A stretch of 64,000 bases of DNA, from assembly GCF_036507355.1 (NCBI RefSeq), contig NZ_AP027877.1; one strand, given 5' to 3'. Within the stretch, counting starts at the first letter, position 1. Each line of letters begins with the position of its first letter. The notes below the pieces were generated by a model. The model was given only the letters and a program-made list of their open reading frames with translations. It had not been told where the DNA came from and made no database searches. Of the stretch, positions 1-64,000 are shown piece by piece. The translations under genes were made by a program, and so were the position numbers. Source of the stretch: Escherichia coli (lineage in GTDB: Bacteria; Pseudomonadota; Gammaproteobacteria; Enterobacterales; Enterobacteriaceae).

Positions 1-1641
1 CGCGAACTGGCGGTACAGGTTGCTGAAGCAATGACGGATTTCTCTAAACACATGCGCGGCGTAAATGTGGTTGCCCTGTACGGCGGCCAGCGTTATGACG
101 TGCAATTACGCGCCCTGCGTCAGGGGCCGCAGATCGTTGTCGGTACTCCGGGCCGTCTGCTGGACCACCTGAAACGTGGCACTCTGGACCTCTCTAAACT
201 GAGCGGTCTGGTTCTGGATGAAGCTGACGAAATGCTGCGCATGGGCTTCATCGAAGACGTTGAAACTATTATGGCGCAGATCCCGGAAGGTCATCAGACC
301 GCTCTGTTCTCTGCAACCATGCCGGAAGCGATTCGTCGCATTACCCGCCGCTTTATGAAAGAGCCGCAGGAAGTGCGCATTCAGTCCAGCGTGACTACCC
401 GTCCTGACATCAGCCAGAGCTACTGGACTGTCTGGGGTATGCGTAAAAACGAAGCACTGGTACGTTTCCTGGAAGCGGAAGATTTTGATGCGGCGATTAT
501 CTTCGTTCGTACCAAAAATGCGACTCTGGAAGTGGCTGAAGCTCTTGAGCGTAACGGCTACAACAGCGCCGCGCTGAACGGTGACATGAACCAGGCGCTG
601 CGTGAGCAGACACTGGAACGCCTGAAAGATGGTCGTCTGGACATCCTGATTGCGACCGACGTTGCAGCCCGTGGCCTGGACGTTGAGCGTATCAGCCTGG
701 TGGTTAACTACGATATCCCGATGGATTCTGAGTCTTACGTTCACCGTATCGGTCGTACCGGTCGTGCGGGTCGTGCTGGCCGCGCGCTGTTGTTCGTTGA
801 GAACCGCGAGCGTCGTCTGCTGCGCAACATTGAACGTACTATGAAGCTGACTATTCCGGAAGTAGAACTGCCGAACGCAGAACTGCTGGGCAAACGCCGT
901 CTGGAAAAATTCGCCGCTAAAGTACAGCAGCAGCTGGAAAGCAGCGATCTGGATCAATACCGCGCACTGCTGAGCAAAATTCAGCCGACTGCAGAAGGTG
1001 AAGAGCTGGATCTCGAAACTCTGGCCGCCGCACTGCTGAAAATGGCACAGGGTGAACGTACTCTGATTGTTCCGCCAGATGCGCCGATGCGTCCGAAACG
1101 TGAATTCCGTGATCGTGATGACCGTGGTCCGCGCGATCGTAACGACCGTGGCCCGCGTGGCGACCGTGAAGATCGTCCGCGTCGTGAACGTCGTGATGTT
1201 GGTGACATGCAGCTGTACCGCATTGAAGTGGGCCGCGATGATGGTGTTGAAGTTCGTCATATCGTTGGCGCGATTGCTAACGAAGGCGACATCAGCAGCC
1301 GTTACATCGGTAACATCAAGCTGTTTGCTTCTCACTCCACCATCGAACTGCCGAAAGGTATGCCGGGTGAAGTGCTGCAACACTTTACGCGCACTCGCAT
1401 CCTCAACAAACCGATGAATATGCAGTTGCTGGGCGATGCACAGCCGCATACTGGCGGTGAGCGTCGTGGCGGTGGTCGTGGTTTCAGTGGCGAGCGTCGT
1501 GAAGGCGGTCGTAACTTTAGCGGTGAACGCCGTGAAGGTGGTCGTGGTGATGGTCGTCGTTTTAGCGGTGAACGTCGTGAAGGCCGCGCTCCGCGTCGTG
1601 ATGACTCTACCGGTCGTCGTCGTTTTGGTGGTGATGCGTAA
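1..1641 (+). CDS. deaD: DEAD-box ATP-dependent RNA helicase DeaD (CsdA), 5' end outside the window
   Basis: ORF 31..1641 is in frame from position 1. Translation matches the C-terminal ~535 aa of DeaD as recalled, including the [11 protein letters not shown] repeat tail. Confidence 0.93.
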
Positions 1642-1666
1642 TCATCGCTGAACAGCGAACACAGTC

Positions 1667-1684
1667 TGTAAAATAATATATACA
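1667..1684 (+). promoter_or_regulatory. TyrR-box-like palindrome TGTAAA-N6-TATACA upstream of mtr
   Basis: Sequence tgtaaaataatatataca fits the TyrR box consensus TGTAAA-N6-TTTACA at 11 of 12 positions. mtr is a known TyrR regulon member. Confidence 0.45.
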
Positions 1685-1716
1685 GCCCCGATTTGAACCA
1701 TCGGGGCTTTTTTTCT
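1685..1716 (+). terminator. Rho-independent terminator of deaD
   Basis: GC-rich hairpin gccccgat/atcggggc with a 7-nt loop, followed by a T-run of 8, about 45 bp after the deaD stop. Confidence 0.75.
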
Positions 1717-1721
1717 GTCTT

Positions 1722-1746
1722 TTGTACTCGTGTACTGGTACAGTGC
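1722..1746 (+). promoter_or_regulatory. Putative TrpR operator in the mtr promoter (GTACT repeats)
   Basis: tgtactcgtgtactggtacag contains repeated GNACT half-site motifs resembling the trp operator. mtr is known to be TrpR-repressed. Confidence 0.4.
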
Positions 1747-1794
1747 AATACATAACAACGCAGTCGCACTATTTTTCACTGGAGAGAAGCCCTC

Positions 1795-3039
1795 ATGGCA
1801 ACACTAACCACCACCCAAACGTCACCGTCGCTGCTTGGCGGCGTGGTGATTATCGGCGGCACCATTATTGGCGCAGGGATGTTTTCTCTGCCAGTGGTCA
1901 TGTCCGGGGCGTGGTTTTTCTGGTCAATGGCGGCGCTGATCTTTACCTGGTTCTGTATGCTGCATTCCGGCTTGATGATTCTGGAAGCTAACCTGAATTA
2001 CAGAATCGGTTCGAGTTTTGACACCATCACCAAAGATTTGCTGGGCAAAGGCTGGAACGTGGTCAACGGCATTTCCATTGCCTTTGTGCTCTATATCCTG
2101 ACCTATGCCTATATTTCTGCCAGTGGTTCGATTCTGCATCACACCTTCGCAGAGATGTCACTAAACGTCCCGGCACGGGCGGCGGGTTTTGGTTTTGCAT
2201 TGCTGGTAGCGTTTGTGGTGTGGTTGAGCACTAAAGCCGTCAGTCGCATGACAGCGATTGTGCTGGGGGCGAAAGTCATTACCTTCTTCCTCACCTTTGG
2301 TAGCCTGCTGGGACATGTGCAGCCTGCGACATTGTTCAACGTCGCCGAAAGCAATGCGTCTTATGCACCGTATCTGTTGATGACCCTGCCGTTCTGTCTG
2401 GCATCGTTTGGTTATCACGGTAACGTGCCAAGCCTGATGAAGTATTACGGCAAAGATCCGAAAACCATCGTGAAATGCCTGGTGTACGGTACGCTGATGG
2501 CGCTGGCGCTGTATACCATCTGGTTGCTGGCGACGATGGGTAACATCCCGCGTCCGGAGTTTATCGGTATTGCAGAGAAGGGCGGTAATATTGATGTGCT
2601 GGTACAGGCGTTAAGCGGCGTACTGAACAGCCGTAGTCTGGATCTGCTGCTGGTCGTGTTCTCAAACTTTGCGGTAGCGAGTTCGTTCCTCGGCGTAACG
2701 CTGGGTTTGTTTGACTATCTGGCAGATCTGTTTGGTTTCGACGACTCGGCTGTGGGCCGCTTGAAAACGGCATTGCTGACCTTTGCCCCGCCAGTTGTGG
2801 GGGGGCTGTTGTTCCCGAACGGATTCCTGTACGCCATTGGTTATGCTGGTTTAGCGGCTACCATCTGGGCGGCAATTGTTCCGGCGCTGTTAGCCCGTGC
2901 ATCGCGTAAACGCTTTGGCAGCCCGAAATTCCGCGTCTGGGGTGGCAAGCCGATGATTGCGCTGATTCTGGTGTTTGGCGTCGGCAACGCACTGGTGCAT
3001 ATTTTATCGAGCTTTAATTTACTGCCGGTGTATCAGTAA
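1795..3039 (+). CDS. mtr: Tryptophan-specific permease Mtr
   Basis: 414-aa ORF with multiple hydrophobic helices; matches Mtr as recalled; synteny next to deaD. Confidence 0.92.
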
Positions 3040-3047
3040 TCAGCGGT

Positions 3048-3138
3048 GCCTTATCCGACATTTCTGCTGCCTACACAATGCCTGATGCGCTTCGCTTATC
3101 AGGTCTATGTAGGACAGCGTTGCCAGCTCGGATAAGGC
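3048..3138. repeat. REP/BIME-like nested palindromic element
   Basis: Outer inverted repeat gccttatccga...tcggataaggc enclosing a REP-like core gcctgatgcgcttcgcttatcaggtc. Confidence 0.6.
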
Positions 3139-3156
3139 TTCCCGCGTTAAGACACA

Positions 3157-4164
3157 CTATCCCAACAACTCTTCCTTAACATCCATCGCCAGCTCAAACG
3201 AATGCAGCCGCGCCTGGTGGTCGAAAATCTGCCCGTTGACCATAATCTCATCGGCGTCGGTTTCGCGCAGGATCGACTGCAAGCCATGACGCACTTTCGC
3301 TTTATCACCTACCAACGACATACTCAGCGCCTGCTGCACGCCATACTGCTCAGACGGTGACCAGAACTGATCCATATTTTGAATCGGCGGCGGCAGTTGC
3401 CCGGTTTCGCCACGGCGCAGCTTCACAAAGGCTTGCTGCATTGAGGTAAACAGAAATTCAGCGTCGCGGTTGCTGTCGGCAGCGATAATATTGATGCACA
3501 CCATCGCGTATGGTTTTTCCAGTCGTGCCGACGGTTTGAAGTTGCTGCGATAAAGATGCAGCGCCTGGAACAACATATCCGGCGCGAAGTGTGAGGCAAA
3601 CGCAAACGGCAGACCAAGCTGCGCCGCCAGTTGCGCGCTGTAAAGGCTGGAGCCTAACAACCACACGGGGATTTGCTCGCCGTAGCCTGGTACCGGGCGC
3701 ACATGCGGATTGGGATCGCGGGCGTCAAACCAGTCCACCAGCTCCGCGACATCGCGGGGGAAATTATCAATATCGCCGCTCATATGACGACGTAGCGCCA
3801 TCATTGTCCGTTGGTCACTACCCGGAGCACGACCCAGCCCCAAATCGATTCGCCCCGGATAGAGTGTATTGAGCGTGCCGAACTGTTCTGCAATGACCAA
3901 CGGTGAGTGGTTAGGCAACATCACGCCGCCAGACCCCAGATGCAGCGTGGTGGTATTCGCCGCCAGATAGCCAATCAATACCGACGTGGCAGCACTGGCA
4001 ATGCCAGTCATATTGTGGTGTTCTGCCAGCCAGTAGCGATGATAGCCGCGCTTTTCAGCCAGACGGGCGAGATCGAGAGAGTGGGAGAATGCTTCTCGCG
4101 CTGAAGAACCTTCGGGAATGGGGGCCAGATCGAGTAGCGAAAACGCAATGGTTTTATCAGTCAT
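3157..4164 (-). CDS. yhbW: Luciferase-like flavin-dependent monooxygenase YhbW
   Basis: 335-aa ORF; recognised as YhbW; synteny. Confidence 0.85.
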
Positions 4165-4167
4165 AAC

Positions 4168-4238
4168 AGCTCACTTTGTTACCGATTAATCTTTAATACT
4201 GCATTAAAGAGTAGTTAAAGTTGTTAACAAAGTGAGCT
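4168..4238. repeat. Nested perfect inverted repeat between ubiV and yhbW
   Basis: 14-bp perfect arms agctcactttgtta (4168..4181) and taacaaagtgagct (4225..4238), with an inner palindrome ctttaat...attaaag. Confidence 0.7.
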
Positions 4239-4244
4239 ATTTAC

Positions 4245-5123
4245 TTAGGCTTGCAGCTCCAGTCCTGCCAGCCGCCGCCAGTAGCCGTTACAGTCGCTGT
4301 TCGCCGTCAACGGCAGTGGTGCAGCGCCATTTTCATTAGCGCGGAAGGCGTCGAGCATCGCGAAAGTGTCAGTACCCTGCGGTGACAGGCGGACCAGATC
4401 GACCAGCCCCTGCATGGATGCCAGCTCGTTACCGAGGTTGTAAACGTAGCCGCTCATGGTCTGAATGCCATTGAGTACAAACACTTGTTGGTTTTCCTGC
4501 GACAGCACGTTGCGCCCGTTCGGATACTTAATGCAGCAGGTTTCACACTCATCTTTCGGGCGGTCTTCCGAACGCGCGGTAAAGCAGCGGGCGGAGTAGG
4601 CCAGCGGTAGATGACCGTAGCTCAGGACTTCCACTTCAAACTGGTTGCGAATGCCCAGCTCATCGCACTGATTAAGCAGATTCACCAGCCAGTCGCGGGA
4701 AAGCTCCACCGGCATACACCAGCGCATCATGCCCTGTTTGAGCAATATTTTCAGCGTCACCGCGTTATAGCAGTTCAGCGCGTGTCCGGCGACGAACGGC
4801 AGTTTGCGTTCAGCGCACATATTCACCACGCCGAGATCGCTGGCTTCAATCAGAAACTCACCGTTCTCAACATAGCGTTTCAGTTCGCCCAGTTCAGATG
4901 ATGCCTGCACCAGCGCCAGCGTGGAGAGCACTATCTGCTTACCACTTCCGGCGAGCGATTTTGCCATCTCCAGCCAGTCGCCAACTTTGGTTGCCCGGCG
5001 CTTGCTGCATACCGCTTCGCCAAGATAAATCACGTCGGCGCTGCTGGTGGCGGCCTGCTGATAAAAATCTTCCAGCGTCTCTTTTGGCCAGTACCACAGC
5101 ACTGGCCCTAAGGAATATTTCAT
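4245..5123 (-). CDS. ubiV: U32-family protein UbiV (YhbV), O2-independent ubiquinone biosynthesis
   Basis: ORF 4245..5141; start placed at the MKYSLGPVLWYWPKE methionine (292 aa); synteny with ubiU. Confidence 0.85.
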   Translation of the reverse strand: MKYSLGPVLWYWPKETLEDFYQQAATSSADVIYLGEAVCSKRRATKVGDWLEMAKSLAGSGKQIVLSTLALVQASSELGELKRYVENGEFLIEASDLGVVNMCAERKLPFVAGHALNCYNAVTLKILLKQGMMRWCMPVELSRDWLVNLLNQCDELGIRNQFEVEVLSYGHLPLAYSARCFTARSEDRPKDECETCCIKYPNGRNVLSQENQQVFVLNGIQTMSGYVYNLGNELASMQGLVDLVRLSPQGTDTFAMLDAFRANENGAAPLPLTANSDCNGYWRRLAGLELQA

Positions 5124-5131
5124 TGCTCTTC

Positions 5132-6127
5132 TCACTGCCATTTACGGTGATACGCGCCAAGGGTGGTTTGCGTGCCTTCGGACATCGACCCGAGCGTCTC
5201 CATCCACGCGCTTTGCGGTACGAAGTTTTGCGGATCGGCCTTACAACGGTCGATAGCCTGACGCCAGACTTTCGCCACCTGGCTGACATACGCCGGGCTA
5301 CGCTGGCGGCCTTCAATTTTCACCGAAGCGATATTCGACGCCATTAACTCCGGCAGCAGTTCCAGGGTATTGAGACTGGTGGGTTCTTCCAGCGCGTGAT
5401 AGCGCTCGCCGTCCACCAGATAACGCCCTTTACATAGCGTCGGATAACCTGCGTTTTCGCCGTCCTGATAACGGTCGATCAGCACTTCGTTCAGGCGGGA
5501 TTCCAGCCCCTGCGGCGTTTGTTGCCAGCGCACGAAACGGGCCGGAGAACACGCGCCTACGGTGTTGGGCGACTCACCCGTCAGATACGACGACAGATAG
5601 CAACGACCTTCCGACATAATGCACAGGCTGCCGAAAGCAAAGACTTCCAGTGGTACAGGTGTGACCCGTGCCAGTTGTTTCACCTGATGAATCGACAACA
5701 CGCGCGGCAGCACCACGCGAGCAACGTCAAAATGGCGATGATAAAAGTTAATCGCCTCTTCATTGGTCGCCGAAGCCTGCACTGACACATGACGCTCAAT
5801 ATGCGGGTAACGCTCGGCGGCGTACTCCAGCATGGCGAGGTCGGCGAGGATCAGCGCGTCGGCACCCAGCTGCGCCGCCATATCCACGGCGCGCTGCCAA
5901 CGGGCGTAACCGTCCGGATGCGCAAAAGTGTTAATCGCGATGTGAAGTTTGCGGCGATGTTGATGGACAAAACTCACCGCTTCCTGCAATTTTTTCTCGG
6001 TAAAGTTAAGGCCGGCGAAGTGACGGGCATTGGTATCATCTTTTAGCCCGATATAAACAGCATCTGCGCCGTTTTCGATGGCCGCCTTAAGCGCCGGGAG
6101 ATTTCCGGCAGGGCAGAGCAGCTCCAT
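5132..6127 (-). CDS. ubiU: U32-family protein UbiU (YhbU), O2-independent ubiquinone biosynthesis
   Basis: ORF 5132..6154; start placed at MELLCPAGNLPALK (331 aa). Confidence 0.85.
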   Translation of the reverse strand: MELLCPAGNLPALKAAIENGADAVYIGLKDDTNARHFAGLNFTEKKLQEAVSFVHQHRRKLHIAINTFAHPDGYARWQRAVDMAAQLGADALILADLAMLEYAAERYPHIERHVSVQASATNEEAINFYHRHFDVARVVLPRVLSIHQVKQLARVTPVPLEVFAFGSLCIMSEGRCYLSSYLTGESPNTVGACSPARFVRWQQTPQGLESRLNEVLIDRYQDGENAGYPTLCKGRYLVDGERYHALEEPTSLNTLELLPELMASNIASVKIEGRQRSPAYVSQVAKVWRQAIDRCKADPQNFVPQSAWMETLGSMSEGTQTTLGAYHRKWQ

Positions 6128-6335
6128 AATTTTTCCTGAAGGTTGCGCTATCAAAACGCAAAAATGTTAACGAACTGGGATTTTAGTTAACCTTGCTGCG
6201 ACAATTTTTGATTTAAGGCAGTTAAAGTTGTATTGGTGGTAGCAGCAATTTCATATGGAATTGTTGATTTATACCGCTATGTTATTTTTCTGATATGGCA
6301 AAATAGGATGATTGTTGAAACAGGGAGTAAAACTC

Positions 6336-6860
6336 GTGTTGGATAAACTGCGTTCCCGTATTGTGCATTTGGGGCCATCTCTGTTGAGTGTACCGGTAAA
6401 ACTGACGCCATTTGCGCTAAAACGCCAGGTTCTTGAGCAGGTCTTAAGCTGGCAATTCCGTCAGGCGCTGGATGATGGCGAGCTGGAGTTTCTTGAAGGT
6501 CGCTGGTTAAGTATTCATGTGCGTGATATTAACCTGCAATGGTTTACCTCGGTGGTGAATGGCAAACTGGTGGTCAGCCAGAACGCGCAAGCTGATGTGA
6601 GTTTTAGTGCCGACGCCAGCGATCTGCTGATGATTGCGGCGCGTAAACAAGATCCGGATACGCTCTTCTTCCAGCGTCGGCTGGTGATTGAAGGCGATAC
6701 GGAGCTGGGGCTGTATGTGAAAAACCTGATGGACGCCATTGAACTGGAGCAAATGCCGAAAGCCTTACGCATGATGCTGCTGCAACTGGCGGATTTTGTT
6801 GAGGCGGGAATGAAAACCGCGCCTGAAACCAAACAGACATCGGTAGGTGAACCATGCTAA
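6336..6860 (+). CDS. ubiT: SCP2-domain ubiquinone biosynthesis accessory factor UbiT (YhbT)
   Basis: ORF frame 6312..6860; probable GTG start at 6336 preceded by agggag RBS (6322..6327), giving MLDKLRSRIVHLG. Confidence 0.8.
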   Translation: MLDKLRSRIVHLGPSLLSVPVKLTPFALKRQVLEQVLSWQFRQALDDGELEFLEGRWLSIHVRDINLQWFTSVVNGKLVVSQNAQADVSFSADASDLLMIAARKQDPDTLFFQRRLVIEGDTELGLYVKNLMDAIELEQMPKALRMMLLQLADFVEAGMKTAPETKQTSVGEPC

Positions 6861-7357
6861 TTCGAGTAGAAATTCCCATTGATGCGCCGGGTATTGATGC
6901 CCTGCTGCGTCGTTCATTCGAAAGCGATGCGGAAGCGAAGCTGGTTCACGATCTGCGTGAAGATGGCTTTCTGACGCTGGGGCTGGTGGCGACAGATGAC
7001 GAAGGTCAGGTCATTGGCTATGTGGCATTTAGTCCGGTTGATGTGCAGGGCGAAGACCTGCAATGGGTCGGCATGGCACCGTTGGCGGTTGATGAAAAGT
7101 ACCGTGGACAGGGGCTGGCACGCCAACTGGTCTATGAAGGACTCGATTCGCTTAATGAGTTCGGCTATGCCGCAGTGGTGACGCTGGGCGATCCGGCGCT
7201 GTACAGTCGTTTCGGCTTTGAACTGGCGGCGCATCACGATCTGCGTTGCCGCTGGCCGGGCACTGAAAGCGCCTTCCAGGTACATCGTTTAGCGGATGAC
7301 GCGCTGAATGGCGTAACCGGTCTGGTTGAGTATCACGAGCATTTCAATCGCTTTTAA
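6854..7357 (+). CDS. yhbS: GNAT-family N-acetyltransferase YhbS
   Basis: 167-aa ORF; recognised as YhbS; start overlaps the ubiT stop (operon-like). Confidence 0.8.
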
Positions 7358-7646
7358 TCTCCGGGGTTTGCAGACTGCTTAACAGCTCTGAAAACCCTGC
7401 GCCTTCCGCTACCAGACGCTCTTTTTGCAGTTTGGTCAGTTGCTTAACGCGATATTCCGCCCGTAACGCCAGCGAACGATCGCCCACTGGCGCAGAAAAC
7501 GCCAGCGTCAGTTCTCCTTTCCCGCGCAGTGCTTTCGCCCCTTTGCCGCTTTGGTGCTGCTGATAGCGGCGTTCGACATCCGTGGTGATCCCGGTATAAA
7601 GCTTATTGTCGGCGGTACGGATCAAGTAAAGAAACCAGGGTGTCAT
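7344..7646 (-). CDS. yhbQ: GIY-YIG nuclease-family protein YhbQ
   Basis: 100-aa ORF; recognised as YhbQ. Confidence 0.8.
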
Positions 7647-7696
7647 CGTCTGCGTCGCATGTTAAGGTCAGGCCCACAGTATAAAAGAGAACAGCA

Positions 7697-8119
7697 ATGG
7701 AAACACTCACCGCCATCAGCCGTTGGCTGGCAAAACAACATGTTGTCACCTGGTGTGTGCAGCAGGAAGGGGAACTCTGGTGCGCCAATGCCTTTTATCT
7801 GTTTGATGTGCAGAAAGTCGCCTTCTACATTTTGACGGAAGAAAAAACGCGCCACGCGCAGATGAGTGGGCCGCAGGCTGCGGTTGCCGGAACGGTAAAC
7901 GGTCAGCCGAAAACGGTAGCGTTAATTCGCGGCGTGCAGTTTAAAGGTGAGATCCGCAGGCTGGAAGGTGAGGAAAGCGACCTCGCGCGCAAGGCGTACA
8001 ATCGTCGCTTTCCGGTTGCCAGAATGCTGTCGGCCCCGGTGTGGGAAATCCGGCTCGATGAAATCAAATTCACCGACAACACGCTGGGCTTTGGTAAAAA
8101 AATGATTTGGCTACGCGGC

Positions 8120-8140
<21 letters not shown>
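7697..8140 (+). CDS. yhbP: UPF0306 / PNPOx-like protein YhbP
   Basis: 147-aa ORF; synteny. Confidence 0.8.
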
Positions 8141-9401
<1,261 letters not shown>

Positions 9402-9473
9402 TTATTCCCAAGAATTGATAGTGAGCGTAATATTCACGCGCTCAATTATCATGACTTATTCCTGGGGAATGCT

Positions 9474-10514
9474 ATGACTGGTCAGTCTTCATCTCAGGCG
9501 GCAACGCCCGTTCAGTGGTGGAAACCTGCGCTTTTCTTTCTCGTTGTCATTGCCGGTCTCTGGTATGTGAAATGGCAACCTTACTACGGCAAAGCGTTTA
9601 CTGCTGCCGAAACCCACAGTATCGGTAAATCTATCCTTGCGCAGGCGGATGCTAATCCGTGGCAGGCGGCGTTGGATTACGCGATGATCTATTTCCTCGC
9701 GGTATGGAAAGCGGCGGTGCTGGGGGTGATCCTCGGTTCGTTGATTCAGGTGCTGATCCCGCGTGACTGGTTGTTGCGTACGCTTGGGCAATCGCGCTTT
9801 CGCGGCACGCTGCTGGGAACGCTGTTTTCGCTGCCGGGCATGATGTGTACCTGCTGTGCGGCTCCGGTCGCGGCGGGAATGCGTCGCCAACAGGTGTCGA
9901 TGGGCGGTGCGCTGGCATTCTGGATGGGCAATCCGTTGTTAAACCCGGCGACGCTGGTGTTTATGGGGTTCGTCCTCGGCTGGGGTTTTGCGGCGATTCG
10001 TCTGGTGGCGGGGCTGATGATGGTGTTGCTGATTGCGACGCTGGTGCAAAAATGGGTGCGTGAAACACCGCAAACGCAAGCATCGGTCGAAATTGACATA
10101 CCGGAAGCACAGGGCGGATTTTTTAGCCGCTGGGGCAGGGCGCTATGGACGCTTTTCTGGAGTACGATCCCGGTTTACATCCTTGCAGTACTGGTGTTGG
10201 GTGCCGCTCGCGTCTGGTTATTCCCCCATGCCGATGGTGCTGTCGATAACAGCCTGATGTGGGTGGTGGCGATGGCGGTGGCAGGATGCTTGTTTGTCAT
10301 TCCCACGGCAGCAGAAATTCCGATTGTACAAACGATGATGCTGGCAGGTATGGGAACTGCTCCGGCGCTGGCATTGTTGATGACGCTCCCGGCGGTGAGT
10401 TTGCCGTCACTGATTATGCTGCGCAAAGCGTTCCCGGTGAAAGCCTTATGGCTGACAGGGGCGATGGTGGCAGTGTCTGGTGTGATTGTCGGCGGGCTGG
10501 CGCTGTTATTCTGA
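9474..10514 (+). CDS. yraQ: Permease-family inner membrane protein YraQ
   Basis: 346-aa hydrophobic ORF; synteny. Confidence 0.8.
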   Translation: MTGQSSSQAATPVQWWKPALFFLVVIAGLWYVKWQPYYGKAFTAAETHSIGKSILAQADANPWQAALDYAMIYFLAVWKAAVLGVILGSLIQVLIPRDWLLRTLGQSRFRGTLLGTLFSLPGMMCTCCAAPVAAGMRRQQVSMGGALAFWMGNPLLNPATLVFMGFVLGWGFAAIRLVAGLMMVLLIATLVQKWVRETPQTQASVEIDIPEAQGGFFSRWGRALWTLFWSTIPVYILAVLVLGAARVWLFPHADGAVDNSLMWVVAMAVAGCLFVIPTAAEIPIVQTMMLAGMGTAPALALLMTLPAVSLPSLIMLRKAFPVKALWLTGAMVAVSGVIVGGLALLF

Positions 10515-10526
10515 TTTGAGGGAAAA

Positions 10527-10615
10527 CATGTCGGATGCGGCGTAAACGCCTAATCCGACCTACGGTTTGCATCGTTGTAGGCCTGATAAGACGCGGCAAG
10601 CGTCGCATCAGGCAT
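10527..10615. repeat. REP pair (BIME) between convergent yraQ and dolP
   Basis: ggatgcggcgtaaacgcctaatccgacctac and inverted gtaggcctgataagacgcggcaagcgtcgcatcaggc. Confidence 0.7.
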
Positions 10616-10627
10616 TACAAGGGGCTG

Positions 10628-11203
10628 CTATTTAATAAACGTAAACGCCGTAGTTACCCGCTTCACGCCGCTCACCCGGCTGGCAATATCTGCCGCCGCT
10701 TTCGCTTCACGTTCAGTCACCAGCCCCATCAGGAACACTTCACCGTTTTCGGTGGTCACTTTCACGTTGGACGATTTCACCAGGTCGCTGGTTAAGAGCT
10801 GAGAACGTACTTTGGTGGTGATCCACGTATCGTTAGACGCTTCGCCCAGACCAATCGGCTGGCCCTGACGAATCTCGTTATACACTTCGTTGGCACCGTC
10901 TACGCCCATAGCAATCTGTTTGGCGCGAGCCGAAAGTTCAGCGTTTGGTGACTGCCCAACCAGCAGCACTTTGCCCTGATAGGCCGTTACATTAATGCGC
11001 GCTTCTTTCTTAATCTGTTCGTCTTTCGACAATGCGCTGTTCACGCGCACTTCCAGGGTACCATCGTCCACCTGGGTGCCGACACTGCGTGGGTCAGTTG
11101 CGGCTTTGGTACCCACAGCAGCGGTACCCACTACGGCAGCGGCAACACAACCTTGCAACAGCAGCGCGGAAATAAGGACTGCGATTGGCGATAATGCCTT
11201 CAT
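10628..11203 (-). CDS. dolP: BON-domain outer-membrane lipoprotein DolP (YraP)
   Basis: 191-aa ORF with lipoprotein signal (LLQGC); recognised as YraP. Confidence 0.88.
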   Translation of the reverse strand: MKALSPIAVLISALLLQGCVAAAVVGTAAVGTKAATDPRSVGTQVDDGTLEVRVNSALSKDEQIKKEARINVTAYQGKVLLVGQSPNAELSARAKQIAMGVDGANEVYNEIRQGQPIGLGEASNDTWITTKVRSQLLTSDLVKSSNVKVTTENGEVFLMGLVTEREAKAAADIASRVSGVKRVTTAFTFIK

Positions 11204-11212
11204 GTATTCTCC

Positions 11213-11803
11213 TTAATCATCCTGGTGAGGGAAAAGCGTGTTATCGATCAGATCGCACAGGCAATTTACCGTCAGCATATGCATTTCCTGAATGCGAGCA
11301 CTGCGATGCGAAGGGATGCGGATCTCCACATCCTGTGGCCCTAACAAACCTGCAAGTTCACCGCCGTCATAGCCGGTCAATGCCACAATGGTCATATCAC
11401 GCGTAACGGCAGCTTCTACCGCTTTTACAATATCGCGGCTGTTGCCACGGGTGGAAATGGCTAACAATACATCTCCCGCATGACCCAGCGCCCGCACCTG
11501 TTTTGCATACACTTCATCATGTAAGCGATCGTTGGCAATCGCCGTTAAGACAACATTATCAGTATTTAGTGCAATGGCAGGTAAGCTGGGCCGCTCCGTT
11601 TCGAAACGGTTGATCATGCTGGCAGCAAAATGCTGTGCATTGGCAGCGGAAGTTCCATTACCACAACAGAGGATTTTGTTGCCATTGAGCAGAGACTGAA
11701 CCAGCGTCATGGCCGCACGGGAGATGGCATCCGGAAGCGCCTCTGCCGCCGCAATTTGAGTTTGAATGCTTTCAGTGAAGCAAGCTTTAATTCTTTCTTG
11801 CAC
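11213..11803 (-). CDS. diaA: DnaA initiator-associating protein DiaA (SIS domain)
   Basis: 196-aa ORF; recognised as DiaA. Confidence 0.88.
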
Positions 11804-11822
11804 GCTAATCCTTAAACCTTAA

Positions 11823-12218
11823 TTATGAGTGGTCATTAAAGGCATCCTTAATCCACTCAACCTCATTCCCGGTGAAGGCTACCACATCGAACCGGCAATC
11901 CACAGTATCAAAACTCCCATTATGACGCGCGAGCCACAAGCGGGCAGTCTGTAATAATTTGTGTTGTTTGCTGCGGGTCACACTGGCTGCCGCGCCGCCA
12001 TAAAGCGCAGAACGGCGGTAACGCACCTCGACAAAAACGGTGGTCCGGCCTTCACGCATTATCAGATCGATCTCGCCGCCACGCTCGTTCACGTTAGCGG
12101 CGACAAATCGCAGTCCTTTGCCTTCCAGCCAGCGACGCGCTTGTACTTCCCACGCATCGCCGGTCTGTTTGGTGGTTAACTGGCGGGGACTACCTGACCT
12201 TGTTGGTACTGTAGCCAT
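11823..12218 (-). CDS. yraN: UPF0102 protein YraN
   Basis: 131-aa ORF; synteny; overlaps the lpoA 3' end. Confidence 0.8.
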
Positions 12219-14212
12219 GATAACTTCCTGTTAATCACGCAATCCGGGTTAGCCGTCAGGCTTCCGGTATTACCGTTGATTTCAAAACCCTGAACCTGGC
12301 GCATTTGTGAGAAATGATTTGCCAGCGACCAGGCATCGACGCCCATCGCATACATGCGAGCCAGTGAATAATCGTTATTCACCGCGCTGAGTGCCTGCTG
12401 CATTAACGGTAGATTACCGCCTGCCAGCATCGGGGTTTCGCTGTACTGCAAGCCTTCCATCTCCAGACGGAAATCCGGGCCAGCGGTCCCTTGCGCACTG
12501 CGGGAGCTGGCGTACAGCGTTGCACCGCTCTGGCTACCGTTACGCATGGCGATCATCGGTTTAATAAAAGCGATTTCACCCGGCGTTGCCACAATGTACA
12601 CCGCATCGACACGACCGCCATTATTGGTGAACTGGTCATCGGTTGGCGTGGTTTGCAGCGTGGGATTGTTGGTCGTCATGCCGGAGTCGGTTGTCGCTCT
12701 GAGAGTAATCGGGCTACCCGTTAAAGCAATACCAGAACCGCCGTTAACACCCGCGCGTAATTCGCTGGTGGAACCAAATTTTTGTTGCAGAACGGTGCCG
12801 CCGCCCAGTTTCTGCCACTCTTGCGCAAACGCATTGGCTACGCGATCGCCCAATGAACTGCGTGGGATCAGCACCAGCGGCGCTTGTTTACCCTGGTCAC
12901 GAATATGACGCGCTGCATCGCGCGCTTCGTCTTCCGGTGAAAGCGCGAAGTAACAAATATTGACGCGATTTTCGATATTCTCCGGCTGGTTCAGTGCCAG
13001 TACGTTCAGCGGAGTGTTGCTCTTCAGCAACTCTTCAACGTTATTTTTCAGCAACGGACCGACCACAATACTCGCGCCATCCTGCTGAACCTGGCTTAAG
13101 ATCTGACTAAGTGGTTGTGATGAGGTATCGTAGATTTTCAGCTCTGCGGATGGATTTGCGGGTGCGCTTACCGCTGCGGTGCTTGTCGCCGGGGCGCTTA
13201 CAGGCACCGGCTGGGCTGCAGGCTGTTCACCGGTCAGATCGCTAACCGAGGCTTGTGCCGGGCTGGCAACGCCATCCACGGTTTGCGGTTGAGGTTGTTC
13301 TGCTACGTCTGCGGCAGGTGCGGCAGCTACCTGAGCTGCCACTGGCTGAGTGCCGATATTTTTCGCCGCTTCAAAGCCTTGCTGAATAGTGCGACCAAAT
13401 ACCGCTGCCTGGCCATTCAGTGGCAACAGCAGGGCGATTTTGTTGGTCGAGGCTGGTTTAAACGCTTTTACGTTAACCAACTGCGTTGGCAGCATTTTCG
13501 CGCCCGGGTTGTTCGGATAACGTTTCTGCCAGTCGGCGATCCCGGCTTTCATCATGTCGGGATCGTTACGGTTATCAAACCAGACGCGCTGCAGATCCAG
13601 CCAGCCTTGCAGAATATTTTCGTCGGCGTTGATCACCAGCGTATTCGCCTGTTCCTGAGTCATGGAGGAGAGCGCCTGCCAGGTGGCATCAATATTCTGC
13701 TGTTTTTCTTTCGCGCCAAGCAGCGGTTCCTGAGCAATTAACGCGCGCAGTAAATCAATGGAAGGACGCCCCTGGCTGGCATCGATTTTTGCCTGCCAGT
13801 AACGGGCTTGCTGGTTTTGTTCTAAATCGGCGGGTGTAATTTTCGCCAGCAAGTTTTGCGCGCCAGCAAAATCTTTCTGCGCCAGTTTAATCTCTACCGC
13901 CAGCAGTGTTTTCTCGCGACGCTGAGAATCGTTCAGTTCTTGCGGTAGTTGGTTAAACAACTCAACCGCCTGCCCGGTTTTACCTTCTTTCACCAGTGCA
14001 CGAATGGCGAGTAATTGCCAGTTGATCCTGGTATCATCAGAGCTTTGCTGCATCTGCTGAAGATAAAAGGCAGAATCAGCCTGCGCCGTGCCCTGCATAT
14101 AAGCAGTGGACTGATCGGGAGTATGGGTGCCACAACCGGCGAAAATCAGGGCTGCCAGAACAACAGGCAGACAACGCGCGGCTTTCAAACGAGAAAATGT
14201 TGAGGGTACCAT
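12176..14212 (-). CDS. lpoA: Penicillin-binding protein activator LpoA (YraM)
   Basis: ORF 12176..14242; start placed at [10 protein letters not shown]; lipobox AGC; Ala/Pro/Gln-rich linker. Confidence 0.88.
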
Positions 14213-14276
14213 AATGTATCCAGTGATATTTTTTTTACGCAATGCTCAATATTAAATCGGCAATACGGACGACACA

Positions 14277-15140
14277 ATGAAACAACACCAATCGGCGGAT
14301 AATTCTCAGGGCCAGCTTTACATTGTACCGACGCCAATCGGCAATCTGGCGGATATCACCCAGCGTGCGTTAGAGGTATTACAGGCCGTTGATCTGATTG
14401 CCGCCGAGGATACTCGTCACACCGGTTTATTGCTGCAACATTTTGGGATTAATGCCCGGTTGTTTGCGCTGCACGACCATAACGAACAACAAAAAGCCGA
14501 AACGCTGCTGGCGAAGCTGCAAGAGGGGCAAAACATTGCGCTGGTTTCCGATGCCGGAACGCCGCTAATTAACGATCCTGGCTACCATCTGGTGCGTACC
14601 TGCCGTGAAGCGGGGATTCGTGTGGTGCCGCTACCCGGACCGTGTGCTGCTATCACTGCGTTAAGCGCCGCGGGTTTACCCTCTGACCGTTTCTGTTACG
14701 AAGGCTTTTTACCTGCCAAATCAAAAGGCCGCCGTGATGCGCTAAAAGCCATTGAAGCGGAGCCACGCACGCTGATTTTTTATGAATCTACCCACCGTCT
14801 GTTAGATAGCCTGGAAGATATCGTTGCGGTATTAGGCGAATCCCGCTACGTGGTTCTGGCGCGTGAGCTGACCAAAACCTGGGAAACCATTCACGGCGCG
14901 CCCGTTGGCGAGCTGCTGGCGTGGGTAAAAGAAGATGAAAACCGTCGCAAAGGCGAAATGGTGCTGATTGTCGAAGGCCATAAAGCGCAGGAAGATGACC
15001 TGCCTGCTGATGCCCTGCGCACGCTGGCTCTGTTGCAGGCAGAACTGCCGCTGAAAAAAGCGGCGGCGCTGGCAGCAGAAATTCACGGCGTGAAGAAAAA
15101 TGCGCTGTATAAGTATGCGCTGGAGCAGCAGGGAGAGTGA
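14277..15140 (+). CDS. rsmI: 16S rRNA 2'-O-ribose C1402 methyltransferase RsmI (YraL)
   Basis: 287-aa ORF; recognised as RsmI; divergent from lpoA. Confidence 0.88.
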
Positions 15141-15151
15141 TATCTCTCCGT

Positions 15152-15177
15152 GGCCCCGTTTGAAGAACCCAGGGGCC
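15152..15177. terminator. Hairpin between convergent rsmI and the antitoxin gene
   Basis: Stem ggcccc/ggggcc with a 14-nt loop, lying in the 42-bp gap between the two stop codons. Confidence 0.4.
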
Positions 15178-15182
15178 GCCTG

Positions 15183-15485
15183 CTAAACAATTAGTCTTTT
15201 TAGTGAGCCGAACAGATCGATGCCGATAGCATTTGCATAGCTAAAAACAACATCTAATGTTGGTGAACTTTCTCCTTTTTCAAATTTACTCACCGCTTGT
15301 CGGGTAACACCAAGTTGCTTCGCCACGGCAGTTTGGCTCAGATTGAGGGCTTTGCGTTTTTCCACGAGTTGGGAAAGAACCGCTTTGCGTTGTACAACAA
15401 CATCAAGAGCATTAGCGGTTGCTTCGTCCTTAAGTAATTCTGTTTTCACGTCTTCCCAGTGATGTAACTCGTTATTTTTCTTCAT
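15183..15485 (-). CDS. XRE-family helix-turn-helix protein, putative HigA-like antitoxin
   Basis: 100-aa ORF with HTH signature LSQTAVAKQLGVTRQAVSKFEKGE; 23 bp downstream of the toxin-like gene on the same strand. Confidence 0.7.
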   Translation of the reverse strand: MKKNNELHHWEDVKTELLKDEATANALDVVVQRKAVLSQLVEKRKALNLSQTAVAKQLGVTRQAVSKFEKGESSPTLDVVFSYANAIGIDLFGSLKRLIV

Positions 15486-15508
15486 TTCTATTTCTCCTGG
15501 AGGCTTGC

Positions 15509-15868
15509 TTAGTTTGTCGAAAGTAAGGCCTTATAACGTGCTAAACCTAACTCGATGTTGGCTTTAGGCGTTTTGTTCGTTTTTTTAGCAAAGATATGTG
15601 TGATGACCCATAGCCCTTGATGAAAGTGAAAATAAAAACCCCTTAACCAATGGCTCTGACTATGTGTTTTAATTTCATACATATCCCCTTGAACTTTTTC
15701 GGTATTCACCAGGGAAGAGCAGGGACCTAACTCTTCGAAATCGTCAATAGCAGCAATGAATTCCGCTCGATCGATTGCACTAAGATCAAACAATTCCTTT
15801 CTGGCCACACTTAACAGCATGACTGGAAAATTTTTATCACGTTTTTTGTTAGTCTGATTTTTCACCAT
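15509..15868 (-). CDS. Gp49-like RelE/ParE-superfamily (HigB-like) toxin
   Basis: C-terminal segment FYFHFHQGLWVITHIFAKKTNKTPKANIELGLARY resembles the conserved Gp49-like toxin core as recalled. Start is ambiguous: the ORF extends to 15961 (150 aa); I favour the M32 start at 15868 (119 aa). Confidence 0.6.
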   Translation of the reverse strand: MVKNQTNKKRDKNFPVMLLSVARKELFDLSAIDRAEFIAAIDDFEELGPCSSLVNTEKVQGDMYEIKTHSQSHWLRGFYFHFHQGLWVITHIFAKKTNKTPKANIELGLARYKALLSTN

Positions 15869-15991
15869 CTTTTTGTCAACCTTTAGGTTTACATTGTGAT
15901 GACATAATAACGGAGGACGTTCATACTGAACCGGAACGAAGTGCTCAAAACTCATGAGCACTTTTCTTATTTTTCCGGGCTAAGGGGGATG

Positions 15992-16759
15992 TTAACGACG
16001 ACACATCTCATCAATCACGCATGTGAAATGGTTATGCAGCCATAAAAACGAAGCCGGGATAGCGGTGGAGACTTTAGCCGTGAGAAAACGTTCTGTCGCA
16101 TCCTGCTTTCCTTCGCCAGTCACCAGTAACAAAACTTCGCGGGCAGTGAGAATATCTTTCAAACCTAAGGTGATCCCCCGGGTAACGGGGCGACCTGCGG
16201 TTTTTAACATCTCATGTTGCTGTGTTCTGGCATCAAGTTGGCTGATATGGCAGGCCGGTTGCAGGCTTTCTCCCGGTTCGTTCAGCCCCAGATGACCGTT
16301 TTTCCCCAGCCCAAGCATGCACAAATCGATACCACCTTTGAGCGCAATCAGGTTCGTTACCCGCTCACACTCTGTCTCGTTAATATCTTCAGAGCGAAAG
16401 CTGATGAACTGGTCTTCACGTAGCCCCAGCGGCTGTACGATATGTTGTTGAAGGAAGGTTTCGCAAGTGCCGGGCAGAGTTAATGGCAGATCCACCCATT
16501 CATCGAGTTTGACGACGGTGAGCTGGCTGACATCAACGTGCTGCTGGTGGATTTTTTCTACCAGATAATGATACGTCAGTAATGGCGTGGCTCCGGTCGC
16601 CAGGCAAATCACGGCATCCGGTTTGCTACGGATCACGGCCAATAAATATTCGCTGGCACGTTCACTTAACGCCGTATAGTTTTCAACTTGCTGAAGGGTT
16701 TGCACAGGATGAAATTCCTTAAGTAAAGGGGCACCGCCAGACGCAGTGCCTCGTTCCAT
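15992..16759 (-). CDS. agaI: Putative galactosamine-6-phosphate deaminase/isomerase AgaI
   Basis: 255-aa ORF; NagB-like; last gene of the agaS-kbaY-agaBCDI operon. Confidence 0.85.
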   Translation of the reverse strand: MERGTASGGAPLLKEFHPVQTLQQVENYTALSERASEYLLAVIRSKPDAVICLATGATPLLTYHYLVEKIHQQHVDVSQLTVVKLDEWVDLPLTLPGTCETFLQQHIVQPLGLREDQFISFRSEDINETECERVTNLIALKGGIDLCMLGLGKNGHLGLNEPGESLQPACHISQLDARTQQHEMLKTAGRPVTRGITLGLKDILTAREVLLLVTGEGKQDATERFLTAKVSTAIPASFLWLHNHFTCVIDEMCRR

Positions 16760-17551
16760 TTACAAAATGCCGAATGCGGAACAAACAATAGAGAGCACAA
16801 AAGTCACGCCGATTAACAGCACCGGATGCGCTTTTTTCACCCGCAGGAAGTAATACATCAGCAGGGTGTAGGCCATCGGTAAAATGTTCGGGAAGACTTT
16901 ATCGAAGAAATCCTGTTGCAGCGCGACGCTGTGGGTACTGTCGATGGCAAACGATGTCACCACGTTAATATGCACATACGAAGCGATCAGCCCGCCGATT
17001 ACCGTGATCCCGAGGATGGTTGCCGAACGGGCAATCATCTGCGAGTTCTCTCGCACTTTATCGATCGCCTTCACGCCGACTGAATAACCAACGTGGGTCC
17101 AGCTGACGCGCAGGAAAAAGATAAGCAGGTAAACGGCGAAAAATAGAATCGGCCCCAGCAGGTTTCCCTGGCTGGCAAATGATGAGCAAATTCCCGCCAT
17201 AATCGGCAACAAAGTAAACCAGAAAATCGCATCGCCAATCCCGGCGATTGGGCCAAACAGTGCCACTTTGAGGCCTTTAATGGTGTCGCGGTTTTCTCCT
17301 TTTTCTTCCATCGAAATTAATAACCCCATCAGGAATCCGACCAGATTCGGGTGGGTATTAATAAATTCGAGGTTATCTTTCATCGCTGCGCTTAGGCCCG
17401 GTTTGTCATCCTTATAAATCTTTTTTAGGATCGGCAACATCGCCCAGGTAAAACCGCCCGCTTGCATCCTTTCGTAGTTAAAGCTCGCTTGCAGCAGCGA
17501 CGAACGAAAGCCCAGACGGGTGATATCTTTTTTACTGATTTCAGATCCCAT
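16760..17551 (-). CDS. agaD: PTS galactosamine-specific EIID component AgaD
   Basis: ORF 16760..17698; start placed at MGSEISKKDITRLGF (263 aa). Confidence 0.85.
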   Translation of the reverse strand: MGSEISKKDITRLGFRSSLLQASFNYERMQAGGFTWAMLPILKKIYKDDKPGLSAAMKDNLEFINTHPNLVGFLMGLLISMEEKGENRDTIKGLKVALFGPIAGIGDAIFWFTLLPIMAGICSSFASQGNLLGPILFFAVYLLIFFLRVSWTHVGYSVGVKAIDKVRENSQMIARSATILGITVIGGLIASYVHINVVTSFAIDSTHSVALQQDFFDKVFPNILPMAYTLLMYYFLRVKKAHPVLLIGVTFVLSIVCSAFGIL

Positions 17552-18344
17552 TGCTGTAGTCCTCTTCTTCATTTTTACTGGCAACGGGCTGCGGTTGCGC
17601 TTGCTGCCGGGATTTCGCATTGAAAAACTCATACACCGCAAAGCCTGCGCCCAGTACGGCAACCGGCAACAGGTTGCTGACCTGGATGTAGCAAACAAAC
17701 AGGAAACCGGCGATCAGGTAAGGGATATATTGCGCTTTGAACATTACGCGCAGCAGCAAGCCAAAACCAACGGCAGGCAGAATACCGCCAGCCACTTCAA
17801 AGCCGTGGGTCAACCAGGCGGGCATCGCTTTCACCAGCGCCTGCATCGCCCCTTGTGCCAGGTAAGTACAGAGGAAAGCAATCACCGCATATGCTGAAGC
17901 GACGATGAGCATCGTTGTCCAGTTAAGCCGGGAAAATGCTGCCGTATCCGCCTCTTTCGCGCATTTATCGGCTTTGGTCATAAATAATGAGAAAGCGGAA
18001 TAGAAGAACAGAATGACGTACTGCATTAACAAACTAAACGGTAGGCCAAGACCAATTGCCGTTTTGGCATCAACGCCCGTAGACCATGCAATGACGGTGG
18101 TCATCAGACCCGCCATAATAGGGTTGGGCGGCTGAACACCACCTGCAGGGGTTAATCCGGCGAAAGCCAACTCTGTCAGACCACCGGTAATTAAGCCAGT
18201 CTGAATATCACCGAGAATAGCGCCAGTTAGGGTACAAACGATTATCGGGCGGAATAAAAATAAGGCTTCCAGCCAAAAATCAATCCCCAGAACGAAAACT
18301 AACGCCGCCAGGGATAATCCCTGAAGTAGGGTTATTTCATGCAT
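17541..18344 (-). CDS. agaC: PTS galactosamine-specific EIIC component AgaC
   Basis: 267-aa hydrophobic ORF; mannose-family IIC. Confidence 0.85.
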   Translation of the reverse strand: MHEITLLQGLSLAALVFVLGIDFWLEALFLFRPIIVCTLTGAILGDIQTGLITGGLTELAFAGLTPAGGVQPPNPIMAGLMTTVIAWSTGVDAKTAIGLGLPFSLLMQYVILFFYSAFSLFMTKADKCAKEADTAAFSRLNWTTMLIVASAYAVIAFLCTYLAQGAMQALVKAMPAWLTHGFEVAGGILPAVGFGLLLRVMFKAQYIPYLIAGFLFVCYIQVSNLLPVAVLGAGFAVYEFFNAKSRQQAQPQPVASKNEEEDYSNGI

Positions 18345-18382
18345 TTTTATTACCTCAAACCAATATTAAGGCGATTTTAGAT

Positions 18383-18859
18383 TTAGTCAGGGATTTGTTC
18401 TTTTTGATCGCCAGGGACGTCCTGAATGAAAACATTCACGCCACGTTGTTTAATAAAACGTAAGTCCGTGAGATCCTGGTCATCGACATAAACTTTACTG
18501 CTGATTTGCTTTTTCCCTTCCGAGAAATGCATATTGCCGACGTTGACCTCTTTCAGGTCAATGCCACCTTCTACCAATTTACGTACCGTTTGTGGCGTAC
18601 GGCAAATCAGGAAGATCTTCTGATGCGGTGCAGCTTTGCCGATGACGTTAATGGTTTTTTCGATAGTAAAGAAACGAATGCCAAAGCCGTAGGTTTCTGC
18701 GGTAATACCCATTAATTTCTGTTGAATATCATCGTTAGCGACAACATCATCCACGACTACCAGCAGATTCGCACCGATGGTGGATGTCCAGGTCACGCCA
18801 ACCTGACCGTGAACCAGACGGTTATCAATACGGGTTAAGAGAATATTTGGACTGCTCAT
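18383..18859 (-). CDS. agaB: PTS galactosamine-specific EIIB component AgaB
   Basis: 158-aa ORF; mannose-family IIB N-terminus NILLTRIDNRLVHGQ. Confidence 0.85.
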   Translation of the reverse strand: MSSPNILLTRIDNRLVHGQVGVTWTSTIGANLLVVVDDVVANDDIQQKLMGITAETYGFGIRFFTIEKTINVIGKAAPHQKIFLICRTPQTVRKLVEGGIDLKEVNVGNMHFSEGKKQISSKVYVDDQDLTDLRFIKQRGVNVFIQDVPGDQKEQIPD

Positions 18860-19025
18860 TGTGTAATCCTCACCATAAAGTTGAATAATATAATTTTTTT
18901 AAATATATTATTGTTGCGATATTGTACTGATGTATTTATTAAGGTTTAGTCATCTCCTTTTCCATTAAGGCACTCCCCGATATTAATCGGGAAGTACATT
19001 GGGATAAATCATAAAAAACTAATGA

Positions 19026-19898
<873 letters not shown>

Positions 19899-21053
19899 TT
19901 ATGCCTGCCACGGATGAATGATTACGCCTTGCACCACGCGGTTAACGGTGCCACTGGCTGATGGGGTATCCGGCGTATTGCCCATGTGCAGCGACTGCAT
20001 CAGTGCAAACGTCTGGGCGTACATCAGGAAGCAAAATGCCTGCTCAACGTCGATAAAGTGACGTGACGGTGGCAGGATGATATGTGGACCGGCAGCGACG
20101 ATGTCGCTGCTTTCCGCGGCGATGGCGATTACACGCATTGCCTGGTTGTCACGGCGAAGTTCAGCCAGCAGATCAAGATCATACTGACGGGTGTAAGGGT
20201 GGCTGGAGACAAATACCACCACCAGCGTTTCGTCATCGACCAGCGATTTTGGTCCATGACGGAATCCGGTTGGAGAATCATAAAAGGCCGCCAGTTTACC
20301 CGCCGTCAGTTCCAGCACTTTCAGCGCCGACTCGCGTGCTGCGCCCTGTAAGCCACCGCTGCCGAGATAAACGATCCGTTTCCACGGTGCGTAACCAAAC
20401 ACACCTTCGCTGAAATCGCCCAGTGAGGTCAGTATCGCCTGGCAACGATCCGCCACGTCGCGGAAGGTTTGGCTGTTGATCGTCTCAGGTGCGAAAACCG
20501 CGAGGCAGCTGGCCATCATGGTGGTAATGCTGCTGGTCATCGCAAAGCCGCGATCGTGCGTTTCTGCGGGCATCAGCAGGGCAAACGCGTTATCGCTGTT
20601 GATCGCGTTTTGGTAAAGAGCGCCCGCTTCGTTGCAGGTGATCGGCAGGTGATAGCATTCCGGTACAAATTGATTTGCCAGTTCCACGGCTGCGACGCTT
20701 TCCGGGCTGTTGCCGGATCGACCGAAGGAGATCAACAGCAGCGGATGGGCTGGGTTCAGGTAGTCCATCGGATTAGTGACCAGATCGGTGGTCGGTACGG
20801 CGCTGAAGTTTTTACCGGTATGGCTGGCGAGCCACGGCGCGATGATGTCACCGATAAATGCTGAGGTTCCGGCTCCGGTCAGGATGATCCGCAGATTCTC
20901 TTTGCGCAGTAACGGTTCAAGGAAGTTATTAAGCGCGGAACGTAGCGCGTCGATGTTGGTGAGTGAACGGATCCATGCGCGAGGCTGTTGGCGGATCTCT
21001 TCTTCAGTCCATGTACCGGTTGCGGCGGCAGCAGGGGTGTAATTTTCTGGCAT
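19899..21053 (-). CDS. agaS: SIS-domain sugar isomerase/deaminase AgaS
   Basis: 384-aa ORF; recognised as AgaS. Confidence 0.85.
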   Translation of the reverse strand: MPENYTPAAAATGTWTEEEIRQQPRAWIRSLTNIDALRSALNNFLEPLLRKENLRIILTGAGTSAFIGDIIAPWLASHTGKNFSAVPTTDLVTNPMDYLNPAHPLLLISFGRSGNSPESVAAVELANQFVPECYHLPITCNEAGALYQNAINSDNAFALLMPAETHDRGFAMTSSITTMMASCLAVFAPETINSQTFRDVADRCQAILTSLGDFSEGVFGYAPWKRIVYLGSGGLQGAARESALKVLELTAGKLAAFYDSPTGFRHGPKSLVDDETLVVVFVSSHPYTRQYDLDLLAELRRDNQAMRVIAIAAESSDIVAAGPHIILPPSRHFIDVEQAFCFLMYAQTFALMQSLHMGNTPDTPSASGTVNRVVQGVIIHPWQA

Positions 21054-21084
21054 AACTCAATCCTTAGTCTGATGAACTTGACGT

Positions 21085-21260
21085 CGGGCGTTGTCGCTTT
21101 CGCTTACCTTTCGTTTCATTTCACTTGGTGATGTCTTTCGTTGATTAAAATCTATAGAAAAGAAACCGAAAGTTCAATGGAGAAAAAGGAAATAAAACGA
21201 AATCTGTGATCATTGAAAGAAAAGACAAGGGAAGATTAAAGAATTGCGTAATGACGTCGC
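21085..21260 (-). promoter_or_regulatory. agaS promoter region with AgaR operator-like CTTTCG/CGAAAG repeats
   Basis: Clustered motifs ctttcgcttacctttcgtttcatttcac, gtctttcgttga, aaccgaaagttc and aaaacgaaatc upstream of agaS. Confidence 0.45.
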
Positions 21261-21273
21261 TATGTTCACCGAT

Positions 21274-21327
21274 TGCCGGATGCGGCGTATCGTAGGTCGG
21301 ATAAGACGCGTTAGCGTCGCATCCGAC
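21274..21327. repeat. REP element between agaA and agaS
   Basis: gccggatgcggcgtatcgtaggtcggataagacgcgttagcgtcgcatccgaca. Confidence 0.7.
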
Positions 21328-21403
21328 ACCGCTGCACAGATCAAAACGAAAGAAAAAGAAAGGCCTTACGGGAGAAGTGAAGGCCCAATAATGGAGCAAA
21401 CCA

Positions 21404-22537
21404 TCAAAACGAAGCTAATTGACCCTGAATCCAGATTTGTTGCACATGCAGCCCGCTATCCAGCGCAACGACGCTGGCGCGTTTGCCCGGTTTAAGCGAT
21501 CCCAGAACACCATCAACACCCAGCATTCGCGCCGGATGCAGCGATGCCATATGAATGGCTTCCGCAGGCGTTACGCCCGTCAACTCGACCATATTGCGCA
21601 CTGCCGCATCAACAGACAGCGTACTGCCCGCCAGCCCACCGGACGCGGTACGGACAACGCCACCGTGCATCTGCACTTCTTCGCCACATAACGTATAGCG
21701 ACCATCCGGCATCCCGGCTGCCTGCATCGCGTCGGTGATCAGCACGATTCTCTCTTTCGCACAGCAACAACACAGCGACATCGCCGCCGGATGCACATGA
21801 TGACCATCGGCTATCAGTTCCAGCCAGGCGCGCTTGTCCGTTAATCCCGCGCCAACCATTCCCGGTTCGCGGTGATGTAAACCTGTCATCCCGTTATAGC
21901 AATGCACCAGGCCGTCGGCACCAGCATCAAACGCGGCGCGAGTTTGTTGCCAGGTCGCCGCGCTATGCCCCAGCATCACTCGTACGTTTTGCTGTTTAAG
22001 ATGGCGTATGGCCTGCAATGCCCCCTCTTTTTCCGGTGCCAGCGCTACCACGCGTAAGGTGTGCTGAGAAACGGCAATCAATTGATCCAGCTCGGCAATT
22101 TCCAGCTCGCGGAACAGCTCTGGGGGATGCGCGCCTTTATTCTGCGGCGTGAAGTACGGTCCTTCGAGATAACTCCCCAGCACTTGCGCACCAGGTCCGC
22201 CGCGTTGGCAACGTTGAGCAATACGTTTCAGCGCCGCATGAATGGTATTAAGCGGCGCGGTTACGGTGGTCGGTAACCAACTGCCGACACCTTCGCGTGC
22301 CTTGTGCATTGCCAGCTTGTCGAGTACATCCGGCGCGTCATCCATTACATCAACGCCCGCACCACCGTGTACATGGGTGTCGATGTAAGCAGGGCAGAGC
22401 AGTTCCGCATCGCGTTCAGTCACGCCCACTGGAATCGGTTCGATTGCTGCGATGACACCGTCAGCAATACGCAACTGATGGTCATCGAGCCATCCCTCTT
22501 CAGTCAGCAGCCTTCTGGCGCGCAGAACGTGTGTCAT
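21404..22537 (-). CDS. agaA: N-acetylgalactosamine-6-phosphate deacetylase AgaA, full length
   Basis: ORF 21404..22558; start placed at MTHVLRAR (377 aa); metal-dependent amidohydrolase. K-12 has this gene truncated. Confidence 0.85.
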   Translation of the reverse strand: MTHVLRARRLLTEEGWLDDHQLRIADGVIAAIEPIPVGVTERDAELLCPAYIDTHVHGGAGVDVMDDAPDVLDKLAMHKAREGVGSWLPTTVTAPLNTIHAALKRIAQRCQRGGPGAQVLGSYLEGPYFTPQNKGAHPPELFRELEIAELDQLIAVSQHTLRVVALAPEKEGALQAIRHLKQQNVRVMLGHSAATWQQTRAAFDAGADGLVHCYNGMTGLHHREPGMVGAGLTDKRAWLELIADGHHVHPAAMSLCCCCAKERIVLITDAMQAAGMPDGRYTLCGEEVQMHGGVVRTASGGLAGSTLSVDAAVRNMVELTGVTPAEAIHMASLHPARMLGVDGVLGSLKPGKRASVVALDSGLHVQQIWIQGQLASF

Positions 22538-22968
22538 ATCCCTTCCTCGACCGGACATTCTTCATGGCAGCGGTCTAACTCGTCCACCAGACTGGTCAGC
22601 CCACGATGTCCACACTCCAGCGCCTGTACACGGAATTCTTCACCGCTTAACCCTTCGCGCTCCAGCACCATCTCCAGTAGCAGTTGCAAATTGGTGCCGG
22701 TGATCACTTCACAGCCCGGTTTTTGCATCGCCAGCGTTGAAGCTACGCGAAACGGCGTGCCGCCCAGCAAATCCGTCAGAAAAACAATGCCGTCTTCACA
22801 ATCCAGTTGGGCGATGGCCTCTTCAAGCTGCGATGTAAGCAGCGCGGTGCTTGAGGTTTCCGGAAAATCGATGGCGATAAACTGCGATTGCTCACCGAGG
22901 ATTTGCTTCATTGCTTTTTCCATGCCACTGGCAAACCCGCCATGCCCTGTCAAAATAATACTTAACAT
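22534..22968 (-). CDS. agaF: PTS N-acetylgalactosamine-specific EIIA component AgaF
   Basis: 144-aa ORF; mannose-family IIA N-terminus LSIILTGHGGFASG. Gene absent from K-12. Confidence 0.8.
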   Translation of the reverse strand: MLSIILTGHGGFASGMEKAMKQILGEQSQFIAIDFPETSSTALLTSQLEEAIAQLDCEDGIVFLTDLLGGTPFRVASTLAMQKPGCEVITGTNLQLLLEMVLEREGLSGEEFRVQALECGHRGLTSLVDELDRCHEECPVEEGI

Positions 22969-22985
22969 CTAATACCTCATTGTAT

Positions 22986-23870
22986 TTAAAGGAAATGGCA
23001 GAATTTACCGACGATGCCGAGAACCACGGTAACTGCAATCAGACGCAGCGGACTCCAGCCGCGGCGTACCAACCAAAACATGGTCAGGGTGTAGACCAAC
23101 GGTAAGAAGGCAGGCATCAGTTTGTCGATAACATCAGCCTGTAACTTAACCACTGCGTCGCCCGCTGTGATTTCCAGCGTGGTGCTTAAACGAACATAGG
23201 TTGCCACCAGCGCACCGATTACCGTCATCCCAACGATAGACGCAGCATGGCCGACTTTTTTGGTATTTGCTTTAATGAGTGGAATCGCCGCCACGCCCAT
23301 GCGGTAAGCATAATGCGCCAGACCAAAACGCAGCCCCAGGTGTACCACGTTGAACAGCACAATAAAGACGACTGCGCCAAGAATGGAGCCTTGCAATGCC
23401 AGACTGGCTCCAATCCCGCCACAAATCGGCAGTAGCGTTAGCCAGAACATTGCATCGCCAATCCCGCCGAGCGGCGCACCGACGGCAATTTTGGTGCTCT
23501 GAATACTGTTAACGTCCTGCTTAGAACGCTCCATCGCAAGGATAATGCCGATAACAAATGTCACCAGAAACGGATGGGTATTGAAGAAACCCATATGCCC
23601 CTTCATGGCGCGCGCCAGGTCGCGTTTATTAGTGTGGATCTTTTTCAGAGCAGGCAGCAGACCGTACAACCAGCCAGAAGCCTGCATACGTTCGTAGTTA
23701 AAAGACGCTTGTAACAGCATGGAACGCCAGGCGACGCGGTTGATATCTTTTTTCGTCAGCTCCGCGCCAATGCTCTGATCTTCATACACGTTTTCATTGA
23801 CGCCAGTCAGCAATGTTTCTTCGTTTTCACTGACGTTCGGCAGGGTGGTTTGATTAGATGCCATCTTCAA
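22986..23870 (-). CDS. agaE: PTS N-acetylgalactosamine-specific EIID component AgaE
   Basis: 294-aa ORF; paralogous to AgaD. Gene absent from K-12. Confidence 0.8.
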   Translation of the reverse strand: MKMASNQTTLPNVSENEETLLTGVNENVYEDQSIGAELTKKDINRVAWRSMLLQASFNYERMQASGWLYGLLPALKKIHTNKRDLARAMKGHMGFFNTHPFLVTFVIGIILAMERSKQDVNSIQSTKIAVGAPLGGIGDAMFWLTLLPICGGIGASLALQGSILGAVVFIVLFNVVHLGLRFGLAHYAYRMGVAAIPLIKANTKKVGHAASIVGMTVIGALVATYVRLSTTLEITAGDAVVKLQADVIDKLMPAFLPLVYTLTMFWLVRRGWSPLRLIAVTVVLGIVGKFCHFL

Positions 23871-24633
23871 ATTCCTCTTTCTGTGCCGCAGGTTGAGTCG
23901 GTTCAGGAGATTTACGCAGCAGATCGATCAGCGCCATCGCCAGCGCGGCGGCAGCAATAGCCAGCACCGGTAACTTGAGCCAGGCTGCGGCAACAAAGCC
24001 CAGGATGAAGTAGGGGATGTAGACGTTTTTCATCATGATTTTCAGCAGCACGGCAAAACCGATTGCTGGCATGATGCCGCCCGCGACGCCGAGGCCGTCG
24101 ATTAATCGTTGCGGCAGGACATCAATGATGGTTTTTGCATGTTCCGCGCCGAAGTAGATAGGCAGGAAAGCGCAGAGAAAATAGAAAGTGCCGAGTGCCA
24201 GCAGTGCCAGATAGTTTACGCGTTCAATGCCGCGAGTATCGGCGTTCTCCGCCATCCGGTCGCAGCGAGACATCACGCCAGACATCACCGAGAACAGGAA
24301 GGTAATCCCCATCTGTACTGCGACAGCGAAAGGTACGGCGACACCGACTGCGACATCGGGTTTCACGCCAGTAGTAATGGCAAACGCCGTGCCGACGATA
24401 GTACCGATAATCACGTTAGGCGGCTGTGCGCCCGCCAGCGGGGCCAGCCCCATCCACACCAGTTCCAGCGTACCGCCGGTTAAAATACCGGTATGCAGAT
24501 CGCCAAGTACCAGCCCGACTAACGGGCCGAGGACCACCGGGCGGTGCATATGGGTTAAGCCGTTAAACATATCCAGGCCAGCGATAAAGGCGATAATGCC
24601 CAACGCGAATGCCTGCAACAGACTGATTTCCAT
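23854..24633 (-). CDS. agaW: PTS N-acetylgalactosamine-specific EIIC component AgaW
   Basis: 259-aa hydrophobic ORF; paralogous to AgaC. Confidence 0.8.
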   Translation of the reverse strand: MEISLLQAFALGIIAFIAGLDMFNGLTHMHRPVVLGPLVGLVLGDLHTGILTGGTLELVWMGLAPLAGAQPPNVIIGTIVGTAFAITTGVKPDVAVGVAVPFAVAVQMGITFLFSVMSGVMSRCDRMAENADTRGIERVNYLALLALGTFYFLCAFLPIYFGAEHAKTIIDVLPQRLIDGLGVAGGIMPAIGFAVLLKIMMKNVYIPYFILGFVAAAWLKLPVLAIAAAALAMALIDLLRKSPEPTQPAAQKEEFEDGI

Positions 24634-24643
24634 GATGAATCCC

Positions 24644-25117
24644 TCAAAGTAATTTAAAGAGGTCCACAGCAGGCTCTGTCGGGACGCCCTGAACGAAGCA
24701 TTCCACCCCAGCGGCTTTCAGGTCGTTAAATGCTGCGATATCGCCCGCATCCACAGAAACCGTTTTGGCGATTTGTTGCTTGCCATTGGCGTAGTGCATA
24801 TTGCCAACGTTAATGCGATTCACCGGAACGCCACCTTTCACCAGCGTCAGGAAATCGGCGGGTGTTTTACAAACCAGCAGGATTTTCTGTCGATCGGCGG
24901 CGCGATGAATGTTGTCGATAACTTTTTGCAGCGTCCAGAAACGTACGGCGATCCCTTCTGCCAGTACCATTTCCATCAGGTTTTGTTGTACCGGATCTTC
25001 GGCAACCTCATCGTTGGCTACCAGCACCAGATTTGCCCCCGCAAATCCGACCCACTGAACGCCGACCTGACCGTGAATCAAGCGTTCATCAATCCGGCTT
25101 AAAACAATATTTGGCAT
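24644..25117 (-). CDS. agaV: PTS N-acetylgalactosamine-specific EIIB component AgaV
   Basis: ORF 24644..25153; start placed at MPNIVLSRIDERLIHGQ (157 aa). Confidence 0.82.
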   Translation of the reverse strand: MPNIVLSRIDERLIHGQVGVQWVGFAGANLVLVANDEVAEDPVQQNLMEMVLAEGIAVRFWTLQKVIDNIHRAADRQKILLVCKTPADFLTLVKGGVPVNRINVGNMHYANGKQQIAKTVSVDAGDIAAFNDLKAAGVECFVQGVPTEPAVDLFKLL

Positions 25118-25139
25118 AGCGTGTTCCTCTTTGTTTTGC

Positions 25140-26420
25140 TTATTGGCCTTCACAGGCTGTGTGGTACTGCGCCAGGATGTCCTGAATATGGTTGATAATG
25201 AGTTCCCGTGGCGTTGGCTGCAGCTCGCCGGAGCGAACTTTCACGTACTGCAGCGGCAGATACTGGCTGATCAGCGGCAGCGGAATTGGTGAATCCGCCA
25301 GATTACGTACCAGATGAGCGAAAGCGTCATCAATCTGGCTGTCCGGCCAGTAATAGCGCACGCGATCCGAGTAGCTATAACCACGCGCCAGACGACGCGC
25401 GTTGCCGTCACCGTGGTAGTGGCTTTGCCAGTATTCCGGGCGGTCGAGCATCACGTTTTCCAGCACCTGACGCAGACCAGAACAGGCTTTTGCTGGCACC
25501 AGTTCTTCTTCAATCGCTGCCAGAGAGAACAGAGCTTCACGCAGGGCGAAGGTCAGCGCCGGGCCAACTTTCAGAATGGCAAAGTGGTCAATCACCAGCT
25601 GGCGCAGCGATTGCGGCGTTTGATAATCGGTAGAGTGCGCTTCGAAAATCAGCGTTTCGTAGTTTTCGACCATCTGGCTTAAGGCGGTCGCTTTGGCGGG
25701 CTGATAATCAATAACGTTGGTGTGATCGAATTCGACGCCGGGTTGAACCACCAGGGCAATGATGCGTGGCTAGATGGCATTCAAACCTTGCTTTTCAAAG
25801 GCGTGACGATGGGCTTCCAGCGTGGCGCGGGCGGCATCCGGCGTGGTGACCGCCAGCTCGCTTAAGGTTTCATGCGCGCCGCCAGGTACCGGCACTTCGG
25901 TACCAATGACATACTCCAAATCGGCTTCGCCAAAGTGTTCGCGACAGGTTTCTTCCGCCACTTTCGCCAGACGGGCGGCGCGTTCAGCCACGATGTCATC
26001 AGTTAAGGGAATCGGATCGTCCTGACAGGACATGCTGCAATCAAGGTGAATTTTTTTGAATCCCGCCGCGACGTAGCTTTTAATCAAATCATCGGCATTG
26101 GTCATTGCCTGAGCGGCCGGCAGGTTTTGCCAGCGGTTTGGCCCCAGATGGTCACCACCCAGAATCAACGCATCCTGCGGGAAATTCAACGAGTCGGCGA
26201 GCTGACAAACAAAGCCGCGAAAATCGGCGGGCGTCATTCCGGTATAACCGCCGAACTGGTCTACCTGATTGGAGGTTGCTTCAATCAGTAACGGCGTTTG
26301 GTTTGCACTGGCGTAGCGGATTGCAGCCTCCAGCACCAGCGGATGTGCGGAACAAACAGCATAAATTCCATTTGTTTTGCCCGCTTTGTGCTGTCTCACC
26401 ATTTCTGTCAGATGTTTCAC
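25140..26420 (-). pseudogene. kbaZ: kbaZ (agaZ) tagatose-bisphosphate aldolase non-catalytic subunit, interrupted by an in-frame amber codon
   Basis: 1281 bp equals 427 codons, the full KbaZ length. One TAG (complement of 25770..25772) sits where K-12 has Trp (...QGLNAI*PRIIALV...); both flanks are in frame and collinear with KbaZ. Confidence 0.8.
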
Positions 26421-26668
26421 TTTCCTCTCCAGTTCAGATTACTGCGATATTAATCTTTCGTTTTGTTTCACTTGATACTGCGTCATGGTGAGATAAAAAT
26501 AAAACGAAAGATAATAGTTTTCTGATCTGATTCACAAAAGAAACATAATGAAAGCCACTGAAACGAGAGTAGCTTGCGTCAATGGGCAAGGTGGGCTTGC
26601 ATTTGCTTAATAGAAAGGCGTTAATAGGCAAAACGAAATGAAACGAAAGTTTTACGAAAGGACTTACT
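26421..26668. promoter_or_regulatory. kbaZ/agaR divergent promoter region with AgaR operator-like repeats
   Basis: Repeated ctttcgttttgtttcac, aaaacgaaag, gaaacgaaag and tacgaaagg motifs. Confidence 0.5.
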
Positions 26669-27478
26669 ATGAGTAATACCGACGCTTCAGGTGAGAAGCG
26701 AGTGACAGGCACCAGCGAGCGACGAGAACAGATCATTCAGCGTCTGCGACAGCAAGGGAGTGTGCAGGTTAACGATCTGTCGGCATTGTATGGCGTATCT
26801 ACCGTGACGATCCGCAACGATCTGGCGTTTCTGGAAAAGCAGGGGATCGCTGTGCGTGCCTATGGTGGCGCGTTGATCTGCGATAGCACAACGCCGTCAG
26901 TCGAGCCATCAGTGGAAGATAAAAGCGCGCTGAACACCGCAATGAAACGCAGCGTTGCGAAAGCTGCCGTTGAGTTGATTCAGCCAGGTCATCGGGTGAT
27001 CCTCGATTCCGGGACCACCACTTTTGAGATTGCTCGTCTGATGCGTAAGCACACTGACGTAATTGCGATGACCAACGGTATGAACGTGGCTAATGCGTTG
27101 CTGGAAGCGGAAGGCGTTGAGCTGCTGATGACCGGCGGGCATTTGCGCCGTCAGTCGCAATCTTTTTACGGCGATCAGGCTGAACAATCGCTGCAAAATT
27201 ACCACTTCGATATGCTGTTTCTTGGTGTAGATGCGATTGATCTGGAGCGTGGCGTCAGCACGCATAATGAAGATGAAGCCCGTTTAAACCGCCGGATGTG
27301 CGAAGTTGCGGAACGGATCATCGTAGTCACCGATTCCAGTAAGTTCAACCGCTCCAGTTTACATAAGATCATTGATACTCAACGTATCGACATGATCATT
27401 GTTGATGAAGGCATTCCTGCGGATAGTCTGGAAGGACTGCGAAAGGCTGGGGTTGAAGTGATTCTGGTCGGGGAGTGA
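26669..27478 (+). CDS. agaR: DeoR-family repressor of the aga regulon AgaR
   Basis: 269-aa ORF with N-terminal HTH and DeoR C-terminal domain; recognised as AgaR. Confidence 0.88.
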
Positions 27479-27485
27479 GAAAGGG

Positions 27486-27520
27486 TGCCCGCTGGTCAAC
27501 ACGAATGCGTTCGGCGGGCA
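27486..27520. terminator. Hairpin between convergent agaR and yhaV
   Basis: Stem tgcccgc/gcgggca with inner cgaa...ttcg pairing. Confidence 0.4.
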
Positions 27521-27532
27521 TTGTGAACACCA

Positions 27533-27997
27533 TCAATGGTTTTCTTCTGTCTCTTGGGTGAGGCTTTCCCAGTCGGCAGGAGGATGTCCTCTTTTTAACA
27601 TTTTACTGAATACGGTATAGGCATCTGTTTTTTTACCGTAGGTGCGCAGCGTGTTTTCATCGTTCATCCATCCCAGAATGATGACTTTCTCTTTTTCACT
27701 GTAACGAAAGAAGAGACGATAGCGACCAGCACCAAATTTTACCCGTGACCAGTCTTTATTTTTCCCAGAGCCTAACGACTTGCCATGACGGAATGCCGGT
27801 GATGATGGATTGACCGTGATATGCTCCTCAATCACTTTATGGACTACCGCCAATAACTTTGTGGCGGCTTTTCTCTGATAATTTTCAGGATCTTTTCCCT
27901 TTAATGTCTCGACTTCGGCAACTAAAGCGTCGTAGGTTTCCTGAAAACAGGGATGAGCATATAGCGCCCAACCATTAACCCTTTGTGGAAAATCCAT
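27533..27997 (-). CDS. yhaV: Type II toxin YhaV (ribosome-dependent mRNA interferase)
   Basis: 154-aa ORF recognised as YhaV; overlaps the prlF stop. Confidence 0.88.
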   Translation of the reverse strand: MDFPQRVNGWALYAHPCFQETYDALVAEVETLKGKDPENYQRKAATKLLAVVHKVIEEHITVNPSSPAFRHGKSLGSGKNKDWSRVKFGAGRYRLFFRYSEKEKVIILGWMNDENTLRTYGKKTDAYTVFSKMLKRGHPPADWESLTQETEENH

Positions 27998-28332
27998 TAT
28001 TCGTCGTCGCCAATCTCATCATCAATGTTGACGTCCATGCCAGCGACAAGTTTCTTTCCTTGTTGAATGTTGAATGGACGAGTTTTTTGCGGGTTGTTCT
28101 GGATATCTGCATCCAGAAAACGCAAAAATGCATTCATAGTATGATCCTCCTGTTCATCTCCCAGTCGGCACATAAATACTTGCCCACCAGGCAGAATTTC
28201 GTAATGAATGCTGTCCTGGCCTGGCTTCAGTTTTAAGGCCTCACGCACTGGCGCGGGGATAGTTGTTTGTCCGCGTATCGTGACCTTTGATTCAGTGGTC
28301 AGTACAGCGTGAGAGCGAGCATTAGCGGGCAT
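27997..28332 (-). CDS. prlF: Type II antitoxin PrlF (SohA), AbrB/SpoVT-type
   Basis: 111-aa ORF recognised as PrlF, with an acidic C-terminus; immediately upstream of yhaV. Confidence 0.88.
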   Translation of the reverse strand: MPANARSHAVLTTESKVTIRGQTTIPAPVREALKLKPGQDSIHYEILPGGQVFMCRLGDEQEDHTMNAFLRFLDADIQNNPQKTRPFNIQQGKKLVAGMDVNIDDEIGDDE

Positions 28333-28432
28333 GATTCACTGTCCTTTTACAGCCTGTTTTCTGCTCAAATTATAAGCTTGAACTAAGGTAATGCAAATGC
28401 ATTATTAATGGACGTGGGGGCTTTAAACAATA

Positions 28433-28458
28433 AAAACATGGCACTAAGGCCATGTTTT
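28433..28458 (-). terminator. Rho-independent terminator of garD
   Basis: 10-bp stem aaaacatggc/gccatgtttt with a 6-nt loop, 23 bp past the garD stop. Confidence 0.6.
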
Positions 28459-28480
28459 GCGAGGGACGTTCCAAAAGAAA

Positions 28481-30052
28481 TCAGGTCACCGGTGCTGGGT
28501 TAAACACCGCCAGCTGGTTATGCAGTCCCCATTGATCCGAGAAGGTTTTCTTCTTCCCGCTGGCGACGTCGAGAATAAAGTGGAACAACTTCCAGCCCAC
28601 CTCTTCAATGGTTTCTTCGCCGGTGGCGATAGTGCCCGCGTTAATATCCATTAAATCAAACCAGCGGTTCGCCAGCTCGGTGCGGGTCGCCATTTTAATG
28701 ACGGGTACCGCCATCAGGCCGTACGGCGTACCACGACCGGTCGTAAACACTTGCACGGTGATACCCGAAGCCACCTGTTGCGTGCCACAGACAAAATCGC
28801 TGGCTGGCGTCGCGGCGTAAATTAATCCGCGTTTAGTCGGGCGTTGACCGGGCGACAGCACTTCAACAATTGCGCTTTTACCCGATTTAGCAATGGAGCC
28901 GAGCGCTTTCTCCACTACATTTGCCAGACCGCCTTTCTTGTTGCCCGGCGAAGGGTTGGCGCTGCGGTCGGTTTTTCCCATATTGAGATAGTTATCGTAC
29001 CACTCCATCTCCGCCAGCAGCCGTTTGCCGACCTCTTCGTTCACTGCGCGTGGTGTCAGCAGATGGATCGCGTCACGCACTTCCGTGACTTCTGAGAACA
29101 TCACCGTTGCGCCGCAGCGCACCAGTAGATCAGACGCATACCCAACCGCCGGGTTTGCCGTTACGCCAGAAAAGGCATCGCTGCCACCGCACTGCATGCC
29201 GACAACCAGTTCTGAAGCCGGACAGGTTTCTCGCTGACGTTGATTCAGTTTTTGTAGATGGCGTTCGGCGACCTGCAAAATATCCTCGACCATGGACTGA
29301 AAACCGACATGCTTTTCATCCTGCAAACTGACAATGCTGGCGCTTTCTACTGGAATAGCTTGCACATCATCCGTTCCAGTCAGCAGGCGCTCAGGCTGCA
29401 ACTTTTCACAACCCAGGCCAATCACCATTACTTCGCCGCCAAAGTTAGGGTTCAGCGAAATATTGTGAATGGTACGAATAGGCACAGCTGCCGCCGGTGC
29501 GTTAATCGCCACGCCACAACCGTACAAATGATTCAGCCCCACCACGCCATCGACGTTCGGGTATTTCGGTAGCAGATCGCGTTCAATGATTTTTACTACA
29601 TAGTCCACCACGCCTGCCACACAGTGGACGCTGGTGGTGATGCCGAGCAGGTTTTTGGTGCCCACGCTGCCATCGGCATTGCGATAGCCCTCAAAGGTGT
29701 ATCCTTCCAGCGGCGGTAAGGGTTCCGGGACTTTGGTTGCCAGTGGCAGCGTGTGTAACGGCGGCGCTTCCGGTAGTACAACCATTGATTCGTCGATCCA
29801 GCTTCCGCGTGGGATTGCACGCACGGCGTAACCAATCACTTCGCCATAACGAATAATTTCACCATTAGCCGGAATGTCCAGCAATGCGACTTTATGCCCC
29901 TGGGGAATATGTTCAATTAATTCCAGCCCATCCGGAAAACGCGTTCCTGCTTTCAGGCCATTATCATTAACAATAATTGCCACATTATCTGTGTCGTGAA
30001 CTTTTATATAAAACGCAGTTGGCGTTTCTTGTCTGATTTCGATGTTGGCCAT
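28481..30052 (-). CDS. garD: Galactarate dehydratase GarD
   Basis: 523-aa ORF; recognised as GarD; paralogous to UxaA at 62336..63823 in this window. Confidence 0.9.
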
Positions 30053-30426
30053 TGTGCAATATTCTCCAGCCAGGGGTTATTAAAATGAGGACCTGGTCTC
30101 ATTTAAAAATAAATGACTTCATTGGGTGAAATAAGAATGTCAGGAGTTTAAACGCAGAAATGTGATCAATGTCAATCATTTCAGGGATTGCAGTGCCGCC
30201 CGGCAAGGTAAAGCGCAAATCTGTGCTTTAGCGCGCAACCTTATGTGCATATGCTCAAAATAATATTTAAATAGCATTAATTAAATTAGCATTTGCACAA
30301 TGATTATTATTCTCGCGCTGCTTATACTAATTCCCGAGTTCATTGCCGTTACGGCATAAATGAAACTCATAAATAACACCTTCCCCATAATAATAAAAAT
30401 CAGCATAAGTACCCGAGGTAAATAAA

Positions 30427-31761
30427 ATGATTCTGGACACCGTTGACGAAAAAAAGAAAGGCGTGCATACCCGCTATTTAATATTACTGATTATTTTTAT
30501 TGTTACCGCCGTTAACTACGCCGATCGTGCAACGCTGTCTATTGCTGGTACCGAAGTGGCAAAAGAGTTGCAGTTAAGTGCGGTTTCGATGGGTTACATC
30601 TTTTCTGCTTTTGGCTGGGCCTACTTGCTGATGCAAATCCCCGGCGGCTGGCTGCTTGATAAGTTTGGCTCGAAAAAAGTTTACACCTATAGCCTCTTTT
30701 TCTGGTCGCTATTCACCTTCCTGCAAGGCTTTGTTGATATGTTCCCGCTGGCTTGGGCAGGGATCTCCATGTTCTTTATGCGCTTTATGCTGGGGTTTTC
30801 GGAAGCGCCATCATTCCCGGCGAACGCCCGTATTGTCGCCGCCTGGTTCCCGACGAAAGAACGTGGTACTGCCTCCGCCATCTTTAACTCGGCGCAATAT
30901 TTCTCGCTGGCGCTCTTTTCGCCTCTGCTTGGCTGGCTGACTTTCGCCTGGGGCTGGGAGCACGTCTTTACCGTTATGGGGGTGATTGGTTTTGTGCTGA
31001 CGGCGCTGTGGATCAAATTGATTCATAACCCGACAGATCACCCACGTATGTCTGCGGAAGAGCTGAAGTTTATCTCTGAAAATGGCGCGGTGGTCGATAT
31101 GGACCACAAAAAGCCGGGCAGTGCGGCAGCAAGCGGACCCAAACTACATTACATCAAGCAATTGCTCTCTAACCGCATGATGCTTGGCGTATTTTTCGGA
31201 CAATATTTTATCAACACCATCACCTGGTTCTTCCTCACCTGGTTCCCGATTTATCTGGTGCAGGAAAAAGGTATGTCGATTCTGAAAGTGGGTCTGGTCG
31301 CCTCGATTCCAGCACTGTGTGGTTTTGCGGGCGGCGTGCTGGGAGGTGTCTTCTCGGATTATCTGATCAAACGCGGTTTGTCCCTGACCCTGGCACGTAA
31401 GCTACCGATTGTGATGGGAATGTTGCTGGCTTCCACCATCATCTTATGTAACTACACCAACAACACCACGCTGGTGGTCATGCTGATGGCGCTGGCTTTC
31501 TTTGGCAAAGGATTTGGTGCGCTGGGCTGGCCGGTGATTTCTGACACCGCGCCGAAAGAGATTGTTGGCCTCTGCGGCGGCGTCTTTAACGTCTTTGGCA
31601 ATGTTGCCTCCATTGTCACTCCACTGGTGATTGGCTACCTGGTAAGTGAACTGCACTCCTTCAATGCAGCACTGGTTTTCGTGGGATGTTCAGCGCTGAT
31701 GGCGATGGTCTGCTACCTCTTCGTAGTTGGCGACATTAAACGTATGGAATTGCAGAAATAA
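30427..31761 (+). CDS. garP: Galactarate/glucarate MFS transporter GarP
   Basis: 444-aa MFS ORF; synteny; divergent from garD. Confidence 0.88.
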   Translation: MILDTVDEKKKGVHTRYLILLIIFIVTAVNYADRATLSIAGTEVAKELQLSAVSMGYIFSAFGWAYLLMQIPGGWLLDKFGSKKVYTYSLFFWSLFTFLQGFVDMFPLAWAGISMFFMRFMLGFSEAPSFPANARIVAAWFPTKERGTASAIFNSAQYFSLALFSPLLGWLTFAWGWEHVFTVMGVIGFVLTALWIKLIHNPTDHPRMSAEELKFISENGAVVDMDHKKPGSAAASGPKLHYIKQLLSNRMMLGVFFGQYFINTITWFFLTWFPIYLVQEKGMSILKVGLVASIPALCGFAGGVLGGVFSDYLIKRGLSLTLARKLPIVMGMLLASTIILCNYTNNTTLVVMLMALAFFGKGFGALGWPVISDTAPKEIVGLCGGVFNVFGNVASIVTPLVIGYLVSELHSFNAALVFVGCSALMAMVCYLFVVGDIKRMELQK

Positions 31762-31776
31762 GCAAAGGTATAAGCG

Positions 31777-32547
31777 ATGAATAACGATGTTTTCCCGAAT
31801 AAATTCAAAGCCGCACTGGCTGCGAAACAGGTACAAATTGGTTGCTGGTCAGCACTCTCTAACCCGATTAGCACTGAAGTTCTTGGTTTGGCTGGGTTTG
31901 ACTGGCTGGTGCTGGATGGCGAACATGCGCCAAACGATATTTCCACGTTTATTCCGCAGTTAATGGCCCTGAAAGGCAGCGCCAGCGCGCCAGTAGTGCG
32001 AGTGCCGACCAACGAGCCGGTAATTATTAAGCGTCTTCTGGATATCGGTTTCTATAACTTCCTGATTCCTTTTGTAGAAACAAAAGAGGAAGCAGAGCAG
32101 GCGGTGGCATCGACGCGTTATCCGCCAGAAGGCATTCGCGGCGTCTCCGTTTCTCACCGCGCCAATATGTTTGGCACCGTGGCGGATTATTTCGCTCAGT
32201 CGAACAAGAACATCACTATTCTGGTCCAGATAGAAAGTCAGCAGGGCGTAGATAACGTCGATGCTATTGCCGCTACCGAAGGCGTAGACGGCATCTTCGT
32301 CGGCCCCAGCGATCTGGCCGCGGCATTAGGCCATCTCGGCAATGCATCACACCCGGATGTACAAAAAGCAATTCAGCACATTTTTAACCGTGCCAGCGCG
32401 CACGGCAAACCCAGCGGTATTCTCGCGCCGGTCGAAGCCGATGCGCGTCGTTATCTGGCATGGGGCGCGACGTTTGTGGCTGTCGGCAGCGATCTCGGCG
32501 TCTTCCGCTCTGCCACTCAGAAACTGGCTGATACCTTTAAAAAATAA
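31777..32547 (+). CDS. garL: 5-keto-4-deoxy-D-glucarate aldolase GarL
   Basis: 256-aa ORF; HpcH/HpaI aldolase family. Confidence 0.88.
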
Positions 32548-32576
32548 CCACCACCGCAACAAGAGAGATGATTGAT

Positions 32577-33467
32577 ATGACTATGAAAGTTGGTTTTATT
32601 GGCCTGGGGATTATGGGTAAACCAATGAGTAAAAACCTTCTGAAAGCAGGTTACTCGCTGGTGGTTGCTGACCGTAACCCAGAAGCTATTGCTGACGTGA
32701 TTGCTGCAGGTGCAGAAACAGCGTCTACGGCTAAAGCGATCGCTGAACAGTGCGACGTCATCATAACCATGCTGCCAAACTCCCCTCATGTGAAAGAGGT
32801 GGCGCTGGGTGAGAATGGCATTATTGAAGGCGCGAAGCCAGGTATGGTATTGATCGATATGAGTTCTATCGCACCGCTGGCAAGCCGTGAAATCAGCGAA
32901 GCGCTGAAAGCGAAAGGCATTGATATGCTGGATGCTCCGGTGAGCGGCGGTGAACCGAAAGCCATCGACGGTACGCTGTCAGTGATGGTAGGCGGCGACA
33001 AGGCTATTTTCGACAAATACTATGATTTGATGAAAGCGATGGCGGGTTCCGTGGTGCATACCGGGGAAAACGGTGCAGGTAACGTCACCAAACTGGCAAA
33101 TCAGGTCATTGTGGCGCTGAATATTGCTGCGATGTCAGAAGCGTTAACGCTGGCAACTAAAGCGGGCGTTAACCCGGACCTGGTTTATCAGGCAATTCGC
33201 GGTGGACTGGCGGGCAGTACCGTGCTGGATGCCAAAGCGCCGATGGTGATGGACCGCAACTTCAAGCCGGGCTTCCGTATTGATCTGCATATTAAGGATC
33301 TGGCGAATGCGCTGGATACTTCTCACGGCGTCGGCGCACAACTGCCGCTCACAGCTGCGGTTATGGAGATGATGCAGGCACTGCGTGCAGATGGTTTAGG
33401 AACGGCGGATCATAGCGCCCTGGCGTGCTACTACGAAAAACTGGCGAAAGTCGAAGTTACTCGTTAA
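32577..33467 (+). CDS. garR: Tartronate semialdehyde (2-hydroxy-3-oxopropionate) reductase GarR
   Basis: Rossmann motif GFIGLGIMG; start ambiguous among ATGs at 32568, 32577 and 32583. Confidence 0.85.
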   Translation: MTMKVGFIGLGIMGKPMSKNLLKAGYSLVVADRNPEAIADVIAAGAETASTAKAIAEQCDVIITMLPNSPHVKEVALGENGIIEGAKPGMVLIDMSSIAPLASREISEALKAKGIDMLDAPVSGGEPKAIDGTLSVMVGGDKAIFDKYYDLMKAMAGSVVHTGENGAGNVTKLANQVIVALNIAAMSEALTLATKAGVNPDLVYQAIRGGLAGSTVLDAKAPMVMDRNFKPGFRIDLHIKDLANALDTSHGVGAQLPLTAAVMEMMQALRADGLGTADHSALACYYEKLAKVEVTR

Positions 33468-33563
33468 TGACGTCGTGCCCGGATGGCGTATTGCAATCCG
33501 GGCCTGGAATCCAGGCCGAATAAGAGAAACGCCCTCCGGCGTCATGTGGTAACAGGCATAGGT

Positions 33564-34709
33564 ATGAAAATCGTAATCGCCCCAGACTCTTATAAAGAAA
33601 GTTTATCTGCCAGCGAGGTTGCGCAGGCGATAGAAAAAGGATTTCGGGAAATTTTTCCTGATGCACAGTACGTTTCTGTTCCTGTTGCCGACGGTGGCGA
33701 AGGAACGGTGGAAGCGATGATTGCAGCCACCCAGGGTTCCGAACGTCACGCCTGGGTTACAGGGCCGCTGGGCGAGAAAGTGAATGCCAGTTGGGGGATC
33801 TCCGGCGATGGCAAAACCGCGTTTATTGAAATGGCGGCGGCCAGTGGGCTGGAGCTGGTACCTGCGGAAAAACGCGATCCACTCGTGACCACTTCACACG
33901 GCACAGGCGAGTTAATCCTGCAGGCGCTGGAGAGCGGCGCGACAAACATTATTATCGGCATTGGCGGCAGCGCTACAAATGATGGCGGCGCAGGCATGGT
34001 ACAGGCGCTGGGGGCGAAATTATGCGACGCCAACGGCAATGAAATTGGTTTTGGCGGCGGTAGTCTTAATACTCTGAATGATATTGATATTTCCGGCCTC
34101 GATCCGCGCTTAAAAGATTGCGTCATTCGCGTCGCTTGTGATGTCACCAATCCGCTGGTGGGCGATAACGGCGCATCGCGCATCTTTGGCCCACAAAAGG
34201 GAGCCAGTGAAGCGATGATTGTTGAGCTGGACAATAACCTCTCTCACTATGCCGAGGTCATTAAAAAAGCGCTGCATGTTGATGTGAAAGATGTCCCCGG
34301 CGCAGGAGCTGCGGGTGGTATGGGCGCGGCGCTAATGGCGTTTCTTGGTGCGGAACTGAAAAGTGGTATTGAAATCGTCACTACGGCGCTGAATCTGGAG
34401 GAACATATTCACGATTGTACGCTGGTGATCACCGGTGAAGGGCGTATTGACAGCCAGAGTATTCACGGCAAGGTACCGATTGGCGTCGCAAACGTGGCGA
34501 AGAAGTACCATAAACCGGTGATTGGCATTGCGGGTAGCCTGACCGATGATGTTGGCGTTGTACATCAGCATGGCATTGATGCGGTCTTCAGCGTATTGAC
34601 CAGCATAGGTACGTTGGAGGAAGCATTTCGCGGGGCTTATGACAATATCTGCCGTGCTTCACGTAATATCGCCACGACACTGGCGATTGGAATGCGCAAC
34701 GCGGGGTGA
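33564..34709 (+). CDS. garK: Glycerate 2-kinase GarK
   Basis: ORF frame 33483..34709; start placed at MKIVIAPDSYKESL (381 aa). Confidence 0.88.
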   Translation: MKIVIAPDSYKESLSASEVAQAIEKGFREIFPDAQYVSVPVADGGEGTVEAMIAATQGSERHAWVTGPLGEKVNASWGISGDGKTAFIEMAAASGLELVPAEKRDPLVTTSHGTGELILQALESGATNIIIGIGGSATNDGGAGMVQALGAKLCDANGNEIGFGGGSLNTLNDIDISGLDPRLKDCVIRVACDVTNPLVGDNGASRIFGPQKGASEAMIVELDNNLSHYAEVIKKALHVDVKDVPGAGAAGGMGAALMAFLGAELKSGIEIVTTALNLEEHIHDCTLVITGEGRIDSQSIHGKVPIGVANVAKKYHKPVIGIAGSLTDDVGVVHQHGIDAVFSVLTSIGTLEEAFRGAYDNICRASRNIATTLAIGMRNAG

Positions 34710-34741
34710 CAAGGGCGCGCAAACCCTCTATACTTCGCGCC

Positions 34742-35118
<377 letters not shown>

Positions 35119-35127
35119 GATTTACGT

Positions 35128-35157
35128 AAAAACCCGCTTCGGCGGGTTTTTGCTTTT
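35128..35157 (+). terminator. rnpB rho-independent terminator
   Basis: Hairpin acccgc-ttcg-gcgggt followed by ttttgctttt. Confidence 0.7.
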
Positions 35158-35287
35158 GGAGGGGCAGAAAGATGAATGACTGTCCACGACGCTATACCCA
35201 AAAGAAAGCGGCTTATCGGTCAGTTTCACCTGATGTACGTAATAAACCGTTCCGGCGGGTTTCAGATTGTTGAGTGCGCTTTATTCA

Positions 35288-35388
35288 TGCTGGATGCGGC
35301 GTGAACGCCTTAGCCTGCCTACAAAAGCACGCAAATTCAATATATTGCAGAGATGGCGTAGGCCTGATAAGCGTAGCGCATCAGGCAT
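35288..35388. repeat. REP pair (BIME)
   Basis: gatgcggcgtgaacgccttagcctgcctac and inverted gtaggcctgataagcgtagcgcatcaggca. Confidence 0.7.
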
Positions 35389-35505
35389 TTTTGCGGTTGC
35401 CATCAGTTTCAAACCCGCGTCGATAAGTTTTTGCTTTTGGTGCACAGGGTAAGATGCATGAATATCTACGGTATTAATAATAGACTTTGTAAGAACTTAT
35501 TAAGT

Positions 35506-36693
35506 CTATATTGCGTTTAAAAGGTCGTAATCATACGTATAGTCCTCTCTGGTAAAATATTGATTCTCTGAGTTATATGCTTCATATGTGTTATATTCCC
35601 CGACCTCAAAACCATTGTCCGGAGAATTTTCGTCTTTCTCGAGGGTGTTATCTGAAAGTAACTCTTCTGAGCTAGAGTCTTCTATGTTTAAATCCATAGT
35701 ATAATTAATTTGGGGAATGATCAGATAAGCATTTTCTTTGATATTTTCATAATCTTCAATGATTATGTCGATATAATCATGTGTTTTTTCTGATGAGAAA
35801 TCTATCATCTCTGGTAATTTAATTCTGTTCAAGCAATTGTTGATTTTCGATGAGCTTTTATATATTTCTTTTGTTAATTCATTTTCTAATTTATCTGTAA
35901 GAGTTGCTCTTGGTATAGATTTTATAATTGCAAATCTCATAATTTTTAATTGTTCTTCGGTAATGTCTCCAAGCTCATTCAAACAACTTTCGACAAACTT
36001 GATTTTTTCTTCAGAATACATATCGCTAATGCTTATTAAAACAGGCGTTATTTTTAGTAAATAATCCCAGGAGATTGTGGTGTTTTGTTTTGAACTAACG
36101 AAATTTACCTGAAACATGTTGGCATTAGTAAAATCTGTGTCATCCAATTTAAAAGGATTTAAAATTGCATTGGCCATATGTTTATCTGTAAAATCATAAA
36201 GTTCTAAATCGACATTACGTAAGTCCAGAGAGGATAGATCAACGATATCTCCAGTCCCACAACTAAAAATTACGTTTAACCTACTGATTTCATTGTAAAT
36301 ATCTTTTAATGGGCAATTAATATTGATATTGCCTGTGGATATTTCCTAGTTTTTTAACGGTTCATTAATGGTAAGTTCACAAGTATTGTCCGATCGTTGA
36401 ATAATTTGGGCGTTATAACCTAAAAAATCCAGACGAAGAGACGAGTCATTATAAAGAATTACATTTTGTAAGTACGCTAATTCTTTTTGAAAATCACCAG
36501 TGATAATGCATTTTCCACCAGGTTGTAACGTGTTAAGTAAAGTGACCATTTCAATAGAGGTCTGTTTTAGTTTTTCTATACCTGGTGCTAGTGCTTCGAG
36601 GTTATTTCCTGTTGGGCTTTCAGGAAGGTCATTCATTTTTCGACGGACTAAATCACTACTAATATCATTACCAATTGATGAAACAGGGAACAT
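35506..36693 (-). pseudogene. yhaC: yhaC, interrupted by a single in-frame amber codon
   Basis: 1188 bp equals 396 codons, the full YhaC length. One TAG (complement of 36346..36348) in ...EPLKN*EISTGN...; translation is otherwise continuous across the 115-aa and 223-aa ORFs, with no frameshift. Confidence 0.75.
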
Positions 36694-36714
36694 TATTTTA
36701 TCCTTTATAAATAA

Positions 36715-37254
36715 TCAATAAAAATCATTATTAAAATGATCGGGTGAAAAAAAGAGAATTTGCCAACAATCTGAAGTAATGCTGGTTTTATTAAAGTACG
36801 CAGGGGGTGTTAAGATGGCTTCTTTTCGGGTGAATTTTGCACAATACTTAGAAATCGTCTCCTTAATACATTCCAGCTCTTTTTTATTGACGGCTGAGCA
36901 AGTACATTTTTCGCCAAAAGGTGCAAAAGTGCCTACATCTAATGTTTGTATGATATAATCGTCATGTTCTCCTGTAGAAATATCTATGATGAATGGACTC
37001 ATATTTTCCGGTTGGATTCGGATCATGACAGAAGGAACATCGCCTTGATAGAAATTCAATGCAGTAATTGCAGATAATACTCTCCGCAGTTCATTACTTA
37101 TACTGTAAATTTTATTAACGTCATTGGTGGAGACAATTTCTGCAAACTTTCTTTTTACCGTCCAATAATCAATATTTCTATTGTGATTATTAACCACTGC
37201 GTGCATTGGTGGGATTGAAGGGTGAAAAATATGTGCAATTGGGAAGCCTTTCAT
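36715..37254 (-). CDS. yhaB: Uncharacterized protein YhaB
   Basis: ORF 36715..37284; start placed at MKGFPIAHIF (179 aa); AT-rich gene; synteny. Confidence 0.7.
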   Translation of the reverse strand: MKGFPIAHIFHPSIPPMHAVVNNHNRNIDYWTVKRKFAEIVSTNDVNKIYSISNELRRVLSAITALNFYQGDVPSVMIRIQPENMSPFIIDISTGEHDDYIIQTLDVGTFAPFGEKCTCSAVNKKELECIKETISKYCAKFTRKEAILTPPAYFNKTSITSDCWQILFFSPDHFNNDFY

Positions 37255-37509
37255 TGATGCCTGCCTTGTCATCATGACAAACAATAATAGATGCTTATTT
37301 TCCTCGCAGGGTTCTTTCGCACTATCAAAAAACGCTCATTTACCCGGCGTTACAGTAAACGAAGCAACATTCTGTGGCCTACGCCGATCAAAAGCTCTGT
37401 GAAAATTTCCCTTGTTGTCTTTGTCTGACCTTATCGCGGCGATCAGCAATTATTCGTTTTGTGATCCTCAACACAAAATGCTATTTGTCGCCTATGAGGG
37501 GAGAAGAAT

Positions 37510-37728
37510 TTATGGAAAACGATTGCATTCACAAAATGACGTCCTGTCAGAAGAGAAAAAGTTGACGTTAATCAATTGTTCGAGATGATCAATACCTGTA
37601 TTCGAAATTTTAAAATATTGATAAAATAAATGTTTGTTCTCCAACAAATAGCGTGAAAAAATGTGACGTGCCGCATTATTTATCGCTGAAAATGGTTTAT
37701 TTATAATAAAATTTGAGAACTTGCTCAT
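37510..37728 (-). CDS. tdcR: Threonine dehydratase operon activator protein TdcR (small ORF)
   Basis: ORF 37510..37866; 72-aa version placed at MSKFSNFIINK; divergent from tdcA. Confidence 0.55.
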   Translation of the reverse strand: MSKFSNFIINKPFSAINNAARHIFSRYLLENKHLFYQYFKISNTGIDHLEQLINVNFFSSDRTSFCECNRFP

Positions 37729-37963
37729 TAAATTTAACTCAAATTTTGCCTGGTAATTATCCGGTAATTGCTTGAAATATGGTCTCAGCCCCTTTTTTGT
37801 ATTAACCACATAACGAATGATGTTATCGCCATAAAATATGGTTATCCCCGTCATTTTTTTTGACAAAAATCAGGGTTTATGCTGATTTTTATACTTTAAC
37901 TTATTGATATTTAAAGGTATTTAATTGACATGACGATACCCTGGAAAGTATTGAAAGTTAATT

Positions 37964-37979
37964 TGTGAGTGGTCGCACA
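37964..37979 (+). promoter_or_regulatory. CRP-binding site in the tdc promoter region
   Basis: tgtgagtggtcgcaca matches TGTGA-N6-TCACA at 9 of 10 positions, 64 bp upstream of the tdcA ATG. Confidence 0.55.
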
Positions 37980-38042
37980 TATCCTGTTCATTTCATTTTG
38001 ATACACTTCATGCCGTCAATGAGGTAATTAACGTAGGTCGTT

Positions 38043-38981
38043 ATGAGCACTATTCTTCTTCCGAAAACGCAGCACCTGGTAGTCTTTCAGGAAGTCATTA
38101 GAAGTGGTTCTATCGGCTCGGCTGCAAAAGAATTAGGGTTAACTCAACCGGCCGTCAGTAAAATCATTAACGATATTGAAGATTATTTTGGTGTGGAATT
38201 AGTGGTGCGGAAAAATACCGGTGTAACATTAACACCTGCCGGTCAATTGTTACTCTCTCGTTCCGAATCCATTACCCGTGAAATGAAAAATATGGTTAAT
38301 GAGATAAGCGGTATGTCTTCTGAGGCGGTGGTGGAAGTCTCATTTGGTTTTCCTTCATTGATTGGTTTTACTTTTATGTCAGGGATGATCAACAAGTTCA
38401 AAGAGGTGTTCCCGAAAGCGCAGGTTTCTATGTATGAAGCGCAACTGTCTTCGTTCTTACCGGCAATCCGCGACGGTCGACTTGATTTTGCGATTGGTAC
38501 GTTAAGCGCAGAAATGAAGCTTCAGGATTTACATGTTGAGCCGCTGTTCGAGTCCGAGTTTGTGCTGGTAGCCAGTAAGTCCCGAACATGCACCGGCACC
38601 ACCACGCTGGAGTCGTTGAAGAACGAACAGTGGGTGTTGCCACAAACTAATATGGGGTACTACAGCGAACTGCTTACTACGTTACAAAGAAATGGCATCA
38701 GTATTGAAAACATCGTTAAAACCGACTCAGTCGTGACAATTTATAATCTTGTTCTCAATGCTGATTTCTTAACTGTAATTCCTTGTGATATGACGTCACC
38801 TTTTGGTTCTAATCAATTTATTACTATTCCGGTTGAAGAAACATTACCTGTGGCACAATATGCCGCGGTATGGTCGAAAAATTATCGTATTAAAAAAGCA
38901 GCATCGGTTTTGGTGGAATTAGCCAAAGAGTATTCATCTTATAATGGGTGTAGACGAAGGCAATTAATAGAAGTTGGTTAG
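38043..38981 (+). CDS. tdcA: LysR-family transcriptional activator TdcA
   Basis: 312-aa ORF with N-terminal HTH; recognised as TdcA. Confidence 0.9.
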   Translation: MSTILLPKTQHLVVFQEVIRSGSIGSAAKELGLTQPAVSKIINDIEDYFGVELVVRKNTGVTLTPAGQLLLSRSESITREMKNMVNEISGMSSEAVVEVSFGFPSLIGFTFMSGMINKFKEVFPKAQVSMYEAQLSSFLPAIRDGRLDFAIGTLSAEMKLQDLHVEPLFESEFVLVASKSRTCTGTTTLESLKNEQWVLPQTNMGYYSELLTTLQRNGISIENIVKTDSVVTIYNLVLNADFLTVIPCDMTSPFGSNQFITIPVEETLPVAQYAAVWSKNYRIKKAASVLVELAKEYSSYNGCRRRQLIEVG

Positions 38982-39079
38982 TTATTTGTTTTTATTTAAA
39001 CATAAATAATCCACCTGTCTGTCTTGCAGGTGTCGGTTACGGTTACCTACATATTTAATTCAGGCGAAGAGGTTTTATA

Positions 39080-40069
39080 ATGCATATTACATACGATCTG
39101 CCGGTTGCTATTGATGACATTATTGAAGCGAAACAACGACTGGCTGGGCGAATTTATAAAACAGGCATGCCTCGCTCCAACTATTTTAGTGAACGTTGCA
39201 AAGGTGAAATATTCCTGAAGTTTGAAAATATGCAGCGTACGGGTTCATTTAAAATTCGTGGCGCATTTAATAAATTAAGTTCACTGACTGATGCGGAAAA
39301 ACGCAAAGGCGTGGTGGCCTGTTCTGCGGGCAACCATGCGCAAGGGGTTTCGCTCTCCTGCGCGATGCTGGGTATCGACGGTAAAGTGGTGATGCCAAAA
39401 GGCGCGCCGAAATCCAAAGTAGCGGCAACGTGCGACTACTCCGCAGAAGTCGTTCTGCATGGTGATAACTTCAACGACACTATCGCTAAAGTGAGCGAAA
39501 TTGTCGAAATGGAAGGCCGTATTTTTATCCCACCTTACGATGATCCGAAAGTGATTGCTGGTCAGGGAACGATTGGCCTGGAAATTATGGAAGATCTCTA
39601 TGATGTCGATAACGTGATTGTGCCAATTGGTGGTGGCGGTTTAATTGCTGGTATTGCGGTGGCAATTAAATCTATTAACCCGACCATTCGTGTTATTGGC
39701 GTACAGTCAGAAAACGTTCACGGCATGGCGGCTTCTTTCCACTCCGGAGAAATAACCACGCACCGAACTACCGGCACCCTGGCGGATGGTTGTGATGTCT
39801 CCCGCCCGGGTAATTTAACTTACGAAATCGTTCGTGAATTAGTCGATGACATCGTGCTGGTCAGCGAAGACGAAATCAGAAACAGTATGATTGCCTTAAT
39901 TCAGCGCAATAAAGTCGTCACCGAAGGCGCAGGCGCTCTGGCATGTGCTGCATTATTAAGCGGTAGATTAGACCAATATATTCAAAACAGAAAAACCGTC
40001 AGTATTATTTCCGGCGGCAATATCGATCTTTCTCGCGTCTCTCAAATCACCGGTTTCGTTGACGCTTAA
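39080..40069 (+). CDS. tdcB: Catabolic threonine dehydratase TdcB
   Basis: 329-aa ORF; PLP lysine motif SFKIRGA. Confidence 0.92.
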
Positions 40070-40087
40070 TTAATTCGTTGAGGATAG

Positions 40088-41422
<1,335 letters not shown>

Positions 41423-41447
41423 TCCGTAACTCAGGATGAGAAAAGAG

Positions 41448-42656
41448 ATGAATGAATTTCCGGTTGTTTTGGTTATTAACTGTGGTTCGTCTTCGATTAA
41501 GTTTTCCGTACTCGATGCCAGCGACTGTGAAGTATTAATGTCAGGTATTGCCGACGGTATTAACTCGGAAAATGCATTCTTATCCGTAAATGGGGGAGAG
41601 CCAGCACCGCTGGCTCACCACAGCTACGAAGGTGCATTGAAGGCAATTGCATTTGAACTGGAAAAACGGAATTTAAATGACAGTGTGGCCTTAATTGGCC
41701 ACCGCATCGCTCACGGCGGCAGTATTTTTACCGAGTCCGCCATTATTACCGATGAAGTCATTGATAATATCCGTCGCGTTTCTCCACTGGCACCCCTGCA
41801 TAATTACGCCAATTTAAGTGGTATTGAATCGGCGCAGCAACTATTCCCGGGCGTAACTCAGGTGGCGGTATTTGATACCAGTTTCCACCAGACGATGGCT
41901 CCGGAAGCTTATTTATACGGCCTGCCGTGGAAATATTATGAAGAGTTAGGTGTACGCCGTTATGGTTTCCACGGCACGTCGCACCGCTATGTTTCCCAGC
42001 GCGCACATTCTTTGCTGAATCTGGCGGAAGATGACTCCGGCCTGGTTGTGGCGCATCTTGGCAATGGCGCGTCAATCTGCGCAGTTCGCAACGGTCAGAG
42101 TGTTGACACCTCAATGGGAATGACGCCGCTGGAAGGCTTGATGATGGGTACCCGCAGTGGCGATGTCGACTTTGGTGCGATGTCCTGGGTCGCCAGCCAA
42201 ACCAACCAGAGCTTGGGTGACCTGGAACGCGTAGTGAATAAAGAGTCGGGATTATTAGGTATTTCCGGTCTTTCTTCGGATTTACGTGTTCTGGAAAAAG
42301 CCTGGCATGAAGGTCACGAACGCGCGCAACTGGCAATTAAAACCTTTGTTCACCGAATTGCCCGTCATATTGCCGGACACGCAGCTTCATTACGTCGGCT
42401 GGATGGAATTATATTCACCGGCGGAATAGGAGAGAATTCAAGTTTAATTCGTCGTCTGGTCATGGAACATTTGGCTGTATTAGGCGTAGAGATTGATACA
42501 GAAATGAATAATCGATCTAACTCTTTGGGAGAGCGAATTGTTTCCAGTGAAAATGCGCGTGTCATTTGTGCCGTTATTCCGACTAACGAAGAAAAAATGA
42601 TTGCTTTGGATGCCATTCATTTAGGCAAAGTTAACGCGCCCGCAGAATTTGCATAA
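41448..42656 (+). CDS. tdcD: Propionate kinase TdcD
   Basis: ORF 41436..42656; start placed at [19 protein letters not shown] (402 aa); acetate-kinase family. Confidence 0.9.
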
Positions 42657-42689
42657 TTTAGTTGAAGTATTGTAGAGAGATTATTTTTC

Positions 42690-44984
42690 ATGAAGGTAGA
42701 TATTGATACCAGCGATAAGCTGTACGCCGACGCATGGCTTGGCTTTAAAGGTACGGACTGGAAAAACGAAATTAATGTCCGCGATTTTATTCAACATAAC
42801 TATACACCGTATGAAGGCGATGAATCTTTCCTCGCCGAAGCGACGCCTGCCACCACGGAATTGTGGGAAAAAGTAATGGAAGGCATCCGTATCGAAAACG
42901 CAACCCACGCGCCGGTTGATTTCGATACCAATATTGCCACCACAATTACCGCTCATGATGCGGGATATATTAACCAGCCGCTGGAAAAAATTGTTGGCCT
43001 GCAAACGGATGCGCCGTTGAAACGTGCGTTACACCCGTTCGGTGGCATTAATATGATTAAAAGTTCATTCCACGCCTATGGTCGTGAGATGGACAGTGAA
43101 TTTGAATATCTGTTTACCGATCTGCGTAAAACCCATAACCAGGGCGTATTTGATGTTTACTCACCGGATATGCTGCGCTGCCGTAAATCTGGCGTGCTGA
43201 CCGGTTTACCAGATGGCTATGGCCGTGGGCGCATTATCGGTGACTATCGCCGCGTAGCGCTTTACGGCATCAGTTATCTGGTACGTGAACGCGAACTGCA
43301 ATTTGCCGATCTCCAGTCTCGTCTGGAAAAAGGCGAGGATCTGGAAGCCACCATCCGTCTGCGTGAGGAGCTGGCAGAGCATCGTCATGCGCTGTTGCAG
43401 ATTCAGGAAATGGCGGCGAAATATGGCTTTGATATCTCTCGCCCGGCGCAGAATGCGCAGGAAGCGGTGCAGTGGCTCTACTTCGCTTATCTGGCGGCAG
43501 TGAAATCACAGAACGGCGGCGCGATGTCGCTGGGTCGCACGGCATCGTTCCTCGATATCTACATTGAGCGCGACTTTAAAGCTGGCGTACTCAATGAGCA
43601 GCAGGCACAGGAACTGATCGATCACTTCATCATGAAGATCCGTATGGTGCGCTTCCTGCGTACGCCGGAATTTGATTCTCTGTTCTCCGGCGACCCAATC
43701 TGGGCGACGGAAGTGATCGGCGGGATGGGGCTGGACGGTCGTACGCTGGTGACCAAAAACTCCTTCCGCTATTTGCACACCCTGCACACTATGGGGCCGG
43801 CTCCGGAACCTAACCTGACCATTCTTTGGTCGGAAGAATTACCGATTGCCTTCAAAAAATATGCCGCGCAGGTGTCGATCGTCACCTCTTCCTTGCAGTA
43901 TGAAAACGACGATCTGATGCGTACTGACTTCAACAGCGACGATTACGCGATTGCCTGCTGCGTCAGCCCAATGGTGATTGGTAAGCAAATGCAGTTCTTT
44001 GGTGCACGCGCTAACCTGGCGAAAACGCTGCTCTACGCAATTAACGGCGGGGTGGACGAGAAGCTGAAGATTCAGGTCGGGCCGAAAACAGCACCGTTGA
44101 TGGACGATGTGCTGGATTACGACAAAGTGATGGACAGCCTCGATCACTTCATGGACTGGCTGGCGGTGCAGTACATCAGCGCGCTGAATATCATTCACTA
44201 CATGCACGACAAGTACAGCTACGAAGCTTCGCTGATGGCGCTGCACGATCGTGATGTCTATCGCACCATGGCGTGCGGCATCGCGGGCCTGTCGGTGGCA
44301 ACGGACTCCCTGTCTGCCATCAAATATGCCCGCGTGAAACCAATCCGTGACGAAAACGGCCTGGCGGTGGACTTTGAAATCGACGGTGAATATCCGCAGT
44401 ACGGCAACAACGACGAGCGCGTAGACAGCATTGCCTGCGATCTGGTTGAACGTTTTATGAAGAAAATTAAAGCGCTGCCAACCTATCGCAACGCCGTCCC
44501 TACCCAGTCGATTCTGACTATCACTTCTAACGTGGTGTACGGCCAGAAAACCGGTAATACGCCGGACGGTCGTCGCGCCGGAACACCGTTCGCGCCGGGC
44601 GCTAACCCGATGCATGGTCGTGACCGCAAAGGTGCCGTGGCCTCATTGACGTCGGTGGCGAAACTGCCGTTCACCTACGCCAAAGATGGGATCTCGTACA
44701 CCTTCTCAATCGTCCCTGCGGCGCTGGGCAAAGAAGATCCAGTACGTAAAACCAACCTTGTCGGCCTGCTGGATGGGTATTTCCACCACGAAGCGGATGT
44801 CGAAGGCGGTCAACACCTCAACGTCAACGTAATGAATCGGGAAATGCTGCTGGATGCCATCGAGCACCCGGAAAAATATCCTAACCTGACAATCCGTGTC
44901 TCTGGCTACGCCGTGCGCTTCAACGCACTGACCCGTGAACAGCAGCAGGATGTTATTTCTCGTACCTTTACCCAGGCGCTCTGA
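42690..44984 (+). CDS. tdcE: 2-ketobutyrate formate-lyase / pyruvate formate-lyase TdcE
   Basis: 764-aa ORF; glycyl-radical motif RVSGYAV near the C-terminus. Confidence 0.92.
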
Positions 44985-44997
44985 CGCCGGAGGATGT

Positions 44998-45387
44998 ATG
45001 AAAAAGATTATCGAAACGCAACGTGCCCCAGGCGCAATCGGCCCTTACGTTCAGGGCGTTGATTTAGGCAGCATGGTCTTCACCTCCGGTCAAATTCCGG
45101 TTTGCCCACAGACCGGTGAGATCCCGGCTGATGTGCAAGATCAGGCGCGTTTAAGCCTCGAAAACGTCAAAGCGATCGTGGTTGCTGCCGGGCTGAGCGT
45201 GGGCGATATCATCAAGATGACCGTGTTCATCACCGATCTGAATGATTTTGCCACCATCAACGAAGTCTATAAGCAGTTCTTCGATGAGCATCAGGCGACC
45301 TATCCGACCCGGAGCTGTGTGCAGGTCGCGCGTTTGCCGAAAGATGTGAAGCTGGAAATTGAAGCCATCGCAGTACGTAGTGCGTAA
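44998..45387 (+). CDS. tdcF: RidA-family enamine/imine deaminase TdcF
   Basis: ATG at 44998 preceded by ggagga RBS; 129 aa starting MKKIIETQRAPGAIGPY. Confidence 0.88.
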   Translation: MKKIIETQRAPGAIGPYVQGVDLGSMVFTSGQIPVCPQTGEIPADVQDQARLSLENVKAIVVAAGLSVGDIIKMTVFITDLNDFATINEVYKQFFDEHQATYPTRSCVQVARLPKDVKLEIEAIAVRSA

Positions 45388-45458
45388 AGCCTCGTGAGCG
45401 GGACGGTCGTAAGGTCGTTCCGCTCCACTTCACTGAACGGCAATCCGAGGGTGTGGAT

Positions 45459-46823
45459 ATGATTAGTGCATTCGATATTTTCAAAATTGGGATTGGTCCC
45501 TCCAGTTCGCATACCGTGGGGCCAATGAATGCCGGAAAAAGTTTTATTGATCGGCTGGAAAGTAGCGGCTTATTAACCGCGACGAGCCATATTGTGGTCG
45601 ATCTGTACGGGTCGTTGTCACTGACGGGCAAAGGCCATGCCACGGATGTCGCCATCATCATGGGACTGGCAGGAAACAGTCCGCAGGATGTTGTCATTGA
45701 TGAGATCCCTGCATTTATAGAGTTAGTAACGCGCAGCGGGCGGCTGCCAGTGGCATCTGGTGCGCATATTGTTGATTTTCCTGTAGCAAAGAACATTATC
45801 TTCCATCCCGAAATGTTGCCTCGCCATGAGAACGGAATGCGGATCACTGCCTGGAAGGCACAGGAAGAGCTATTAAGTAAAACCTATTACTCTGTCGGCG
45901 GCGGGTTTATTGTCGAAGAAGAACACTTCGGCCTGTCGCACGATGTCGAAACACCCGTACCTTACGATTTCCACTCAGCAGGTGAACTGCTGAAAATGTG
46001 TGATTACAACGGCCTGTCTATTTCTGGCCTGATGATGCACAACGAGCTAGCGCTGCGCAGTAAAGCGGAAATTGACGCCGGTTTTGCCCGTATCTGGCAA
46101 GTGATGCATGACGGTATTGAACGCGGGATGAACACTGAAGGCGTGCTGCCTGGTCCGCTCAATGTGCCGCGCCGTGCCGTAGCGCTGCGTCGTCAGCTGG
46201 TTTCCAGCGATAACATCTCTAACGATCCGATGAATGTCATCGACTGGATCAACATGTACGCGCTGGCGGTTAGTGAAGAAAACGCAGCTGGCGGGCGCGT
46301 GGTAACGGCACCGACTAACGGTGCGTGCGGCATTATTCCGGCAGTGCTGGCTTATTACGATAAGTTCCGTCGTCCGGTAAACGAGCGGTCAATTGCCCGC
46401 TATTTTCTTGCAGCCGGGGCTATTGGCGCGCTGTATAAAATGAACGCCTCCATCTCTGGCGCGGAGGTCGGCTGTCAGGGGGAGATTGGCGTGGCCTGTT
46501 CAATGGCGGCGGCAGGGTTAACTGAACTACTGGGCGGCAGTCCGGCGCAGGTATGCAATGCGGCGGAAATCGCGATGGAGCATAACCTTGGACTGACCTG
46601 CGATCCGGTTGCCGGACAGGTACAAATCCCGTGCATTGAACGTAATGCCATTAATGCCGTGAAAGCAGTAAACGCCGCGCGGATGGCGATGCGCCGCACC
46701 TCGGCACCGCGTGTTTCACTCGATAAAGTGATCGAGACGATGTATGAAACCGGCAAAGATATGAACGATAAATACCGCGAAACATCACGCGGAGGACTGG
46801 CCATTAAAGTGGTCTGCGGCTGA
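45459..46823 (+). CDS. tdcG: L-serine dehydratase TdcG
   Basis: ORF 45453..46823; ATG start at 45459 giving [23 protein letters not shown] (454 aa). Confidence 0.9.
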
Positions 46824-46847
46824 CATTGCTGTCAGCTTTCATCCTTG

Positions 46848-46873
46848 GGTGCACAAATGTGCACCTTTTTTTT
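46848..46873 (+). terminator. Rho-independent terminator after tdcG
   Basis: Perfect palindrome ggtgcacaaatgtgcacc followed by a T-run of 8; a second hairpin gctgacattgctgtcagc (46819..46836) overlaps the tdcG stop. Confidence 0.75.
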
Positions 46874-47097
46874 GTGATCTGCCGCAAATAGAGAATGAAT
46901 ATTCTCTTGCGATTAATTTAGTAGAAAATTCTTATCCATCTCCGTTATTTCAAAGTCTTGATTGTGAAGATTTTCTCTGACCTCGCGCGTATCATTTCTT
47001 TATTCTAATAACTCGCCTGCAAAAACGTAGACCGCATATCGCCTTGATGCGGCTCGGAAAAAAATGATAAGCCCTACAAAATATTGAGCGAGAAATT

Positions 47098-48429
47098 ATG
47101 GAAATTGCATCGAATAAAGGCGTCATTGCAGACGCTTCGACCCCGGCGGGTCGTGCTGGAATGAGTGAGAGCGAGTGGCGAGAAGCGATCAAATTCGACA
47201 GTACTGACACCGGCTGGGTGATTATGAGTATCGGGATGGCGATTGGCGCGGGGATTGTTTTTCTCCCGGTGCAGGTCGGTTTGATGGGATTGTGGGTATT
47301 TTTGCTCTCATCGGTGATTGGTTACCCGGCAATGTATCTGTTTCAGCGATTATTTATTAATACGCTGGCAGAATCACCAGAATGTAAAGATTACCCGAGC
47401 GTCATTAGCGGTTATTTAGGTAAAAACTGGGGCATCCTGTTAGGTGCACTCTATTTCGTAATGCTGGTGATTTGGATGTTCGTCTATTCCACCGCCATCA
47501 CCAACGATAGTGCTTCCTACCTGCATACCTTCGGCGTGACGGAAGGGTTGCTGTCAGACAGTCCCTTTTATGGTCTGGTACTGATTTGCATTCTGGTGGC
47601 GATCTCTTCACGCGGCGAGAAATTGTTATTCAAAATTTCGACTGGCATGGTGCTGACCAAGCTGCTGGTGGTCGCGGCGCTGGGCGTGTCGATGGTGGGA
47701 ATGTGGCATCTGTATAACGTCGGTTCGCTACCGCCGCTGGGGCTGCTGGTGAAAAACGCCATTATTACGCTGCCGTTTACCCTGACGTCGATTCTGTTTA
47801 TCCAGACGTTAAGCCCGATGGTGATCTCTTATCGCTCGCGGGAAAAATCAATTGAAGTAGCGCGGCATAAAGCATTGCGGGCAATGAATATCGCGTTTGG
47901 CATTTTGTTTGTCACCGTCTTTTTCTACGCCGTGTCGTTCACGCTGGCGATGGGGCATGACGAAGCGGTAAAAGCCTACGAGCAGAATATTTCCGCGCTG
48001 GCGATTGCCGCACAGTTTATTAGCGGTGACGGCGCAGCGTGGGTGAAAGTGGTCAGCGTCATTCTCAATATCTTTGCTGTCATGACTGCATTCTTTGGCG
48101 TCTATTTAGGCTTTCGCGAAGCAACGCAAGGGATCGTAATGAACATCCTGCGTCGCAAGATGCCTGCCGAGAAGATTAACGAAAATCTTGTTCAGCGCGG
48201 CATCATGATTTTCGCCATTTTGCTGGCCTGGAGCGCCATCGTACTGAACGCACCGGTGTTGAGCTTCACCTCTATCTGTAGCCCGATTTTCGGCATGGTA
48301 GGGTGCCTGATCCCGGCGTGGCTGGTTTACAAAGTACCGGCATTGCACAAATACAAAGGGATGTCTCTGTACCTGATTATCGTCACTGGTTTGTTGCTTT
48401 GTGTTTCTCCGTTCCTGGCATTTTCTTGA
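47098..48429 (+). CDS. cyuP: Cysteine/serine transporter CyuP (YhaO)
   Basis: 443-aa hydrophobic ORF; recognised as YhaO; paralogous to TdcC in this window. Confidence 0.85.
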   Translation: MEIASNKGVIADASTPAGRAGMSESEWREAIKFDSTDTGWVIMSIGMAIGAGIVFLPVQVGLMGLWVFLLSSVIGYPAMYLFQRLFINTLAESPECKDYPSVISGYLGKNWGILLGALYFVMLVIWMFVYSTAITNDSASYLHTFGVTEGLLSDSPFYGLVLICILVAISSRGEKLLFKISTGMVLTKLLVVAALGVSMVGMWHLYNVGSLPPLGLLVKNAIITLPFTLTSILFIQTLSPMVISYRSREKSIEVARHKALRAMNIAFGILFVTVFFYAVSFTLAMGHDEAVKAYEQNISALAIAAQFISGDGAAWVKVVSVILNIFAVMTAFFGVYLGFREATQGIVMNILRRKMPAEKINENLVQRGIMIFAILLAWSAIVLNAPVLSFTSICSPIFGMVGCLIPAWLVYKVPALHKYKGMSLYLIIVTGLLLCVSPFLAFS

Positions 48430-48456
48430 TTTACCTGAAATTTTAAGGTTTTTAAT

Positions 48457-49767
48457 ATGTTTGATTCGACTTTAAATCCGTTATGGCAGCGTTACATCCT
48501 CGCCGTTCAGGAGGAAGTAAAACCGGCGCTGGGATGTACTGAACCGATTTCACTGGCGCTGGCGGCGGCGGTTGCTGCGGCAGAACTGGAAGGTCCGGTT
48601 GAACGTGTAGAAGCCTGGGTTTCGCCAAATCTGATGAAGAACGGTCTGGGCGTCACCGTTCCCGGCACGGGAATGGTGGGGCTGCCGATTGCGGCGGCGC
48701 TGGGGGCGTTAGGTGGAAATGCCAACGCCGGGCTGGAAGTGCTGAAAGACGCAACTGCGCAGGCAATTGCCGATGCCAAAGCACTGCTGGCGGCGGGGAA
48801 AGTCTCCGTTAAGATCCAGGAACCTTGCAATGAAATCCTCTTCTCACGCGCCAAAGTCTGGAACGGTGAGAAGTGGGCGTGTGTCACCATCGTCGGCGGG
48901 CATACCAACATTGTGCATATTGAGACGCACGATGGTGTGGTGTTTACCCAGCAGGCGTGTGTGGCAGAGGGCGAGCAAGAGTCTCCGCTGACGGTGCTTT
49001 CCAGAACGACGCTGGCTGAGATCCTGAAGTTCGTCAATGAAGTCCCGTTTGCGGCGATCCGCTTTATTCTCGATTCTGCGAAGCTAAATTGTGCGTTATC
49101 GCAGGAAGGTTTGAGCGGTAAGTGGGGGCTGCATATTGGCGCGACGCTGGAAAAACAGTGCGCGCGCGGTTTGCTGGCGAAAGATCTCTCTTCATCCATT
49201 GTGATTCGTACCAGCGCGGCATCCGATGCGCGTATGGGCGGCGCTACGCTTCCGGCTATGAGTAACTCCGGCTCGGGTAACCAGGGGATCACCGCAACAA
49301 TGCCTGTGGTGGTGGTAGCAGAACACTTCGGAGCGGATGATGAACGGCTGGCGCGTGCGCTGATGCTTTCTCATTTGAGCGCAATTTACATCCATAACCA
49401 GTTACCGCGTTTGTCTGCGCTGTGTGCCGCAACGACCGCAGCAATGGGGGCCGCCGCCGGGATGGCATGGCTGGTGGATGGGCGTTATGAAACCATCTCG
49501 ATGGCGATCAGCAGTATGATCGGCGATGTCAGCGGCATGATTTGCGATGGTGCGTCGAACAGCTGCGCGATGAAGGTTTCGACCAGTGCTTCGGCTGCGT
49601 GGAAAGCGGTGTTAATGGCGCTGGATGATACCGCCGTGACCGGCAATGAAGGGATCGTGGCGCATGATGTTGAGCAGTCGATTGCCAACCTGTGTGCGTT
49701 AGCAAGCCATTCGATGCAGCAAACGGATCGGCAGATTATCGAGATTATGGCGAGCAAGGCCAGATAA
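48457..49767 (+). CDS. cyuA: L-cysteine desulfidase CyuA (YhaM)
   Basis: 436-aa ORF; recognised as YhaM; follows cyuP by 27 bp. Confidence 0.85.
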
Positions 49768-49787
49768 ACGCCAGGTTTTGGGTATCG

Positions 49788-49895
<108 letters not shown>

Positions 49896-49900
49896 TGTCT

Positions 49901-50065
49901 TTACGCGGTAGCTTCATCCTCGGCTAAACGCGTTTCAGCATCCGCGACGATAGCTTCCAGCTCGCTCAACATCTCTTCATAGCCAAAATTTTTGGCGGTG
50001 CGAGCAGGTTCTTTCGCCACCACGGGCTTCGCTGGCTGGCGCTTTTTGGCCGATTTTTTACTCAT
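49901..50065 (-). CDS. yhaL: Small protein YhaL (54 aa)
   Basis: Below the 60-aa ORF-track cutoff. Minus-strand translation: MSKKSAKKRQPAKPVVAKEPARTAKNFGYEEMLSELEAIVADAETRLAEDEATA, with ggag RBS and up to two further in-frame ATGs upstream. Confidence 0.6.
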   Translation of the reverse strand: MSKKSAKKRQPAKPVVAKEPARTAKNFGYEEMLSELEAIVADAETRLAEDEATA

Positions 50066-50087
50066 CATCATCTCCCTGTAAAAACAA

Positions 50088-50789
50088 CTAGACAGGCAAA
50101 TCTATCAGCAAAGCGCGCAGTGGGGAATCGGCAACCAGCGTAATGTTAGCCTCGTCACGAATAAACGCCCCATCACCGCAGGTCAGCGCCGCTTTCTCTT
50201 CATGATGCGTAATCGCATGAAATTTCCCGTGAATCGATTGCAAATACGCGCGTGGTCCATGCAACTGGAAATTCGCACTTTCGCCTTTGTCGAGCACGAT
50301 ATGGTGCAGCCATACTTGCTGGCGTAATTGCAGGCTTCCCATCGCACCCTCTGGCGAGGCGATTAATTGCTGCTTGCCCATATTAAGCGCCAGCTTTTGA
50401 ATCAGCGGATTCTCTCGCTGCGGGCAGGCGTCCAGCCAAAGCTGCATTCGTGTTAACGGTTTGTCTTTGCTGAGATTGTGTTCGCTATAGCTGACACCTG
50501 GCTGGGTAGAGAGCAGCAACGCCTCTCCGGCGCTGGCCTGAACATGATTGCCTTCGCTGTCGCGATACTCTGCTTCTCCATCCAGAATCACATTTAAAAT
50601 ATCGACTTTGGGATAGGTTCGCGGCTGAAAGGCGGCACCTGGGGCCAGCACTTCCTGGTTAAGCACACGCAGGGAGGCATAGCCTAACAATTTCGGGTCG
50701 AAGTAGTGTCCAAAGGAAAAAGTATACCGGGCCTGCAACCATCCGTAGTCTGCTTGTCCACACTGCCTGGCAGTTCGGGTAGTAATCAT
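50088..50789 (-). CDS. yhaK: Pirin-like bicupin protein YhaK
   Basis: 233-aa ORF; synteny. Confidence 0.85.
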   Translation of the reverse strand: MITTRTARQCGQADYGWLQARYTFSFGHYFDPKLLGYASLRVLNQEVLAPGAAFQPRTYPKVDILNVILDGEAEYRDSEGNHVQASAGEALLLSTQPGVSYSEHNLSKDKPLTRMQLWLDACPQRENPLIQKLALNMGKQQLIASPEGAMGSLQLRQQVWLHHIVLDKGESANFQLHGPRAYLQSIHGKFHAITHHEEKAALTCGDGAFIRDEANITLVADSPLRALLIDLPV

Positions 50790-50893
50790 AATTCTTGACC
50801 TCTCTTTACTTCCTTTTATGGTAAGGGGCTGGACGCTACATTGTTAGCCAGATATTCTGCCCGGTATGTTCAAATTTCCTGAATGAGAACGAA

Positions 50894-51790
50894 ATGGCCA
50901 AAGAAAGGGCATTAACGCTGGAAGCACTACGGGTTATGGATGCGATCGATCGCCGGGGCAGTTTTGCGGCGGCAGCGGATGAGCTGGGACGCGTGCCTTC
51001 CGCACTTAGCTACACCATGCAAAAACTGGAAGAAGAGCTGGATGTGGTGCTGTTTGACCGCTCGGGCCATCGCACCAAATTCACCAATGTCGGGAGGATG
51101 TTGTTGGAGCGAGGGCGCGTTTTGCTGGAAGCCGCAGATAAACTGACTACTGATGCGGAAGCTCTCGCGCGCGGTTGGGAAACGCATCTCACCATTGTGA
51201 CCGAAGCGCTGGTACCGACACCTGCCTTTTTCCCGTTAATCGACAAACTGGCGGCAAAAGCCAATACCCAACTGGCAATCATCACAGAAGTGCTGGCGGG
51301 GGCGTGGGAACGGCTGGAGCAGGGGCGGGCGGATATTGTTATCGCGCCGGATATGCATTTTCGTTCCTCGTCGGAGATCAACTCGCGCAAGCTCTATACG
51401 TTAATGAACGTCTACGTTGCCGCGCCTGATCACCCGATTCATCAGGAGCCGGAACCGTTATCTGAAGTGACGCGTGTGAAATATCGTGGAATTGCGGTGG
51501 CGGATACCGCTCGTGAGCGCCCGGTGTTGACCGTACAGCTGCTGGACAAACAGCCGCGCTTAACGGTGAGCACGATTGAAGATAAACGTCAGGCATTACT
51601 GGCGGGGCTTGGCGTGGCGACGATGCCGTATCCGATGGTCGAAAAAGATATTGCGGAAGGGCGGTTGCGTGTCGTCAGCCCGGAATCGACCAGCGAGATC
51701 GATATTATTATGGCCTGGCGTCGTGACAGTATGGGGGAAGCGAAATCCTGGTGTCTGCGGGAAATTCCCAAACTTTTTAGCGGAAAATAA
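50894..51790 (+). CDS. yhaJ: LysR-family transcriptional regulator YhaJ
   Basis: 298-aa ORF with N-terminal HTH; divergent from yhaK. Confidence 0.85.
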   Translation: MAKERALTLEALRVMDAIDRRGSFAAAADELGRVPSALSYTMQKLEEELDVVLFDRSGHRTKFTNVGRMLLERGRVLLEAADKLTTDAEALARGWETHLTIVTEALVPTPAFFPLIDKLAAKANTQLAIITEVLAGAWERLEQGRADIVIAPDMHFRSSSEINSRKLYTLMNVYVAAPDHPIHQEPEPLSEVTRVKYRGIAVADTARERPVLTVQLLDKQPRLTVSTIEDKRQALLAGLGVATMPYPMVEKDIAEGRLRVVSPESTSEIDIIMAWRRDSMGEAKSWCLREIPKLFSGK

Positions 51791-51802
51791 TATTTGTTAT
51801 TG

Positions 51803-51830
51803 TTAATAAAAAGGGGCGAAATATCGCCCC
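51803..51830 (-). terminator. Hairpin terminator between yhaJ and the yhaI 3' remnant
   Basis: Stem ggggcga/tcgcccc with a 4-nt loop; A-run on the plus strand upstream gives a U-run for a minus-strand transcript. Confidence 0.5.
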
Positions 51831-51874
51831 AATTCTAAGATTAATTTGAACCAAACTTCGGTAATGACTCCAAC

Positions 51875-52378
51875 TTATTGATAGTGTTTTATGTTCAGAT
51901 AATGCCCGATGACTTTGTCATGCAGCTCCACCGATTTTGAGAACGACAGCGACTTCCGTCCCAGCCGTGCCAGGTGCTGCCTCAGATTCAGGTTATGCCG
52001 CTCAATTCGCTGCGTATATCGCTTGCTGATTACGTGCAGCTTTCCCTTCAGGCGGGATTCATACAGCGGCCAGCCATCCGTCATCCATATCACCACGTCA
52101 AAGGGTGACAGCAGGCTCATAAGACGCCCCAGCGTCGCCATCGTGCGTTCACCGAATACGTGCGCAACAACCGTCTTCCGGAGCCTGTCATACGCGTAAA
52201 ACAGCCAGCGCTGGCGCGATTTAGCCCCGACATAGCCCCACTGTTCGTCCATTTCCGCGCAGACGATGACGTCACTGCCCGGCTGTATGCGCGAGGTTAC
52301 CGACTGCGGCCTGAGTTTTTTAAGTGACGTAAAATCGTGTTGAGGCCAACGCCCATAATGCGGGCTGTTGCCCGGCAT
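51875..52378 (-). CDS. insB: IS1 transposase InsB (normally made as an InsAB' frameshift fusion)
   Basis: 167-aa ORF recognised as InsB; overlaps insA in the -1 frame. Confidence 0.95.
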
Positions 52379-52572
52379 CCAACGCCATTCATGGCCATAT
52401 CAATGATTTTCTGGTGCGTACCGGGTTGAGAAGCGGTGTAAGTGAACTGCAGTTGCCATGTTTTACGGCAGTGAGAGCAGAGATAGCGCTGATGTCCGGC
52501 GGTGCTTTTGCCGTTACGCACCACCCCGTCAGTAGCTGAACAGGAGGGACAGCTGATAGAAACAGAAGCCAC
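52297..52572 (-). CDS. insA: IS1 protein InsA
   Basis: 91-aa [46 protein letters not shown]..., recognised as InsA. Confidence 0.95.
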
Positions 52573-52627
52573 TGGAGCACCTCAAAAACACCATCATACA
52601 CTAAATCAGTAAGTTGGCAGCATCACC

Positions 52628-52748
52628 GAATGACATTGATAATAGCGCCGACGATGGCGTTAATCAGAGTAAACATCCAGTACTCTTTACGACGTGCGCG
52701 ACCAGAGAAACCAACATAATTTTTTAATACGGCTAAATACCACTGCAT
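52628..52748 (-). pseudogene. yhaI: yhaI 5' remnant (DUF805 membrane protein), truncated by IS1
   Basis: Minus-strand translation MQWYLAVLKNYVGFSGRARRKEYWMFTLINAIVGAIINVI (40 aa) abuts the IS1 end; paralogous to the YhaH N-terminus. Confidence 0.7.
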
Positions 52749-52991
52749 AAAAACATCCCTTTAATTAAAAGTGACGAAAGTCTATTCCGGGTATTGTGTA
52801 AATGCTATTCGTATCTTTCTTTTTCGGATGTTATAAAGGTTTTGATATTTAAGATAAATACATGGTTATTTTTTTTATAGGTAATTTATATAACGACATT
52901 GAAATATTTTAAATAAACATTAGTAAATTATTCATTCATCAACATAATGATAAAAGCCGGATGAGTCAGACATCCGGCGAGCAGATTTGTT

Positions 52992-53357
52992 TTAAGGTTC
53001 CAGTTTTGGATCAGGTCCAAAGCGGTTTTCGCCTGGCGTACCCGCCTGGCAGTTAAAGACGATGATAATAAGCCAGCCGATAAACGGGATTAAGAACAGC
53101 AGTGCCCACCACGCCGAGCGGTCGGTGTCGTGCAGGCGGCGGAACTGAACCGCCCACCACGGTAAAAACACCAGAATACCGTAGATTGTCGTCAGGATGC
53201 CTTCGCCACCAGCGCGTTGCCAGCCTAACATTTTATCCAGCAGCCCCAGCACGAACGTAAAGATGATGTTGACCAGAATAAACATCCAGTACTCTTTGCG
53301 CCGCGCACGACCCCGGAAACCGACATAATTTTTTAGTACTTTCAGATACCAGTCCAT
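52992..53357 (-). CDS. yhaH: DUF805 inner membrane protein YhaH
   Basis: ORF 52992..53378; start placed at MDWYLKVLKNYVGFRGRARRKEYW (121 aa). Confidence 0.8.
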   Translation of the reverse strand: MDWYLKVLKNYVGFRGRARRKEYWMFILVNIIFTFVLGLLDKMLGWQRAGGEGILTTIYGILVFLPWWAVQFRRLHDTDRSAWWALLFLIPFIGWLIIIVFNCQAGTPGENRFGPDPKLEP

Positions 53358-53488
53358 TTTTGCCTCAATTTTGCTCAATCACTTGTTTTTAAAGCAGCAA
53401 ATTAAGAATAGACGTGAATGAAATGGCAGTAAATATTATCGCGATGAATTAATAAGGAGCTGTGAAGGATAAGGGCAAGCGCAAAATT

Positions 53489-53590
53489 GCCAGATGCGCT
53501 ACGCTTATCTGGCCTACGCGGCCTTTGCAACATATTGAATATAAAAGTTTTGTAGGTTTGATAAGGCGTTCATGCCGCATCCGACATGAA
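53489..53590. repeat. REP pair (BIME) between yqjG and yhaH
   Basis: gccagatgcgctacgcttatctggcctac and inverted ...gtaggtttgataaggcgttcatgccgcatccgaca. Confidence 0.65.
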
Positions 53591-53639
53591 CAACATGCAC
53601 TTAGCTAATTATCAGAGGCACCTCGTAAGGTGCCTTTTT

Positions 53640-54626
53640 TTAACCGAAGCGAACATCTCGTCCATGCGGTTCATCGAGATCCTGCCACGGACCAATTGAA
53701 ATAATCCCCGTAGGGTTGATGGTCTTATGACTGCGGAAGTAATGATTACGGATATGATCGAAATTGACTGTTTCGGCAATTCCCGGCATCTGGTAGATAT
53801 CACGCAGGAAGCCATACAGATTAAGGTAATCGCTGATGCGGTGCTTATCACACTTGAAGTGGGTCACATACACTGGATCAAAACGGACCAGCGTGGTCCA
53901 CAGGCGAATATCGGCTTCGGTTAGCTGGTTGCCGGTCAGGTAACGATGCTGACCTAAAATCTGTTCCAGTCGCGCCAGCGATTCAAACACTTTCTCCACC
54001 GCTTCATCGTAGGCTTGCTGGCTGGTGGCAAAACCAGCTTTATACACGCCGTTGTTAACGGTGTCATAAATCCAGCCGTTAAGTTCGTCAATTTTCGTTT
54101 GCAGGGCTGGTGGGTAGTAATCACCAGCTTTCGCGCCCAGCGCATCAAACGCGGTATTAAACATGCGGATGATTTCTGCTGATTCGTTGCTGACGATGGT
54201 GTGGTTCTTTTTGTCCCACAGCACGGGAACAGTAACTCGTCCGCTGTAGTGTGGATCGGCGTGGAGATAAAGCTGATACAAAAATTCATGTTGATAGAGC
54301 GTGTCTCCGGTTGCTCCCGGAAAACTGTCATCAAAGGTCCAGCCGTTTTCCAGCATCAGCGGGTTCACTACGGAAACGGAAATAAACGGTTCCAGTCCTT
54401 TGAGTTTGCGCATGATCAGCGTGCGGTGCGCCCACGGGCAGGCGAGTGAAACATAGAGATGATAACGATCTTTCTCTGCGATAAAACCGCCTGTGCCAGT
54501 GGGGCCAGGAGCGCCATCGGCAGTGAGCCAGTTACGAAATGCGGAAGCTGAACGTTGAAATTTACCGCCGGTAGATTTGGTATCGTACCAGGTGTCATGC
54601 CAGACGCCGTCAATCAGTTGACCCAT
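53640..54626 (-). CDS. yqjG: Glutathionyl-hydroquinone reductase YqjG (Xi-class GST)
   Basis: ORF 53640..54647; start placed at MGQLIDGVWHDTWYD (328 aa). Confidence 0.88.
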   Translation of the reverse strand: MGQLIDGVWHDTWYDTKSTGGKFQRSASAFRNWLTADGAPGPTGTGGFIAEKDRYHLYVSLACPWAHRTLIMRKLKGLEPFISVSVVNPLMLENGWTFDDSFPGATGDTLYQHEFLYQLYLHADPHYSGRVTVPVLWDKKNHTIVSNESAEIIRMFNTAFDALGAKAGDYYPPALQTKIDELNGWIYDTVNNGVYKAGFATSQQAYDEAVEKVFESLARLEQILGQHRYLTGNQLTEADIRLWTTLVRFDPVYVTHFKCDKHRISDYLNLYGFLRDIYQMPGIAETVNFDHIRNHYFRSHKTINPTGIISIGPWQDLDEPHGRDVRFG

Positions 54627-54695
54627 TTTTCTCTCCTCCAATAGCAAAAACGAGGAGCTTCCTCCTCGTTTTTTATCGTTAAGTATAGCGCGTGC

Positions 54696-55088
54696 TTACC
54701 ACTTTTTATTCAGCAGGCGGTCGATGCTATACGCGCCCGGACCGGTAATTGCCAGCAGCAGGAATCCGCCAGAAATTGTCAGGTTTTTCATGAACATCAG
54801 CGAGTTGACGCCTTCAGCAAAGTTGCTGTGAAATAAAAATGCCGTCAGCAGCGTAAAGCCCGCAGTAAACAGGGCTGTGGTGCGAGTCAGGAAACCGAAC
54901 AGGATTGCCAGACCACCACCAAACTCAAGCAGAATCACCAGCGGCAGCATAAAACCCGGGACGCCCATCGCTTCCATATATTGTTGGGTACCCGCGTAAC
55001 CAGTAATTTTTCCCCAGCCTGCGGTAATAAACAGAATCGGCATTAAAATGCGCGCTACCAGTACACCAACATCTTCTAATTTTTTCAT
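54696..55088 (-). CDS. yqjF: DoxX-family inner membrane protein YqjF
   Basis: ORF 54696..55178; start placed at MKKLEDVGVLVARI (130 aa). Confidence 0.8.
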   Translation of the reverse strand: MKKLEDVGVLVARILMPILFITAGWGKITGYAGTQQYMEAMGVPGFMLPLVILLEFGGGLAILFGFLTRTTALFTAGFTLLTAFLFHSNFAEGVNSLMFMKNLTISGGFLLLAITGPGAYSIDRLLNKKW

Positions 55089-55273
55089 CATACTCTCCAC
55101 TGCGCCACTCAGGCTGCTGATTGTTTTTTTGTGCAAGGGCGCGGTATTAGCGTCGTTGCTGTCGATGGAGAGAATCATAAACGTGGTGAATGATGATTGT
55201 TAGCAAGGAAAACTGTCAAAAATCTTCAAAAAATTTGATGGGTAAGGCCGGAATGGCTCCGGCCAGAGGGAAG

Positions 55274-55573
55274 TTAACCGCGAAGCTGTTGCTGCTTGAG
55301 GGTCGTTTTAACCAGACGCCAGGCGCTCCATACGCCAAAACCGCGTCTGGCCCAGCGGACCAGCATATTAGGATGGCGAATCGTCCAGATCGCCATCACG
55401 CTACTGCCAACCAGCGCCCAGGAGCGCAGACTTAGCAGCATATTCCAGCGACGATCGTAAGCGCCTGTTGCCTCCAGCCATTCACGACGACTGGCGGAAA
55501 GATCCAGCCGTTGTTGCTGGATCTGGCTAAGCAGTTGCGCCTTACGTCGTTCACGTTCGACTTTACTGCTCAC
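55274..55573 (-). CDS. yqjK: Uncharacterized protein YqjK
   Basis: ORF frame 55274..55675; probable GTG start giving MSSKVERERRKAQLL (99 aa); overlaps the yqjE 3' end. Confidence 0.7.
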   Translation of the reverse strand: MSSKVERERRKAQLLSQIQQQRLDLSASRREWLEATGAYDRRWNMLLSLRSWALVGSSVMAIWTIRHPNMLVRWARRGFGVWSAWRLVKTTLKQQQLRG

Positions 55574-55967
55574 GGGACTCCTCCTCGAGCAGCTGCCGAT
55601 CGTTTGCCAGCTCATGGCGTGTATGGCGCAGCAAGGTGGATTTACGCGATTTACGTAACGTCCAGATACCGCCAATCAGTGCCAGTAGCAGCAACACCAC
55701 GGTGGTGGCAATCATCGCATTCAGGCGATATTGCGGATCAACCGCCCAAATAATTAGCACCATCAGGCTCATAAGACCAAATGCAGCGAAAAGCATCGTC
55801 AGGCCCAGCATCAGTAAAAGTTGAAAGAGATTAGCTTTTTCCTCTTCCAGCTCCACCACCGCCAGCCGCAGACGTGTTTCCACCATTTCAACCATGATGG
55901 AAACAATTCGCTGCCCGATGCCCAGAACGCTTTTACCGGGCCCTTGCGCGTGATGAGTGTCCGCCAT
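55563..55967 (-). CDS. yqjE: Inner membrane protein YqjE
   Basis: ORF 55563..56036; start placed at MADTHHAQGPGK (134 aa). Confidence 0.8.
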   Translation of the reverse strand: MADTHHAQGPGKSVLGIGQRIVSIMVEMVETRLRLAVVELEEEKANLFQLLLMLGLTMLFAAFGLMSLMVLIIWAVDPQYRLNAMIATTVVLLLLALIGGIWTLRKSRKSTLLRHTRHELANDRQLLEEESREQ

Positions 55968-55969
55968 AA

Positions 55970-56275
55970 TTAACGACGCGACAGCAGAACGCCGAGCACT
56001 ACACCGATTGCAGCGCCAATGCCCACGCCCGTCCATGGATTTTCACGCACATACTCATCGGCACGCGCCGCCGCGACACGGGTTTGTTTGGCGATGGCAT
56101 CACCGGTTTCACCCAGGCGATAACGGCTCTGTTTCAGTGCCTGCTCCGCTTTGCTACGAATCTTACTCAACTCTTCTTTCGACTTCTCGCCAGATGAGCT
56201 AAGCACCTCTTCCAGCGTATCGGAAAGGGATTTCAACTCAGCACGCAGATGTTCCGTAGTGTGTTCTTTCGACAT
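55970..56275 (-). CDS. yqjD: Ribosome-associated membrane protein YqjD (ElaB family)
   Basis: 101-aa ORF with C-terminal transmembrane anchor; recognised as YqjD. Confidence 0.85.
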   Translation of the reverse strand: MSKEHTTEHLRAELKSLSDTLEEVLSSSGEKSKEELSKIRSKAEQALKQSRYRLGETGDAIAKQTRVAAARADEYVRENPWTGVGIGAAIGVVLGVLLSRR

Positions 56276-56312
56276 AGTTTTCTCCAGGTGAGTAAGTAGT
56301 GACTATTGTGAG

Positions 56313-56681
56313 TTAGTAGTCGCGCGCTTCCAGCTTTTTCAGCTCTTCCTGCGCTTCTGCCAGTTTCCGTTCGCGTTTGGCAATCTTATCGGCATCGCCT
56401 TTTTGCTTCGCCTCGGCTAAATCTTGCTGGCGTTCCGCCACCTCATCTTTCTGCTTTGCGATTTTCTTCTGATGATCGGCACGCAGCTGGCTATCTGAAC
56501 AGTTGGCCCGGACTTCACTCAGGGCTTTATTCAGACCGTCAATACGATTCTGGTTTTGGTGTTTTTCGGCATAGCTGATTTCCTTAAGGATATTTTGCTC
56601 CTTTTCCTGACACAGGGTAGTGGCATAACTACCGGCACTAAGAGCAAAAAGAGAAACAGCTAAAGCGATGCGGTATTTCAT
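56313..56681 (-). CDS. yqjC: Periplasmic protein YqjC (DUF1090)
   Basis: ORF 56313..56696; start placed at MKYRIALAVSLFALSAGSYA (signal peptide). Confidence 0.8.
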   Translation of the reverse strand: MKYRIALAVSLFALSAGSYATTLCQEKEQNILKEISYAEKHQNQNRIDGLNKALSEVRANCSDSQLRADHQKKIAKQKDEVAERQQDLAEAKQKGDADKIAKRERKLAEAQEELKKLEARDY

Positions 56682-56827
56682 TCTTGAACCTTCCATTGTG
56701 ATTCGGACCTATTACAAAGGAACGATTGTCCAGACAACGAAGCGGTAGTGTTAACCACCGCCTCATTAATCATAGACAGTTACGGTGAAATCACCAAAGT
56801 GGGTGATCTGTTTCGGATAACAGGAAG

Positions 56828-57211
56828 TTATCCGAAGCGATGAGAGTTATCCCGTAGCCGGGTCAGCCACTGCATAGCCTGATTGTTATTGTCCTGCTGC
56901 GCAATGATGTAGCCTTGGGGCAATGTTCTGTCGAGGACCGCTTTTGCAGCGGCGCTCTGGTCGCTGGAGTCAAAGGTAATTAACAGAGTGTCGTTTTTGG
57001 GGGTGATACTTTTGAAAGGAATGCCATGAGCGTCAAGGTGATGCCAGATTGAAAAACCGTCTGGCATCGTTGTGCCTTGATGAACGGCACGAATCGCCAG
57101 CGTAGACTCTTGCTGGCGAACCGCGGACCAGGCCAGCAACAGCGTGCCGACCAGAAGTAAAACAGCGCCGGACCAGGCTAGCTGGCGAAGCGACATGCGA
57201 GGTATTTGCAT
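56828..57211 (-). CDS. mzrA: Modulator of EnvZ/OmpR, MzrA (YqjB)
   Basis: 127-aa ORF with N-terminal transmembrane segment; synteny. Confidence 0.8.
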   Translation of the reverse strand: MQIPRMSLRQLAWSGAVLLLVGTLLLAWSAVRQQESTLAIRAVHQGTTMPDGFSIWHHLDAHGIPFKSITPKNDTLLITFDSSDQSAAAKAVLDRTLPQGYIIAQQDNNNQAMQWLTRLRDNSHRFG

Positions 57212-57214
57212 CCC

Positions 57215-57877
57215 TTACCCCCGATTTCCATATTTCTTTTTCCATAACACGACCAGAGAACCTGCCAGGCCAAACACCAGCAGCACCACCGGGAGCAGCA
57301 TCAGGCATGACATCAGCTGGTCCTCGTACTTTAAAAATACCGGCGTTTTGCCGAGCATGTAACCCAGAGTTGTCAGGATCAATACCCACAGCAGACCGCT
57401 CATCCAGTTGAAAAACTGAAAGCGCGCGTTATTCAGCCCTGATAACCCGGCAATCGTCGGCAGTAGTGTTCTGACAAACGCAATAAAGCGACCAATTAAC
57501 AGCGCCGATAAACCGTGTTTATGAAAAAGATGGTGTGCGCGTTGATGATAATGCGCGGGTAAATGAGATAGCCAGTTTTGTACGGTGCGGGTATTGCCCA
57601 GCCATCGCCCCTGAATATAGCTGACCCAGCAGCCGAGGCTGGCGGCAACGGTCAGCAGCAGAATCGTTTGCGGATAGCCCATCGCGCCTTTCGCAATCAA
57701 CACGCCGACCAATACCAGTAAACTGTCGCCCGGTAAAAAGGCCGCCGGAAGCAAGCCGTTTTCAAGGAACAAAATTACAAACAAGACAAAATACAACATG
57801 CCAATCATCGATGGATTGGCCAGGGTTTCAAAATCCTGCGCCCACAGGGCTTGCAGCAATTGGGTCAAAAGTTCCAT
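57215..57877 (-). CDS. yqjA: DedA-family inner membrane protein YqjA
   Basis: 220-aa hydrophobic ORF; recognised as YqjA. Confidence 0.88.
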
Positions 57878-58221
57878 TCATTATTCCTGGTGAATCGGTT
57901 AACGCCACGCTGGTTTTAAAAGATGCACTACCGCAATGTTATTGCTGTTTTGGTATGTTCTGCGGGTTTGATACATCAACACAGCCTGAACTATTCCCTG
58001 TTAAATCGTGAGATAAGAAAGCATTCAAAAACATAAATTCAAATTGAATCTAATTGTAACAAAGGTCAACGTTGTTCGTTATCAAAATTACATGTCCGTG
58101 GAGTCTGATTTTGCTGAATGCAGGGGAGGGTGGCGAGAGGATTTACACAGGCTGACACTTTATACTTTTCGCTTACCGACGAGACAAACAGGCGCGTCGC
58201 AGCGCCTGTCGGACAGGAATT

Positions 58222-58998
58222 TCATTTACTGCCGCTGGTGGCTGTATCGAGATGCACCACCGGGTTTTCGGCGAATAGATAGCGGTCGGCATTGAACTCG
58301 AAGTCGTCGCTGGTTTCGTTGAATAACATGATCTTGGTGTTTTCCAGGTGCTGCCACATTGCCAGCTTAGCAGCATGAGGATCTTTGCGAATCAGCGCCT
58401 TGAGGATTTGATCGTGGTCATCACACCAGTTATCGACGGTACGGGAATCAATGTGTTCGTGCAGTTTTTTCCAGTACGGGTTATGGCTACGCTGGGTCCA
58501 CATTTTTTCAACGATAGCCGCCAGGGCGGAGTTCTGCGTCGCCAGGGCTACCTGAATATGGAACTGCAAATCCCACTCGGAATCACGGAAGCATTGTTCA
58601 CCGCGCGCCTGCTCCTGGATGGCCATCAATTTCATGATGTCCTGTTTCGTTACCTGAGTTGCTGCGAACTCGGCAATATTACTTTCGATGAGTTGGCGAG
58701 CCTGGAGTAACTCAAACGGACCGTAATTGGCGAATTCCATATTATTGTCCGCAGCCTGCTGATGGCGCGGCTGGTTGGAAACCACGTGAATACCTGAACC
58801 TTTACGCACTTCGACATAGCCTTCAACTTCCAGCATGATGATGGCTTCACGAACTACCGTACGGCTGACGTTCTTTTCATCGGCAATAAAGCGCTCGGCA
58901 GGCAGTTTATCACCCACCAGATAGACGCCCTGTTCGATGCGCTCTTTCAGGTCAGCGGCAAGTTGTTGATACAAACGGCGTGGTTCAGTGATTTCCAT
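58222..58998 (-). CDS. exuR: GntR/FadR-family hexuronate regulon repressor ExuR
   Basis: ORF 58222..59013; start placed at [13 protein letters not shown] (258 aa). Confidence 0.88.
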
Positions 58999-59127
58999 AT
59001 GCGCTCCAGGCATGATACGGCAGACTATATTTGTTATACCACTTTTGCGAGTTTAGCTCTACTCGCAGTGATGAAAAAGCCGCCTGAGAAGGCGGCTTTG
59101 AAGGGAAACTAAAACTTACACGAAGCG

Positions 59128-60426
59128 TTAATGTTGCGGTGCGGGATCGTTATGTGTTTCCTGCGCCACCTCAATCGCCGGTTTGTTCTGCAATACGGTC
59201 CAGATAACCAGCGCACCCAGCAGGTCAAATACTGCCAGAACTGCGAACAGCGGGCTGAAGCCGATGGTGTCAGCCAGTGCACCGACAACCAGCGCAAACA
59301 GCGTACTTGCCAGCCATGCGGACATCCCGGTTAAACCGTTTGCCGTTGCCACTTCGTTACGACCAAACACGTCAGAAGAGAGCGTAATCAGCGCGCCAGA
59401 CAGTGCCTGGTGGGCAAAACCACCGATACACAGCAGCATAATTGCGACATACGGGTTGGTGAACAGACCGATCATACCCGGGCCAATCATCAGCACAGCA
59501 CCCAGCGTTACGACCATCTTACGGGAAACGATCAGGTTCACACCAAACCAGCGCTGGAACAGCGGCGGCAGGTAACCACCGAGGATACAACCGAGGTCAG
59601 CAAACAGCATCGGCATCCAGGCGAACATCGCGATCTCTTTCAGGTTAAAGCCGTAAACTTTAAACATGAACAGCGGGATCCACGCGTTAAAAGTACCCCA
59701 GGCTGGTTCTGCCAGGAAACGCGGCAGCGCGATACCCCAGAACTGACGGTTACGCAGGATCTGACCAACGGACATTTTCTTCGCCGTGCTCACCTGGTGC
59801 TGGGCTTCCTGACCATTAATAATATAGTCGCGTTCTTCATCGGTCAGATGCTTCTGGTCGCGCGGATGTTTATAGAAAATCAGCCATGCCATCGCCCAGA
59901 TAAAGCTCAATGCACCGGAGATGATAAATGCCATCTGCCAGCTGTGCATCACGATTGCCCATACCACCAGCGGCGGCGCAATCATCGCACCAATCGAAGA
60001 ACCTACGTTAAAGTAGCCTACTGCGATGGAACGCTCTTTCGCCGGGAACCATTCGGAGCTGGCTTTCAGACCCGCCGGGATCATCGCTGCTTCCGCGGCA
60101 CCGACCGCACCACGAGCAACAGCCAGGCCACCCCAGCTACCTGCCAGCGCGGTTGCACCACAGAACACGGCCCACAGCACAGCAAACATTGCATAACCGA
60201 TTTTCGTACCCAGCACATCCAGTACATAACCTGCTACCGGTTGCATGACCGTATAAGCAGCAGAATAGGCTGCGATGATATAGGAATACTGTTGGGTGGA
60301 GATGTTTAACTCTTCCATCAGAGTTGGCGCAGCTGCCGCCACAGTGTTACGCGTCAGGTAACCAAGCACGGTGCCGAGCGTCACCAGTGCGATCATATAC
60401 CAACGTAACCCTTTAATTTTACGCAT
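59128..60426 (-). CDS. exuT: Hexuronate MFS transporter ExuT
   Basis: ORF 59128..60546; start placed at MRKIKGLRWYMIALVTLG (432 aa). Confidence 0.88.
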   Translation of the reverse strand: MRKIKGLRWYMIALVTLGTVLGYLTRNTVAAAAPTLMEELNISTQQYSYIIAAYSAAYTVMQPVAGYVLDVLGTKIGYAMFAVLWAVFCGATALAGSWGGLAVARGAVGAAEAAMIPAGLKASSEWFPAKERSIAVGYFNVGSSIGAMIAPPLVVWAIVMHSWQMAFIISGALSFIWAMAWLIFYKHPRDQKHLTDEERDYIINGQEAQHQVSTAKKMSVGQILRNRQFWGIALPRFLAEPAWGTFNAWIPLFMFKVYGFNLKEIAMFAWMPMLFADLGCILGGYLPPLFQRWFGVNLIVSRKMVVTLGAVLMIGPGMIGLFTNPYVAIMLLCIGGFAHQALSGALITLSSDVFGRNEVATANGLTGMSAWLASTLFALVVGALADTIGFSPLFAVLAVFDLLGALVIWTVLQNKPAIEVAQETHNDPAPQH

Positions 60427-60654
60427 GTAAAACCTCATCGTTTTGTTATATCCGCAGGAAGCGCGGCCATCATCCCGCCAGAGGCTGAAGATGTTAGTTA
60501 CGACCGGGTAACCGAAAAAAAACCGGCACGCCCCGAACGTTGCCATGAAAGTTTCGTGCTAATTCGGCTTCCGTACCGGTTAACCCGATTCATCTAACAA
60601 ATGAATGAATCGGCAATTTGCATTCCGTCGACTTATGATTTGCGACGGCAGAAA

Positions 60655-60671
60655 GATAACTTGTCATACAA
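60655..60671. promoter_or_regulatory. Candidate ExuR/UxuR operator motif, copy 1
   Basis: gataacttgtcatacaa contains TTGT-N3-ACAA, a GntR/FadR-type half-palindrome; a near-identical motif lies at 60847..60862. Confidence 0.35.
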
Positions 60672-60806
60672 CTTTAAAAGGTGAGAGCCATCACAAATGT
60701 GCGAATATTTGTAGGGACATTACCTGACGACAGCGAGGCCAGTACTGGCGCGGCCTGCAGCGAGATTTACCACTTTGAGAGTAATTTTTTTAACTACGTT
60801 TATTGA

Positions 60807-62321
<1,515 letters not shown>

Positions 62322-62335
62322 GGTCTGGGGTTGAT

Positions 62336-63823
62336 ATGCAATACATCAAGATCCATGCGCTGGATAACGTCGCGGTCGCTTTAGCAGATTTGGCGGAAGG
62401 CACAGAAGTCAGTGTCGATAACCAGACTGTTACGCTGCGCCAGGATGTTGCTCGTGGACATAAATTTGCGTTAACGGATATCGCAAAAGGGGCCAACGTC
62501 ATCAAATATGGCCTGCCGATTGGTTATGCATTGGCGGATATTGCGGCGGGGGAACACGTTCACGCCCACAATACGCGCACGAATCTGAGCGATCTGGATC
62601 AGTATCGCTATCAACCTGATTTTCAGGATCTGCCTGCGCAAGCGGCAGATCGTGAAGTGCAGATCTATCGTCGCGCTAACGGCGATGTCGGGGTGCGTAA
62701 CGAGCTGTGGATCCTGCCAACCGTGGGCTGTGTCAACGGCATCGCGCGGCAGATCCAAAATCGTTTCCTGAAAGAGACCAACAACGCCGAAGGTACCGAC
62801 GGCGTGTTCCTCTTCAGCCACACCTACGGCTGCTCACAGCTGGGCGACGATCACATTAATACCCGCACCATGCTGCAAAACATGGTGCGCCACCCGAACG
62901 CAGGCGCAGTGCTGGTGATTGGCCTGGGCTGTGAAAACAACCAGGTTGCCGCATTCCGTGAAACGCTGGGCGATATCGATCCTGAACGCGTTCATTTCAT
63001 GATCTGCCAACAGCAGGATGATGAGATCGAGGCCGGGATCGAGCATTTGCATCAGTTGTATAACGTGATGCGCAACGATAAACGCGAGCCAGGCAAACTC
63101 AGCGAACTGAAGTTTGGTCTGGAGTGCGGTGGTTCTGACGGTCTTTCTGGTATTACTGCTAACCCGATGCTGGGGCGTTTCTCTGACTACGTGATTGCTA
63201 ACGGCGGTACTACCGTACTGACCGAAGTGCCGGAGATGTTTGGCGCAGAGCAGTTGCTGATGGACCATTGCCGCGACGAAGCAACGTTTGAAAAACTGGT
63301 CACCATGGTCAACGACTTCAAACAGTACTTTATTGCCCATGACCAGCCGATCTACGAAAACCCATCACCGGGGAACAAAGCGGGCGGTATCACCACGCTG
63401 GAAGACAAATCACTTGGCTGTACCCAGAAAGCGGGTTCCAGCGTCGTGGTTGACGTGCTGCGTTACGGCGAGCGTCTGAAAACGCCAGGGCTGAACTTGT
63501 TAAGTGCGCCGGGTAACGATGCCGTAGCGACCAGCGCCCTGGCGGGTGCGGGCTGCCATATGGTGCTGTTCAGTACTGGTCGTGGCACGCCGTATGGTGG
63601 ATTTGTGCCGACGGTGAAAATCGCCACCAACAGTGAACTGGCGGCGAAGAAAAAACACTGGATCGACTTTGACGCGGGTCAGCTGATCCACGGTAAAGCG
63701 ATGCCGCAGTTGCTGGAAGAATTTATCGACACCATCGTTGAGTTTGCCAACGGTAAGCAAACCTGTAACGAGCGTAACGACTTCCGCGAACTGGCGATCT
63801 TCAAAAGCGGCGTAACGCTATAA
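62336..63823 (+). CDS. uxaA: Altronate dehydratase UxaA
   Basis: 495-aa ORF; recognised as UxaA; paralogous to GarD. Confidence 0.92.
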   Translation: MQYIKIHALDNVAVALADLAEGTEVSVDNQTVTLRQDVARGHKFALTDIAKGANVIKYGLPIGYALADIAAGEHVHAHNTRTNLSDLDQYRYQPDFQDLPAQAADREVQIYRRANGDVGVRNELWILPTVGCVNGIARQIQNRFLKETNNAEGTDGVFLFSHTYGCSQLGDDHINTRTMLQNMVRHPNAGAVLVIGLGCENNQVAAFRETLGDIDPERVHFMICQQQDDEIEAGIEHLHQLYNVMRNDKREPGKLSELKFGLECGGSDGLSGITANPMLGRFSDYVIANGGTTVLTEVPEMFGAEQLLMDHCRDEATFEKLVTMVNDFKQYFIAHDQPIYENPSPGNKAGGITTLEDKSLGCTQKAGSSVVVDVLRYGERLKTPGLNLLSAPGNDAVATSALAGAGCHMVLFSTGRGTPYGGFVPTVKIATNSELAAKKKHWIDFDAGQLIHGKAMPQLLEEFIDTIVEFANGKQTCNERNDFRELAIFKSGVTL

Positions 63824-63848
63824 AGTCGAAATGAGTTGTTAATAAAAA

Positions 63849-63884
63849 ACGGCGTTTCATAATGTGAAGCGCCGTTTGCTTTTC
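63849..63884 (+). terminator. Rho-independent terminator after uxaA
   Basis: Hairpin aacggcg...cgccgtt followed by tgcttttcc. Confidence 0.65.
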
Positions 63885-63905
63885 CATACCTGCTAAGGAT
63901 TTATC

Positions 63906-64000
63906 ATGACCGCGTATTGGCTGGCCCAGGGCGTGGGTGTCATCGCCTTTCTGATTGGTATCACAACATTTTTCAATCGTGACGAACGTCGCTTCAAAAA
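63906..64000 (+). CDS. ygjV: Inner membrane protein YgjV, 5' fragment (continues beyond the window)
   Basis: ATG at 63906; N-terminus MTAYWLAQGVGVIAFLIGITTFFNRDERRFK. Confidence 0.7.
   Translation, partial: MTAYWLAQGVGVIAFLIGITTFFNRDERRFK

Follow-up and report, generated by a model that had tools for sequence, protein, structure and literature searches.

The region analysed here, part of a 64,000-nucleotide stretch of Escherichia coli DNA (the window), is best explained as the distal part of the known yqjCDEK stress/stationary-phase operon. We consider this reading as a whole very probable, including the reality of the annotated yqjD, yqjE and yqjK starts, the tight junctions between the genes and the translation scheme that we propose for them. 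The trio, its starts, its gap and its overlap belong to an already annotated operon and hold nothing new; the main outcome is that the reference annotation is sound, and the locus is otherwise of little consequence. A modest but useful addition concerns yqjE, which in every species compared has no Shine-Dalgarno sequence and stands right against the yqjD stop codon; this suggests that its translation may depend on that of its upstream neighbor.

All three genes lie on the minus strand. The yqjD coding sequence occupies 55970-56275 (-), from an ATG at 56273-56275 to a TAA at 55970-55972, and encodes 101 amino acids; yqjE follows at 55563-55967 (-), from ATG 55965-55967 to TAA 55563-55565, and encodes 134; yqjK, at 55274-55573 (-), opens on GTG 55571-55573 and encodes 99. 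At the first junction (TAA-TT-ATG, 55965-55972, -), a 2-nt gap at 55968-55969 separates stop from start. At the second, the genes share 11 nt (55563-55573, -), read as GTG AGC AGT AA in the yqjK frame and as (C)GT GAG CAG TAA in that of yqjE. A preliminary description of this DNA had claimed just such a trio, with a 2-bp gap and an 11-bp overlap, and the RefSeq coordinates agree with it exactly. These coordinates are the same in strain PS10-3, in one O157:H7 strain and in K-12 MG1655. In the last of these (NC_000913.3), the genes are b3098 (yqjD, 3249375-3249680), b3099 (yqjE, 3249683-3250087) and b3100 (yqjK, 3250077-3250376), with order, start codons, gap and overlap identical to those of the window. 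The window comes from a different E. coli strain than MG1655, and the segment is 99.9% identical between them with no substantive difference; the YqjD, YqjE and YqjK protein sequences are the same. Of the 5426 complete E. coli genomes, 5422 contain the segment at an identity of at least 95%, and the other four lack it. Its matching places in E. coli genomes number 5424, one of them plasmid-borne, and one genome carries two copies.

The open reading frame list that accompanied the DNA opens each frame at the first start after a stop, and it had been said to over-extend all three genes. This is so for yqjE, whose listed frame of 157 amino acids begins 23 codons before the coding sequence at ATG 56034-56036, and for yqjK, whose frame of 133 amino acids begins 34 codons early at TTG 55673-55675, but not for yqjD, whose frame equals the annotated 101-residue coding sequence. 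The frames of neighboring genes also exceed their RefSeq coding sequences: yqjF by 160 to 130 amino acids (54696-55178, -), yqjG by 335 to 328 (53640-54647, -), and yqjC, a DUF1090 gene annotated at 56313-56681 (-), by 127 to 122 (frame 56313-56696, -).

Comparison with relatives supports the annotated starts of all three genes. Our comparison set held 80 loci from distinct Enterobacteriaceae species, with YqjK identities of 70-96%, and the window brings it to 81. The yqjD ATG stands at the homologous position in all 81 loci, 76 of which have no in-frame start upstream of it. It is preceded at a distance of 6 nt by a Shine-Dalgarno core, GGAG (56282-56285, -), which overlaps the published CsrA site BS4 and whose duplex with the anti-Shine-Dalgarno is worth -6.4 kcal/mol in the window, equal to the median over the 81 loci. 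The YqjD N-terminal peptide MSKEHTTEHLR has been reported, with Ribo-RET and INRI support, in the class of database-annotated starts (PMC13245402 Table S1, TRAINSPOTTER).

The yqjE ATG is likewise invariant across the 81 loci. In distant YqjE homologues of 129-137 amino acids, residues 1-10 align onto residues 1-10 of the E. coli protein, so that these proteins start where the annotated one starts, and the N-terminal peptide MADTHHAQGPGKSVLGIGQR, beginning MADTHH at the annotated methionine, is recorded as a database-annotated start in the same N-terminomics table (PMC13245402 Table S1, TRAINSPOTTER). Could yqjE instead begin 23 codons upstream, at ATG 56034-56036 inside yqjD, and yield a product of 157 amino acids? 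The frame is open, and 60 of the 81 loci retain a start codon at -23. That ATG, however, takes its A from the last base of a conserved YqjD proline codon and its TG from the tryptophan codon that follows (CCN TGG), so its presence is fixed by yqjD coding and is a by-product rather than a sign of use. Upstream starts are missing altogether from 18 of the 81 loci, and in 14 a stop closes the frame within 22 codons; the best that the -23 ATG can offer a ribosome is a duplex of -2.2 kcal/mol at a spacing of 16 nt, which is not a usable Shine-Dalgarno, and the extension does nothing for the Pfam domain score. Together with the observed peptide, this comparative and Shine-Dalgarno evidence leads us to reject the 157-residue product, which we regard as improbable in the extreme.

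For yqjK, the preliminary description had proposed a GTG start within the 3' end of yqjE, and several kinds of evidence bear this out. The homologous site holds a start codon in 81 of 81 loci: GTG in 51, ATG in 27 (as in E. albertii), TTG in three (two Superficieibacter and one unclassified Enterobacteriaceae MAG) and CTG in none. An in-frame stop lies no more than three codons upstream in 54 loci, which rules out a longer yqjK frame in these species, and no more than 13 codons upstream in 62; no alternative upstream start exists in 64. Four nucleotides upstream of the GTG is a Shine-Dalgarno sequence, GAGGAGGAG (55578-55586, -), which doubles as Glu-Glu-Glu codons of yqjE and whose anti-Shine-Dalgarno duplex, at -11.8 kcal/mol and a spacing of 4-5 nt, is the strongest anywhere in the operon. 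It is conserved among relatives, with a median of -9.3 kcal/mol over 78 loci, 92% of which lie at or below -6. YqjK is absent from the N-terminomics Table S1 of PMC13245402, and no start-site data for yqjK appear in the tables of that study, in the supplements of INRI-seq (PMC9825163) and Salmonella riboproteogenomics (PMC11005335), or in PMC5576327. The assignment of GTG 55571-55573, which is also the curated start, is supported by species comparison, the Shine-Dalgarno sequence and curation.

Two starts further upstream would give longer YqjK proteins: ATG 55613-55615, at codon -14, for 113 amino acids, and TTG 55673-55675, at codon -34, for the 133 of the full frame. The frame is open in E. 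coli, some automatic annotations use such starts, and database entries of 113 or 123-124 amino acids exist (for example P0001), but the 99-residue form predominates in database clusters of YqjK. Neither upstream codon has a Shine-Dalgarno sequence (+1.9 kcal/mol at -14 and -1.5 at -34), and neither is often kept, with a start at -14 in 11 of the 81 loci and at -34 in 10; the stops noted above interrupt the frame in most species. Even within Escherichia, the frame is closed by a stop at -12 in one locus (L004), and the -14 start is missing from another (L012); in E. coli this -14 ATG spans His-Glu codons of yqjE. We reject the 113- and 133-residue products on this comparative and Shine-Dalgarno evidence and give an upstream start of yqjK very little credence.

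The preliminary description had also named conservation of the overlap in related genomes as a check: the close abutment of the genes is kept, but the 11-nt overlap itself is not general. Spacing at this junction is -4 nt in 47 of the 81 loci (GTGA, ATGA or TTGA), -1 nt in 12 (for example TAATG), -11 nt, the E. coli form, in 11, -8 nt in seven and +2 nt in four. The -11 class includes six Escherichia loci (counting the window), Citrobacter amalonaticus, C. sedlakii, one further Citrobacter genome and Intestinirhabdus. Aligned with the -4 class, it is set apart by a 1-nt indel that falls between the Shine-Dalgarno sequence and the yqjK start. As a consequence the TGA is not in frame with yqjE, which runs on for two codons to a TAA supplied by codons 3-4 of yqjK (AGT AAA). 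The conserved trait of the yqjE/yqjK junction is tight abutment and not a length of 11 nt. At the yqjD/yqjE junction, the spacing is +2 nt in 64 loci, +1 nt in 15 and -1 nt in two.

Conservation of the three genes as a group reaches far outside the enterobacteria. Four distant loci with YqjE identities of 34-50% (L084, L086, L089 and L091) keep the triad, with gaps of 1-3 nt and yqjK overlaps of 1-8 nt. A fifth, L090, at 27% YqjE identity, has all three genes with looser called junctions (a 14-nt gap and a 26-nt overlap). These distant loci agree with the published conservation of yqjD-yqjE-yqjK synteny (bioRxiv 10.1101/2024.08.16.608256). Two further records deserve mention. In L088 (logan ERR3448462_170, 1501-1905), a YqjE homologue of 29% identity stands without flanking DUF883 or YqjK genes, and a CsbD/DUF883_C gene lies about 300 nt downstream of it. 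An assembly titled Chryseobacterium sp. 18061 (CACSKA010000008.1, L037) contains an enterobacterial yqjDEK locus whose yqjE/yqjK junction is one base off that of Citrobacter sp. 18056 (L030), and this record is probably mislabelled or contaminated.

How might ribosomes use these junctions? Genes coupled by termination-reinitiation must overlap or lie a very short distance apart, and such coupling is enriched in the subunits of heteromeric complexes (PMC10666635). The operon has the geometry of coupled pairs: its genes share a strand, with +2 nt between yqjD and yqjE and -11 nt between yqjE and yqjK in the window, the latter spacing being -4 or -1 in most relatives. The junctions leave no room for a promoter, and a hairpin follows yqjK. 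We found no measurement of coupling for the yqjDEK operon in the literature; the coupling of yqjK to yqjE that the preliminary description drew from their overlap is a reasonable inference and not a result. The passage from yqjD to yqjE makes the stronger case for coupling, and a cleaner candidate for obligatory termination-reinitiation, than the overlap that had been emphasised, because yqjE lacks a Shine-Dalgarno sequence and opens 1-3 nt past the yqjD stop. At the yqjE start, the anti-Shine-Dalgarno duplex is +1.1 kcal/mol in the window and ranges from -1.7 to +1.5 over the 81 loci, not one of which has a Shine-Dalgarno sequence there. The same absence extends to the four distant relatives with tight junctions (-1.5 to +0.9 kcal/mol), and in these and all 81 loci no more than 3 nt separate the yqjE ATG from the yqjD stop. 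Spacings of -8 to +6 are treated as efficient for reinitiation (PMC10666635), and by that measure the yqjD/yqjE layout is a configuration of efficient reinitiation, while the E. coli yqjE/yqjK overlap of 11 nt falls outside the range.

We propose that translation of the operon would begin with de novo initiation at the moderate Shine-Dalgarno sequence of yqjD, which is CsrA-repressed according to published work. Lacking a Shine-Dalgarno sequence and beginning 2 nt past the yqjD stop, yqjE would most likely be served by ribosomes fresh from termination on yqjD, and YqjE output would then be tied to that of YqjD. At yqjK, where the GTG overlaps the last 11 nt of yqjE and follows a strong Shine-Dalgarno sequence, terminating ribosomes may be recaptured, fresh 30S subunits may be recruited, or both. 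The strength of this Shine-Dalgarno sequence makes independent initiation possible, so that coupling at the second junction is plausible and not required. Such tight packing would fit synthesis of the proteins in fixed proportions, possibly for one membrane complex.

An alternative that we take seriously, and rate as somewhat short of probable, is that yqjK is translated independently of yqjE, from its own Shine-Dalgarno sequence and with or without an internal transcript, the 11-nt overlap being mere compact packing. It is favored by the conserved Shine-Dalgarno sequence just described, the operon's strongest, and by transcription start sites that global mapping predicts upstream of yqjE and yqjK (as cited in PMC10746276), which would let either gene be translated without reliance on the one before it. 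The spacing of the E. coli genes beyond the efficient range points the same way, as does the drift of the overlap among relatives, from -11 through -8, -4 and -1 to +2, because such drift implies that no single geometry is required. Against this alternative, yqjK start and yqjE stop region overlap in 77 of 81 species, and in the other four the start lies 2 nt past the stop. Any ribosome that terminates on yqjE is therefore positioned over the site of yqjK initiation, and tight junctions persist at YqjE identities of 34-50%.

A more specific form of coupling would place the yqjK start in a hairpin, in which Leu-Leu codons of yqjE (GCUGCUCG) pair with the yqjK start region (UGAGCAGU) and hide the GUG until translation of yqjE melts the stem. 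In E. coli the 110-nt segment 55534-55643 folds to -42 kcal/mol (z = -3.5 against shuffles), and the hairpin at 55565-55593 (-) holds the yqjK GUG in its stem and an AGGAG core in its loop. Across 77 species, however, the proposed partners pair in 71.9% of cells against 71.8% in column shuffles, the covariation score of the hairpin is 0.127 against 0.128, and RNAalifold finds no consensus structure around the yqjK start; the pairing is accounted for by conserved codons. With neither covariation support nor an RNAalifold consensus in these species, we reject the hairpin as a conserved coupling element and think it quite improbable that it hides the GUG as described. A search of Rfam with window positions 54500-57500 gave no match at E <= 1.

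Family assignments agree with the RefSeq names, and so with the gene identities given in the preliminary description. YqjD matches Pfam DUF883 (PF05957) at residues 8-60 (49.5 bits against a cut-off of 25.4, 4e-13) and the DUF883_C glycine-zipper membrane anchor (PF19029) at residues 72-101 (57 bits against 27, 1.4e-15). Against the NCBIfam ElaB equivalog NF007709 it scores 92.5 bits, under the cut-off of 139, and its NCBIfam matches are sub-threshold hits of the ElaB/YgaM type only; the same search found no family for YqjE, YqjK or YqjC. Because its score falls below the ElaB cut-off, YqjD is a paralogue of ElaB rather than ElaB itself; it is C-tail-anchored and a paralogue of YgaM as well, and the earlier term 'ElaB-family' is acceptable as a family label only. 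YqjD is reported to associate with ribosomes and the membrane and to inhibit translation (bioRxiv 10.1101/2024.08.16.608256; PMC10746276). YqjE matches Phage_holin_3_6 (PF07332) at residues 19-127 (75.8 bits against 28.4, 3.5e-21). Its gene has no phage genes around it and belongs to a conserved operon of the chromosome, between yqjC and yqjF. The same setting is seen in distant relatives and does not fit the holin of a phage lysis cassette, and so 'holin' is here a family name and not a demonstrated function. The 99-residue YqjK matches its own Pfam family (PF13997) at residues 14-86 (88.3 bits against 28.1, 4.5e-25). None of the longer reading frames gains in Pfam score. The three products are best explained as small inner-membrane proteins.

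The setting of the trio also fits published accounts. Both yqjCDEK, with yqjC as its first gene, and yqjDEK are described as transcription units, partly from prediction, and a sigma-S promoter of yqjD lies inside yqjC, with transcription starting 101-105 nt upstream of the yqjD ATG (PMC10746276); this start maps to about 56376-56380 in the window. The leaders of yqjC and yqjD are sites of translational repression by CsrA, whose binding site BS4 overlaps the yqjD Shine-Dalgarno sequence (PMC10746276). At the other end, 10 nt after the yqjK stop, lies a GC-rich hairpin with a 7-bp stem (GGCCGGA-GCCAU-UCCGGCC, 55246-55264, -), followed 14 nt further on by a U-run. Its U-tract is thus displaced, and a consensus terminator scan after yqjK called none; in relatives the matching place is taken by stable hairpins that are not homologous to it. 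The transcription unit probably has its 3' end at this hairpin, which would be a terminator or a stabilising structure. Between yqjK and yqjF, a promoter-like element (TTGACA-18 nt-CATCAT, 55190-55219, -) with 10 of 12 matches is consistent with yqjF having a promoter of its own.

The yqjD/yqjE junction has a practical bearing on studies of YqjD in ribosome hibernation. Because the yqjE start has no Shine-Dalgarno sequence in any species compared and lies directly at the yqjD stop, mutations, deletions and reporter fusions in yqjD are predicted to have polar translational effects, and would probably shift the level of YqjE and perhaps that of YqjK. One could go further and suppose that YqjE is made solely by ribosomes finishing YqjD, that YqjD, YqjE and YqjK form a fixed-ratio membrane complex assembled co-translationally, and that the 1-nt indel of Escherichia, in lengthening the overlap from 4 to 11 nt, retunes its stoichiometry. 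We offer this extension as speculation and consider it unlikely.

The arrangement described here resembles two known systems. Pseudomonas aeruginosa PA3040-PA3042 (PMC11302039) comprises, like yqjDEK, a DUF883 YqjD-like gene, a YqjE-like gene of the holin family and a small third gene, in an operon that responds to envelope stress and stationary phase. According to that study PA3042 has no recognised domain, which leaves it at most a candidate homologue of YqjK. In the coupled overlapping pairs of Huber et al. (PMC6728339, PMC10666635), stop and start lie on the same strand and overlap or stand 1-2 nt apart, as they do in yqjDEK, and the canonical coupled forms, GTGA or ATGA at -4 and TAATG at -1, make up most yqjE/yqjK junctions among relatives. 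The E. coli yqjE/yqjK junction is set apart by its 11-nt overlap, longer than the common -4, -1 and -8 classes, and by the strong Shine-Dalgarno sequence of yqjK. The partners in such coupled pairs are often subunits of the same complex, and an interaction between YqjE and YqjK is likewise predicted (PMC10746276).
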